Shown: positions 1 to 37,918 of the stretch, piece by piece
How the letters are laid out: each line of letters begins with the position of its first letter
How positions within the stretch are numbered: position 1 is the stretch's first letter
Virus record (IMG/VR): IMGVR_UViG_3300008120_000397
Length of the DNA stretch: 37,918 bases
Source of the DNA: a virus
Reading direction: 5' to 3' (one strand)
Notes under the pieces: model-generated
Databases searched by the model: none
Told to the model about the DNA's origin: nothing
Seen by the model: the letters and a program-made list of their open reading frames with translations, nothing else
Translations under genes and position numbers: made by a program

Positions 1-114
1 ACGATGCCACCACCACCCGATGGCCTAGCAAGCATTGGGATGGAAATGCCCAGCGAAATCATCAATACAGCGCCACGATACTCGTTGCTGTGGTCGCCGC
101 CATCACGCGCCGCG
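1..114. repeat. Terminal direct repeat, identical to 37805-37918 (contig closure or terminal redundancy)
   Basis: Direct comparison of the two ends shows a 114/114 nt match. The repeat contains the 5' end of the minus-strand LamG gene and the 3' end of the 77-aa ORF. Confidence 0.95.
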
Positions 115-295
115 CCATCACCGGCAGGATCGTGCCTGCTGGCACGCTTGAAAACGTGATGGACGTGTCTCGGTTAGGCATCTGCACCACCACATTGCCG
201 GCGCCGCCGACATACAACGCGCGGCACGGGCCAAGCTCCGTTGTGTCGCTGGCCGTTACGGCTGCGGCGCCGCTCGCCGGGAAAGTTTCGCTCAT
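62..295 (-). CDS. Small hypothetical protein (77 aa), late operon
   Basis: The start overlaps the terL stop (ATGA at 292-295). The stop overlaps the ATG of the LamG gene across the contig junction (TGATG). The sequence is Gly/Ala/Val/Thr-rich and beta-like (VGGAGNVVV...TTATSIVAL). Confidence 0.6.
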   Translation of the reverse strand: MSETFPASGAAAVTASDTTELGPCRALYVGGAGNVVVQMPNRDTSITFSSVPAGTILPVMARRVMAATTATSIVALY

Positions 296-1635
296 TCGTA
301 ATCCCCTCTCATGGCCGCGCGCCGCTGCAAGTGCCGCCGCGCCAATTCACCAAGGTTGATCTGCATTCCGCCCGGCGCTGCCTGGATAGCAAAGCGCGGT
401 TGCTCGGGCGGTTTTTCAGGCCGCAATTCACGCCATGCCATTGCCATGTAGCGAAAGGCGTCCGCCGTGTGACTGGTCCAATCGTGGCGCGGTTCATCCC
501 GAAACACGCGCTTTTTCTCGTCATAGTCGGCCCGGTATTGGCGCAGCGCCTCCAAGCCCTCGCGGCACTTGCTTTCATCAAACCAGCACCGCGCCATGGT
601 CACGCGCGCCGCGTTGATCCCATCCATGACCTTGCCGGCGCGCAACACGCGGGGCACTCGCCCGGTCAATTCCCGGAAAGTCTCGATCCGCGTCCGGCCC
701 GTCCCCAGGTCCCGCGCCTTGGCATCATGCGGCAGGTAATCGTGCCCGTATTGGTAGCCCTTGGCAGCCAGAACCGCCGCGTAATGCGGCAGGCCGTGGC
801 CGTTCGCCTCGTAGTGATCAATCACCCGGATCTGGTTAGCCGCCACCTGGAAGAACCATATGGCCGTGCTGTCACCGACGCCCAAATCCCAAGCCGTATG
901 CACCTTCAAGGCCGGATCAGCCGGCACATGACAGATACGCCCGGCTTCCTCAGCCTGGGCAATCTCTCGCCCGTAATACGCGCCGATAATCGCCGCGTCG
1001 AAGCTGCATTCCCATTCCTGGGCATATTGCTCGGGCGTCATTACCGCCCGCGCGGCTTCCAATTCACCTGGGGCAATTAGGCCCGTCTCGGAAGCCCGTA
1101 GCATGGCCCGAAACCAGTCGGGCGATGATGCGCCCTCCCATATCTCCCAAAAGGCGTTGCGGCCCTTTGGCGTCCCGATAAACGTCGCCCAGCCTTCCCG
1201 ATCAGCAAGCGCAGGGCGGATCACCTCCGGCAAGATGGCCGGGGGCATGTCCGCATATTCATCCAGCACCACGCCATCAAAATACAGGCCGCGTAACCGT
1301 TCGTAGTTTTCGGCCCCGTAAAGCCGAATGCGCGCCCCGTTCGGCAGGTCGCACCGCAACTCGCTTTCGTGCCAAGCCGCTCCCGGTATAGCCCGCGTGA
1401 ATTGCTTCACATAGCCCCAAGCGATGTCCTTTGCCTGGACATATAACGGCGCCACATAGGCGAAGCGCGGGTTAGGCTTGGTGCAGCGCAATGCCGCGTC
1501 AACCAAGTCTGCCACACAGGCCACCGTCTTGCCCGCGCGCCGATGCGCCACAAGGCAGGCCCAGCGTTCCCGGCGCCGATGAAATGGCGCGAATTGCTCC
1601 CGCGCCCGATAGCCAAGGTCAATCACGCGCGACAT
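292..1635 (-). CDS. terL: Terminase large subunit
   Basis: 447 aa. Walker A is VAHRRAGKT and Walker B is GVVLDEYADM. The C-terminal RNaseH-like nuclease motifs are AWDLGVGDSTAIWFFQ and DYLPHDAKARD. It lies upstream of the portal in the late operon. Confidence 0.9.
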   Translation of the reverse strand: MSRVIDLGYRAREQFAPFHRRRERWACLVAHRRAGKTVACVADLVDAALRCTKPNPRFAYVAPLYVQAKDIAWGYVKQFTRAIPGAAWHESELRCDLPNGARIRLYGAENYERLRGLYFDGVVLDEYADMPPAILPEVIRPALADREGWATFIGTPKGRNAFWEIWEGASSPDWFRAMLRASETGLIAPGELEAARAVMTPEQYAQEWECSFDAAIIGAYYGREIAQAEEAGRICHVPADPALKVHTAWDLGVGDSTAIWFFQVAANQIRVIDHYEANGHGLPHYAAVLAAKGYQYGHDYLPHDAKARDLGTGRTRIETFRELTGRVPRVLRAGKVMDGINAARVTMARCWFDESKCREGLEALRQYRADYDEKKRVFRDEPRHDWTSHTADAFRYMAMAWRELRPEKPPEQPRFAIQAAPGGMQINLGELARRHLQRRAAMRGDYE

Positions 1636-1637
1636 GG

Positions 1638-2051
1638 TTAATCCTCCGCGCGGGGCACTCCGGTAACGATGGTGAAGGCCAGCGGCGCGTCAGCATCGCC
1701 GGAAACAGTCTGTTTGCTCTCTGGCGGCATGATGCGGTTCAGCAAGTCCACCGCCGCCGCATGGCCGGAAGGATTGTGCTCATCCGTCGCCCGCGCCAGT
1801 TGCGCTTCGAGAATTTCATCCTTGCGAGCCGCAATCTTCGCCCGTATCTCTGCCGCGACCTCATGACCCGCGCGCTTGGCGTCCGGGGATGGCTGCGTGT
1901 CGGCAGTATAGGCCTCGCGCCCGTTCCCACGTCTGGCGCCCTTGGCAGGCCCGCCGTAGCCGGGACCGTTGCCTTTGCGGGTCGCGCTGGTGCGACCGCC
2001 CATTAGTATTTCTTGCCGCCCTTGCGCTTCGTGCCCATCGTGTCTCTCCAT
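1638..2051 (-). CDS. Putative terminase small subunit (start may be the ATG at 2003)
   Basis: The call rests on position immediately upstream of terL, a basic Gly-rich N-terminus (RKGNGPGYGGPAKGARRGNG) and a helical C-terminal half. An 11-codon out-of-frame leader ORF ends in TAATG at the 2003 ATG. Confidence 0.45.
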   Translation of the reverse strand: MERHDGHEAQGRQEILMGGRTSATRKGNGPGYGGPAKGARRGNGREAYTADTQPSPDAKRAGHEVAAEIRAKIAARKDEILEAQLARATDEHNPSGHAAAVDLLNRIMPPESKQTVSGDADAPLAFTIVTGVPRAED

Positions 2052-2060
2052 GAAAATGCT

Positions 2061-2090
2061 GAAGCCGCTCAGGCTAACCGGAGCGGCTTC
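2061..2090 (-). other. Perfect 10-bp stem-loop between the early-operon end and the TerS start
   Basis: The structure is gaagccgctc / 10-nt loop / gagcggcttc. On the minus strand it is followed by agcauuuuc and then the ATG at 2051. It could be a weak intrinsic terminator or a regulatory or packaging structure. Confidence 0.4.
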
Positions 2091-2125
2091 GAATGCTCCT
2101 CCTGCGCTTGGCAGGTGAGACGATG

Positions 2126-2151
2126 CCCCGGGCCTTGTGGGGCTCCGGGCG
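2126..2151. repeat. Hairpin motif copy A (CCCCGG..GCCTTG..GGCTCCGGGCG)
   Basis: It shares the core ccccgg-N-gccttg-N-ggctccgggcg with copy B at 2303-2330. The arms cccgg/ccggg and agcc/ggc(t) can pair. Confidence 0.6.
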
Positions 2152-2302
2152 GTTAAAGTGGTGGGCCTAGGTCGCCAGTTATTCCCCGGCTGGGGCGACT
2201 CCGCGGGACGCGTAAGCGTTTCGCCCTTTCGGGCTCGTCAGCCGCGCAAAATGCCGGGCTAGATGTTCACTTGCTTCACCCACCTGGTGAACCCACGGCT
2301 AT

Positions 2303-2330
2303 CCCCGGCAGCCTTGCTAGGCTCCGGGCG
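2303..2330. repeat. Hairpin motif copy B
   Basis: The sequence is ccccggcagccttgctaggctccgggcg. It is about 80 percent identical to copy A, with differences concentrated in the loop. On the minus strand it forms CCCGGAGCC-tagcaa-GGCTgCCGGG. Confidence 0.6.
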
Positions 2331-2376
2331 CAGAAAGTCAATGATAAAGCCCCCCTACAAATAATTCAGAGGCTTG

Positions 2377-3033
2377 TCAAGCGGTTTTCAGCGCCATCAG
2401 CCTATCAAGCCCGATGGCCACCTCAAACACCATGCCGTCGGGCCAATCCGTCCGCTCGGAGCATCCCGCCACCTCTAGGCCCTGAATGTGCCAGTCCACC
2501 GTCCGTCGGCTGTAATGCGGCAGGTCATCAGCCGGGGCAGCCTCGCCGCCAAAGCGCGCGGTCAGGGCATCCAGCGCCGCGCCGATGTAGTCCGCCTTGG
2601 TGTCAGGCCGGCAGAATAGCTGGAACTCCTGTTGCCAAAACTCCCGCAGGCGCAGCTTGGTGGCGCGCATGGTCTCGCCGTGCGCTTCGTCCCGGAAGGA
2701 CTTCCCGGCTTGCCAAAGGCACACCGGCAGGCGCTTCATGCGCTGCGCTTGCTGGGGAAACAGGGCGCCAAGCGCCGCAAACGTGCCAGCCGTAGTCTCA
2801 GGCCGCAAATATCCGCGATCAGTGCCGAGAAGCTCAAACCCGGCCTTGATATGCCCGCCAAGATGCTCGGCAGGCGTAAGGATTGGCGTCTCGACCCGGA
2901 GCATAGTCACGGCAGGGTTAAGCGCCTGCCAAGCGTCCCGCACAATCACGGCAATCAGCCGGATCAGCGCGTCGCGTTCTTCGATTTCGCGCTCAGTCCA
3001 AAGGACGGTCGCATTGCCGAATAGGGGTATCAT
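2377..3033 (-). CDS. Stand-alone class II (IIa, Gly/His-type) aminoacyl-tRNA-synthetase-like catalytic core with no anticodon-binding domain
   Basis: 218 aa. Motif-1-like LRVETPILTP, then YLRPETTAGTF, motif 2 GKSFRDE...LREFWQQEFQLF and motif 3 EVAIGLDRLMAL. A strong SD (aaaggag) lies 6 nt upstream of the ATG. It is the last gene of the early operon. Confidence 0.6.
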   Translation of the reverse strand: MIPLFGNATVLWTEREIEERDALIRLIAVIVRDAWQALNPAVTMLRVETPILTPAEHLGGHIKAGFELLGTDRGYLRPETTAGTFAALGALFPQQAQRMKRLPVCLWQAGKSFRDEAHGETMRATKLRLREFWQQEFQLFCRPDTKADYIGAALDALTARFGGEAAPADDLPHYSRRTVDWHIQGLEVAGCSERTDWPDGMVFEVAIGLDRLMALKTA

Positions 3034-3177
3034 GTCGCTCCTTTCAAAATTGCCCGGTCCTGACCATCACGGGATTGTGACAACCCCTTGGGCCGTGTTG
3101 ACGCTCGCCCTTTCGGGGTCGCGCTGGTCAGGTCGATCCGCCAGCCGGGCGCCAGCGTTGAAGCTTCCAAGGGGCAT

Positions 3178-3384
3178 TCAGTCCCGGCGCGGTGCCGGGT
3201 TATCTTGCAGAAACGCGTTCCATATGCGGCAGCGCTCCAGCAGCGCCACCACCGGCCCCGGCACGGCCCTTGTCCCGTCGCACCATCGGCGCACGGTGCG
3301 GGCGTCCACCAAGGCCAAGCGCGCAAAGCCGACCTGGGATAGCCCAAGGTCGGCAAGGGCGGCGCGGAATTGGTCAGGGGTCAT
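3178..3384 (-). CDS. Small XRE-type HTH DNA-binding protein (Aca-like position)
   Basis: 68 aa. The HTH signature is LGLSQVGFARLALVDARTVRRWCDG. There is an ATGA overlap with the upstream ORF. Confidence 0.7.
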   Translation of the reverse strand: MTPDQFRAALADLGLSQVGFARLALVDARTVRRWCDGTRAVPGPVVALLERCRIWNAFLQDNPAPRRD

Positions 3385-3587
3385 GCGTTGAGGTACCCGC
3401 GCATTGCTTCGGCGGCAGCAATAGGGCTCATTGGATAGGGCCCAATGGTGCGGCGTCCAGCTTTGGGGACAAGCTGAGCAATTTGGATTGTGTCGATATA
3501 GCCGTTTGCGTCATGCTTGACTTGCACTTTGGCGCCTGTAGCGCGCATTAGGTTTACAAGCTGCTCAAGCTCTTTCGTGCTGGTCAT
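3381..3587 (-). CDS. Hypothetical small protein (68 aa)
   Basis: The in-frame ATG at 3587 lies 11 nt after the upstream stop and is preceded by aagggg. The stop overlaps the start of the HTH gene. Confidence 0.55.
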   Translation of the reverse strand: MTSTKELEQLVNLMRATGAKVQVKHDANGYIDTIQIAQLVPKAGRRTIGPYPMSPIAAAEAMRGYLNA

Positions 3588-3598
3588 GGCGCGGCCCC

Positions 3599-3874
3599 TT
3601 ACGCTGCAAGAAAACGCGTTTCTGCGCGGCGCGCTACCTGCCACTCACGACGGATCAGCGAGATGAGGCTATTACCGCCGGTCAAAACCAGCGTGTTGCC
3701 GCGATGGCTTAAGCCCTGGCAAATCTGCCGGCCGGACTGATCGCGCACATAGCCGCCATTTGCTGGCGCATAAAAACGCCGCACAATTTGCTCGCCAGTC
3801 ATGGGATCAGCGTACGTCAGCACAACCTCGGAGCCATCTTGGCGGATTTGAGCGCGATTTGATTGATTGGCCAT
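3599..3874 (-). CDS. Hypothetical small protein (91 aa)
   Basis: This is the first ORF downstream of the predicted internal promoter. The ATG at 3874 is the first start after the promoter. I recognised no motif. Confidence 0.55.
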   Translation of the reverse strand: MANQSNRAQIRQDGSEVVLTYADPMTGEQIVRRFYAPANGGYVRDQSGRQICQGLSHRGNTLVLTGGNSLISLIRREWQVARRAETRFLAA

Positions 3875-3921
3875 CGGTCTATTCTCTCGCAGCCGGGCTT
3901 GATTGCCCTTGCTGATGTCCC

Positions 3922-3950
3922 TTTGTAGGACCATTGGTCCGGCACGTCAA
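3922..3950 (-). promoter_or_regulatory. Sigma-70-like promoter with an inverted repeat in the spacer
   Basis: On the minus strand: TTGACG (3950-3945), a 17-nt spacer, then TACAAA (3927-3922). The spacer contains the palindrome GGACCATTGGTCC (3928-3940). Confidence 0.4.
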
Positions 3951-3979
3951 GCGAAAAAATGCAGGGCGCGCGATTTTTT

Positions 3980-4111
3980 TTACAATCGAAAAACCCATTT
4001 CATGGCTGCTGGCAGCGCCGCTAACGCCAACAAAGCGCCGGCGAGCGTATCGTGCCCGTAATAGGCCCAAACCGCGCTTTGAGGCGCAATCAATAAAAAC
4101 CAGACCAGCAT
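3980..4111 (-). CDS. 43-aa single-TM micro-protein
   Basis: The ATG overlaps the upstream stop (TGATG). The sequence is MLVWFLLIAPQSAVWAYYGHDTLAGALLALAALPAAMKWVFRL, which is hydrophobic. It is shorter than the 60-aa cutoff of the ORF track. Confidence 0.5.
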   Translation of the reverse strand: MLVWFLLIAPQSAVWAYYGHDTLAGALLALAALPAAMKWVFRL

Positions 4112-4614
4112 CACATCCCCCAAACCGCTGCCATTCTGCTCAGCGCGGCCCGGAACGCTTCAGGCGCCAGGCCAGGCGGCCATCCCTCGTTGCCCGCATC
4201 ATCTTTGCCCATAATCGCCATCCGAATTTGCGCGACCAAAAAGCGGCTTCCGATAGCGGCATCGGCCAGCCTCAGATCGGCCAGCGCCGCTACCTGCCCC
4301 ATGGTCGGGCCATATCCGCCACCGCCACCGCCGCGCGCGCTTGCCTTAGCCCCGTCCGCCACCTCCAGCCGGTGAAGGTATCGGTCCGCCGCTTCGTGAT
4401 GCTCGTCCGTCAGAAAACCGATCACCCAAAGCTGGTGATAAATCACCTTCCGGCTTGCGGCGCGTATCGCGGGCGCTGATGGCGCTTCCGGGTCTGTCCG
4501 GTAGCCTAGTAGCACTCTACCCGCCAAAAAGCCTTGTATCGGCCCGAAATCGGGCTCTATTTGCCTTTCAGGGCGACCCCTGCCCCGTTTGGCCGCGCGC
4601 GGAGGGTTGTTCAT
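4111..4614 (-). CDS. Hypothetical protein with an AT-hook-like N-terminus (KRGRGRP)
   Basis: The ATG at 4614 forms an ATGA overlap with the DUF551 stop. The longer ORF-track form (to 4794) would overlap the DUF551 gene. An internal Gly6 linker is present. Confidence 0.6.
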   Translation of the reverse strand: MNNPPRAAKRGRGRPERQIEPDFGPIQGFLAGRVLLGYRTDPEAPSAPAIRAASRKVIYHQLWVIGFLTDEHHEAADRYLHRLEVADGAKASARGGGGGGYGPTMGQVAALADLRLADAAIGSRFLVAQIRMAIMGKDDAGNEGWPPGLAPEAFRAALSRMAAVWGM

Positions 4615-4847
4615 TGGTTTGGCGGCTCCCAAACTGCCCAATGCGTGGGCTCCCAGGATAGCTTCTCGCTGCCGCATGACAGGTAAAACGACCACCAGCC
4701 TACGTGTTCCGGGGGGGCGCCTAGCTGCTCCACGTCTTCCGGGGTCTTGTACCAAGCCAGCCTCAGCATGAAGACCGTGGCCAATTCGGCGCAAACCATC
4801 ACTTTGCCTTGCTTCGGCGCGGTCTCAATAGGCTGCCAGTCAATCAT
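4611..4847 (-). CDS. DUF551-like phage protein
   Basis: It has the signature start MIDWQPIETAPK and the C-terminal PTHWAVWEPP. There is an ATGA overlap at both ends. Confidence 0.65.
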   Translation of the reverse strand: MIDWQPIETAPKQGKVMVCAELATVFMLRLAWYKTPEDVEQLGAPPEHVGWWSFYLSCGSEKLSWEPTHWAVWEPPNQ

Positions 4848-5044
4848 TGCTTTAGCTCCATCTGCTTCCGGGCTGTAGCTTCCCATTTCTGCCACCGCTC
4901 GGCCTTGGCGGTCAAGTAATCCTTGTCTGGTTGCTCTTGGGCCATTTCAAGCCCGCGTAGGGCCTCGTTAGCCTTCACCAAGGCGATTTCCATCAGTTCT
5001 TCATCCACGTGGCGCCGGGCCACGTCCGCCGGGTCTAGCGCCAT
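4844..5044 (-). CDS. Hypothetical helical protein (66 aa)
   Basis: The ORF is in operon context and its stop overlaps the next start. I recognised no motif. Confidence 0.5.
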   Translation of the reverse strand: MALDPADVARRHVDEELMEIALVKANEALRGLEMAQEQPDKDYLTAKAERWQKWEATARKQMELKQ

Positions 5045-5238
5045 TTGCGATGCTCCTTGGTTTCGCGTTGCAGTCTGGCCATGCCCTGCGACACATATCC
5101 GTCGGGCAGCGGCGGCAGTTCATCCTGCCTGCCCTCGGCGTCATAGCGCCGGCACTCGGCTTTCCATGCCGCAAAGACTGCTCGCCTGTCGTTGCGCCTT
5201 TCTAACGCTTTGGCGTCGGGACTTGGGGGCCGGGACAT
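5035..5238 (-). CDS. Hypothetical protein (67 aa; short form of ORF 5035..5439)
   Basis: The ATG at 5238 is chosen because the upstream 200 nt of the long ORF consists of iterons and a G/C palindrome that translate to low-complexity sequence. Confidence 0.4.
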   Translation of the reverse strand: MSRPPSPDAKALERRNDRRAVFAAWKAECRRYDAEGRQDELPPLPDGYVSQGMARLQRETKEHRKWR

Positions 5239-5370
5239 TCCAGACCCCGAGCCATCGGGACATTGGACCCCCCCCTTAAGGGGGGGGGTTCCAGAATGTC
5301 CCGGTTCATGGCCCTCGCCGCCGGTCAAAATGTCCCGATTGTCCCGATTTGTCCCGGCAATGTCCCGGCC
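5217..5370. repeat. Iteron cluster and large palindrome; putative replication origin or regulator-binding array
   Basis: TGTCCCG(G/A) occurs at 5297, 5331, 5340, 5350 and 5361 in the forward orientation, the last four about 10 bp apart. Inverted copies CGGGACA lie at 5231 and 5256, with a partial copy at 5217. At the centre is C8-TTAA-G9 (5268-5288), flanked by inverted iterons. The cluster lies in the only sizeable gap of the early operon, directly downstream of the primase-helicase gene. Confidence 0.6.
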
Positions 5371-5416
5371 ATTTTGGGGGTCAAAAAGTGATAGTTGATT
5401 GCGCGCGATTACCATT

Positions 5417-7432
5417 TTAGACTGCCCAAATGACATCATAATGCACCCCGATTTTACCCTTTCGCTCCAGCCCCTCTATGGCGCGGTTAAATGCTGTTTT
5501 CTTTGTGTCTTGCTTATCTGCGGTTGAGCGGGCGTAAAATTCTTCCCGCCATGCGTGTTTTGTTGTGGCAGCCTTCACGCCTGATTGCGCGGCTTGATAA
5601 GGCACTTCAACGGGCCGCAATGCCATCACATTTTCCAGGATGCGCAGGGCCATGGCCTCGCCATTGGTGAGGCTTGCGCGGGCTTCCTGGGCCATCGTCT
5701 CGGCTGGGGTCACGATGCAGCTTGTGACCGGCTTGCCGCGATGATTGGTGCCGAGGTCAATGCGTTCTAGGCTGAAGGTCCAAGCCCCGTCAATCTCAAG
5801 CTCGCGTTGCTTGGTCACGCGGGCGGTGGATGGGCTATTGGCGTCGGGGCGGCTTATCTCGATCTCGGTGTCAGTGGCGGCGCGTAGCAGGCTATGTCCC
5901 CGCGCGCCTTGGGCTTGGTCCTTGCCTGAATGGTGTATCCAGGCCACATGCGCGCCGGTTGCCTGCCGAATCCGGTCGCTATTCATGACCAAAGAGCCCA
6001 TATCTTCCGGGGCGTTCTCGTTGCCCCCGGCCATGGCGCGGGAAAGGGTATCCATCACCACAAGGGCCACATTCCAGCCCATCTTGGCAGCGGCTTCCTG
6101 AATGGCCGCGATTAACCGGGACGTGTCCGCCTCTGGGTTCAGCAAGTCCAAGGCGACCGGGATAATGGCAAAGGGGATCGGGGCGCCTTCCACCCCGTAA
6201 TGCTTTGCCCATGCTGCCACGCGGTTACGGATGCCGTGGCTACCTTCCAAAGCGCAATAGATCACCCCACCTTGGGCTACCTCTCGCCCGTTCCAGGGCT
6301 TGCCCGTGGCCACATGCAGCGCTAGGTCGCAGGCAAAGAACGTCTTGCCGCAGTTTGACGGGCCATAGAAGACTGACATTGCGGCCCGGATCAGCAAGCC
6401 CTCAACAAAATCATCTCCGGTTAAGGCGGGTTCGACATCTTGGAAATAGACCAACGGCAGGCCGGTGCCGGGCGCGTCGGGGGCTACCTTCTCCACCTCA
6501 ATCTGCGGCGGCTCCGGGTCAGGTTCTGCGCTCCAATGGTCCGGCGCATGGTCGCGCGGCGGCGGTTCATCAGCGCGCGGCATGTATTCCTCGACAATGG
6601 TCCGCCGGATCATGGGGGCTGGCGCGGCGCGCGGCTTGGCCATGCCAGCGCGAAACGCGGCGCCTAGGGTTTTCTGCGCTGCCGGGTAATCCTCGCAGCG
6701 TGAGGCTATCCCGGCCAATGCGGACGCGAGCGCATGAAGCGCCGGGCCTTCTGCCAATTCGCCGGCTGCGACTAGGCCGCCGATCGAGAATGCCGCGCGA
6801 TTGAGCGTGTCATGCTTGGCGCCGTCCGGGGCGCTCATGATCGCCTGGCACTCGTTGTCCAAGGCTTGCAGGCCGTATCGGGTGCCGTCGCCAGATTGGC
6901 GGGGCGGGCTTGGCTGGCGCGGCGCTATGGGCTGCGCTGGCGCGGCGGGCGGGTCTATCAGATCCAACAACCACGCGGGCGCATCGGCAATAGTGGCGGG
7001 GTCAACCACGTCATAGCCATCGCTTGGCGGCGCAATGATGTAGCCGCCGGTCCCGCGAACATCCACGCCCGGCCCGACGCGGGACGCGCTGTTGCGGATC
7101 GCCCGACCGGCAGGCATGGCGAAAAGCAGGTGAACGCCGCCGCTCCGGGTCCGGTGTCGGCGCGTCTGGGGCAGGCGCGCTTCATGCGCTGCCAGCCATT
7201 CCAGGCCTTGGGCGCCGTTTTTGCAATCCAGGTCCAACACGAAAAACCCGGACGCCTCGCCCGTGGGGATGCCGATCATCGCGGCATTGCGGAAGCTGCG
7301 CCGGATTGTCTCCGGGTCGCGTGTCGCATCGCGAAAGCCGTGCGCCGTCATCGGGCGCTTGTGTTCATCGCACGGGAAAACGGGCAGGCCCATTTCTTCC
7401 GCCAGCCATTGGGCGGACGCGGCGAGGGTCAT
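5417..7432 (-). CDS. Bifunctional prim-pol / RepA-like (AAA_25) replicative helicase
   Basis: The N-terminal prim-pol motifs are FFVLDLDCKNG and TRSGGVHLLF. The C-terminal RecA-like domain has Walker A GPSNCGKT and Walker B VALVVMDTL. The ATG at 7432 forms an ATGA overlap with the upstream ORF. Confidence 0.85.
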   Translation of the reverse strand: MTLAASAQWLAEEMGLPVFPCDEHKRPMTAHGFRDATRDPETIRRSFRNAAMIGIPTGEASGFFVLDLDCKNGAQGLEWLAAHEARLPQTRRHRTRSGGVHLLFAMPAGRAIRNSASRVGPGVDVRGTGGYIIAPPSDGYDVVDPATIADAPAWLLDLIDPPAAPAQPIAPRQPSPPRQSGDGTRYGLQALDNECQAIMSAPDGAKHDTLNRAAFSIGGLVAAGELAEGPALHALASALAGIASRCEDYPAAQKTLGAAFRAGMAKPRAAPAPMIRRTIVEEYMPRADEPPPRDHAPDHWSAEPDPEPPQIEVEKVAPDAPGTGLPLVYFQDVEPALTGDDFVEGLLIRAAMSVFYGPSNCGKTFFACDLALHVATGKPWNGREVAQGGVIYCALEGSHGIRNRVAAWAKHYGVEGAPIPFAIIPVALDLLNPEADTSRLIAAIQEAAAKMGWNVALVVMDTLSRAMAGGNENAPEDMGSLVMNSDRIRQATGAHVAWIHHSGKDQAQGARGHSLLRAATDTEIEISRPDANSPSTARVTKQRELEIDGAWTFSLERIDLGTNHRGKPVTSCIVTPAETMAQEARASLTNGEAMALRILENVMALRPVEVPYQAAQSGVKAATTKHAWREEFYARSTADKQDTKKTAFNRAIEGLERKGKIGVHYDVIWAV

Positions 7433-7611
7433 TTTATCTGCTTCGCCTTCCATGTCTCGAAATGCGCCGCCCGTTCCGCGTCTTCCACCGGATCAGGCTC
7501 GCGCTCTTGCAGCGTTTCAAACACGCGCTTGACCCATTGCGTCACTTCGCTATGCGGCTCCGGGCCGAAGTCCAGCGTTGTCATGGGCGGAGGGTAGGGC
7601 GGGGCGGTCAT
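7429..7611 (-). CDS. Hypothetical protein (60 aa)
   Basis: ATGA overlaps are present at both ends. The protein is acidic and helical. Confidence 0.5.
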   Translation of the reverse strand: MTAPPYPPPMTTLDFGPEPHSEVTQWVKRVFETLQEREPDPVEDAERAAHFETWKAKQIK

Positions 7612-7982
7612 TCCTCCCATCTTACAAAGCGCGTAACAACGCCTTCATTTTGGCTGCGGCATTGTATTGCCGCCGCCTCAGTCTTATGCACGTCGTAAAT
7701 GTTCACCCACCCCTCGCGCTTCCCCCGCACGTTGCGGATGAACGGCTCACGAATTTGCGGCACTGAAGACCGGGCGCGCCAAGCGGTATCATCGCAGCGG
7801 ACGCCCCGATCAGTCACAAGGAAGACATCGCCAAAACCGCGGGCTCTTGCGCTTTCGACCCATACCATCCTTGGCACGAAATACCCCTCATCGTTTGGGT
7901 CTCCTGGCGGGTCCGGCAAGTGCTCTATCACGCGCGCCTTCCGCCCGTCCACCGTCTCAATCGGCTTGTTCCAGTCAATCAT
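7608..7982 (-). CDS. Hypothetical protein (124 aa)
   Basis: It starts MIDWNKPIET, with an ATGA overlap to the upstream ORF. I recognised no further motif. Confidence 0.55.
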   Translation of the reverse strand: MIDWNKPIETVDGRKARVIEHLPDPPGDPNDEGYFVPRMVWVESARARGFGDVFLVTDRGVRCDDTAWRARSSVPQIREPFIRNVRGKREGWVNIYDVHKTEAAAIQCRSQNEGVVTRFVRWEE

Positions 7983-8260
7983 TTTGAAACCTCCCATTGT
8001 TCCCATTTTGGGCAGCTTTCACCTTCTCTGGCATCACGAATGTTGACCGATTTCTTGGCACGGCCACTCTTTATGTTGTCCAATATAGATACCACGCCAT
8101 AAGCCCCGGTCAGGCTACTCGGCAACACTGGCCAATCTAGTTGATCGGTTGGGAATAAGCACCGATGAACAAAGCCAGGCGTATATGAACGCTCTTTGTC
8201 TGTCGCGCTTGCAAAACGACACGTGCGGCAATTCCGCTTTTTCTTCCAATGTGAACTCAT
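7979..8260 (-). CDS. Hypothetical Cys-containing protein (93 aa), AT-richer segment
   Basis: The ATG at 8260 forms an ATGA overlap with the VRR-NUC stop. A CRTC...HRC...C pattern may bind metal. The composition is visibly AT-richer than the flanks. Confidence 0.5.
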   Translation of the reverse strand: MSSHWKKKRNCRTCRFASATDKERSYTPGFVHRCLFPTDQLDWPVLPSSLTGAYGVVSILDNIKSGRAKKSVNIRDAREGESCPKWEQWEVSK

Positions 8261-8736
8261 TTCACGTCCCATCCCCATGCTTGCAGCCATGTTACGGCTT
8301 GCTCCTGCGACCGCACCACGGCCCATGTGTGCCCCATGCGCCTCAACATTTCGCCAATCTCAGCTTGCGCTGGCGATGGCTTACCGCCCGGCGCCTTCAC
8401 CTCCAGAAACGCCACCAGCCCTTCCGGTCCGATTACGATTAGGTCAGGCCAGCCGGTTATCATGCCGTCAGCCTTGATGCGCCGTCCGCCCATCACGCTG
8501 CGCTTGGCTGCGTTGGGCGAGTGGTGGCACACAATGCCGGACAGTTTCAGCCGCGCGATGATGGCGCGCTGGATAGCGGCTTCGGGTTGCGCGCGGCGCT
8601 TGCGGCCTCTTAGATCACGGTCTGTAATACCGACATCTATCATAGATTTTATGATCGAGATACGGATTGGGTGTTCGCCCGTTTGTACAGCCAAGGCCAA
8701 TCTTTCTTTAAGTTTGCGCTGGGGGTCGGCGGTCAT
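8257..8736 (-). CDS. VRR-NUC domain nuclease
   Basis: The motif GWPDLIVIGPEGLVAFLEVKAPGGKPSPAQ matches the VRR-NUC PD-(D/E)XK core. The ATG at 8736 is coupled to the upstream micro-ORF. Confidence 0.7.
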   Translation of the reverse strand: MTADPQRKLKERLALAVQTGEHPIRISIIKSMIDVGITDRDLRGRKRRAQPEAAIQRAIIARLKLSGIVCHHSPNAAKRSVMGGRRIKADGMITGWPDLIVIGPEGLVAFLEVKAPGGKPSPAQAEIGEMLRRMGHTWAVVRSQEQAVTWLQAWGWDVK

Positions 8737-8864
8737 GATAGTGCCCACCGCCAAGAGCCGACGGCCAATGCCGCTGCTGTTACTGCGAAGGCCAAAAGCC
8801 CCCACACCACAACCCCAGCAACAAAAAGAGCAATCCAGTCTTTGTCCATCTTATCCTCCTTCAT
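8733..8864 (-). CDS. Micro-ORF e (43 aa, one TM)
   Basis: MKEDKMDKDWIALFVAGVVVWGLLAFAVTAAALAVGSWRWALS. There are ATGA overlaps with both neighbours, and an aaggag sequence lies within the start region. Confidence 0.55.
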   Translation of the reverse strand: MKEDKMDKDWIALFVAGVVVWGLLAFAVTAAALAVGSWRWALS

Positions 8865-8995
8865 GACAACACCACCTTGTGTATCCAAAGCATCCCGATA
8901 ATGACGCCCCAGCCAATGACACCAAAGCCAAACCCGATCACCGCAATGCCAATCAATCGCGACATGATCGCGTCGAACTTTTCGAAGTTGCTCAT
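8861..8995 (-). CDS. Micro-ORF d (44 aa, one TM)
   Basis: MSNFEKFDAIMSRLIGIAVIGFGFGVIGWGVIIGMLWIHKVVLS. There are ATGA overlaps at both ends. Confidence 0.55.
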   Translation of the reverse strand: MSNFEKFDAIMSRLIGIAVIGFGFGVIGWGVIIGMLWIHKVVLS

Positions 8996-9087
8996 CCCAG
9001 CACCGCCTTCAGTAAAAAAGGCGCCGAACCCCAAATGCAGGCACCCAAAAGCGCAGAAATATAAATCGCCAATATGATGTCACTCAT
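8992..9087 (-). CDS. Micro-ORF c (31 aa, one TM)
   Basis: MSDIILAIYISALLGACIWGSAPFLLKAVLG. There are ATGA overlaps at both ends. Confidence 0.5.
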   Translation of the reverse strand: MSDIILAIYISALLGACIWGSAPFLLKAVLG

Positions 9088-9209
9088 GGCCCAAACACCC
9101 AATGCGCGGCGCCTGCGCCAGCGAAGGACGCGCCGGCCATCATGGCAAGCGCAATCGCTGCCTCGCCATACTGGCGCGCCTTTTCGCGGATTGTGCGGTT
9201 GTGTCTCAT
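9084..9209 (-). CDS. Micro-ORF b (41 aa, C-terminal hydrophobic segment)
   Basis: MRHNRTIREKARQYGEAAIALAMMAGASFAGAGAAHWVFGP. There are ATGA overlaps at both ends. Confidence 0.5.
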   Translation of the reverse strand: MRHNRTIREKARQYGEAAIALAMMAGASFAGAGAAHWVFGP

Positions 9210-9334
9210 TTCATCCCCTCCAGGATTGTCAGAATGTCGTTCAGCCGTGCGGTCACATGCACGGCGAAGGCTGCTGCTATGGCTGCGATGGCCACAACCA
9301 GCACGGCGCGAAGCTGCGCGCGGGTGTCAGTCAT
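9206..9334 (-). CDS. Micro-ORF a (42 aa, one TM)
   Basis: MTDTRAQLRAVLVVAIAAIAAAFAVHVTARLNDILTILEGMK. The start overlaps the upstream stop by 8 nt, and the stop forms an ATGA with micro-ORF b. Confidence 0.5.
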   Translation of the reverse strand: MTDTRAQLRAVLVVAIAAIAAAFAVHVTARLNDILTILEGMK

Positions 9335-9638
9335 CGCCGCGCGCCTTTAGCATGGCGTCGGCTTGATTCCATGCCTCAATCGCCATTTCATCGCGGTTGT
9401 AAACTTGTGCAAAATTATCGCCTGCCACAAGCAACCCCGTCAGCGCAGCGGCAGCAAAGCGGTCGCGCAATTCGGCGCGGGCTTGTTTGCGCTGTTGCTC
9501 AGCGTAGACTTTGCGTTGCTCTTCTTCCTTTTTCCGCCATTCTGCTATTTCTTCTGGTGTTGGCTGGAAAGGCCGTTGCGCTTGCCCATATGCGCTTGCT
9601 CCAACAAATTGGCCCGCGCTTCGCTCTTGATCACTCAT
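9327..9638 (-). CDS. Hypothetical protein (103 aa), charged coiled region
   Basis: The ATG at 9638 forms an ATGA overlap with the upstream ORF. It contains an EEIAEWRKKEEEQRKVYAEQQRKQARAE helix. Confidence 0.55.
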   Translation of the reverse strand: MSDQERSAGQFVGASAYGQAQRPFQPTPEEIAEWRKKEEEQRKVYAEQQRKQARAELRDRFAAAALTGLLVAGDNFAQVYNRDEMAIEAWNQADAMLKARGDD

Positions 9639-9823
9639 TTCTTTCTCTCCTGTTCTTTGCATTCCACATCCCGAAACGTCGCGTCAGGATGCGCGCGGGA
9701 TCGCGCGAAATCGAAAGCCATCCGGCAAGCGCGGGCCTCGCCAGTGCCTGCCGCGCGCTGGAATTGTATGCCCGGCTCGCATTGCGCGCCAAGGCATAGC
9801 GTGAAGGTCAGGGCGACTATCAT
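9635..9823 (-). CDS. Small Cys-containing protein with a hydrophobic N-terminus (62 aa)
   Basis: MIVALTFTLCLGAQC resembles a signal peptide, and there are four more Cys. ATGA overlaps are present at both ends. Confidence 0.5.
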   Translation of the reverse strand: MIVALTFTLCLGAQCEPGIQFQRAAGTGEARACRMAFDFARSRAHPDATFRDVECKEQERKK

Positions 9824-9942
9824 GGAGCCTGCGCCCCCAGCGCCCGCAACGCTTCCGCCGCATCAGCGCGCGTCGGGAACGGGCGGCCATGGAAGGCGCC
9901 AAGCCCTACCAGATACCACCAGCCGGAAATGCACTTGATCAT
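9820..9942 (-). CDS. Micro-ORF (40 aa)
   Basis: MIKCISGWWYLVGLGAFHGRPFPTRADAAEALRALGAQAP. There is a TAATG overlap with the stop of the sigma-like gene and an ATGA overlap with the next ORF. Confidence 0.4.
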   Translation of the reverse strand: MIKCISGWWYLVGLGAFHGRPFPTRADAAEALRALGAQAP

Positions 9943-10571
9943 TACATCATCTCCAACATCGCGCGCTTTGCGTCTTCATATTTGGGCGAGTTCAGCTTGT
10001 GCTTTAGCCGCCATTCCACCCTATGCAAAATCTGCCGCACCCGCTCGCGCGTCACTCCGAAATGCTTGGCGGTTGCCTCAAGCGTGGAAGGCTCGCCGCC
10101 TTCCAATCCGTAGTAATGCTTTACAACCGCAATGCCGCGCGCGTCGCTTTTGCCGTCCATAGTCTTCATCGACTCAAGGGCGACCATCAGCGAGTCAACC
10201 GCTTCTTTCACGATAAAGCTGCGCTCAGGATCATAGGCGATCGAAGGCGGCGCCGTGGCCATCAATGCCGGCAGGCTCTCGGCATCAACGTCGCGCGTGA
10301 CGCGGTTTGTTTGCAGCGCGCGGCGCAAAAATGGCGCCGGGAATAAATCTTCTGGCAACCGCTTTAGGGCATACCCTATGCGGACAATGCTATCTCGCAA
10401 TTCGCCGCTTGGCGTGTATGGCGCTAATTTCAGGTTGAGATAAAGCCCGACTGTGGTGTTGTTCACGCCAGATGCCCGCGCCAATTCAATCGCGGTGCTG
10501 AAGCCCGCTTGATCCATTGCGCGAAGCATCACCGCATTCTTGACGGTGACGATTACCCGAATGTCTTTCAT
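9942..10571 (-). CDS. Sigma-70 region-4-containing transcription factor (phage sigma-like)
   Basis: The C-terminus EPSTLEATAKHFGVTRERVRQILHRVEWRLKH matches the sigma-70 region 4.2 HTH. There is an additional N-terminal HTH (FSTAIELARASGVNNTTVGLYL). A TGATG overlap couples it to gcrA. Confidence 0.55.
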   Translation of the reverse strand: MKDIRVIVTVKNAVMLRAMDQAGFSTAIELARASGVNNTTVGLYLNLKLAPYTPSGELRDSIVRIGYALKRLPEDLFPAPFLRRALQTNRVTRDVDAESLPALMATAPPSIAYDPERSFIVKEAVDSLMVALESMKTMDGKSDARGIAVVKHYYGLEGGEPSTLEATAKHFGVTRERVRQILHRVEWRLKHKLNSPKYEDAKRAMLEMM

Positions 10572-11266
10572 CACGCCCACCTAGCCGGGCCAGGATTGCC
10601 CAAGTCTTTGTTTGTGCCGATGTACGCGGCGCGGTAATGCGCCAAACAATACGGCGAAGCGCAATTCTGACCCCTGGCGTTGGCAATGACCGGCTCAGAA
10701 CAGAAGCGCAGCGGTTCATCATCGCCGCTTACCACCATCTTGCACTGCTTCTCTGAAAAGACCCGGCGCTGATGCAACGCTTGAAGCGGATCAGCGCCGG
10801 GCAAGTTAGCGCCGGGCGGAGGAAAGGACGCCCGGCCACCACGCGCAGAGGGAGGCGCTGCGCTGGTTTTTGCGGCGCGCTGGACAGGGGATGTCCTCTT
10901 TTGTTGCGCGCCGCTCAGCCGGGCACGATGCTCGGCTGAACCCTTTTTAGACACAAGGCCAAGATGCACTGCCCGATATCGTATAGACGCCGGGCTGCGG
11001 TCAAGCTTCTGGCCAATCTGATCAACGTTAAGAAAACCGCCGTAAAGCTGCGTCAGCCACGCGTCTTCCTCTTCCGTCCAAGGCCGCGTGATAGTCGCAA
11101 TGGGCGACACGCGCGGCGCCAGCTTCAAGCGATGCACCCGGCCAATGATGCTGTTCTTGGTGGCGCACATGCGCTGCGCGATGTCCGTCCCGGTATGGCC
11201 TGCATCCCAAAGCGCGCGCAATTGCGCGTCGCGATCTGGCGTCCAAACGCCATTATGCTGGTTCAT
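10571..11266 (-). CDS. gcrA: GcrA-family cell-cycle regulator homologue
   Basis: The N-terminus WTPDRDAQLRALWDAGHTGTDIAQRM...KNSIIGRVHRLKL and the C-terminus CKMVV...FCSEP...SPYCLAHYRAAY match the GcrA N- and C-terminal signatures. A second Myb-like repeat WTEEEDAWLTQLY is inserted. Confidence 0.85.
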   Translation of the reverse strand: MNQHNGVWTPDRDAQLRALWDAGHTGTDIAQRMCATKNSIIGRVHRLKLAPRVSPIATITRPWTEEEDAWLTQLYGGFLNVDQIGQKLDRSPASIRYRAVHLGLVSKKGSAEHRARLSGAQQKRTSPVQRAAKTSAAPPSARGGRASFPPPGANLPGADPLQALHQRRVFSEKQCKMVVSGDDEPLRFCSEPVIANARGQNCASPYCLAHYRAAYIGTNKDLGNPGPARWA

Positions 11267-11529
11267 GCTGTCCTCTTTCTGCAACGTTCGCACATGCGCT
11301 GGAATTTGCTTTTTGCTTGGAAATCATCACGGCACATCAGGCAGGCGCGCAAAATAGTGTGCGGCGCCGGCCCAAAGCATTCACCCCCCGCAATGGCGCG
11401 CGTGTTTTTAATGCGGCGCTCGATCTTGTCCCATGGCATGTTTTGACCCCGCAACCGCCATACAAGGGCATCCTCCGATGGCGTCAAGCGATCTTGATTG
11501 GTCGCGATTTCGCGCCAGAAGCTACCCAC
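11263..11529 (-). CDS. Putative DNA-binding protein (Myb-like HTH plus C-terminal CxxC...CxxC)
   Basis: A GTG at 11529 lies 7 nt after a GGAGG SD. Motifs are LTPSEDALVWRLRGQNMPWDKIERRI and CLMCRDDF...MCERCRK. The ORF-track ATG at 11574 would overlap the Cro-like gene by 53 nt. Confidence 0.5.
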   Translation of the reverse strand: MGSFWREIATNQDRLTPSEDALVWRLRGQNMPWDKIERRIKNTRAIAGGECFGPAPHTILRACLMCRDDFQAKSKFQRMCERCRKRTA

Positions 11530-11725
11530 GGGCCGGCCTCCATTCCAGCGCCACCGCCAGCGCGCCAGGCGCAACGCGGCGCCGGAGCATGGCGCGCAGC
11601 CGGGCGTGATGCTTGTGGGGGACGCCTTTGCGGGTCCACATGTAAACGGCCTTTTCGCTCGATCCGAGGCGTTCGGCCAGGTGCTTCCGCCCGCCGGCGC
11701 GGGCTATGAGGTCTGAAATGGTCAT
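11522..11725 (-). CDS. Cro/YdaS-like HTH regulator, first gene of the early minus-strand operon
   Basis: 67 aa. The HTH pattern is LAERLGSSEKAVYMWTRKGVP. It lies directly downstream of the divergent promoter region. Confidence 0.65.
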   Translation of the reverse strand: MTISDLIARAGGRKHLAERLGSSEKAVYMWTRKGVPHKHHARLRAMLRRRVAPGALAVALEWRPARG

Positions 11726-11733
11726 GGGCCGGA

Positions 11734-11825
11734 ACCCTGCCCAAAACCGGGAAGCCTGTCAAGAAAAAAAATTGCCGGTGATGGAAACTTTTTTTCTTGA
11801 CACTACGCGCCGTGAGGCATAGGGT
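11734..11825. promoter_or_regulatory. Divergent promoter region with a 13-bp perfect inverted repeat carrying both -35 boxes
   Basis: GTCAAGAAAAAAA (11758-11770) and TTTTTTTCTTGAC (11789-11801). Plus strand: TTGACA 11797-11802, 17 nt, TAGGGT 11820-11825. Minus strand: TTGACA 11762-11757, 17 nt, CAGGGT 11739-11734. Confidence 0.45.
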
Positions 11826-11872
11826 CCACCCATCCCCGCCGATGGTGGCGCGGAATAAACGAGGGAAGCACA

Positions 11873-12238
11873 ATGCTCAATCTTCTGCCAATTCAACCGC
11901 CCGAACCGCCCGCGCAGCATGAAGCGCTGGTTACGCTGGCAGGCTATCGCACCCGCTTGGAAAAGTGCCCGAATGACCGGAAAGGCAACTGGCACGAAGC
12001 CGCGACCCGCGCATGGGCTGACATGCTGCAATTTGAACACATGGTGTCGCAGCTTCTGGCAATCAGCGCCGCCGCTCCCAGCCAAGACGCATCCGAGGCG
12101 ATTGACTACGCGCTTGATCAGCTTGTGGAAGCCGCCGGCACCCTGACCAATGAGGTTGAGCGCAAGGCGGAAGATGGCGCCGCGAACGGCGCCTTTTACC
12201 GGGCGATTGATGCCGCGAACGCGCGCCGGGATTTCTGA
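11873..12238 (+). CDS. Hypothetical protein (121 aa)
   Basis: This is the first ORF of the plus-strand operon, with SD gaggga upstream. I recognised no motif. Confidence 0.6.
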   Translation: MLNLLPIQPPEPPAQHEALVTLAGYRTRLEKCPNDRKGNWHEAATRAWADMLQFEHMVSQLLAISAAAPSQDASEAIDYALDQLVEAAGTLTNEVERKAEDGAANGAFYRAIDAANARRDF

Positions 12239-12239
12239 C

Positions 12240-12488
12240 ATGACGCCGGATCATGTCTTTATTGTCGCTGCGCTACATGCACAGCGCATCCTTGATGCCC
12301 GCCATTTTGAAGCATCTGCGGCGCGGTATGACGGCTTCGGCGATACCGACCGGGCCGAACAGTGCCGCGATAATGCCGCGCAATGCCGCGCGCAAGCTGC
12401 GGCCATTGAGGCGCTATTAAGGGCGAGCGGCGCGCAAGTGCTGATCCCGGATGTCGGGCAGCTATCACTTTTTGGAGATGGACAATGA
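12240..12488 (+). CDS. Hypothetical protein (82 aa)
   Basis: The ATG lies 1 nt after the previous stop, and the stop overlaps the next start (ATGA). Confidence 0.55.
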
Positions 12489-13267
12489 CCAAGGAAGAAA
12501 TCGCCGCCGTATTGGCGGAGCATAAGCTATGGCTTGAAAGCAAAGGCGGAAAGCGCGCCAACCTTGCCGACGCCAACCTTGCCGACGCCAACCTTGTCGG
12601 CGCCAACCTTAGCGGCGCCAACCTTGTCGGCGCCAACCTTGGCGGCGCCGACCTTGGCGGCGCCAACCTTGCCGACGCCGTCCTTGCCGACGCCAACCTT
12701 GTCGGCGCCAACCTTGCCGACGCCAACCTTGGCGGCGCCTACCTTGTCGGCGCCAACCTTGCCGACGCCGTCCTTGGCGGCGCCGACCTTGGCGGCGCCA
12801 ACCTTGCCGACGCCGTCCTTGTCGGCGCCAACCTTGGCGGCGCCAACCTTGGCGGCGCCAACCTCGGCGACGCCAACCTTGGCGGCGCCGACCTTGGCGA
12901 CGCCAACCTTGGCGGCGCCTACCTTGTCGGCGCCGACCTTGTCGGCGCCGACCTTGGCGGCGCCAACCTTGCCGACGCCGTCCTTGTCGGCGCCAACCTT
13001 GGCGGCGCCTACCTTGTCGGCGCCAAGATCAACGACAAGACCGCCATCGGCATTCTGCGCCGCGCCACGCGGTCAGATAGTTATGAGTTTTTCCTGTGGC
13101 ATTGCAAGGAAGGCTATTTCATCAAAGCTGGTTGCCGCTTTCTGGATATGGAAGCCGCGCGCCAGCATTGGACAAACACGCGGCAAGGCACCGCGCTTGG
13201 CGATGAAAGCCTGGACATTCTGGATTTCTTTGACGCCGCAATTAAGCGTCAAGGCGGTGCAGCATGA
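12485..13267 (+). CDS. Pentapeptide-repeat protein (31 consecutive A(N/D/V/Y)L(x)(G/D) units) with a unique C-terminal domain
   Basis: 260 aa. The tract 12557-13021 is an uninterrupted 15-nt periodic repeat (gccaaccttgNcgRc). It is followed by about 80 aa of non-repetitive sequence ([36 protein letters not shown]...). Confidence 0.85.
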
Positions 13268-14091
13268 CCGCCGCTAACCAAATCGCCGCCGAGCTGCGGG
13301 CCGGCATTTACCTTGATCTGCCCGACGCCGATTACCGCGCGACCAAGGCGGTATCGTGCAGCGTCCTAAAGCGGTTTGCAGAGGCTCCAGCAAAGGCGCT
13401 GGTGCCGTCCAAAGACAGCGCAGCTATGAATGCCGGGCGGCTAATCCATAGCGCCTTGTTGGAACCTCACAAGTTTGACGCGCGCTATGCCCGCACCATG
13501 CTTGAGCGGCGCGGCACGAAGGACTGGAAAGAGGAAGAGGCAGCGTCTGGAAAGACGCTGCTAAAGGTGGCCGAGTTTGACGAACTGGCGACCATCCGAG
13601 ACGCGGTAATGGCGCACCCTACGGCGCGCGAATTGCTGGCGCCTGGGCTGGAGCCGGAAGCGTCTGTATTCTGGCAAAACGATGCGACTGGCCTGCTTTG
13701 CCGGGGGCGTGTGGATGGCCTGCGCCGTGATCAGCGCATTATTGTGGACCTAAAAACCACTGTTGATGCCAGCCCGCCCGAGTTTGCCAAAAGCGCCGGC
13801 AATTACCGCCACCATTGGCAGGAAGCATTTTACCGGCATGGCGTGAAGGCCGCGCCTGGGGGCTTTGAAGCTGACCGCTTCATATTTATTGCGCTGGAGC
13901 GCGAGCCGCCATTCTTGATCGGTATCTATGAATTGTCGCCTTCTGCCGTAGCGCAGGGCGAGCGCGAAGTCATGCGCGCGTTGCACGAATACGCCGAGTG
14001 CGAGCGCACAGGCATATGGCCCGGCTATGCGCCGGAAATCGTCATGGTTGATTTGCCCATGTGGGCTATGGAGGAGGAGTTTGTCCAATGA
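13264..14091 (+). CDS. PD-(D/E)XK exonuclease (exonuclease VIII / DUF3799-like)
   Basis: GRVDGL...RIIVDLKTT forms the D...(D/E)xK core, and QEAFY is the QxxxY motif typical of RecB-family phage exonucleases. Confidence 0.7.
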   Translation: MTAANQIAAELRAGIYLDLPDADYRATKAVSCSVLKRFAEAPAKALVPSKDSAAMNAGRLIHSALLEPHKFDARYARTMLERRGTKDWKEEEAASGKTLLKVAEFDELATIRDAVMAHPTARELLAPGLEPEASVFWQNDATGLLCRGRVDGLRRDQRIIVDLKTTVDASPPEFAKSAGNYRHHWQEAFYRHGVKAAPGGFEADRFIFIALEREPPFLIGIYELSPSAVAQGEREVMRALHEYAECERTGIWPGYAPEIVMVDLPMWAMEEEFVQ

Positions 14092-14666
14092 TTGACTTGC
14101 GCGGCACGATCAAGCCAAAATCTGATCAGCTAAACGCCGATGATCTTATTGGCGGGCCGGTCACAATCCGCATTACCGGCGTGGCTGTTGGCGAGGGTGA
14201 ACAACCGGTTTCCATTTCCTTTGACGGGGACGGCGGCAAGCCGTTCAAGCCGGGGAAATCCATGCGGCGCGTTTTGGTGAACCTGTGGGGACCGGACGGC
14301 GCCGCTTATATCGGGCGGTCTCTGACGATTTATCGGGATGAGCAAGTGGTTTTTGGCGGCGTGGAGGTTGGCGGTATCCGCATCTCTCACATGAGCCACC
14401 TTCAGCGCGAAACTACAATGGCACTGACCGCCACCAAGGCCAAGCGCAAGCCGTTCACCGTGCGGCCTTTGGTTGTGGAAAAGCCCGCCGATAAGGCTGC
14501 GATTGCGGTTGATGCGTTGCTGGCGCGCATTGCCGCCGGCGAGGATGTGACCGGCGATGCCAAAGTTGCCGAGCAGCGCGCCTGGCTGGCGAAAAACCGC
14601 CCTGAATTGGCCGAAAAGATCAATGCAGCCCTTTCCGAACCCGCCGCCGAGGAGATCGCACAATGA
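14088..14666 (+). CDS. Hypothetical protein (192 aa); possible partner of the exonuclease
   Basis: ATGA overlaps are present at both ends. The N-terminal half looks beta-rich and the C-terminus is Ala/Lys-rich and helical. The suggested function rests on position only. Confidence 0.55.
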   Translation: MIDLRGTIKPKSDQLNADDLIGGPVTIRITGVAVGEGEQPVSISFDGDGGKPFKPGKSMRRVLVNLWGPDGAAYIGRSLTIYRDEQVVFGGVEVGGIRISHMSHLQRETTMALTATKAKRKPFTVRPLVVEKPADKAAIAVDALLARIAAGEDVTGDAKVAEQRAWLAKNRPELAEKINAALSEPAAEEIAQ

Positions 14667-15472
14667 GCGAAGGAGCCAAAACCATGAAAATATCAATCAT
14701 GCAAATCACGCCAGATCTTGCGGCGGAATTTCTTAAGCGCAACACTAGCAATCGCGCAATTAAGAAATCAAAGATAAAAAAATATGCCGATGATCTGCGG
14801 CGCGGCAATTGGAAGCTCACGCACCAAGGCGTTGCCATATCGCCAAGCGGTCGGCTTTTGGATGGTCAACATCGCCTTTCGGCAATTGTTCAATCTGGAA
14901 TTGCGGCGCAAATGGTCGTTGCGCTTGATGTGAATGAAGACGCTTATGAGGTCATGGATCGTGGCGTGGCGCGCAGCGTTTCAGAAGCGACGGGGATACC
15001 AAAAAAAGTTATAGAGCCGTGCGGTTATATTTGGCGCTTGCACGAAACTGGCAGCGTAGAAGGGCACGATATTAAAAAGATTTTGAATGTTTTTAATGAT
15101 CAAATAAGTGATCTTCACGCGGCGGCGGGGAATACACCAAAAGCAAGATCGTCTGCCGGGATTAAGGCCGCAGTAATTTTGCGTCTAAAGCAAAATCCAG
15201 ATCGCCATTATGCAGACATTCTTGATCAGTGGCGCGCGTTTATAGTGTCAGATTTTGACGCAATGTGGCCGTCAGTAAAAGCTTTTTACCGGCAAATTAT
15301 TGATGAACCGCAAAGAGGAAACGGCGGGCAAAATCAAAAAGACAGGGCTGTAAGGGCTTGGATTGCTTTTGATCCACACCGAAAAAATATCAGCAAGATC
15401 ATTGTTCGAGATTATGAAACGTCAATTCAAGAAATGCGCGATGTTTGGCAGCCATCATGGGTGCAACAATGA
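14663..15472 (+). CDS. ParB/Srx-superfamily protein with DGQHR motif
   Basis: The motif is GRLLDGQHRLSAIVQSG, preceded by NRAIKKSKIKKYADDLRRGNW. The gene is visibly AT-richer than its neighbours. Confidence 0.7.
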   Translation: MSEGAKTMKISIMQITPDLAAEFLKRNTSNRAIKKSKIKKYADDLRRGNWKLTHQGVAISPSGRLLDGQHRLSAIVQSGIAAQMVVALDVNEDAYEVMDRGVARSVSEATGIPKKVIEPCGYIWRLHETGSVEGHDIKKILNVFNDQISDLHAAAGNTPKARSSAGIKAAVILRLKQNPDRHYADILDQWRAFIVSDFDAMWPSVKAFYRQIIDEPQRGNGGQNQKDRAVRAWIAFDPHRKNISKIIVRDYETSIQEMRDVWQPSWVQQ

Positions 15473-15597
15473 CCGGCGGCATTTACCCCGGCGCATTGCC
15501 GGAGGGCGACCCGATCCCGACATGGGCGCTTTGCGTCCTGTCAGGCGCATGGGCCAGCGCTTGGACCGTGCTGGCGTGCGTATGGGTGCTGACATGA
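15469..15597 (+). CDS. 42-aa micro-ORF with a C-terminal TM
   Basis: MTGGIYPGALPEGDPIPTWALCVLSGAWASAWTVLACVWVLT. ATGA overlaps are present at both ends. Confidence 0.45.
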   Translation: MTGGIYPGALPEGDPIPTWALCVLSGAWASAWTVLACVWVLT

Positions 15598-15932
15598 CTG
15601 AGGAAGAACGCATCGCACACTGCGCACAGCTTCAATGGGCAGCGCAACAAAGTCACAAGCCCGCTTATGCAGAACTTGGTAGCATCCGTGCCCATACTGA
15701 AGGCGCGAAAGAGCCATGGGGTGAATTGCGCTTGACTTGGGTTGCCGGTCGCCTTTCCGGGTTTGAATCTTGGATCAAAGGGGAAGCGTTTTGGCGCGGG
15801 CTGGATATACGAATTGATGAGGATAGGGGATGGTTTCAGCATCAATATCGTATCAAGATGGATGGCCCTCAAAGCAAAATCACTGAAATGGAAAAGTTTC
15901 TTCAGGCGGTGTTAGATGGTGAGCGGAAATGA
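15594..15932 (+). CDS. Hypothetical protein (112 aa)
   Basis: The in-frame ATG at 15594 is coupled to the micro-ORF, and the stop overlaps the next start. Confidence 0.55.
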   Translation: MTEEERIAHCAQLQWAAQQSHKPAYAELGSIRAHTEGAKEPWGELRLTWVAGRLSGFESWIKGEAFWRGLDIRIDEDRGWFQHQYRIKMDGPQSKITEMEKFLQAVLDGERK

Positions 15933-16270
15933 GCCCAATGCTAGAGCGTCATAAGCTGGAAATCGTCAATAATCATGGCGACAGATACATTCGAGGTGAA
16001 CCCGCGCCAGATGGGTCATGGGTAATGTTCAGAGACGTTGCTGCGCTGCAAAAGCGTTGTGAAGAAGCGGAAAGAACCGCCATCCAAGCGGCAGAATGCC
16101 ATGCGCGCGAAACACGCAGGGCCGATGCGCTGCAAGCGCGTGTGGCGGAGTTGGAGGGCGTGTTGGAAAGCATCAAAGAGTATTGGAACGGCGCTGACGA
16201 AAGCGCGATGGATGCCGCCGAAGAATGCCGACACCGTGCTGCTATTGTGTTGGAAGGGAAGAAAGAATGA
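15929..16270 (+). CDS. Hypothetical coiled-coil protein (113 aa)
   Basis: It is ATGA-coupled at both ends and has a heptad-like charged region. Confidence 0.55.
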   Translation: MSPMLERHKLEIVNNHGDRYIRGEPAPDGSWVMFRDVAALQKRCEEAERTAIQAAECHARETRRADALQARVAELEGVLESIKEYWNGADESAMDAAEECRHRAAIVLEGKKE

Positions 16271-16797
16271 CCGTCACCACAGAAGAAGCGGAACGGCTGG
16301 CAACAGAATACGGAGGTTTTTGGGGATTGCGGGATGTCGCCGCCGCCCTCCGCGCCCTCGCCGCCGAGCGTGATGCGCTGCAAAAGCGCGTGGCAAAATT
16401 GGAGGAAGAGCTAGACGCCGCAGGCCGCATTTTGCACATTAGCAGATTCCTTGTTTGCCGCGATGCAAACGACAAAGGGCTCACTGGTTCACCGCATATT
16501 GGAAATAAGGAAGCCGCGACAGATTTGGTGAGTCCGACCATAACGATCAAGGTTGTTGTGGCGAATGGTAAAGCAATGGCTGATGGCATTGTTAATTCGC
16601 ACCCATCAAGCGATGATATTCGCGCGGCAATTCATGTTTTAGAGGCCACCCAGGCTTATCTAAAACCGAAGGCGGGACGCCAGCGACCATTGGCGCATTT
16701 AGACGCGAACGACACGCGGACGTTCATCATCAACGAAGGCGGTGATCTGGTCGGGTTGCAGGACAAGAGCGAGCGACCTGCTGGGGAGGGGAAGTGA
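16267..16797 (+). CDS. Hypothetical protein (176 aa)
   Basis: The ATG at 16267 is coupled to the upstream stop. It has an N-terminal coiled-coil region similar in flavour to the preceding gene. Confidence 0.55.
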   Translation: MTVTTEEAERLATEYGGFWGLRDVAAALRALAAERDALQKRVAKLEEELDAAGRILHISRFLVCRDANDKGLTGSPHIGNKEAATDLVSPTITIKVVVANGKAMADGIVNSHPSSDDIRAAIHVLEATQAYLKPKAGRQRPLAHLDANDTRTFIINEGGDLVGLQDKSERPAGEGK

Positions 16798-16982
16798 TGG
16801 CGAAATACGATGTCTCCTTATGTCTTCCGAGCCTGCGCGAATGGTATCAGCAAGTGATTAAAGACCCTTCGCTTTTGAGAGACTATGATCGCAAAGAGGG
16901 TTGGTTTTTACGCAATGCGACTTGGAACGACATGACTCGGAAAAAGCGCACCGCCGCCGCAGCGAAGAAGGGGAAGCCATGA
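16794..16982 (+). CDS. Hypothetical protein (62 aa), basic C-terminus
   Basis: A coupled ORF with no recognised motif. Confidence 0.45.
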   Translation: MMAKYDVSLCLPSLREWYQQVIKDPSLLRDYDRKEGWFLRNATWNDMTRKKRTAAAAKKGKP

Positions 16983-17191
16983 CGGAATTCAAAAAAGACC
17001 AAGCCGCGCGCCATGCGCTGCTGTCACATTATTGCGCGACAGGCGATACTGTTGCGCAAAACAGGATGATACAGTCTATCGAACTGCACTCCAAAGAGCA
17101 ACAGGAAAGCATTGGTTTGCTTGTGAAAATCGCGGCCCTGGGCGCTGTCAATTTAGTGATCATACAAGCACTTTTATGGGTGTTTTCATGA
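16979..17191 (+). CDS. Hypothetical protein (70 aa) with a C-terminal TM
   Basis: The ATG at 16979 is coupled. The hydrophobic tail is LLVKIAALGAVNLVIIQALLWVF. Confidence 0.5.
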   Translation: MTEFKKDQAARHALLSHYCATGDTVAQNRMIQSIELHSKEQQESIGLLVKIAALGAVNLVIIQALLWVFS

Positions 17192-17307
17192 CCGAGCGCC
17201 CTATTCCTTTTCGCGATTGGGAAGTCCGCGCCATCCTTAATGGCCGCCACGCCGCCCCGCGCTTTCATAGCCGCTTGCCTCAAGGCAAGGATGGAGGCTC
17301 AAGGTGA
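17188..17307 (+). pseudogene. Truncated 39-codon remnant of an ASCH-like phage gene (N-terminus only)
   Basis: MTERPIPFRDWEVRAILNGRHAAPRF resembles the conserved N-terminus (PIxFxxxMVRAILxGRKTxTRR) of much longer phage proteins. The reading frame ends after 39 codons at the end of the operon. Confidence 0.35.
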
Positions 17308-17400
17308 GTGACCATTTTGCCGACATCAGCAAAATGGTTACGGATACCGCCTAGGGCTTGCTCTTATGGCCGGATTAGAGTAAAAATGCCTTCGACATGA

Positions 17401-17446
17401 CCGGCCCCTCTGCATTTCGGTGTACGGGTCGGCCTTCTTTTTTTAC
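17401..17446 (+). terminator. Putative intrinsic terminator of the plus-strand operon (convergent with the late operon)
   Basis: The stem ccggccc / gggtcgg has 7 bp including one G-U pair, with an 18-nt loop. It is followed by ccttcttttttt. Confidence 0.45.
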
Positions 17447-17449
17447 GCC

Positions 17450-17905
17450 TTACGGATACCGCGCCCGGAATAGTTCAAAGTGCGGCCCATCCAGAAACGG
17501 CTTGCGGCCCTGTTCACGCATCCGCGCCACATACGCCGCCTGCCCAGCCTTGGCGGTGGCGTAATCCCCCATAAGCTGCCCCCACGCGCCGCCCCAGACA
17601 ACCGGGACGCCCTCGGCAATGGAAGCCGCGCGAAAGGCGTCAGCAAGCGGGAAAAACAGGCTCCATGCCCATGACACATTGCCGGCGCTATCCAGCGGCA
17701 CCACGTCCACCGCGTGGCCGGTGATGTGCCGGCTATCCAGGGTTTGCGACTTGCCTTCCCCCACAAGCTGGCGCTGGCGCTCAGGTGTCCGCAAGCCTTC
17801 CGTCACCCGAAACACCGCGCCGCCCGCCGCCGCGTTCCGCACCACGCGCACCAAATCCTCATGCACCCCGGCCAGGCGCAATTCGCAGCGGGAGGACAGG
17901 CTCAT
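17450..17905 (-). CDS. Endolysin, peptidase M15 (L-Ala-D-Glu / D-Ala-D-Ala peptidase family)
   Basis: The zinc-ligand pattern is SRHITGHAVDV ... DGPHFEL. It is the last gene of the late operon, immediately after the holin. Confidence 0.8.
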   Translation of the reverse strand: MSLSSRCELRLAGVHEDLVRVVRNAAAGGAVFRVTEGLRTPERQRQLVGEGKSQTLDSRHITGHAVDVVPLDSAGNVSWAWSLFFPLADAFRAASIAEGVPVVWGGAWGQLMGDYATAKAGQAAYVARMREQGRKPFLDGPHFELFRARYP

Positions 17906-18309
17906 TGCCGGGCGACCCCGCGCATCTTTTCAAAGGTCCGCAAGCCGCCCAAGCCAAGCATGGCCAGCACCAACTCGAATAGGTTATCGGTCCCGATGGC
18001 CGGCAGGGTTTCTTTCACGCCAAGCGCCGCCATGGCCCAGGTGGCGACCGGCGCCACAATGAACGCCCAAGCCAGCGCAGCCGCGCAAACCCATCCGATC
18101 GCCGGGCGCCATCCCGCCACGAATACGGATGAATGCCCGGCCTCGATCTTGTTGACCTCGACCTGGGCGAGCGCGGCTTCATTCGCGGCTCTGACCAGCG
18201 CGGCTTCCATATCGGCCTTGGCGCGCTCTGCCGCCGCCTTGTCAGGGATCAGCCGGTCAACCAAGGTTCCAAGCGCCGGGACAAGCGCCGTGATGATTGC
18301 GGGGATCAT
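17902..18309 (-). CDS. Holin, 3-TM GTA-type
   Basis: 135 aa. After the N-terminal TM there is a charged coil, then NKIEAGHSSVFVAGWRPAIGWVCAAALAWAFIV and a third TM. It is ATGA-coupled to the endolysin. Confidence 0.65.
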   Translation of the reverse strand: MIPAIITALVPALGTLVDRLIPDKAAAERAKADMEAALVRAANEAALAQVEVNKIEAGHSSVFVAGWRPAIGWVCAAALAWAFIVAPVATWAMAALGVKETLPAIGTDNLFELVLAMLGLGGLRTFEKMRGVARQ

Positions 18310-19022
18310 GGGGCGGGTTCTCCTGCTTGCGCTTGCGATGCCGCGCCACCGGTTAGCATTCCTGCCAGGCCATAGCGGCGCAGAATGTCAATTAGGCTAT
18401 CGTCGAAAACGGCGTATGTTGTAGATGGATTACCATACTCAAAATTTTGCACGCCCTGAATTATGGCCCCCGCACGCCCCTCCTCGCGAGCTTTTTGAAG
18501 CACTCTCGCCATTGTGTCTGGGTCATATATTGGGTCATCGGAAAATTCACGCCAACGATACGAACCCATTTGAGACGGGTTAATTTTTACCTCGTAGGGA
18601 ATGCCAAATCGCTCTGCGTCATCGAAGTTATTTGTTGCAAAAATCGCTTTTTCTCTTGGGTTAGTGGCGGCAGAAAGTGAAAGTTTGTTTAGGTTAGGCG
18701 CCCCGCCGTGATAGGCCCTAATCCCATCTCGCGCGCTGCCACCGGAACCCGCCACCCATCCAAGCGGCACGTCCATCCCGTAACGCTCGCCCGGCGTCGG
18801 TTCCACCTGCCCGCGCAACACCGCCCCCATACGTGCCCCCATGTCGCCCATGCTTGTCGGCATTGGCGCAAAGCCGCGCCCTTCCGCCGATTGGAAACCC
18901 GGATACTGCGGCAATCCCGGATCAGGATTGCCCATTAGGATACGCGCAAGCATGTCCTGGTTGCCGAAGGGTTGCGCGGCGGGGGCTGGCGCGGCAAGCG
19001 CGCGGGCTAGGTTTTCGCTCAT
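18306..19022 (-). CDS. Virion-module protein with a C-terminal ART-PolyVal-like (putative ADP-ribosyltransferase-like) domain
   Basis: The N-terminus is Gly/Pro/Met-rich. The C-terminal domain has IRAYHGG...AIFATNNFDDAERFG...GAIIQGVQNFEYG...YAVFD, reminiscent of the YHG...F(T/S)...E pattern of polyvalent-protein ART domains. The C-terminal half is AT-richer. Confidence 0.35.
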   Translation of the reverse strand: MSENLARALAAPAPAAQPFGNQDMLARILMGNPDPGLPQYPGFQSAEGRGFAPMPTSMGDMGARMGAVLRGQVEPTPGERYGMDVPLGWVAGSGGSARDGIRAYHGGAPNLNKLSLSAATNPREKAIFATNNFDDAERFGIPYEVKINPSQMGSYRWREFSDDPIYDPDTMARVLQKAREEGRAGAIIQGVQNFEYGNPSTTYAVFDDSLIDILRRYGLAGMLTGGAASQAQAGEPAP

Positions 19023-19026
19023 GTGT

Positions 19027-19263
19027 TCACCAATTCAGGAATTTGCGAGCTAACTCGACGACGGCGGTAATAAACAGGATCAATCCCATCATCCTGTTCA
19101 TCATCAACTGTTGCTTGCCCCATTGATCGGCCAATTCCTTGCGGATGGCTTCAAGGCTTTCATTGATGCGGTTGTAACGCTCGGCGCAAACCGCCTCATG
19201 CACGGCCTGGGCGGTTTCAACCTCGTGCAAGCGTGGTCCAAAGGATGAATCATGCGGGATCAT
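19027..19263 (-). CDS. Hypothetical protein (78 aa) with a C-terminal TM
   Basis: The ATG at 19263 forms an ATGA overlap. The hydrophobic segment is MMGLILFITAVVELA. Confidence 0.5.
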   Translation of the reverse strand: MIPHDSSFGPRLHEVETAQAVHEAVCAERYNRINESLEAIRKELADQWGKQQLMMNRMMGLILFITAVVELARKFLNW

Positions 19264-19604
19264 ATCGTAGCGGCCTCCATCCAAGCGGCGTCAATCTGCG
19301 CCTCAGTTAGCCCAAGCGCGGCGCCCAAAGCAACGACAAGCTGATGGTCGCGCTCGTAGGTGCCGGAATCGCGCCACTCTATCATCGCTGCTTCGCGCTC
19401 AATTGGCGTTCCTGGCATGGCGGCAATCTTCGCTTCCACCTGATCGCCGGTCACGCCAAGGCGCAGCAGCGCAAGGCGAAGCTGTCGGCGCGTGATTGTA
19501 GGCACATGCGGCGGCGCAGGCGGCGGCAGGGCGACGATTTCTTCCGCCGTCAAAACCACCACCGTCACTTCGCCCGTCATCACGTTCACCTCAATGCGAT
19601 TCAT
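19260..19604 (-). CDS. Hypothetical protein (114 aa), possible tail-fibre accessory protein
   Basis: It starts 2 nt after the tail-fibre stop. The call rests on position only. Confidence 0.5.
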   Translation of the reverse strand: MNRIEVNVMTGEVTVVVLTAEEIVALPPPAPPHVPTITRRQLRLALLRLGVTGDQVEAKIAAMPGTPIEREAAMIEWRDSGTYERDHQLVVALGAALGLTEAQIDAAWMEAATI

Positions 19605-19606
19605 GG

Positions 19607-20911
19607 TCAGAACTCCCACATGATGTTGATGGCGCCAGCATCAAAAGTATCTGCCCCCCCGACATTGGTTAGTCTGACGCGATCCAATACGCCGCCTAAA
19701 CTAATCACACCGCCTGAAATATGTACGCTTACTGTTGCGGTTCCATCTGCCAAAATTGCTGAGCAAATCCAGGTATTACCAGATATATTCACAAGCCTTA
19801 TTGAACCAATGGAATTTTGTGCCGCTACTGCCGCGTAACCATGCAAAACAAAACCACTCGTCACATTGCCGGATGAATTGGTAGTGTTCCCCCCGTTGCC
19901 GATGCTGCCCGCATTTGAGGAATATCCGGAATTAGCTATAGACCCAGCGCCAATTTGTAGCAGCATTCGGTTGCTACCGTTGGTAGAAACCGCATTCAAA
20001 TTGATCGTAATGCGGCGCACCCCTGCCGGGATGTCAGTAAAATCAATCGCCGTGCCGCTTGTAGTTGCCTGTTCCGTGCCGCGATTGATACCCAACGAAA
20101 GCGCAGCGGCGGCGTTGCCGATGGGGATTTCCTCAATCGCGCCGCTGCCCGCCGTCACGCGGCCCAGCACGCGCGCTGTCGCCATTGAGTTTAGAAATGG
20201 CAACGCCGATGCGCGCTGGAACGCCGTCACCACCCAATTGCCAGACCCAAGCGAACTCGCCGTCGCGGTATCGCCCGCCGCCGTGGTGATGTTGGCGCCA
20301 CCCGGCAGGATCAGCGAGGTCCCGTTGTGTGTCAGCGTCAGCGCATCCGCAAAGCGCAATTGCCGCACCGTGCCGCTTGCAACCGTGCCGAACCCGGTAA
20401 TCGTCGTGGTGCCGGTAATTCGCAGATTATCTGTGGTTTGCGCGCCGAGATCGATCGTTGTCGCGCTGGCAAGGTCCACCCATGGCGCGGCGCTTTGCAA
20501 GCCATTCGCGCCAAACCGCGCAACCTCGGCACCGCCAACCGTGACGGCCAGCGTATCAGCGGCAGGCTGGAACAGGCCCGTATTGGTGTCACCCGACACA
20601 AACACGCCAGGCGCAGCCGCCGTCCCCGCAGTCACGCCAAGCGCGCCGGTCATGGTGGCGCCGGCCAAGGCTGCAACCTGCCCCAAAGCCGCCGCGTCAG
20701 TGTTGGCAATGGCATTACCAAGCCCGGTCAGGCGGAACCCGCCCATGGGGATGTTTGCCTGGGCGGGCGCCTGGCCATCGCGCGCCATGCTTTGCGTTAA
20801 AGCCGTGGCGATGTCATCCATTTCTGAATTGACCGTCGCCGCCGTGATCGTGGTGCCCGCCGTATATGGCGACACCGCTCGGTTATATGTGCCGGAACCG
20901 TTACGCGCCAT
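19607..20911 (-). CDS. Tail fibre protein
   Basis: The N-terminus MARNGSGTYNRAVSPYTAGTTITAATVNSEMDDIATALTQSMARDGQ is the conserved podovirus tail-fibre anchor motif. The body is Gly/Ala/Thr-rich and the C-terminal about 100 aa is AT-richer. An SD (ggag) lies upstream. Confidence 0.75.
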   Translation of the reverse strand: MARNGSGTYNRAVSPYTAGTTITAATVNSEMDDIATALTQSMARDGQAPAQANIPMGGFRLTGLGNAIANTDAAALGQVAALAGATMTGALGVTAGTAAAPGVFVSGDTNTGLFQPAADTLAVTVGGAEVARFGANGLQSAAPWVDLASATTIDLGAQTTDNLRITGTTTITGFGTVASGTVRQLRFADALTLTHNGTSLILPGGANITTAAGDTATASSLGSGNWVVTAFQRASALPFLNSMATARVLGRVTAGSGAIEEIPIGNAAAALSLGINRGTEQATTSGTAIDFTDIPAGVRRITINLNAVSTNGSNRMLLQIGAGSIANSGYSSNAGSIGNGGNTTNSSGNVTSGFVLHGYAAVAAQNSIGSIRLVNISGNTWICSAILADGTATVSVHISGGVISLGGVLDRVRLTNVGGADTFDAGAINIMWEF

Positions 20912-22623
20912 GCGTGTTCTCCATGACAGAATGCCCGCTTTGTGTTAGCCGATGGTGCGAGAAGCGCAGCAGCAAGGCCAGGACCGCCGAGCGGGGCAAT
21001 TTGCCGACCGGCGCCAGCTACAACGGCAGGGCGGTTTCCAAGTAGACTGCCTTGCAATATCCGCTGCATCGGGCTGGTGTAAAGCGCAGCAGCGCCAGCG
21101 CCGCCAATGACCGCGCCGGGCGCTAACCCTAAAGCTGCTGGCCCCCCTAACAATGCCCCGGCAAGCAACGCCCTTTCAGCCGTGCCGCTATCCGGCAATG
21201 TCCGGGGCATAACCGTTGCCGCCGCATCGCTCAAATCCTGCATCAGCGCATCACCGCGCGCATATTGGCTACGGCGCGGCCCGCCGCTAGTCATGGCTAC
21301 GGCTTGATTGAATTGCAGGGGCGTAAAAACGCCTTCCCGCGCGCCGGTTGAACTGGCGGCGCGTTCCATGCGGATATACTGAGCATATGCCCGATCTGCC
21401 GCTTGCACCTCTGGCGCAACCTGCGGATTGGTTCTTGAAAGCAGCCCACGAAAGGCGGTTTGCGCTTGCGCCAAAGCTTCGCCAAGGTTTTGATGGTTTG
21501 GGTCCGATGACCGCAAATAGCGTCGCACCTGAAAACCAAGCTGTTCATCAATGGCCTTGAATGCCTCACCATCAATGGCGCCTTTTTGTAGGTAGGGGTT
21601 AATCCTGTTTTGAAGGATTGCCGCAAAATCATCTTGCGCGCTTTTTGTGGTCGCCAATCGAGATGCGTCAATCAAATCTTGCCCGAATTGAGCATCAGGC
21701 CCGAAGGCTTGGATGCGCGGCAAAACCGAATCATAAGCGGCGCCGATCCGCTTATAAACCTCATCTACCAATTCGCGCCCTACCGGCGCGGCGTCGTCTA
21801 CCTTTTGCCCCAAAGGTTCCAAAACGCGATTGGCAACCGCACGATTGAAGGATGCCACGCCTTCCGCCTGTCGCCCACGAATTTGCGCGCCAACAATCGG
21901 AATAGACCCTAACCCCTCCTCCACACGTTGCGCGTATCCGCCTGCGATTTGGCCCGGCGTCAAAGATACGCCAGCCTCAGAAAGCGCAACCGCCTCCGGG
22001 CGCGCGGATGGCGCTTGGCGACCTTGCAGTAACCGTCCCGCGCCATAACTGACAGCACCGCCAGCCGCACCAGCGCCAGCGCCGATAAGCGCATTGCGCC
22101 TCATACCTTCGGCATAGTCGCCTTCCGTCACCGGTTGCAATGCGCCAAGCGTGGTGCCTTGAATGCCGCCGCTAACTACCGCTGGCGCCAAGCGTGTCGG
22201 GGCGGCTACCATGCCTGCCGGCAATGTGGAAACCACCTGCCCGCCAATGCGCGCCCAATCAATACCGGGATCAGGCCCGCGTGATGCTTGATAGGCTCGC
22301 TCGCGTTCGGCAATTCGCGCGTTAGCCTCTGCCGCCGTTTCCATCGGCACGGTTGCGGCGGCTTGTTCCATGATTGGCGCGATGTTTGGATTTCGGCGCA
22401 AAAAATCCATAACCCGATTTGCGCGGCCTTCGTTTACATTGGCGGTTAGCTGCTCAGCGCCTCGGAAAATGTCGCCTAGCCCTGTGGCGAAACGCTCACC
22501 AAAGGATGCGCGCAACGCGGCTGGCGCGAGGCGAACCTCTTCAAAGCCCGCCCAAGGATCGGCAGAACGCTCGGGACCGCTTACAACCTCAAAGCCTGCC
22601 CATGGATCAACTGCGCCGCTCAT
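20797..22623 (-). CDS. Internal virion (ejection) protein, 608 aa; the 3' end overlaps the tail fibre gene by 115 nt
   Basis: It is a large Ala/Gly-rich protein in the internal-protein block of a podovirus-type late operon, with hydrophobic Gly/Ala stretches near the C-terminus. Confidence 0.55.
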   Translation of the reverse strand: MSGAVDPWAGFEVVSGPERSADPWAGFEEVRLAPAALRASFGERFATGLGDIFRGAEQLTANVNEGRANRVMDFLRRNPNIAPIMEQAAATVPMETAAEANARIAERERAYQASRGPDPGIDWARIGGQVVSTLPAGMVAAPTRLAPAVVSGGIQGTTLGALQPVTEGDYAEGMRRNALIGAGAGAAGGAVSYGAGRLLQGRQAPSARPEAVALSEAGVSLTPGQIAGGYAQRVEEGLGSIPIVGAQIRGRQAEGVASFNRAVANRVLEPLGQKVDDAAPVGRELVDEVYKRIGAAYDSVLPRIQAFGPDAQFGQDLIDASRLATTKSAQDDFAAILQNRINPYLQKGAIDGEAFKAIDEQLGFQVRRYLRSSDPNHQNLGEALAQAQTAFRGLLSRTNPQVAPEVQAADRAYAQYIRMERAASSTGAREGVFTPLQFNQAVAMTSGGPRRSQYARGDALMQDLSDAAATVMPRTLPDSGTAERALLAGALLGGPAALGLAPGAVIGGAGAAALYTSPMQRILQGSLLGNRPAVVAGAGRQIAPLGGPGLAAALLAPSANTKRAFCHGEHAWRVTVPAHITERCRHIRRAPRSRRRRSIQKWMTSPRL

Positions 22624-24152
22624 TGTCCAGGCACCTTCAAAATGCGCCCATCAGGCGTGCGAAATTGCGTGCCGGGCGGAAGCGTTGCCGCCTCGGATGG
22701 GCTACGAATAAGGGGAAGGTCCGCCGGCGGCGATGCGCTAAAACCGCCACGCGCATTCGGAACGGCGCCGCGAGTATCACCCGGCCCCACTGCCTCCGCA
22801 TCCCGCGAAAACAAAGGCGCGATGATGTTGTTATCAATGATGCCGGGCAGTATTTCATCTTGGAAGCGGCGGGCGCTTGTCATGTTATCCCCATTTTCGC
22901 GCCGCCATTGCCGCCAAGCCGCGCCAATTTCACGGTCACGAAGCGCAGCCGCGCGCAGCACCTCAGAAATGACGGTGTTACCTTGGGGCGTGTTCATCAA
23001 TCCCGGCAAAGATTCCCGCAGGGCGTTCATATCCGCATTGGAGAAATTTTGCGTCGGGAAACCGCCCGGCCCAAGCTGAGCCGTCAAAAGCTGCATCGTT
23101 AAAGATCGAATGCCTTCGCCCGATGCAATTTGGTCTTTACCAATACCCAAGCCTTCAAGAACGCTATTCGGAATATTCAACTGTTGGGCGACTTGCCCGG
23201 CAGTTAGGCGCGCGTTAGCCAATGCGCCGGTTTGGAACCGCTGGTTAAGCCTTTCCAGCCGCGCAACACGGTCCAAGGTTGTCGCGGCGCGCGTGTCCGC
23301 GCCTTCCCATGCGCCAACCGTTTCCGCTGTGGTTTTGGCGCGTTCCTTGTCATAAGTCGTGTCGCTTGCGGGCATATTGATGTTTGTCGAAGGCGGCAAA
23401 CCCCGCCTTGCAATCATATCGCGTGCCGCTTGAACTCTCTCCGGTGCCCCGGGCGGCAAATTAGCCTCTTGGAAAAGTTTCTCAAGCTCAGTCGGCGCGG
23501 GCGGCGCGCGATTGGCAAGCCTAAACCGCCGCTCTTCGTCACGCTCCTGCGCCCGCAAGGCTAAGTCCTCTTGACGCTGCGCTTGCTGGAATAGCATCTG
23601 CGCCGTGGCCCGGACGCGCGGGCTGCTGGAAGACATGCCCGCGATGATTGCCTGCATATTCACACCACCCCCCGGCTGCGCTGCGCCACCTGCCGGCACG
23701 GGCGGGGGCATTCCCTGTGCGGCACCGCCCTGCGCGGGCTGCCCAGGCTGCCCAGGCGGGTTCATCAGCGCTTGCGCCATGGGCGGCGCCTCTGCACCAA
23801 TCGGCACGGGCGGGGGCAGTGAACCCGGCGGCGTGGCAAGCGCGCTTTGCGTTGCTGGCGCGGCTTGGCCAGCAGGCATTCCGCCGCCCATCAGGGCGCG
23901 CACTTCTTCTTCTTCACGGGCGCGCTGAGCCTCGGCAAGCGCGCGGATTTTTTCGTCTTCCCGGTAGCCCATATATCCGGCGATTAGGGCTTGCCCCATC
24001 TGCGCCAAGCCGCCCGCGTGTCCGCCGACGTTACGCGGCTTCACGGCCTGCCCAAGCAATTCTTCCGCAAACCGCTGGCGCCTGGCAGCCGAAGCCAATT
24101 CAGGATTTTGCAGGAAAAGCGCGCTTTCGCCGCGCCCAAAACTTTCGCTCAT
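22620..24152 (-). CDS. Internal virion protein, 510 aa
   Basis: It contains a Pro/Ala/Gln/Gly-rich linker (PPGQPGQPAQGGAAQGMPPPVPAGG). The call rests on position between other internal proteins. Confidence 0.5.
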   Translation of the reverse strand: MSESFGRGESALFLQNPELASAARRQRFAEELLGQAVKPRNVGGHAGGLAQMGQALIAGYMGYREDEKIRALAEAQRAREEEEVRALMGGGMPAGQAAPATQSALATPPGSLPPPVPIGAEAPPMAQALMNPPGQPGQPAQGGAAQGMPPPVPAGGAAQPGGGVNMQAIIAGMSSSSPRVRATAQMLFQQAQRQEDLALRAQERDEERRFRLANRAPPAPTELEKLFQEANLPPGAPERVQAARDMIARRGLPPSTNINMPASDTTYDKERAKTTAETVGAWEGADTRAATTLDRVARLERLNQRFQTGALANARLTAGQVAQQLNIPNSVLEGLGIGKDQIASGEGIRSLTMQLLTAQLGPGGFPTQNFSNADMNALRESLPGLMNTPQGNTVISEVLRAAALRDREIGAAWRQWRRENGDNMTSARRFQDEILPGIIDNNIIAPLFSRDAEAVGPGDTRGAVPNARGGFSASPPADLPLIRSPSEAATLPPGTQFRTPDGRILKVPGQ

Positions 24153-24155
24153 GGT

Positions 24156-25055
24156 TTAACGCCCTCCTGCCGGCGCCGGTTTTTGGGGCAATCCACCGCC
24201 ACCACCAAAACCACCAAAACCACCGCGCGCCCATCCACCAAGCGCCGCCGATCCAAGCCCGTAAATCCCGCCAAGTTGCGTCTGGTAATTCTGCGACCGC
24301 TGGTTGTATGCCGCCTGTTGGCCCGCCTGCTGCATCTGCACCGCGCCCATGTAATCGGTCGGCGCCACGTTTGTCTGCGGCGTGTTCACAAAGGAAGGCG
24401 ACCCCACCATCTGCCCGGTCAGCAGCGCCGTCGCCTCGTTGATCGGCTGTCCGCGCAAGGCAAGCTGTTCCTGCAACCGCTGCGCCCGCAATGCCGCCAT
24501 GCGGTTTTCTTCCTGCCCAGCCGCGCCAACAATGGCAAGGCGCTGGTCCGCCACCTGTTGCTCATAATCACTCATGGCGTTGCGGTAAGCCTCAGAACCA
24601 AGCATGATTCCTTGATTGGCAAGGCGGTTTTCCATTTCCGCCCGGTCCCGATCAAGCTGTGGTTGCAAGCGCTCCATCAGTGCGGTTTCCACCGCATCGC
24701 GGCCCATTGCCGTGTCGCCATACGCGCCGGGATCAAACTGGAATGGTCGGCCAAGCTGTTCCTGCACCGCGCCAAGCTGCCGCACCGCCGCCGTGCCGTA
24801 AAGCGATTGCGCTTGGTTAGAAAGGTTCAGCGCCTCTTGTTCGGCAGGCGATAGCGTTTGCGTGGCGGTAAAGCGCGGCGTCCCGTCCGCCCAAGTGCCC
24901 GCCTGGGCATATTCCAAGCTGCCATAGGGCGTGTATTGATTGACGGCATTCAAGCCAAATTGCGTGATCGCGGTTTGCCGATTGGTATTCGCCTGCGCCG
25001 CCGCCGTGGCGGCAGGATCAATCGCCGGAGGCGCGCTAGGTGCCTTCTTACCCAT
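24156..25055 (-). CDS. Internal virion protein, 299 aa
   Basis: The ATG at 25055 is preceded by aaggag. It has a Gln-rich coiled region and a C-terminal Gly-rich tail (GGFGGFGGGGG). Confidence 0.5.
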   Translation of the reverse strand: MGKKAPSAPPAIDPAATAAAQANTNRQTAITQFGLNAVNQYTPYGSLEYAQAGTWADGTPRFTATQTLSPAEQEALNLSNQAQSLYGTAAVRQLGAVQEQLGRPFQFDPGAYGDTAMGRDAVETALMERLQPQLDRDRAEMENRLANQGIMLGSEAYRNAMSDYEQQVADQRLAIVGAAGQEENRMAALRAQRLQEQLALRGQPINEATALLTGQMVGSPSFVNTPQTNVAPTDYMGAVQMQQAGQQAAYNQRSQNYQTQLGGIYGLGSAALGGWARGGFGGFGGGGGLPQKPAPAGGR

Positions 25056-25509
25056 GGTGAACAGTCTCCTTATACCACCGCGACCGCTGCCACTCGCTTC
25101 GCAGCATCGCACAAACCACCGCATGAACCTTTGGCCCAAAATGGTGCCGAAGCGTGGCCTCTGGCTTCAAGCCAATGCCCCTGTTAAAGCGCAGCGCCCG
25201 CGCCGCATTGTGCGGGCTTGCGGCCCATAGCTTGTTCGCCCGCGCCACCCCGAAGGCATAGCCAAAGATGCCCGCCAAGGCTTCGCGCCCGGCCCAGCGT
25301 GGCGTCTCGGCTGCAATGGACGCCTGCAACGTGCGGGCCTGATCCTGCCAATCGTGAAACACCACAACCGCCGCCACATGATCGCCGTGCAGCACCGCCG
25401 CCGCCTGGCATGGGCCAAACCCATCAGCCCCGACATGCTCAATCCGGCGCCCGCACCATTGCGCCAGGGCTTCATTTTCGCGCGCATCGCGTGGCCAGAA
25501 CAGCGTCAT
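25048..25509 (-). CDS. GNAT-family N-acetyltransferase-like protein embedded in the structural operon
   Basis: 153 aa. The beta-strand/helix pattern ends in ...NAARALRFNRGIGLKPEATLRHHF, which resembles RimJ/RimL-type acetyltransferases. It is ATGA-coupled to the upstream tail gene. Confidence 0.45.
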   Translation of the reverse strand: MTLFWPRDARENEALAQWCGRRIEHVGADGFGPCQAAAVLHGDHVAAVVVFHDWQDQARTLQASIAAETPRWAGREALAGIFGYAFGVARANKLWAASPHNAARALRFNRGIGLKPEATLRHHFGPKVHAVVCAMLRSEWQRSRWYKETVHHG

Positions 25510-27041
25510 AGCGCGGTCGCCTGCGCTGGTTCTATTAGCACGTCAAAGGCAATGACGGCCATGGTCGCGCCTTGGCTTGTCATCTTCATTCGCACCGCCG
25601 CGCAACGGCCAAGCGCGTGAACGCCGATCCATTGTTGCGTCACCTGTTCATCATCAGCCGCCCAGACATCCACATCCCAAACCGCCGTATCCCAAAGCGC
25701 CCCAAATGCCGTGAAGCTAGGCGAACCTGTCGGTTCGCTATTGCCGAAATCCACATCAAGCGTAATGCGCGGCGCCGGCGCCCCATTGGAAAGGAACGTC
25801 GGTCGCAGCATCGTGAAACGCTTCAGGCCGCCACGATCCTTGAAATACTGAAACGCAGTTTTCATGTCTGAGGCAATATCGGCGCCATTGTCAGTGCCGC
25901 CCACATCGGCCCGAAAAACCTGGGTTGAACCGCCGAAGTAAATCTCGTCCCCAAGCATAGACCATGAAAAAGCGTTCTGCCCGGTAAAGCGGCACCAAGC
26001 GCCGGTAATCGTGTTCATCACAAGTTGGACGCTTTGCGTGGCCGAGATCGGCACGTTGAACAGGCCCCAATTCCCCGCCGGATAGCTGATAGCTTGCCAG
26101 CCGAAATTGGCCCGATACGCCCGCACATAGGTCGAAAACAATTCCCGGATGCGGTCAGTGATGGTTGCCGTATTTGCGGCGGCGCGGTCCACATTTATGG
26201 CCTGCAAAAGCGAAATGACACCATCATCCGTAATCAGCGCAGCATCGCCGCCAACCCGAAGGAATGCCCGGTCGCCAATCGGCGCCCCCACGCGAAACAC
26301 GCCAATCAAGGCCCATTCGGAAGCCGTGCCAGGATCAGTGCCTTGGTAAATGGCGACCTCGCCCTTGTCACTCACGAAAGCAAGAAAGTCATCCGGCCCG
26401 CTTCCTGCGTCTTGCGAAAGCGGAATGATGGCCTTCACCTTGCCGCCCATGCGAAACACCGCGCCAAGCGGGAATGCAGTCGCATTGCCAGAAATCGCCT
26501 TAGTCGCCAGATACCAAGCGTTCGCGCTATCTTTTTCAATCATCCACAGCCGCTCTTTGTGGGATGTCAGGCCGATGATGCTGGCAGAAGAAACGCTATT
26601 GATGGTCGGCGTTGTCCAAGTGGTGCCATTATAGGCGCGCATTGCATCTGCGCCATTGCAGCAGACAAGGAACGTGCCGCCTGATGTGGTTTTCACCACA
26701 TGCTGCCAGCGTGCGTTGCTCAATCCTGAAACCACCGCCGCGCCAACCGCGCCAGGTGTAGTCACGTCATAAATGCCGCTGTCTGAAACCGCGAAAAGAC
26801 TATTCGTGCTTCCACTGGAATACTGCATCAGCGTTTCGACATTACCCGGCAGGCCCGTGACATGGGTTTGGTGCCCGAGCCGTAGCACCACGTCATTTGC
26901 GCGCGGGAACCAGTTATCAAGCGTGATAGCGTCCGCCGCGTCCATAGACGCCAGCGCATCGCGCGCATTTAACCCTTGCACTGGGGGCGGAATAGACACC
27001 ACCCGCGCCGTGCCAGCGCCCTGCTTGGTGGGGCGGATCAT
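25506..27041 (-). CDS. Tail hub/nozzle-type structural protein (511 aa)
   Basis: The call rests on size and position after the adaptor. The sequence is beta-rich and propeller-like. The ATG at 27041 forms an ATGA overlap. Confidence 0.45.
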   Translation of the reverse strand: MIRPTKQGAGTARVVSIPPPVQGLNARDALASMDAADAITLDNWFPRANDVVLRLGHQTHVTGLPGNVETLMQYSSGSTNSLFAVSDSGIYDVTTPGAVGAAVVSGLSNARWQHVVKTTSGGTFLVCCNGADAMRAYNGTTWTTPTINSVSSASIIGLTSHKERLWMIEKDSANAWYLATKAISGNATAFPLGAVFRMGGKVKAIIPLSQDAGSGPDDFLAFVSDKGEVAIYQGTDPGTASEWALIGVFRVGAPIGDRAFLRVGGDAALITDDGVISLLQAINVDRAAANTATITDRIRELFSTYVRAYRANFGWQAISYPAGNWGLFNVPISATQSVQLVMNTITGAWCRFTGQNAFSWSMLGDEIYFGGSTQVFRADVGGTDNGADIASDMKTAFQYFKDRGGLKRFTMLRPTFLSNGAPAPRITLDVDFGNSEPTGSPSFTAFGALWDTAVWDVDVWAADDEQVTQQWIGVHALGRCAAVRMKMTSQGATMAVIAFDVLIEPAQATAL

Positions 27042-27742
27042 AGCGGCCAAGATCCGTCTTGAATGCTCGGCACGCGCGGCGCGGTGTCATACTGTCCGCC
27101 CATGCTGACCGTGCGCTTGCCGCCGTCGCGGCCAATGGCCTGGTTCACTTGCGCCTGATATTCCTGCAATTCGTCATTGTATGGCAGGCGGTTGCGCTTC
27201 AGCCATCGCCAGATGATGCCGAGCGTGATCAATTCTTCGCTTAGAAGCGCCGTGTTAGCGTCCGCCGCCCAAGCATCAGCCTCGCCTAGCCCGTCGCCAT
27301 TCGTGTCAACCCAAAAGCGCGAAACATACTCAAATCGGATATTCTCGCCCGCCGGCGGGTTTGGGATGATCAGGAAGGCGTTACCGCGTTGGCGGAAATG
27401 CAACCACGGCGGACCGACAAGCGAAGCCTTCAACTGCTGCCATTGTTGCGGGTCAACCGGCCCGATCAAACTCCGGTTTTGCGTGTAATTCCAGGCGGTT
27501 TCATTTATGAAGCGGTCGAAGTCAGCCGGGATTGCGCCCGGCTGCGTTTCGGCTGCAACCGTGGTGAAGCTGCTTTCTTGCGTCAGGTTCTGCCATGCCA
27601 CCCGCCGCGCCAATTCGCGCCCTTCTTGCGTGGCCAAGGCGCGCATGACGCGGATCGTCTCGTCGTTAGACGACATGACCGCGCCCGGCATTGGAATGCC
27701 AAGCCTATCGCAAGCCGCTTGAACCAGCGTGAGTAGTGACAT
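27038..27742 (-). CDS. Head-tail adaptor-like structural protein (234 aa)
   Basis: The N-terminus MSLLTLVQAACDRLGIPMPGAVMSSNDETIRVMRALATQEGRELA is typical of podovirus adaptor-type proteins. It lies between the capsid block and the tail hub. Confidence 0.45.
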   Translation of the reverse strand: MSLLTLVQAACDRLGIPMPGAVMSSNDETIRVMRALATQEGRELARRVAWQNLTQESSFTTVAAETQPGAIPADFDRFINETAWNYTQNRSLIGPVDPQQWQQLKASLVGPPWLHFRQRGNAFLIIPNPPAGENIRFEYVSRFWVDTNGDGLGEADAWAADANTALLSEELITLGIIWRWLKRNRLPYNDELQEYQAQVNQAIGRDGGKRTVSMGGQYDTAPRVPSIQDGSWPL

Positions 27743-27753
27743 TTCCGCACCCC

Positions 27754-28347
27754 TTACCCAAGCGCCGCCGCTACGCCTTCAGGCTTACGGCTGCGTAATT
27801 TTCCAGCATCCTTAGCCATTTCATCGGACAATCTCAGCGCATCATCGCGCTCTTTCCGCATGGCTTGCACTTGCTCGCGCAGCTCCGCCAATTCTTGCGA
27901 TACCGGCGCCAGATTGGCCCGCGTATCAAGCAACGCCTTGGCTTTGGCGCGCATTCCGATGATGCCGGGGATCGGCAGCTTATTCAGCGCCGCTTCTTCC
28001 GCATTCGCCAAATCTTCGACGCTGCGGATTTCAACCTGCGCCAGAACGCGGACCATTTCCTTTGTAGCGAATGGCGCAGCATCCAAAGGCATTCCGATGA
28101 CCGGCGCATCTTGGCCTTCCTTCCAACGCTCGTAATAGGGCTTGATCACTGCCCAAATTTCTTCACCAACCATGCCCTTCTTCAACCGTGACACCTTCTC
28201 GGCAACAGTTGACCGCATGGAATCGCCTTTCTTCACCCATCGCACCCAATCGGATGCTTTCAGGTCTGCGCCTTCGCCAGTGTATTCGGTCCAGAACTCA
28301 ATCGGCATTATGGCCACGGGCTCGCGGCTTTGTCCGGTTCCACTCAT
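27754..28347 (-). CDS. Hypothetical structural-module protein (197 aa)
   Basis: An SD (ggaga) lies 8 nt upstream. It has an HhH-like segment (SVEDLANAEEAALNKLPIPGIIGMRAKAKALL). Confidence 0.55.
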   Translation of the reverse strand: MSGTGQSREPVAIMPIEFWTEYTGEGADLKASDWVRWVKKGDSMRSTVAEKVSRLKKGMVGEEIWAVIKPYYERWKEGQDAPVIGMPLDAAPFATKEMVRVLAQVEIRSVEDLANAEEAALNKLPIPGIIGMRAKAKALLDTRANLAPVSQELAELREQVQAMRKERDDALRLSDEMAKDAGKLRSRKPEGVAAALG

Positions 28348-28354
28348 AAGGTCA

Positions 28355-28391
28355 TCTCCAAAAGAAAGGCCGGGGATTGATTTCCCCGGCC
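28355..28391 (-). terminator. Rho-independent terminator or attenuator after the capsid and decoration genes
   Basis: On the minus strand: GGCCGGGGA-aaucaa-UCCCCGGCC, a perfect 9-bp stem, followed by UUUCUUUUGG. Confidence 0.7.
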
Positions 28392-28401
28392 CCGTTGATT
28401 A

Positions 28402-28884
28402 TCAGATCGTCACGCCCTGGATGGCGTAGTTAAGCACGGCAGGCGCCGTGCCAGCGCTAGCACCGCGCGCAGTCGTCAGGAAGATGCCATCACAGGTAAA
28501 GGAACCCGATGTGCCATCATCATCAAGCTGCCCTGCCGTGGCAGTCGTGTTCAAGCGCACATTGGCAGCGCAAGACGCCGCTACCTGCACGCTGCACACG
28601 CCCTTCACTTGCACCCAACCGTAGCTGCTGGCGGCAATGGCGACGGGCGCCACGCCAAGCAGATCACCGCGCGCGTCGTTCGACGTGCTGACCATGACGG
28701 CGCCATAGGCCTCGTCAATGGTTGCCACGAAGTTTGCCGTGATCCCGCCAGAACCAGCCAAGACAAACACATATTCGTTGCCAAGCTGGTCAATGTGACG
28801 GTCGCCAAGACCGAAGCCTTTGCCTTGCGACAATTCGTTGGCGGTGAAAGAGTTGAGAATATCAACCCCAATCAAAGTAGTCAT
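28402..28884 (-). CDS. Head decoration/cement protein (DUF2190-like)
   Basis: It lies immediately downstream of the major capsid gene. LGVAPVAIAASSYGWVQVKGVCSVQV resembles the DUF2190 jelly-roll decoration family. Confidence 0.5.
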   Translation of the reverse strand: MTTLIGVDILNSFTANELSQGKGFGLGDRHIDQLGNEYVFVLAGSGGITANFVATIDEAYGAVMVSTSNDARGDLLGVAPVAIAASSYGWVQVKGVCSVQVAASCAANVRLNTTATAGQLDDDGTSGSFTCDGIFLTTARGASAGTAPAVLNYAIQGVTI

Positions 28885-28902
28885 GTGTCGTTCTCCTTTC
28901 GA

Positions 28903-29871
28903 TTACGACGCGTCAATGAGGATGCCTTGCAGGCTCCGATTGGAGCAAACAAGCTGGCCCTGCCAGAACATCGGGATCACAACCGCGTCCTGATTAATAG
29001 AGACCTTTTCGTCGTCAACCGTCCAATTCGCGTCACGATGCGCGATCAATTCCAAATAGTTGGTATTGAGGAAATACATCCTCTCCGCCGTCTTGCCAAA
29101 ATTGGTGTTGTCATCAAAGATCACGTCCGAATCCACATATTTCAGGGACCGGAAGCCGGCATTGCCTTCATCAGCTGAGGCATAGCGCTGCAAGTCTTGC
29201 AGGCTTTCCCAGTAGGCGCTGAAGAAATCGTGAGTTGACACGATCAGGTCAGGCTTGTCGCCACCACGGACGCAAGACAGATAAAGCGCGTTCATGTCGC
29301 CCTTGATCGTGCTTTTGGTCCAAGTGTTGGTGCCACTGATTTCGCGGAACTGGTTACGCCAGAAAGTGTAGGTCGCGCTATCAATCCCGCCGACGGTGCC
29401 TTGACCGTTCGTCTGGATGATCAGCGCAAGCCCGCCAAGCTGGTTTGCCAGGGCGCCAGACGAATACAGGTCAACCGCCATGTTATTCGCCGCCGTGCGC
29501 TTGGCGTTCTGAATGCGCGCTTCAGCCAAGTCAATCAGTTTGCTGGAACCGGCATTCATGCGAAGCTCGCGGCCAGAAGCGGTAATGTGAACCGCCGCCT
29601 GCACCCAATCATACTTCGCAGCCGACACAACATCGGAAGCGGAGATGTTCAGCGCATCATAACCAGAATAGCGCTGATAGGTGCCGTTCTCCTGATAATC
29701 CAGGGGACGGACGATTTCATATCCGCCATCAAGCACGGTGCGGACACGGCCCCGGCGAGAAAGCCGGTTGTAGAGCGCGTTGTGCTTGCTGACGTTATCG
29801 GAGATTTCCGAGGGATGGTTGCGGAGGGTCGTCGTGACCATTTCCGTAAATGTAGCGTTCGGGGACGGCAT
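28903..29871 (-). CDS. Major capsid protein (HK97 fold, podovirus type)
   Basis: 322 aa. It follows the scaffold gene and precedes the decoration gene and a strong terminator. The sequence has the typical flavour (…YLSCVRGGDKPDLIVSTHDFFSAYWESLQ…). Confidence 0.8.
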   Translation of the reverse strand: MPSPNATFTEMVTTTLRNHPSEISDNVSKHNALYNRLSRRGRVRTVLDGGYEIVRPLDYQENGTYQRYSGYDALNISASDVVSAAKYDWVQAAVHITASGRELRMNAGSSKLIDLAEARIQNAKRTAANNMAVDLYSSGALANQLGGLALIIQTNGQGTVGGIDSATYTFWRNQFREISGTNTWTKSTIKGDMNALYLSCVRGGDKPDLIVSTHDFFSAYWESLQDLQRYASADEGNAGFRSLKYVDSDVIFDDNTNFGKTAERMYFLNTNYLELIAHRDANWTVDDEKVSINQDAVVIPMFWQGQLVCSNRSLQGILIDAS

Positions 29872-29902
29872 TGCCGTTCACTCCTTTGCTGAAGGTTGAG
29901 GA

Positions 29903-30910
29903 TTAGCCTTGAATCTGACGGTAAGCGGCTTCCAAGCTGCTGCGAATGTCTTGCGGTTTGCCGGGAGAACCCGACACCGCGCCACGGCTTCGCATGTTGA
30001 TCGAAGCGGCCTTTTTCGCATCGGCTGCCTTTGCGGCGGCGTCTGCTTTGGCCTTCGCCGCGCGTTCGGCTTCCTCGGCTGCCTGCACTTTGGCCCATAC
30101 CGCATCATTTATGCGGACGGCTTTGGTGTAAGCATCTTCCAGCCCTTGCGCTGCGCCGGATGCAATCAATCGGCCCATATCCAATCGAACATCAGCAAAA
30201 TGAGGCCGGAGCGGCTTCCCGCTGGCGTCCTTTGCCTGTTCAAATTGGGAAATGGTAGATTGAAGCTCGATCTGCTGCTTTAGTTGCGTTACCTCACTCA
30301 TCAAGGCATTTTGCATTGGATCAACCGGCGCGGCAGGTTGCCCCGCTTGACCGGCAAAATGCGCGCGAAGATCAATTCCGCGTTGACCGGCAAACCATTC
30401 AATGAAACGCAATGGATCGCGCCCGGCCTGCGTGGAAACATTGACGAGCATTTGAACGGCTCGCGGAATGTCGCCATACTCGGCCACAAGCGCAGTCTTG
30501 TTTTCACCAATGGCTTGCTCGATTGCGTCATAGAGCGAAGCGCGCTGCCCTTTTTCCGTGATGGCTTTGTGGGTTTGGCTTTCCCGGTCCAGCACATAGC
30601 GCTGAACATCGGGCGGAAGCGTTGCCCATTTGGCTTTCACCTCGGCGGACCAAGAGGAAGGCGGCTCGATGGCCTCGGCTTGAGGTTCTGCCGCCTTCGC
30701 TGTCTCGGGCTGGTCCGGTGTTTCTGGCGCGGGTTCTGGCGCCGTATCTCTGGCCTTGAAGCGCCCATCGTCGCCGCGTTCTTCCGCCTTCGCCAACACG
30801 CTTTCCAACGTGTCACGAATTGAAGGCTTGGCGGTCTCTGCCGGCGCGGGCGCGGTAATGGGTTCCGGCGCGGTTTCTTCGACCGCCGGTTGCTCAAGTA
30901 TTTCTGACAT
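29903..30910 (-). CDS. Scaffolding protein
   Basis: 335 aa, acidic, Ala/Glu/Pro/Lys-rich and highly helical. It lies directly upstream of the capsid gene. Confidence 0.65.
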   Translation of the reverse strand: MSEILEQPAVEETAPEPITAPAPAETAKPSIRDTLESVLAKAEERGDDGRFKARDTAPEPAPETPDQPETAKAAEPQAEAIEPPSSWSAEVKAKWATLPPDVQRYVLDRESQTHKAITEKGQRASLYDAIEQAIGENKTALVAEYGDIPRAVQMLVNVSTQAGRDPLRFIEWFAGQRGIDLRAHFAGQAGQPAAPVDPMQNALMSEVTQLKQQIELQSTISQFEQAKDASGKPLRPHFADVRLDMGRLIASGAAQGLEDAYTKAVRINDAVWAKVQAAEEAERAAKAKADAAAKAADAKKAASINMRSRGAVSGSPGKPQDIRSSLEAAYRQIQG

Positions 30911-30922
30911 GGGGTCTCCTGC

Positions 30923-31189
30923 TTAGTCCCGCCTCAAAGGCAGGTTTCGCGGGTTTGCGAATTTTTCACTGCGATAGCCGCCGGGCCATTCGGAAGGGTC
31001 AACCTCGCGCGTATTCGTGCGCTTGAAATGCTCCCGGCGCGCGGCCCGGCCATCAATCCACCCATCGCCAAGCGGGGACTTATAAGCCGGCAAGTCACGC
31101 ATGATGCCAGGCGTGTCAGGCGCAGCGCGCGGCTCGTCGGTCACTTCTTCCAGGCGAAGCGTGTCACGGTTCCAGCGATAGCGGGGCAT
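30923..31189 (-). CDS. Hypothetical protein (88 aa)
   Basis: It is TAATG-coupled to the repeat protein. I recognised no motif. Confidence 0.5.
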   Translation of the reverse strand: MPRYRWNRDTLRLEEVTDEPRAAPDTPGIMRDLPAYKSPLGDGWIDGRAARREHFKRTNTREVDPSEWPGGYRSEKFANPRNLPLRRD

Positions 31190-32301
31190 TACATCACCAT
31201 TAAAAGAACGGTTAGGTCGTCATCATCAGCCCATGCGCGGGCTTGCAATTCCGCAATCCCGTCTAGCAAGGCGGAAATGCGGTCAATCGTGGCCAGGTCG
31301 CGCGCTTGCCGATCAAGCGCCGCAATCTCGGCCCGAAAATCTTCCGGCGCGGCCTTTCTGGCGTCCGCCAGCGCTTCTTGCACGTCCACCCGTGCGGCTG
31401 GCGCCTCAGTCTCGGCAAGGCCCTCTGCGGCTTCATATGCGGCCTGCAAAGCCTGCCGGAAACGCCGCCCGCGTTCATCTTCCAGCCGTTGCCGGCGCTT
31501 TTCGCGCTTGGCAAGGCGCCGGATGTCCTCAGTGCGGGCGGGCGCATCATCGCCACCGGCAGGCGGGGCAATGGCCTCAATGTTAAGCGAACCCGCCACC
31601 GAAAAGGTTAGCGTGGTTTGTCCAGCTATCTCCGCACCGCCGCCCGATAGTGTAGCGTCCGGCAGGAATGTGAGCGTAGTCGCGCCGGAAATTTCCGCCG
31701 CCGTAATGGCAGTACCAGTTGTGGTAAAGGTTAGCGATGTAGCGCCTTCTAGCGCACCACCGCCTATTAGGGCGCCCTCAGTCGTGAAGGTTAGTGCTGC
31801 TACCCCTTCAAGAGCGCCAGCACCACCCAATCCCGTAAGGTCTGCCGCCGTGGTAAAAGTAAGCGAAGCCGCGCCGATAAGCGGGCCATCACCAAGCAAC
31901 GCGCCAACAGTCGTGAAAGTTAGCGTTGCCGCGCCTGCAATATCACCAGCGCCGCCAGACCCGGTAAGGTCTGCCGCCGTGGTGAAAGACAGGGTTAACG
32001 CCCCGTTAAGCGGCCCATCACCCAACAGCGCGCCGATTGGCGTGAAGGTTAGCGCCGATGCCCCATTAAGCGGCCCATCACCCAACAGCGCGCCGATTGG
32101 CGTGAAGGTTAGCGCCGATGCCCCATTAAGTGGCCCATCACCCAACAGCGCGCCGGTTGGCGTGAAGGTTAGCGCCGATGCCCCATTAAGTGGCCCATCA
32201 CCCAACAGCGCGCCGGTTGGCGTGAAGGTTAGGGTTGACGCCCCTACAAGAGCGCCGCCTGCTAGGTCAGCAATCGCCGGGACGCGGACGCGCAAAGACA
32301 T
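31189..32301 (-). CDS. Tandem 20-aa-repeat protein (about 11 x xLTFTxxGxLxGxGxxxGxx) with a charged helical C-terminal domain
   Basis: 370 aa. The repeats are visible at both protein and DNA level. The C-terminal about 120 aa is Arg/Glu/Ala-rich and helical. Confidence 0.7.
   Translation of the reverse strand: MSLRVRVPAIADLAGGALVGASTLTFTPTGALLGDGPLNGASALTFTPTGALLGDGPLNGASALTFTPIGALLGDGPLNGASALTFTPIGALLGDGPLNGALTLSFTTAADLTGSGGAGDIAGAATLTFTTVGALLGDGPLIGAASLTFTTAADLTGLGGAGALEGVAALTFTTEGALIGGGALEGATSLTFTTTGTAITAAEISGATTLTFLPDATLSGGGAEIAGQTTLTFSVAGSLNIEAIAPPAGGDDAPARTEDIRRLAKREKRRQRLEDERGRRFRQALQAAYEAAEGLAETEAPAARVDVQEALADARKAAPEDFRAEIAALDRQARDLATIDRISALLDGIAELQARAWADDDDLTVLLMVM
31981..32220. repeat. 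Four consecutive 60-bp tandem units inside the repeat-protein gene
   Basis: Units 32101-32160 and 32161-32220 are identical. Unit 32041-32100 differs from them at 2 positions, and unit 31981-32040 is more diverged. Degenerate 60/69-nt copies continue down to about 31600. Confidence 0.9.
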
Positions 32302-32304
32302 CGC

Positions 32305-33126
32305 TTAGTCCCCGAGTAAAGGCGGACAATTCAGGAACGGGCTGCTCGTCACCAAGTTAGCGGCATTTCCCCATTTCCACGCGAGATGCCCTAAGACCTT
32401 CATTCGGTTATCTACCGATAGCTCGGCACCATTCGAGATGATGACTTCGCCTATCATCCAGTTCGTGTATCTAGCGAACAACGGTGATGAGCCGATGTAG
32501 AGCGGAGATGTTCCTAAGTTAGTGCGTAAGGTATACGTTCCAGTGTTGCTGCCGTCTGCTTTGCCATTTTGCAGCCCAACTAATGAATTGTTTTGATGTA
32601 CACCTGTGAAAATATACGTTTGATTAGTCACGTAGGTCAACGACCCCGTTCCGTCATAATTTGGCTGTGCTCCCGCTGTGTTTGTTGAATACACAGCCGA
32701 CCGTCCATTGCTTTTGATAAGATCACTCCACCCCGCAGTTGAAGGGCCAGCTGAGGTAAAAAATTCAAACAATGAGTTGTAGGCGCCAGTTAATGCAGCC
32801 GCCCGAAACACGACGAATGCCGTGATTGGATATTGAAATGCCCAAGCTTCTGGCGCGCGTTGCAACGCCTTGGCGGTGCCATCGAAGGCGATGCTGCCAA
32901 GACCGTTTATTCCGTTCCGGTTATACGATGGCTGGCTTGGCGTGGTTGTCTGCGTAAAATGCCGCCCGTTGCCGCTCTTGTCGCGCAACTCACTGATGCC
33001 TGTTGCTACTGAAACTGTAGAAGCATCAGCAGCGTCAAGCCACAGCGCAGGCCGCAACAGGTCAGGCGTCCACAACCGATTCCCCTGCAACTGCGCTTCA
33101 TCAAGTCTGCTGACCCCGCGCGGCAT
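32305..33126 (-). CDS. LamG/concanavalin-A-like lectin-domain protein 2 (273 aa)
   Basis: It has the LamG_3-type N-terminal signature LWLDAADASTV...ISELRDKSGNGRHFTQ...NGLGSIAFDGT. The gene is AT-richer than its flanks. Confidence 0.65.
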   Translation of the reverse strand: MPRGVSRLDEAQLQGNRLWTPDLLRPALWLDAADASTVSVATGISELRDKSGNGRHFTQTTTPSQPSYNRNGINGLGSIAFDGTAKALQRAPEAWAFQYPITAFVVFRAAALTGAYNSLFEFFTSAGPSTAGWSDLIKSNGRSAVYSTNTAGAQPNYDGTGSLTYVTNQTYIFTGVHQNNSLVGLQNGKADGSNTGTYTLRTNLGTSPLYIGSSPLFARYTNWMIGEVIISNGAELSVDNRMKVLGHLAWKWGNAANLVTSSPFLNCPPLLGD

Positions 33127-33540
33127 TTAGGTGACATCCTCATTCCACGGACGCACGTAAAGCTCATTCCCGGATGCGGCCAGTGACACGCCCGCGTTAT
33201 TGATCACGCTAAACCGCATGGAGAATGGGTAGAGCCTGACCATATTGACAACCGCCACCTTGGCGGATGCGCCGGAGGTAAGCGGAATGACATACAGATC
33301 GCCGCCGATCCGGTCTGCCGTATCAGTGCCGTCATTCAGGGTGACGCGAAGCGTTATCGAACCGCCAGTGCTAGGCGTAATGCTGCCAAGCTTTATGGTC
33401 ACAACGTTGTAAAGGTCACGGTTTGTCGAATTATCATAGGTGACAACCGTGCTTTCGCTGCCATTGGCCAGTGAATTGAGCGTTGTTCCCGCAAAATCGC
33501 TTGACCGCGCCGAAGGCGTTGCCCATTTCGCGACTGCCAT
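33127..33540 (-). CDS. Hypothetical beta-rich structural-module protein (137 aa)
   Basis: It is coupled to its neighbours and Ser/Thr/Asn/Val-rich. Confidence 0.55.
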   Translation of the reverse strand: MAVAKWATPSARSSDFAGTTLNSLANGSESTVVTYDNSTNRDLYNVVTIKLGSITPSTGGSITLRVTLNDGTDTADRIGGDLYVIPLTSGASAKVAVVNMVRLYPFSMRFSVINNAGVSLAASGNELYVRPWNEDVT

Positions 33541-34019
33541 TACACGCCGCCCCGCGCCAGACCGACAGTCCGTGCAGTGACCGTGACGCCATTTGCTTCA
33601 GCCCAAGAAGGGTGCCGATCTGCCAAAGCTAAAAGCCGATCTTTTGTCGCTGCCGAAAGCAATCCAACTTGAACCATTTTTGTCAGCACCAAACCAACCG
33701 CCTCATAGGCTTCTGGATCGTCTGCCTCGATATGGCTGCTTTGACGGATTGTATCGCGCATGAGAATAGCCGCCGCCCTGGTTTCTTCTGGCAAGGCCTC
33801 GTTTCCCGCCGCGACAACCGCCTTGGCCCACTCGCCTGTAGTCAATAGCAACTGTTGCGCAACGCCTGTTGCCACCTTCTGCTTTACCTTGGGCAGCGAA
33901 ACGTCAGGAACATTCAGCAAATTTGCAGCCATCCACTCAGGAAGCCCATGCAAGTCCGGCTGCGATACGCGCGCGGCCAATAAGGCTAACTGCGTTGGGC
34001 TGATTTCGTCATCGCTCAT
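33540..34019 (-). CDS. Hypothetical helical protein (159 aa)
   Basis: An operon-context ORF with no recognised motif. Confidence 0.55.
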   Translation of the reverse strand: MSDDEISPTQLALLAARVSQPDLHGLPEWMAANLLNVPDVSLPKVKQKVATGVAQQLLLTTGEWAKAVVAAGNEALPEETRAAAILMRDTIRQSSHIEADDPEAYEAVGLVLTKMVQVGLLSAATKDRLLALADRHPSWAEANGVTVTARTVGLARGGV

Positions 34020-34070
34020 GCGTTTGCATCCGTGAAGGTGAAAGCCATGGTCAGTCGAAGCTTATGGAGA

Positions 34071-34517
34071 TCAATCCACATTCACATCAAGCGCGCCAAT
34101 GGCGAAGGTTTGGGTCGCGTTTGAGCTTGTCGTGACAGAAATCGAAGTAGTCAAAGCGCCCTTGAAAAGCAGGTTGCCCGCGCCAGTTGAATCCGTGCCG
34201 ATCCCAAAATGGGTAATCGTGGCAGAACCGCTTGTGCAAGGCCCAAAGGCAACCGAAGCCGCGTTTGACACGTTGTTGCCAGATACTGTCCATCCAGAAC
34301 CGGAACGGGCAACCGCTTGGCGCGCGTAGCCGGTATAGGAAACCTCGCTGGTATTCTGCGCGCCCGCTTCGCCGGGGTCGGCGGTATGCAGCGACACGAA
34401 CAAAGAGCCTGCCGTCGCGGATGCTGGCAGCCCGGTGGCATCGCCAATGTTGGCAATGGCAGCATTTTGAAAAATATGCTGAAGCAAGCTTGTCTCAAAG
34501 GCGTTTGTTGCGGACAT
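34071..34517 (-). CDS. Hypothetical structural-module protein (148 aa)
   Basis: LLQHIFQNAA...LFVSLHTADPGEAG...EVSYTGYARQAV...THFGIG resembles a recurrent phage family of unknown function. Confidence 0.55.
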   Translation of the reverse strand: MSATNAFETSLLQHIFQNAAIANIGDATGLPASATAGSLFVSLHTADPGEAGAQNTSEVSYTGYARQAVARSGSGWTVSGNNVSNAASVAFGPCTSGSATITHFGIGTDSTGAGNLLFKGALTTSISVTTSSNATQTFAIGALDVNVD

Positions 34518-34529
34518 GGTGTGTTCCTA

Positions 34530-36869
34530 TCAATTCAGAGTGGTTTCAACGCCAATGGCGCGGCCATCATTGCCACGCACAACGCGTTTCGGCGCCATCA
34601 TCGCCTGGGCAAGCTGCGCCAGCGCTTGCGCTTGCATCATGGCGGCTTGCGCCTGTTGCTCGGCCTGCGCCGCCAATGTCTGGTTCAATGCGGCCATTGC
34701 CGCCGCTAATTCGCGCATCTGTGCCTCATTCTCTTCAAGCAAGGCTTCACGGTCAGGCAGTAGCGCATCCTTGCGGGCTTCGACCCGCGCCGCTTGGCTA
34801 TCTTGCAATCGGGCAGCTTCGCTTTGCGCCTTCAATGCCACCTCGGCTTCGCGAATGGCAATCTCGCGCTCTTTGATCTGCGCTTCCATCGCCAAGCGCT
34901 GCGCTTCAAGCGCCAGCTTTTCTTGCTCAAGCTGCGCCTTGGCTTGCGCTTCGGCCTGCTTGGCTTGCATCTCCATCGCGGCGCGTTGCTGCTCGGCTTG
35001 CGCTTCTGCCGCCGCACGCTGCGCTTCTGCCGCCGCACCCTGATCCTGTTGTGGCGCCGGTTGCGCGGCAATCTTGCCCATGCGCTCTAGCGCGTCTTCC
35101 GCTTGGCGCCCTAGCTTGAAATTGCGCGCGAAGGCAGTCAGCAAATCCGCCACAACATCCATCGGCATAGCGCCAGCCTGCACCGCCGGCCCCACCGCCT
35201 GGATGAACCCGCCAAAGCCTTGCACAAACTCTGCCGCGTTTGTCTTCAACCGCGCAACATCAGCCTGCACCGTGCTGTCGGTTTCAATGTCCACCCGATA
35301 GCCGCGCATAGCATCGGAGCGAAGCACTTGCAGCACGTCATCCCATGAAGGGACAGTTAGTACTTGCTCAATCTCAGGCGGCACCGGCTGCCCGGATTGT
35401 TGCGCCATCATCGCCGCCTGTTGCGCCATCATCTTCTGTTGCGCTTGCGGCAAATCAACGCCGGTCATCAGGCCAAGCGTCTCAGGCTCAAATTTCTCGC
35501 CAATCAATTCGGCCATCAACCGCACGGCATCGCGCGCCATGCGTTGCACCTCGGCCTGCCGGTCCTGAATGCGGATCGAACCAAACTGGGCTTTGATCTG
35601 CTGCGCCGTGGCAGTCTCGCTCGCCACACTGGCGCCGCGCACAATGTCAGATAGGCCCGTGATTTCGTAAATGGTGGCCTTCAACGCCTCGCGGTGCTGC
35701 ATAAGCTGGATGATGACAGAAACCAGCGTTTCAAGCGGCACGGGCCAGATTGCCTTGTCAAGCCCGCGCTCGGCAAACTGCATCGCGTTCTGAATTGGGA
35801 CAAATTCACCATCTTGGGCGCGGGCTAGTTTCTCAAATTCCTCAATATCTGAAGCATAGACACCACGATAGCGGCATTGCTCTACCAGCTTGTCAATCCG
35901 CCGCGTGACGTGATCAAGCTCCTCTGCCTGATCCTTGTAAAGCGAATACGGAACAATCGGCACAAGGCTTCCACTATCCACCACATCATAAATCGGACGC
36001 GGCATTGGCCAGAAGTCTTGCAAACCAAGCGGATCATCCACACGCTTTAGGATTTTGGACGGCAATGATGGCGCGATGAAAAGAACCTCGCGCTCCTCCT
36101 TATCCCAAAGCTCATATACCGTGCCGCGCTTGAAAACGTCCGGCACGTCGCGCGGGTCAGAATTGCGCGCCCGCGCGTCATCGGTCACAATGTCAAGCGG
36201 CATGGTGGCGCCAATGTTGCCAAAGCGGTCTTTCAATTCATCGCGCGTTAGGCGATGCTCGAAGCCGATCCACGGCACTTCTTCCCACTTGCGGCCTGGC
36301 CCAATGATGAAATCATGCCAGTCCACATGCTCAACGCAAACCTTCTGAAACACCAAGCGCGGCGCGGCGGGCTGCATGGCCTCGCCATCTTCCGCGTATT
36401 CTTCCGCCGCTTCCTGTTGTTCTTCCTCCGTTTCCTCAAAGGAAGGCTCGTAGCGCACACGCAACACGCCGCGCCCGGCCAGCACGCTGTCAAACACCGC
36501 CGCGCGCATGTTGCCGCCGAAATCATAAGCGTCGAAGGAATAGCTTAGGCTGCGCTCCAGCACCTGCGCGGCAACCTTGCCAGTCGCATCAGCATCACCA
36601 AAGCGGCGCCGCACGTCCGGGATTGGCGTGGAATTGTAGATGGCGGGCAACGTGATCTGCGTGTTTGCAAACAGGATATTGAATTTCTTGCCTTGGTTGT
36701 TCTTGCTGTCGCCACGGTAGCGCTCACGCGCCTCGCCAGCGCCCTTGCGCCAGTCGGCTTCATTCTTCCTCGCCAGCGCCACGCTGTCCAGCCATAGACG
36801 CGCAAGCCCGGCATCATCCTTGCCAGCGTCTTCGCGGTCTTCATAGGCCTCGGTGGCGCTGTCGCTCAT
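34530..36869 (-). CDS. Portal protein with a long C-terminal coiled-coil (barrel-like) extension
   Basis: 779 aa. The N-terminal signature is KFNILFANTQITLPAIYNSTPIPDVRRRF. The C-terminal about 150 aa is an Ala/Gln/Glu-rich helix (AAEAQRAAAEAQAEQQRAAMEMQAKQAEAQ...). Confidence 0.8.
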   Translation of the reverse strand: MSDSATEAYEDREDAGKDDAGLARLWLDSVALARKNEADWRKGAGEARERYRGDSKNNQGKKFNILFANTQITLPAIYNSTPIPDVRRRFGDADATGKVAAQVLERSLSYSFDAYDFGGNMRAAVFDSVLAGRGVLRVRYEPSFEETEEEQQEAAEEYAEDGEAMQPAAPRLVFQKVCVEHVDWHDFIIGPGRKWEEVPWIGFEHRLTRDELKDRFGNIGATMPLDIVTDDARARNSDPRDVPDVFKRGTVYELWDKEEREVLFIAPSLPSKILKRVDDPLGLQDFWPMPRPIYDVVDSGSLVPIVPYSLYKDQAEELDHVTRRIDKLVEQCRYRGVYASDIEEFEKLARAQDGEFVPIQNAMQFAERGLDKAIWPVPLETLVSVIIQLMQHREALKATIYEITGLSDIVRGASVASETATAQQIKAQFGSIRIQDRQAEVQRMARDAVRLMAELIGEKFEPETLGLMTGVDLPQAQQKMMAQQAAMMAQQSGQPVPPEIEQVLTVPSWDDVLQVLRSDAMRGYRVDIETDSTVQADVARLKTNAAEFVQGFGGFIQAVGPAVQAGAMPMDVVADLLTAFARNFKLGRQAEDALERMGKIAAQPAPQQDQGAAAEAQRAAAEAQAEQQRAAMEMQAKQAEAQAKAQLEQEKLALEAQRLAMEAQIKEREIAIREAEVALKAQSEAARLQDSQAARVEARKDALLPDREALLEENEAQMRELAAAMAALNQTLAAQAEQQAQAAMMQAQALAQLAQAMMAPKRVVRGNDGRAIGVETTLN

Positions 36870-37144
36870 GGGGTAGCTACCTCAATCAAAAACGCAACCA
36901 GCGCCGCCGCCAGCGCAGGCCAAGCGATGTCACGCCCAGCGCGCGGCTTCCACTGCCAGGGGTAAATTCGATTGCTGCCGAAATGCTCCTCAGATTGGCG
37001 CCGTTCCCGCCCCACATAGAAGCCAATCGCGAACGCGGCGCCAATCAGCGCAGGCAATCCCGCAAGCGCGCAAGGCAAGCCGATCAGCGCGGTTAGGGCT
37101 GCGCCTAAAAACGCGTGCGAAATGCCGGGAGTGATGCGGGTCAT
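36866..37144 (-). CDS. Membrane protein (92 aa, 2-3 TM) between terL and the portal
   Basis: The hydrophobic segments are FLGAALTALIGLPCALAGLPALIGAAFAIGFYV and WPALAAALVAFLIEV. ATGA overlaps are present at both ends. Confidence 0.55.
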   Translation of the reverse strand: MTRITPGISHAFLGAALTALIGLPCALAGLPALIGAAFAIGFYVGRERRQSEEHFGSNRIYPWQWKPRAGRDIAWPALAAALVAFLIEVATP

Positions 37145-37866
37145 AGGCCAAACCTCCCACGGTCGGCGTCAAAGTTTTGTGCTACTTGGGCTGGACTGAA
37201 GGCGATGTTGTAAGCGCGCACGATTGCTACATTACACGCTAAAAACCCAAAAGAAGCACTTTGGAATCGCGCTAAAACCATTTGAGTTGCAGCATTTAGC
37301 GATTGGGTAGACGCGGTATCGCCTACAACCAATACGCCATTGACAAAAATTTGCCGCGCGCCGGTAGTATTATTTCTAGTCGCTACGCTTTGTATCCAGT
37401 TACCAGTATTGTAGGTGCTGGTTGTCTTTAGGGTAGAATCTGGATTCCCATTACCGAACATGAGACGGCCCGCGCCAATCGCTAGACCAAAATCATTTCC
37501 TGGACCGCTAACGTCTGCATCCAAAATAGCAAGGCCATCCCACCACTCGCCCGAACTAGACCCGCCGCTAGAAGTGGTATTAATCCACAACTCAAGGGAA
37601 AAAGAAGCGCCTACCGACCTAGGCATTGTAGCGAATTGAGTAGAGCCGTTAAAAGCGATCTGCCCACCATTTGCCGCGCTGAAAGTCGGGCCATTGATTA
37701 ACGTGGCGTTGTTACCGTTCCCGCTAAGATCAGTCCAAGTTGCGCCAGTACCAGGGTAACTTGCCACATTGCCAGTATCTAAATCCATGACAAGGCCGCT
37801 GGTAACGATGCCACCACCACCCGATGGCCTAGCAAGCATTGGGATGGAAATGCCCAGCGAAATCAT
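37141..37866 (-). CDS. LamG/concanavalin-A-like lectin-domain protein 1 (241 aa)
   Basis: Motifs are GLVMDLDTGNVASYPGTGATWTDLSGNGNNATLINGPTF...IAFNGSTQ and the C-terminal VAIVRAYNIAFSPAQVAQNF, typical of Laminin_G_3. The ATG at 37866 overlaps the stop of the 77-aa ORF (seen at 62-64 in the repeat copy). The gene is AT-richer. Confidence 0.7.
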   Translation of the reverse strand: MISLGISIPMLARPSGGGGIVTSGLVMDLDTGNVASYPGTGATWTDLSGNGNNATLINGPTFSAANGGQIAFNGSTQFATMPRSVGASFSLELWINTTSSGGSSSGEWWDGLAILDADVSGPGNDFGLAIGAGRLMFGNGNPDSTLKTTSTYNTGNWIQSVATRNNTTGARQIFVNGVLVVGDTASTQSLNAATQMVLARFQSASFGFLACNVAIVRAYNIAFSPAQVAQNFDADRGRFGL

Positions 37867-37918
37867 CAATACAGCGCCACGATACTCGTTGCTGTGGTCG
37901 CCGCCATCACGCGCCGCG
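37805..37918. repeat. Terminal direct repeat, identical to 1-114
   Basis: 114/114 nt identity with the window start. Confidence 0.95.

Follow-up and report, generated by a model that had tools for sequence, protein, structure and literature searches.

Organization of the locus and the downstream gap

The window, the whole stretch of 37,918 nucleotides analysed here, is a complete phage genome of ~38 kb with a terminal repeat of 114 bp, and a megablast search of the phage collection returned no near-identical genome. The gene under study occupies 2377..3033 on the (-) strand including the stop codon; it starts with ATG and encodes a 218-aa product, which profile and structure matches assign as a GlyRS-derived class II catalytic core. 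The Shine-Dalgarno sequence claimed for this gene was confirmed as AAGGAG at 3038..3043 (-), with the ATG (3031-3033) 4 nt downstream. Upstream on the same strand, the gene adjoins a small HTH regulator (3178..3384, (-); weak HTH_31 match and PHROG 4779, transcriptional regulator), followed by a replication module with a primase-helicase (5417..7453, (-); Prim-Pol / AAA_25 in Pfam/PHROG scans). The next gene downstream (1638..2051, (-)) is presumed to be the small terminase gene terS from its position directly upstream of terL; Pfam and PHROG scans of this ORF gave no match. With the large terminase subunit gene terL (292..1635, (-); Pfam Terminase_6N and Terminase_6C, PHROG 2), the late packaging and structural genes begin. 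The synthetase-like gene is therefore located at the end of the early/replication block, ahead of the packaging genes. No tRNA gene was detected in the complete genome.

The first-pass annotation had placed a 325-nt structured untranslated region after this gene. The gap to the terS ORF is real, but its fold was only mildly better than that of shuffled sequences (z = -2.2). A hairpin directly 3' of the stop codon (2347..2375, (-); RNA positions 2-30 of the MFE fold) precedes a weak U-rich stretch and may be a weak terminator, although it was not picked up by a consensus terminator scan. At the other end of the gap, both the MFE and centroid folds contained a strong GC-rich hairpin (2061..2090, (-); RNA positions 287-316) and then AGCAUUUUC, just ahead of the annotated start of terS. 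Between the two genes lies a candidate type I hammerhead self-cleaving ribozyme (2202..2246, (-)), whose RNA reads CGCGG-CUGACGAG-CCC-GAAA-GGG-CGAAAC-GC UUAC GCG-UC|CCGCG and contains the full core CUGANGA...GAAA...NUH as well as stems I-III. Its match to Rfam RF02275 (HH9, clan CL00010) was 26.5 bits (E=5.6e-4), below the gathering score of 52 bits, and no Rfam family matched the window at gathering thresholds. The matches in the window and its relatives ranged from 26.5 to 28.3 bits against 52 and covered model positions 14-59 of 77 only. The same element was found 3' of the orthologous gene in three further contigs (L004, L005, and L006, twice in L006). Its core and stems are conserved in the four related contigs, and in stem I a G:C pair is replaced by A:U through a double change.

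The class II core and its glycyl-adenylate site

The first-pass annotation had described the product as a half-size core with the three class II motifs in order and no room for an anticodon-binding or insertion domain, and this description held. The protein matched PF00587 (tRNA-synt_2b) at E=1.7e-7, with 31.9 bits against a gathering cut-off of 29.3 bits, as did many homologues. All of the quoted motifs were found: motif 1 (R46-E48-P50), the RPE loop (R77-P78-E79), motif 2 (F113-R114-D115-E116 to E131-F132-x-Q134-x-E136), and motif 3 (E204-V-A206-I-G208-L-D210-R211). The core also contains the lid (P172-H173-Y174-S175), E187, and R194. There is no insertion domain, the spacing from motif 1 to the RPE loop being only ~27 residues. 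The protein stops 7 residues past the motif 3 arginine and gave no match to the HGTP anticodon-binding domain PF03129, which the same search detected in a 365-aa relative (P0252). The AlphaFold2 model (pLDDT 83, pTM 0.82) consists of the class II antiparallel sheet and nothing more, with motif 1 formed by H14-38/E43-46, motif 2 by E104-113/E131-141, and motif 3 by E201-208/H209-217. A Foldseek search with this model placed GlyRS (8T5N, 1ATI) and core-only PylRS on top, with E ~1e-11 and TM ~0.6. The structure search of the PDB gave 475 matches at E<=0.001, and the best 50 of the 475 were all class II aminoacyl-tRNA synthetases. These results support a stand-alone minimal class IIa core with motifs 1-3, which is probably dimeric.

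Among NCBIfam models, three GlyRS models gave the best matches (E=2.7e-15 to 4e-10), followed by HisRS and ThrRS. The GlyRS scores (56, 47, and 38 bits) were far under the equivalog cut-offs (312, 243, and 1050) because the core alone aligns. Nearly all PDB sequence matches were likewise alpha2-type GlyRS. Alpha2-type GlyRS (MtbGlyRS 8T5N/8U2P, T. thermophilus 1ATI/1B76) shares with the phage protein the class IIa fold, motifs 1-3, the RPET loop, the FRxE...REFxQxE, E..G...R.D, and E.[AS].G.DR signatures, the [AS]HY[AS] lid (PHYS in the phage protein), and the complete glycyl-adenylate site. In contrast to these enzymes of ~440-690 aa, the 218-aa phage protein lacks the HGTP domain, the insertion/zinc-motif domain, and the N-terminal 'RRGF...YGG...DYGP' segment. 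Alphaproteobacteria, the hosts, normally use an unrelated alpha2beta2 GlyRS. HisZ, EpmA/PoxA, and AsnA resemble the phage protein as stand-alone class II cores with no anticodon-binding domain, but they lack the GlyRS glycine pocket and their models matched only marginally. EpmA and AsnA come from the LysRS/AspRS subclass IIb (PF00152), whereas the phage protein belongs to subclass IIa; the window protein matched neither PF00152 nor the HisZ model.

The contacts of MtbGlyRS to glycyl-AMS have been described residue by residue (PMC12208437), and we mapped them onto the phage protein by sequence alignment to MtbGlyRS. All 13 of the 13 residues that hold glycyl-AMS have a counterpart. The glutamate triad Glu165/Glu216/Glu324 corresponds to E79/E136/E204, and Ala326, which faces the glycine C-alpha, corresponds to A206. 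Arg197, Glu199, Phe212, Gln214, and Glu218 correspond to R114, E116, F132, Q134, and Q138, the lid residue Tyr264 to Y174, and Glu284, Arg291, and Arg331 to E187, R194, and R211. In 131 homologues, whose overall identity falls to ~27%, these positions are conserved at 98-100%: E79, E136, E204, and Y174 in all, and R114, E116, F132, and R211 in at least 129 of the 131. Twelve of the 13 residues are essentially invariant, and the alanine (A206) is serine in a few homologues. The ATP site is thus retained as a whole, including the arginines of motif 2 (R114) and motif 3 (R211). As judged from the alignments, the core descends specifically from GlyRS, and no part of its glycine pocket is missing. 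Because all 13 residues of the glycyl-AMS site have counterparts and 12 are essentially invariant, the phage protein is very probably a glycine-activating, adenylate-forming enzyme, in agreement with the earlier proposal of an adenylate-forming enzyme, and not a HisZ-like pseudoenzyme.

The same conservation bears on two other explanations. A non-catalytic regulatory or structural role, like that of HisZ or the accessory subunit of DNA polymerase gamma, is brought to mind by the replication genes adjacent in the window and in one relative (L136) and by a weak match of one cellular homologue to the HisZ model (E=7e-5). Pseudoenzymes such as HisZ, however, have lost their catalytic residues. HisZ is non-catalytic and pairs with HisG, whereas here the catalytic and substrate-binding residues are all conserved across very divergent members and neither hisG nor a polymerase gene is a conserved neighbour. 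We therefore consider such a role very improbable, and the POLG2-like accessory function suggested by the replication-gene context was rejected for its intact catalytic site. The second explanation is a nucleotide-signal synthase that makes Ap4A, a related dinucleoside polyphosphate, or an aminoacylated second messenger and thereby alters host stress or immune signalling. Synthesis of Ap4A is within the capacity of class II synthetases, among them human GlyRS, the ATP site is fully conserved, and the homologue in L136 opens an early operon. But the glycine pocket, with three Glu and Ala/Ser, is conserved as strictly as the ATP site, which would be unnecessary for glycine-independent Ap4A synthesis. 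Since, in addition, no hydrolase or sensor genes are linked and PADLOC gave no match, this explanation is improbable. None of the results spoke to the anti-defence role or the dinucleotide-polyphosphate synthesis proposed in the first-pass annotation.

Distribution of the family and its genomic neighbours

The survey of homologues revealed a large and uncharacterised family in phages and some alphaproteobacteria. Members of 210-260 aa are encoded by small phages, by jumbo/huge phages (Caulobacter CcrSC, Sinorhizobium Phosso, Xanthomonas XbC2), and by alphaproteobacterial chromosomes, as single genes in Rhizobium, Devosia, and Phenylobacterium. The statement that no phage function of this type had been described stands insofar as we found no description of a phage or cellular mini-GlyRS in the literature. 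The gene is not unique, however, as cultured phages have homologues (CcrSC gp229c, Brevundimonas phages, Phosso, XbC2), and those of the cultured jumbo phages were deposited under generic names. A PHROG search with the 218-aa protein and PADLOC models searched against five family members gave no match, and no specific NCBIfam model for the family was found. Since the family occurs in 38-kb phages, 600-kb phages, and alphaproteobacterial chromosomes, it is likely that it serves a recurrent need during infection. The survey of fusions yielded no informative partner: the sole addition in longer relatives is an insertion at the GlyRS insertion-1 position, and one of them, P0252, is a genuine GlyRS of compact size that includes an anticodon-binding domain.

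All-against-all clustering of the ORFs at 70 viral loci revealed no conserved neighbour, partner, or carrier-protein gene; the largest non-self cluster was present at 11 of the 70. Pfam scans of one genome each of Rhizobium, Devosia, and Phenylobacterium showed no common neighbours of the chromosomal copies, and no GlyS-like partner is encoded near family members. Upstream of eight cellular homologues, Rfam detected no riboswitch or T-box; 6S RNA was present elsewhere in two of these loci. A role in DNA hypermodification was considered and is unlikely, as there are no partner genes and the sampled housekeeping-region copies in the three bacteria stand alone.

A serious rival to tRNA glycylation is a glycine ligase with a non-tRNA acceptor, such as a protein side chain, a phosphopantetheinyl carrier, a small molecule, or a cell-envelope precursor. 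This was the main idea of the first-pass annotation, parallel to EpmA, the amino acid:carrier-protein ligases, and AsnA. It is consistent with an intact adenylation site without a tRNA-binding appendage, with the lack of tRNA genes in the window phage, and with the Rhizobium copy, which adjoins cell-envelope genes (an SLT_2 transglycosylase, a DUF459/GDSL protein, and a GalU-like gene). The other two sampled cellular genomes do not share this setting, however, the neighbours being unrelated in all three. The amino acid:carrier-protein ligases share with the phage protein a truncated class II core and, probably, glycine as the substrate, but they are of methanogen-type SerRS origin, contain a zinc site, and are encoded beside their carrier protein, whereas the phage protein has GlyRS affinity and no carrier gene nearby. 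Several truncated class II paralogues use non-tRNA acceptors, and the Rhizobiales ligases Bll0957 and Atu2573 are truncated, glycine-activating class II homologues that have lost the tRNA-binding domains (PMC9437257). Nevertheless, the PDB matches at E<=1 included neither amino acid:carrier-protein ligases nor EpmA, the 70 viral loci lacked a carrier protein or other conserved partner gene, and the jumbo-phage copies recur in tRNA arrays and clusters of translation genes. We consider a non-tRNA acceptor possible but doubtful.

The association with tRNA genes was seen in several lineages. In 9 of 23 dereplicated viral lineages the homologue has a tRNA gene no more than 1.5 kb away, and in L019/L020, L045, L138, and L139 the homologue is inside a tRNA array. 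The nearest tRNA is tRNA-Gly in L038, L135, and L139, and two tRNA-Gly genes directly follow the homologue in L066. After dereplication, tRNA-Gly occupies 3 of 11 nearest-tRNA slots (P ~0.05-0.11), which is suggestive but not significant. In Phosso the homologue is grouped with CysRS, an RNA ligase, a peptidyl-tRNA hydrolase, and a tRNA(CUA). Because tRNA islands are general hotspots for accessory genes, such adjacency may be incidental.

The tRNA(CUA) genes raise the question of whether the enzyme is a dedicated synthetase for a phage amber-suppressor tRNA, the small-phage copies being derived or acting on host tRNAs. In eight huge-phage loci related to one another (L048, L051-L055, L063, and L064), such a gene precedes the homologue on the same strand by 53-1875 nt; in the cultured Sinorhizobium phage Phosso the distance upstream is 332 nt, and in the unrelated L033 one lies 1.7 kb off. 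Most host synthetases reject the CUA anticodon, which need not be an obstacle to an enzyme that has no anticodon-binding domain. But the association represents about three independent lineages, and most family members, including that of the window phage, are without a tRNA(CUA). The acceptor stems of the suppressor tRNAs differ from one another and from that of tRNA-Gly, and within the 10-12 kb around each locus no in-frame TAG was found in sense-strand genes, internal TAG being confined to antisense, spurious ORFs. A dedicated suppressor synthetase is rather unlikely.

Proposed glycylation of tRNA and its implications

The best explanation for the family, to which we assign a probability of about 0.4, is tentatively an anticodon-blind glycylation of tRNA 3' ends. 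The enzyme would bind ATP and glycine and form glycyl-adenylate, a step strongly indicated by the residue conservation, and would then move the glycine to the 3'-terminal adenosine of a tRNA, a step that is much less certain. Since the anticodon-binding domain is absent, the tRNA would be recognized by its acceptor end only, and the enzyme would effectively be an auxiliary, anticodon-blind GlyRS. As the window phage carries no tRNA gene, the enzyme would depend on a host tRNA as acceptor, with tRNA-Gly the simplest choice. In jumbo phages, tRNAs encoded by the phage could be substrates as well. The absence of a conserved protein partner in the 70 viral loci and three cellular genomes makes a universal host molecule the likeliest acceptor.

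The evidence leans to a tRNA acceptor through the placement in tRNA arrays of jumbo phages and through a motif in the window clade, in which H61 is invariant and F66 is present in 31 of 32 members, matching the 'GHVxxF' segment of GlyRS. In GlyRS, the Phe of this segment and the motif 2 arginine jointly stack on A76 of the tRNA (PMC12208437). In the jumbo-phage and cellular groups, however, the 'GH..F' motif is replaced by 'xYxxxD[IV][WFY]', which counts against a tRNA acceptor. Also against tRNA charging, the insertion and anticodon-binding domains, which hold the tRNA in canonical GlyRS, are both absent, the window phage itself encodes no tRNA, and a phage would have no obvious need for additional GlyRS activity. 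Full tRNAs are usually poor substrates for isolated class II cores. GlyQ, the alpha subunit of the bacterial alpha2beta2 GlyRS (~300 aa), resembles the proposed enzyme in being a glycine-activating class II core only, with tRNA recognition residing elsewhere. It differs from the phage protein in belonging to the AlaRS-like class II lineage and working with GlyS.

The argument that truncated paralogues all act on non-tRNA targets is not decisive, because core-only PylRS, one of the best structural matches, is a true synthetase. By analogy, core-only (delta-N class) PylRS (M. alvus 6JP2, ISO4-G1 7R6O/8IFJ; ~275 aa) is a precedent for the charging of tRNA by an anticodon-blind class II core of similar size. 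PylRS pairs with a tRNA(CUA), and a tRNA of this anticodon is encoded next to several jumbo-phage homologues. The profile match of PylRS to the phage protein was weak (E=2.4e-4), and no homology is evident beyond the common class II fold. The amino-acid pocket of PylRS is large and hydrophobic, whereas the phage protein has the Glu triad, and PylRS carries extra tRNA-binding helices and a C-terminal tail that the phage protein lacks. The PylS C-terminal equivalog model did not match the window protein, and the cellular and Phosso homologues scored 20-22 bits against a cut-off of 178 bits. With their canonical D and T loops, the phage tRNA(CUA) genes do not resemble PylT. It is conceivable, though we would not expect it, that the family represents a natural minimal GlyRS (~220 aa) with acceptor-end charging, which in Phosso-type phages pairs with the tRNA(CUA) so that TAG is read as glycine and in small phages charges host tRNAs with any anticodon. 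A Phosso-type pair would then be a phage-borne analogue of the orthogonal PylRS/tRNA-Pyl pair.

If active, the phage protein would be one of the smallest class II synthetase-like catalysts in nature whose site for amino acid and ATP is complete, and its family would be the first of GlyRS-derived paralogues. A 2022 review lists under glycine only the stress-inducible GlyRS2 and the SerRS-derived amino acid:carrier-protein ligases (PMC9437257). Charging of tRNA without reading of the anticodon would bear on the minimal requirements for aminoacylation and on the ways in which phages handle the tRNA sets and suppressor tRNAs that they encode; a compact orthogonal pair for genetic-code engineering could also result. 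If a protein or metabolite is glycylated instead, the family would represent a new type of phage host-modifying enzyme.

Gene, fold and downstream gap

The window is a complete phage genome of 37,918 bp (59% GC). Its ends carry an identical direct terminal repeat of 114 bp (1-114 and 37805-37918), which indicates that the sequence was assembled as a circle and that the genome is about 37.8 kb. It was deposited within an Acetobacteraceae MAG, as one of its contigs (protein MCE2759734.1). On the minus strand, a Prim-Pol/AAA_25 primase-helicase gene (5417-7453) is followed by several small ORFs, by a gene for an HTH protein (3178-3384) directly before the mini-GlyRS gene and, after a gap of 325 nt, by the presumed terS and then terL. 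A search of the whole genome found no tRNA genes, and Rfam gave no matches in the window at gathering thresholds.

The ORF proposed by the first-pass annotation (2377..3033, minus strand) is real; it starts with ATG, encodes 218 aa and has its own Shine-Dalgarno sequence (AAGGAG, read from the sequence 4 nt 5' of the start codon on the minus strand). The protein scored above the gathering threshold of Pfam PF00587 (class II core). Its top NCBIfam models were three alpha2-type GlyRS (E=2.7e-15 to 4e-10), with HisRS and ThrRS next, and every score was far under the full-length cut-offs because the core alone aligns. PDB sequence searches matched almost exclusively GlyRS chains. The AlphaFold2 model (pLDDT 83, pTM 0.82) comprises a class II core with no further domain, and Foldseek placed it beside GlyRS (8T5N, 1ATI) and core-only PylRS (E about 1e-11, TM about 0.6). 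Since the profile, PDB and Foldseek searches all returned GlyRS-type matches, the class II motifs had been assigned correctly, and the protein is more exactly named a GlyRS-derived core. It would work much as the catalytic core of canonical alpha2-type GlyRS does, but it lacks the anticodon-binding and insertion domains and scores under the cut-offs, and is thus not a member of that class. The closest functional analogue in architecture is core-only PylRS. As identities of mini-GlyRS, HisZ, amino acid:carrier protein ligase, EpmA, AsnA and PylRS were excluded by sequence or context.

The 325-nt gap had been described as a structured untranslated region. The gap is present, and its fold is little better than that of shuffled sequence (z = -2.2); yet it contains a candidate hammerhead ribozyme (2202-2246, minus strand), an Rfam HH9 match of 26.5 bits (E=5.6e-4) below the gathering score. 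By inspection the candidate has a complete core (CUGACGAG, GAAA and a GUC cleavage triplet) and three helices, and it is assigned to type I because stem I is open. The same element lies 3' of the orthologous gene in three related loci (L004 2709-2753; L005 6779-6828; L006 1337-1381 and 1508-1556), where the copies differ in their loops and show one compensatory replacement of G:C by A:U in stem I. An active ribozyme here would sever the packaging genes from the mini-GlyRS gene on the transcript. The fold of the gap also gave flanking hairpins at 2347-2375 and 2061-2090 on the minus strand.

Ligand site and probable glycine adenylation

Structures of M. tuberculosis GlyRS bound to glycyl-AMS, from 2025, show the amino group of glycine contacted by Glu165, Glu216 and Glu324, of which Glu324 is oriented by Glu218, and Ala326 opposite the glycine C-alpha, where it keeps side chains out (PMC12208437). 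Arg197 and Gln214 contact the carbonyl and phosphate, the adenine is sandwiched between Phe212 and Arg331 with its N6 read by Glu199, Glu284 contacts the ribose and a metal, and Tyr264 in the [AS]HY[AS] lid is close to the carbonyl carbon (PMC12208437). These residues were mapped onto mini-GlyRS by the PDB-search alignment with a chain numbering offset of 13, and the spacing of the C-terminal motifs was taken from the 1ATI alignment. The aligned counterparts are E79, E136 and E204 for the three glutamates, Q138 for Glu218, A206 for Ala326, R114 for Arg197, Q134 for Gln214, F132 for Phe212, R211 for Arg331, E116 for Glu199, E187 for Glu284, Y174 for Tyr264 and R194 for Arg291.

The motif 2 and motif 3 arginines and the ATP-binding residues, which the first-pass annotation had singled out for checking, are thus retained (R114, R211, E116, F132). 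The ligand-site positions are 98-100% conserved in 131 homologues with identities down to about 27%, except for A206, which is replaced by serine in a few homologues, as in human GlyRS. Judged from the alignments, this pattern is as expected for an active, glycine-specific, adenylate-forming enzyme. We consider it very probable that mini-GlyRS would convert ATP and glycine to glycyl-AMP in a GlyRS-type pocket. That the protein is non-catalytic is extremely improbable: the conservation of the ligand-site residues is unlike that of a pseudoenzyme such as HisZ or POLG2, and it does not match the HisZ-like structural or regulatory role that had been named as a possible outcome. Dinucleoside-polyphosphate or other nucleotide chemistry is quite improbable.

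Distribution of the family

A survey of homologues in other alphaproteobacterial phages had been suggested. Many were found, so that mini-GlyRS is no orphan, and they extend to Xanthomonas phage XbC2 and to cellular genomes. A word-indexed search gave >346 clusters at 90% identity, nearly all of 216-256 aa and the majority 58-75% identical to mini-GlyRS. When 1.84 billion representatives were searched exhaustively with a profile, 668 matched at E<=0.001, and 150 did so at E<=1e-10; fragments aside, nearly all have 210-260 aa. The representative search also returned P0252 (365 aa), apparently a true but unusually compact GlyRS: its core is trimmed, but it has both the canonical 'RRGF...YGG...DYGP' region at the N terminus and an anticodon-binding domain of the HGTP type.

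Among deposited phage genomes, 20 encode a homologue: those of Caulobacter jumbo phages (CcrSC, CcrBL9 and relatives), of Brevundimonas phages, of Sinorhizobium phage Phosso, of XbC2 and of two uncultured phages with genomes of about 635 kb. The product names in these records are hypothetical, 'aminoacyl-tRNA synthetase', 'serine-tRNA synthetase' or 'RNA synthetase class II'. IMG/VR gave 70 loci on contigs of 4 kb to 608 kb, and the species-representative genomes gave 61, most of which are chromosomal genes present singly in Rhizobium (tropici, lusitanum and rhizogenes group), Devosia, Phenylobacterium and Caulobacter, with the NCBI product name 'aminoacyl--tRNA ligase-related protein'. The chromosomal single-gene homologues (L073-L129) are 249-254 aa long and about 35% identical to mini-GlyRS (for example L110 7959-8729, L075 8001-8765 and L112 7938-8732). 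A neighbour-joining tree resolved three groups: A, proteins like that of the window, which come from small phages and from a few huge phages; B, jumbo-phage proteins; and C, a cellular clade nested within B, which suggests phage-host exchange.

The family lacks a PHROG, a PADLOC or a specific NCBIfam model, our literature searches found no description of it, and a 2022 review of aaRS paralogues lists none derived from GlyRS (PMC9437257). We conclude that mini-GlyRS belongs to an undescribed GlyRS-derived paralogue family, chiefly in phages. Phages may encode additional families of minimal class II cores; BFVD contains other tiny viral class II synthetase-like folds (A0A2I7SAH4, 185 aa; A0A141HRQ2, 217 aa; A0A292GIB7, 196 aa; K7QJG2 of Escherichia phage phAPEC8, 190 aa) at TM 0.5-0.6 and 11-13% identity.

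In a 52-kb phage contig (L136 10001-17259, carrying P0014), the homologue is the first cistron of a rightward early recombination/replication operon and precedes a PDDEXK_1 nuclease, an AAA_24 ATPase and an SNF2/DEAD helicase. Because it opens an early operon there, early expression of the mini-GlyRS gene is likely. That operon diverges from a leftward block with two DNA methyltransferases.

Gene neighbourhoods and possible glycine acceptors

No protein-coding neighbour is conserved; the widest non-family ORF cluster occurs in 11 of the 70 viral loci. In three sampled cellular genomes the contexts are non-prophage and housekeeping, with unrelated neighbours (gltBD, SLT_2 and DUF459 in Rhizobium, an FMN dehydrogenase in Devosia, acyl-CoA genes in Phenylobacterium). 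Since neither viral nor cellular neighbours are conserved, the acceptor is most likely something supplied by every host. The homologue has genes for NAD salvage 1-4 kb upstream in two unrelated jumbo phages, namely a NadM-type NMN adenylyltransferase and a nicotinamide phosphoribosyltransferase in CcrSC (L140 1074-3676) and NadR and PnuC in XbC2 (L133 1-1432), which may be coincidence.

In jumbo and huge phages the homologue adjoins tRNA genes strikingly often. After dereplication, 9 of 23 viral lineages have a tRNA gene within 1.5 kb, and in L019/L020, L045, L138 and L139 the homologue lies within or at the border of tRNA arrays. The nearest tRNA is tRNA-Gly 55 nt upstream in L038, 70 nt upstream in L135 (a group A homologue 64% identical to mini-GlyRS) and, on either side, in L139; L066 has a pair of tRNA-Gly genes directly 3' of the homologue, with an upstream tRNA-Arg slightly closer. 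The Phosso homologue sits among CysRS, RNA ligase, peptidyl-tRNA hydrolase and tRNA genes. The enrichment of tRNA-Gly alone is not statistically robust (P about 0.05-0.11), and since accessory genes also tend to gather in tRNA islands, the adjacency is evidence of association only. A structural hint of a tRNA acceptor comes from the GlyRS 'SGHVxxF' segment, whose Phe stacks with the motif 2 arginine on tRNA A76 (PMC12208437): the corresponding group A 'GH..GF' has an invariant His (32/32) and Phe in 31/32 (H61 and F66 in mini-GlyRS), whereas groups B and C have 'xYxxxD[IV][WFY]' in its place. We put the probability at roughly 0.4 that mini-GlyRS would transfer glycine to the 3' adenosine of tRNA by recognising the acceptor end only, which would provide auxiliary GlyRS activity during infection. 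Transfer to a protein, carrier or metabolite is somewhat unlikely.

A dedicated role in charging a phage suppressor tRNA would be a special case compatible with tRNA glycylation. ARAGORN found tRNA(CUA) on the same strand 53-1875 nt upstream of the homologue in eight related huge-phage loci (L048, L051-L055, L063, L064), 332 nt upstream in Phosso (L132 4594-4669; record 171983-172058) and, in the unrelated L033, 1.7 kb away. In these tRNAs the D and T loops are canonical, the discriminator is mostly G73 and the acceptor stems vary; ARAGORN calls them 'tRNA-Pyl', and the one in Phosso is 'tRNA-Undet' in GenBank. The lack of an anticodon-binding domain would suit an enzyme well to charging tRNA(CUA), but most family members are without such a tRNA, and no in-frame TAG codons were found in sense-strand genes within the short flanks available around the loci; this dedicated role is improbable. 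The family is large, strongly conserved and found in cultured phage-host systems, and it is relevant to the design of minimal synthetases and to how phages control translation.

Follow-up and report, generated by a model that had tools for sequence, protein, structure and literature searches.

The pentapeptide-repeat protein (PRP) analysed here is encoded by a virus (IMG/VR record IMGVR_UViG_3300008120_000397; "the window" denotes the whole stretch of 37,918 nucleotides that was analysed). Its conserved and variable parts are clearly separated: a small C-terminal domain is kept, while the length and surface of a repeat-built rod keep changing. Judged by its conservation, the C-terminal domain is the defining, near-invariant module of a large, mostly phage-borne and previously undescribed family. 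We read the product as an early phage accessory protein in which a capping helix and a fast-evolving solenoid accompany a conserved effector or binding domain, and which is probably a host-interference protein; to this reading as a whole we assign a probability of roughly 0.45. The question thereby moves away from DNA mimicry, which a first-pass annotation of this DNA had put forward, to the binding partner of the C-terminal domain and the reason for the constant change of the rod.

The gene, its repeat tract and the predicted fold

The PRP gene (12485-13267, plus strand) encodes 260 amino acids from an ATG start, with a GGAG ahead of it at 12474-12477. Read from the sequence, an ATGA start/stop overlap lies at either end of the gene (12485-12488 and 13264-13267). 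The repeat tract (12557-13021, plus strand) consists of 31 in-register units of 15 nt that encode residues 25-179 as uninterrupted pentapeptides of the form A-(N/D/V/Y)-L-(G/V/A/S)-(G/D), much as the first-pass annotation had described them. Tandem Repeats Finder delimits the array at 12555-13026, with a period of 15, 31.5 copies, 85% matches and 0% indels. Nine of the 15 positions of the unit are invariant, two more are shared by 30 of the 31 units, and units vary only at positions 4, 5, 11 and 14. The array contains 12 unit types, pairwise identity between units is about 86%, and every common difference is an amino-acid change: the regularity claimed for the DNA repeat is real, but "almost invariant" overstates it. 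A two-unit pattern was matched 30 times in the window, always within the tract, and in none of 100 shuffles. No higher-order periodicity was found in the array beyond a single duplicated four-unit block. Two other open reading frames that cross the tract, 12534-13277 on the plus strand and 12259-12726 on the minus strand, were set aside as by-products of the repeat, the conserved flanking domains being present in the PRP frame only.

Family assignment is unambiguous at the level of the repeat. The protein matches the Pfam model PF00805 (E = 1.3e-42; 143.3 bits for a cut-off of 20.2), and an AF2 model of moderate confidence (pLDDT ~75, as for our AF2 models generally) displays a helix at residues 3-17, a strand each five residues from 26 to 181 and, in the C-terminal domain, four strands followed by two helices. 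The tract is predicted to be a right-handed quadrilateral beta-helix of ~7.75 coils, close to the eight or so coils, and to the MfpA/Qnr-like length, initially suggested. Foldseek relates it with a probability of 1.00 to many solved PRPs, including MfpA, QnrB1 and AlbG (1.0). The closest solved relatives by sequence are Np275/276, HetL and consensus designs (E = 1e-47 to 1e-26), and the same proteins are the closest by fold (Foldseek E = 1e-13 to 1e-12): the window protein is a generic PRP beta-helix. Ahead of the solenoid, the N-terminal cap (12485-12556, plus strand; residues 1-24) is made of a helical segment of 19 residues and the sequence GGKRA. Its residues H13 and W16 show no variation and G21, G22 and R24 hardly any, and a match to phrog_7713 covers residues 1-67. 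The N-terminal helix and the unique C-terminal domain anticipated from the reading frame are thus both present.

A conserved terminal domain and a variable rod

The C-terminal domain (13022-13264, plus strand; residues 180-260, 81 amino acids) carries the family motif "RSDGY...AGCR.F[TS]..EA..HW..TR.GT.LG.E[TS]". Residues R196, D198, F202, A215-G216-C217-R218, H228-W229, T232-R233, T236, L238-G239 and E241 are near-invariant in the superfamily; the window protein has all of them, and a Ser replaces a 91%-conserved Gly at position 199. Across 148 representatives sharing at most 50% identity, the polar residues of the domain are 95-100% conserved, a pattern suggestive of an enzyme or a ligand site. 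Between the window and locus L037, the DNA of the domain is 95.7% identical and that of the upstream genes about 77%.

The first-pass annotation had treated this domain as an appendage of the solenoid. A profile search reverses that view, retrieving 557 clusters (E <= 1e-3), of which almost all come from phage-like contigs; in the genomes of 185,579 species, the domain occurs on two MAG contigs only. Among the 150 matches listed, it occupies the C-terminal part of the protein in nearly all cases and is preceded by pentapeptide repeats in 86 and by hexapeptide-like repeats in 28. It is also found after Cys-rich repeats, or alone in proteins of 73-90 amino acids. The three-part layout of the window protein (cap, tract, C-terminal domain) is shared by 107 close homologues. 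No match to the domain was obtained in Pfam (E <= 10), NCBIfam or PADLOC, nor in PHROGs, where only the C-terminal domain of a distant member reached a family, the unannotated phrog_20532. A sequence profile search of the PDB with the domain gave nothing significant, and Foldseek against the PDB gave no fold match better than E = 0.49. Ribosomal eS4 and PUR-alpha repeats (E = 0.5-0.9, probability <=0.16) were discarded as noise, as was a match of eL39 to the "RRHWRKTRLG" motif (whole-sequence E 0.0027, per-domain i-Evalues of 1.2 and 36). A literature search yielded no characterised homologue. The domain is therefore present in hundreds of clusters, on several kinds of beta-solenoid, and undescribed in four libraries.

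The rod behaves quite differently. Close homologues have tracts of about 2 to about 36 units with no coil-phase preference, although some of the short arrays, found in short-read metagenome contigs, may be collapsed; 18 of the 107 homologues begin inside the tract at a contig end, and 89 are complete. Homologues whose C-terminal domains are 90-95% identical have 2-10 units of differing composition, while IMG/VR relatives have roughly 20-33 units per array. A first protein search had returned only proteins of 105-152 amino acids, partly because short contigs bias the set, and had made 31 units look like an outlier; this was abandoned in view of the 20-46 units of IMG/VR and cultured-phage arrays. 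Repeat number is thus polymorphic in related genomes, from about 2 to 46 units, as the annotation had expected of so regular a tract.

The way in which arrays change can be read from their codons and their lengths. Synonymous codons are uniform inside an array and different between arrays. In 19 arrays, recurrent differences between units comprise 86 nonsynonymous changes at outward positions, 7 synonymous changes and 1 change at inward positions, a tally that counts units within related arrays and is not equivalent to a formal dN/dS. Arrays differ in length only by multiples of 15 nt, which leaves the frame and both flanking domains intact. The clearest case is that of the Caulobacter phages RLK (46 units) and GB2A (21 units), which are separated by an exact in-frame deletion of 375 bp, or 25 repeats, in genomes otherwise a few SNPs apart; this repeat-number instability of GB2A has been documented (PMC11053796). 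Arrays evolve in concert, on the evidence of these codon sets, and are prone to changes in length, both of which had been foreseen. A cultured phage, for its part, tolerates the loss of 25 repeats, and because of this tolerance the rod may matter little for function. Mutagenesis by a diversity-generating retroelement (DGR) was considered, as the variable codons AAC, GAC, TAC and GTC resemble the outcome of adenine mutagenesis. It was ruled out: no second copy of the repeat that could act as a template was found in the window, and no reverse-transcriptase domain was found in its large unannotated ORFs or in PHROG scans.

Surface charge is part of this variation. Of the 155 residues of the window tract, 15 are Asp and none is Lys, Arg or Glu, which gives a net charge of -15 and a pI of 4.05. 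Among the 89 complete close homologues, the tract is negative in 37, neutral in 20 and positive in 32, with a mean of -0.01 per unit; among the basic alleles is that of L013 (+7). To judge from this distribution, acidity is a trait of the tract in the window phage and not a property of the family. The anionic tract of this phage is in keeping with a DNA-mimic-like protein, but the Qnr/MfpA form of that idea is not supported: the protein falls below the cut-offs of the corresponding models, given below, and the comparison of homologues lends no support to mimicry as a conserved mechanism.

Genomic setting and candidate functions

The gene lies in a rightward operon that diverges from a Cro/YdaS-like regulator (11522-11725, minus strand; phrog_409, phrog_35 and phrog_8008, with a weak precomputed Pfam match to YdaS_toxin). 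The Cro-like gene adjoins the operon in about 15 related loci, which keep the order Cro-like gene, then divergent orf121, orf82 and PRP gene. The first gene, orf121 (11873-12238, plus strand), is a conserved partner of the PRP gene, found by tblastn just upstream of it at 64-84% identity in 15 loci; scans of Pfam, PHROG, NCBIfam and PADLOC returned no match for it. A second conserved partner, orf82 (12240-12488, plus strand), is called as a gene in identical loci and its stop overlaps the PRP start in the first ATGA; it is 50-67% identical in 13 loci, and in relatives it can lie on either side of the PRP gene. Downstream lies a PDDEXK exonuclease of the DUF3799, RecE/exonuclease VIII-like type (13264-14091, plus strand; PF12684, 1.1e-32; phrog_412, 4.4e-82), and the second ATGA suggests that it is translationally coupled to the PRP gene. 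It is paired with orf192 (14088-14666, plus strand; phrog_11517, 7.6e-58), by inference only a candidate annealing protein, and the pair recurs in locus L012 at 78% and 95% identity.

What follows the orf121-orf82-PRP block varies: a DUF3799 exonuclease, Gp157 with RecT, or Gp157 with AAA_24 and SSB. In 12 or more related loci the PRP gene keeps its place at the head of the recombination module, whichever type of module is present, so that the position noted in the window holds more widely. An intermediate view, that the link to recombination was not conserved, was overturned once the downstream ORFs proved to be Gp157, RecT, AAA_24 and SSB. In L001, L015 and distant members, no recognisable recombinase lies downstream, and in Caulobacter phage RLK the gene has small hypothetical genes as neighbours, some 6.5 kb in from the end of the genome and immediately beyond the terminal repeat. 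Its position suggests that the PRP gene is expressed early; scans for consensus promoters and terminators were uninformative, at the level of shuffles. A tail-fibre or other structural role was rejected, since the match to phrog_28766 involves the repeats only and the gene lies in the presumed early operon, far from head and tail genes.

We propose that the PRP would be produced alongside the products of the leading genes of the rightward early operon, in translational coupling with the recombination module. Its short N-terminal helix caps the beta-helix, and the length and outward residues of the solenoid turn over very rapidly, through in-frame unequal recombination or slippage and concerted evolution, with diversifying selection probably acting on the surface. 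The C-terminal domain (~65-80 residues), through the polar set R196, D198, C217, R218, H228, W229, T232, R233, T236 and E241, would carry a conserved activity, either the binding of a ligand or partner or catalysis, and engage a conserved target. The rigid, fast-evolving rod, meanwhile, could occupy or mask a host DNA-processing or defence factor, or escape recognition by one; in the window phage it is uniformly acidic and could therefore serve as a DNA-like decoy. Of this picture, the anatomy, the pattern of conservation, the way in which arrays evolve and the place in the genome are observed, whereas early expression, interference with the host and the nature of the target are proposed. A more specific form of the proposal, which we find somewhat unlikely, takes the C-terminal domain as a new phage effector or ligand-binding module, for instance one that inhibits, or soaks up as a sponge, a conserved component of host defence or DNA repair, and the solenoids as a variable-surface system that retunes or disguises an anti-defence protein by repeat gain and loss and by surface diversification. 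If true, this would constitute a repeat-based counterpart of hypervariable receptor-binding proteins, directed at an intracellular target.

The locus lends itself to another reading, in which the protein would protect linear phage DNA in the manner of Gam or Abc: the acidic solenoid, possibly dimerised through the C-terminal domain, would plug the DNA-binding channel of the host nuclease, RecBCD or AddAB, and let the adjacent recombination module work. The ATGA overlap that couples the gene to the first gene of this module is in keeping with such a role, as are the place of the gene directly or almost directly before three types of module in at least 12 related loci, reminiscent of lambda, where gam precedes bet-exo, and the net charges of the tract (-15, and -14 in Caulobacter phage RLK gp016). 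However, this synteny comes from one phage lineage and may therefore represent inherited gene order and not functional linkage, and some members, as seen above, have no recognisable recombinase downstream. Tracts of close homologues are positive as often as negative and some have only 2-3 units, and searches by sequence and by fold linked the protein to none of Gam, Abc2 and gp5.9. Taken together, these observations make a protector of this kind unlikely.

Still less likely, in our estimation, is a DNA mimic resembling Ocr or ArdA that, early in infection, would block restriction-modification, BREX or another defence that senses DNA. Such a mimic could account for the location in the early operon, for an acidic rod without a basic residue over 155 amino acids and for a hypervariable surface, as an arms race predicts, and the use of PRPs as scaffolds for DNA mimicry is established (PMC10886550 section 4.3). 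On the other side, acidity is not conserved, no repeat number or phase is preferred, and the PRPs McbG and QnrB, when tested against BREX, failed to inhibit it (PMC7261183). Similarity searches also fail to connect the protein with these inhibitors: the Pfam scan matched PRP families only and none of Gam, Ocr or ArdA, PADLOC and Pfam scans gave no anti-defence family, and Foldseek against the PDB and BFVD returned only PRPs or members of the family, with no fold homology to Gam, Ocr or ArdA.

A protein of the Qnr/MfpA type, regulating or inhibiting the DNA gyrase or topoisomerase IV of the host, would share the fold and a similar number of coils, as the Foldseek probability of 1.0 to MfpA, QnrB1 and AlbG attests, and there are known cases of gyrase inhibitors encoded by phages (PMC10886550 section 4.1). 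We nevertheless regard this as highly improbable. Scores are far below curated NCBIfam cut-offs for the Qnr model NF033086 (39.1 against 240 bits), for all Qnr subfamily models (<=45 against 425-500 bits) and for the MfpA model NF000349 (47.7 against 360 bits); among solved structures, consensus designs, Np275/276 and HetL come closer than Qnr or MfpA; and length and charge vary within the family. Loops A and B of Qnr are needed for gyrase protection, and neither is found in a solenoid of 31 contiguous units without insertion.

There is very little room for a function of the repeat as DNA, as origin iterons, a recombination hotspot or a protein-binding array, in which the ORF would be incidental. 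The 31 near-identical 15-mers, the GGCGCC palindrome formed at the junction behind every unit with a GGC end (21 units) and the proximity of replication and recombination genes might point that way. A motif GCC-ANC-CTT-GNC-SGC was common to the first three homologues, but 20 more arrays dissolved it into lineage-specific codon sets, which therefore reflect concerted evolution and not nucleotide-level constraint. Relatives keep the peptide pattern with differing codons (GCC..CTT, GCG..TTG, GCC..TTG, GCG..CTC, GCC..CTG), and these differences largely refute a DNA-level role; moreover, length steps of 15 nt keep the frame and both flanking domains, and conservation of the protein domains at either terminus is strong. 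Finally, although tandem repeats assemble poorly and homologues do break off in the tract at contig ends, the collapse or expansion artefact that the first-pass annotation had held open can be dismissed almost entirely: the exact 260-aa protein occurs on 17 independent contigs, from JGI and ENA assemblies that differ in sample and assembler; four of these loci, compared with the window over 4.9-6.8 kb, match it at 99.97-100% identity and without a single nucleotide difference in the gene; the longest exact repeat within the tract (67 nt) is shorter than typical reads and than k = 141; and arrays of 21 and 46 units occur in phages grown in culture.

Host interference by a conserved domain on a variable rod thus remains our preferred reading. 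Phage pentapeptide-repeat proteins are annotated very often, yet our literature search found no functional study of any of them. If the present family were to act as an anti-defence or anti-nuclease factor, the known counter-defences of phages would gain a new and abundant class.

Comparison with known systems

Lambda Gam lies directly upstream of recombination genes, and Gam, Ocr and ArdA are all early phage genes. Lambda Gam, T7 Ocr and ArdA, DNA-mimic anti-nuclease proteins of phages and plasmids, are acidic and elongated like the window protein; they have fixed lengths and conserved charge patterns, however, and the PRP family has neither. MfpA, Qnr, AlbG and McbG, PRP DNA mimics that interact with gyrase, have in common with it the predicted beta-helix fold, about eight coils and, as far as the composition of the tract in the window phage indicates, an anionic surface. 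Where they have a single dimerisation helix, the window protein has a C-terminal beta/alpha domain of ~80 amino acids; unlike them, it is phage-borne, placed in a presumed early operon and surrounded by relatives that vary in charge and length.

The cyanobacterial-type solenoids Np275/Np276 and HetL and the consensus-designed "beta1" proteins come nearest to the tract itself, with very regular A(N/D)LxG repeats. They are without the C-terminal domain, the match is one of repeat regularity only, and where a function is known (heterocyst differentiation) it is unrelated. The type III effectors NleL and SopA, weak matches in both sequence and fold searches, also fuse a PRP beta-helix to an effector domain, a HECT-like E3 ligase, and are a precedent for a solenoid that works next to a catalytic domain, either for targeting or as a scaffold. 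They differ in that the effector domain is unrelated and the solenoid is N-terminal in a secreted bacterial effector of ~610 amino acids; they are not known to have hypervariable repeats.

True homologues, with the C-terminal domain in common, are found in cultured Caulobacter phages of the Riverwalk cluster: gp016 of RW, RLK and KcrB and gp015 of GB2A, annotated "pentapeptide repeat family protein". They match superfamily members by tblastn at E about 1e-6 to 1e-7, and the RSDGYEF and AGCRTFT motifs are visible in their translation. Like the window protein, they have a long, homogeneous, acidic array (46 units and net charge -14 in RLK) and are encoded in a presumed early region. They differ in their N-terminal region, of about 40 amino acids, and in a divergent C-terminal domain, in which HV replaces HW and TRxGTPLGDE is degenerate; the phages are also of another type, with genomes of 62 kb, terminal repeats and no recombination module annotated nearby. 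As these phages infect Caulobacter vibrioides and hold natural alleles of 46 and 21 repeats, they make direct testing of the family possible in a model bacterium.

A regular and evolving repeat tract

The gene for the pentapeptide-repeat protein (PRP; 12485-13267, +) encodes 260 amino acids, with a GGAG 7 nt 5' of its ATG. Its start shares an ATGA (12485-12488) with the stop of the preceding ORF and its stop shares another (13264-13267) with the start of the next gene, which makes it part of a translationally coupled operon. Tandem Repeats Finder reports a period of 15 nt with 31.5 copies, 85% matches and no indels; counted in register, the tract holds exactly 31 units (12557-13021, residues 25-179), and the protein matches PF00805 (Pfam) with E = 1.3e-42. 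The uninterrupted 31-unit tract described in the first-pass annotation is confirmed. A two-unit pattern finds 30 matches in the window, all within the tract, and none in 100 shuffles. In the unit, GCC-NNC-CTT-GNC-GRC, nine of 15 nucleotide positions are invariant and two more agree in 30 of 31 units, and common variation is confined to positions 4, 5, 11 and 14, where it falls on the first or second base of the codons for the three outward-facing residues; apart from one CTC, no third base varies. The 12 unit types are ordered AABCBDEAFBADGAHEAIDDJDKDGLEAIDG, with the four-unit block EAID present twice, 11 units apart, and no higher-order period was seen in this order.

That such a tract might be an assembly artefact was raised at the outset. 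The 260-aa protein recurs unchanged on 17 contigs assembled at JGI and ENA, and the four contigs fetched match the window at 99.97-100% identity across 4.9-6.8 kb, without any nucleotide difference in the PRP gene. The longest exact repeat inside the tract is 67 nt. The tract is real, and the chance of an artefact is negligible.

Synonymous codons are near-uniform inside each of at least 20 arrays and differ from array to array (GCC..CTT, GCG..TTG, GCC..TTG, GCG..CTC, GCC..CTG), a pattern that points to concerted evolution. These differing codon sets rule out the conserved DNA motif suggested by the first three homologues, and an action of the tract at the DNA level is highly improbable. Over 19 arrays, recurrent unit differences (present in at least 2 units) comprise 86 nonsynonymous changes in the three outward codons, 7 synonymous ones and 1 in the inward Ala/Leu codons. 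Rough site counting gives a neutral nonsynonymous:synonymous ratio of ~1.6:1; from this excess, an informal comparison among related arrays, we take the solenoid surface to be under diversifying selection. Tracts are wholly different between homologues whose C-terminal domains are 90-95% identical. In the Caulobacter phages RW, RLK and KcrB the homologue has 356 aa and 46 units. Phage GB2A is set apart from RW by two SNPs, two additional bases and a single deletion, an exact in-frame loss of 375 bp (25 units) inside the array (PMC11053796, section 3.5). The identity of prefix and suffix flanking this deletion overlaps by 134 nt, as expected with recombination between repeats. Both this loss and the concerted evolution across arrays bear out the earlier proposal that tract length is prone to recombinational change.

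A conserved C-terminal domain with interchangeable fusion partners

The C-terminal 87 aa, used as query, retrieved 107 proteins of the same three-part layout: an N-terminal helix ([13 protein letters not shown]...GGKRA), very regular pentapeptides in variable number, and a C-terminal domain (C-domain) at 61-95% identity. Their lengths are separated by 5-aa steps. Eighteen of the 107 are cut off within the tract by a contig end, indicating that long arrays are under-sampled by short-read data. Members from IMG/VR (L013, L015, L016, L017, L022, L024) have roughly 20-33 units, so that 31 is nothing unusual in the family. Searched against 1.84 billion representative proteins, a C-domain-only profile matched 557 clusters at E <= 1e-3 and 228 at E <= 1e-10. 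In nearly all of the 150 matches listed the domain is C-terminal; it is preceded by at least four pentapeptide units in 86 of these 150 and accompanied by hexapeptide-like GNAxVxG repeats in 28 (e.g. P0142, P0153, P0225, P0242). A few of them have CxDCxD repeats or unrelated N-terminal regions, and several are hardly more than the domain itself (73-90 aa; P0146, P0248, P0219 near stand-alone). The Cys-rich fusions P0207 and P0253 carry CxDCxD or CSYCS repeats. The fusion partner is interchangeable, and usually some type of repeat. Among representative genomes of 185,579 species the domain occurs on only 2 MAG contigs; it is essentially confined to phages.

The window C-domain has no match in Pfam (E <= 10), NCBIfam, PADLOC or PHROGs, the sole PHROG match being that of a distant member's domain to the unannotated phrog_20532. 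An AF2 model (34-sequence alignment, pLDDT 74.7, pTM 0.64) predicts four to five strands followed by two helices, and the full-length model concurs. With Foldseek, this fold found nothing better than E = 0.49 in the PDB and family members only in BFVD. The sole PDB match of the sequence profile, to a short basic motif, was regarded as noise. Over 148 representatives of mutual identity <=50%, R196, D198, F202, A215-G216-C217-R218, A225, H228-W229, R233, T236, G239 and E241 are 95-100% conserved, T232 (86%) and L238 (93%) slightly less. The window protein has every near-invariant residue other than the glycine at 199 (13079-13081, RSDGY motif), where it has Ser and 91% of the superfamily Gly. 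So many invariant polar residues within ~60 positions would mark a ligand-binding or active site rather than a simple dimerisation helix. The C-domain is also the best-conserved DNA stretch of the region between the window and the related locus L037 (95.7% identity, against ~77% for the upstream genes).

Genome setting and operon

The window is a phage genome, with terminase (292-1635, -), primase/helicase (5417-7453, -), major head protein (28903-29871, -) and portal (34530-36869, -) genes. A sigma-like regulator with a sigma-70 region-4-like domain and a GcrA-like regulator (9942-11293, -) adjoin a Cro/YdaS-like gene (11522-11725, -) divergent from the PRP operon. GcrA is a cell-cycle regulator of alphaproteobacteria; the GcrA-like gene and the infection of Caulobacter by the cultured homologue-bearing phages suggest an alphaproteobacterial host. 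Loci L003 and L005 (407-459) have an extra 53 bp at window 9943/9944, the reverse complement of 10107-10159, in contigs otherwise identical; the insert may be a genuine small inverted duplication or else a chimera of the assembly. Elsewhere, a 218-aa ORF (2377-3033, -) without a PHROG match resembles the class II aminoacyl-tRNA synthetase core domain (PF00587, E = 1.7e-7, 31.9 bits for a cut-off of 29.3), unusual for a 38-kb phage.

The operon comprises orf121 (11873-12238, +), orf82 (12240-12488, +), the PRP gene in third position, a DUF3799 PDDEXK exonuclease, orf192 and a gene for a 269-aa protein. About 15 related metagenomic phage loci keep a Cro-like gene followed by divergent orf121, PRP and orf82, the order of the last two differing among loci; L037 (292-606) and L038 (878-1192) have an extra 104-aa gene (PF27050, Phage_P22_Y8K6) between orf82 and PRP. 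The recombination module that follows is of three types: DUF3799 exonuclease and orf192 (window, L012), Sipho_Gp157 and RecT (L007, L008, L016, L019, L037-L039), or Gp157, AAA_24 and SSB (L017, L022, L024). The placement of PRP at the head of a recombination module, first noted in the window, thus holds across all three types within this single lineage; no recognisable recombinase was found 3' of PRP in L001, L015 or distant members. Nucleotide homology between the window and L009 and L036-L039 spans the C-domain and ends at ~13300, 36 nt inside the downstream gene, which in L037-L039 is Sipho_Gp157 and not the DUF3799 exonuclease; the module-exchange junction therefore seems to lie within the first ~12 codons of that gene. 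The exonuclease is accompanied by orf192 (14088-14666, +; phrog_11517, function unassigned), in the position expected for an annealing protein, 95% identical in L012 (6201-6869) and without a Pfam or NCBIfam match. The 269-aa protein (14663-15472, +; phrog_5931) has no Pfam match; its LLDGQHRL motif, read by eye, resembles ParB/DGQHR-type N-terminal domains.

Candidate functions and known systems

Early-operon position, phage restriction and coupling to recombination genes argue for a host-interference protein, in takeover or anti-defence. In this reading, to which we give a probability of about 0.45, the C-domain would carry the conserved activity of the family and bind a conserved partner, and the solenoid would be a rigid module, its length and surface variable and pressed to keep changing; the rod would either mask a host factor of DNA processing or defence or be the part seen by host sensors, which it must escape.

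More specific readings rank below general host interference. Gam-like inhibition of AddAB or RecBCD, the foremost of them, is unlikely; it is favoured by synteny and, in the window phage, by charge. There the tract has 15 Asp, distributed on all four faces, and no Lys, Arg or Glu (net charge -15, pI 4.05), and RLK gp016 has a net charge of -14; judged from composition, an anionic rod is a fair description of the window protein. Of 89 complete close homologues, however, 37 have a negatively charged tract, 20 a neutral and 32 a positive one (mean -0.01 per unit), and L013 reaches +7. Their unit number modulo 4 is uniform (24/25/22/18), indicating no preference for whole coils, and with 2-3 units a tract is too short to form any helix. 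Conserved position and a conserved C-domain suggest one family function, and if so it cannot depend on a fixed-length acidic surface. Ocr/ArdA-like anti-restriction is somewhat less probable again; the PRPs McbG and QnrB, tested against BREX, gave no inhibition (PMC7261183).

Qnr/MfpA-like action on gyrase is the most doubtful of the three. Of the MfpA/Qnr-like DNA mimic proposed at first pass, the anionic tract stands, but the protein scores 39 bits for a Qnr cut-off of 240 and 48 for an MfpA cut-off of 360, it lacks the Qnr loops, and charge sign and length vary among homologues. Among solved structures it comes closest to consensus-designed solenoids, Np275/276 and HetL. The literature searched yielded no functional work on any phage PRP; the Caulobacter phages give a clear experimental route to the family. 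Neither the PRP fold nor the occurrence of PRPs in phages is new; what appears undescribed is the conserved C-domain, its joining to several kinds of solenoid, and the way in which concerted evolution, a diversifying surface and in-frame length instability come together.
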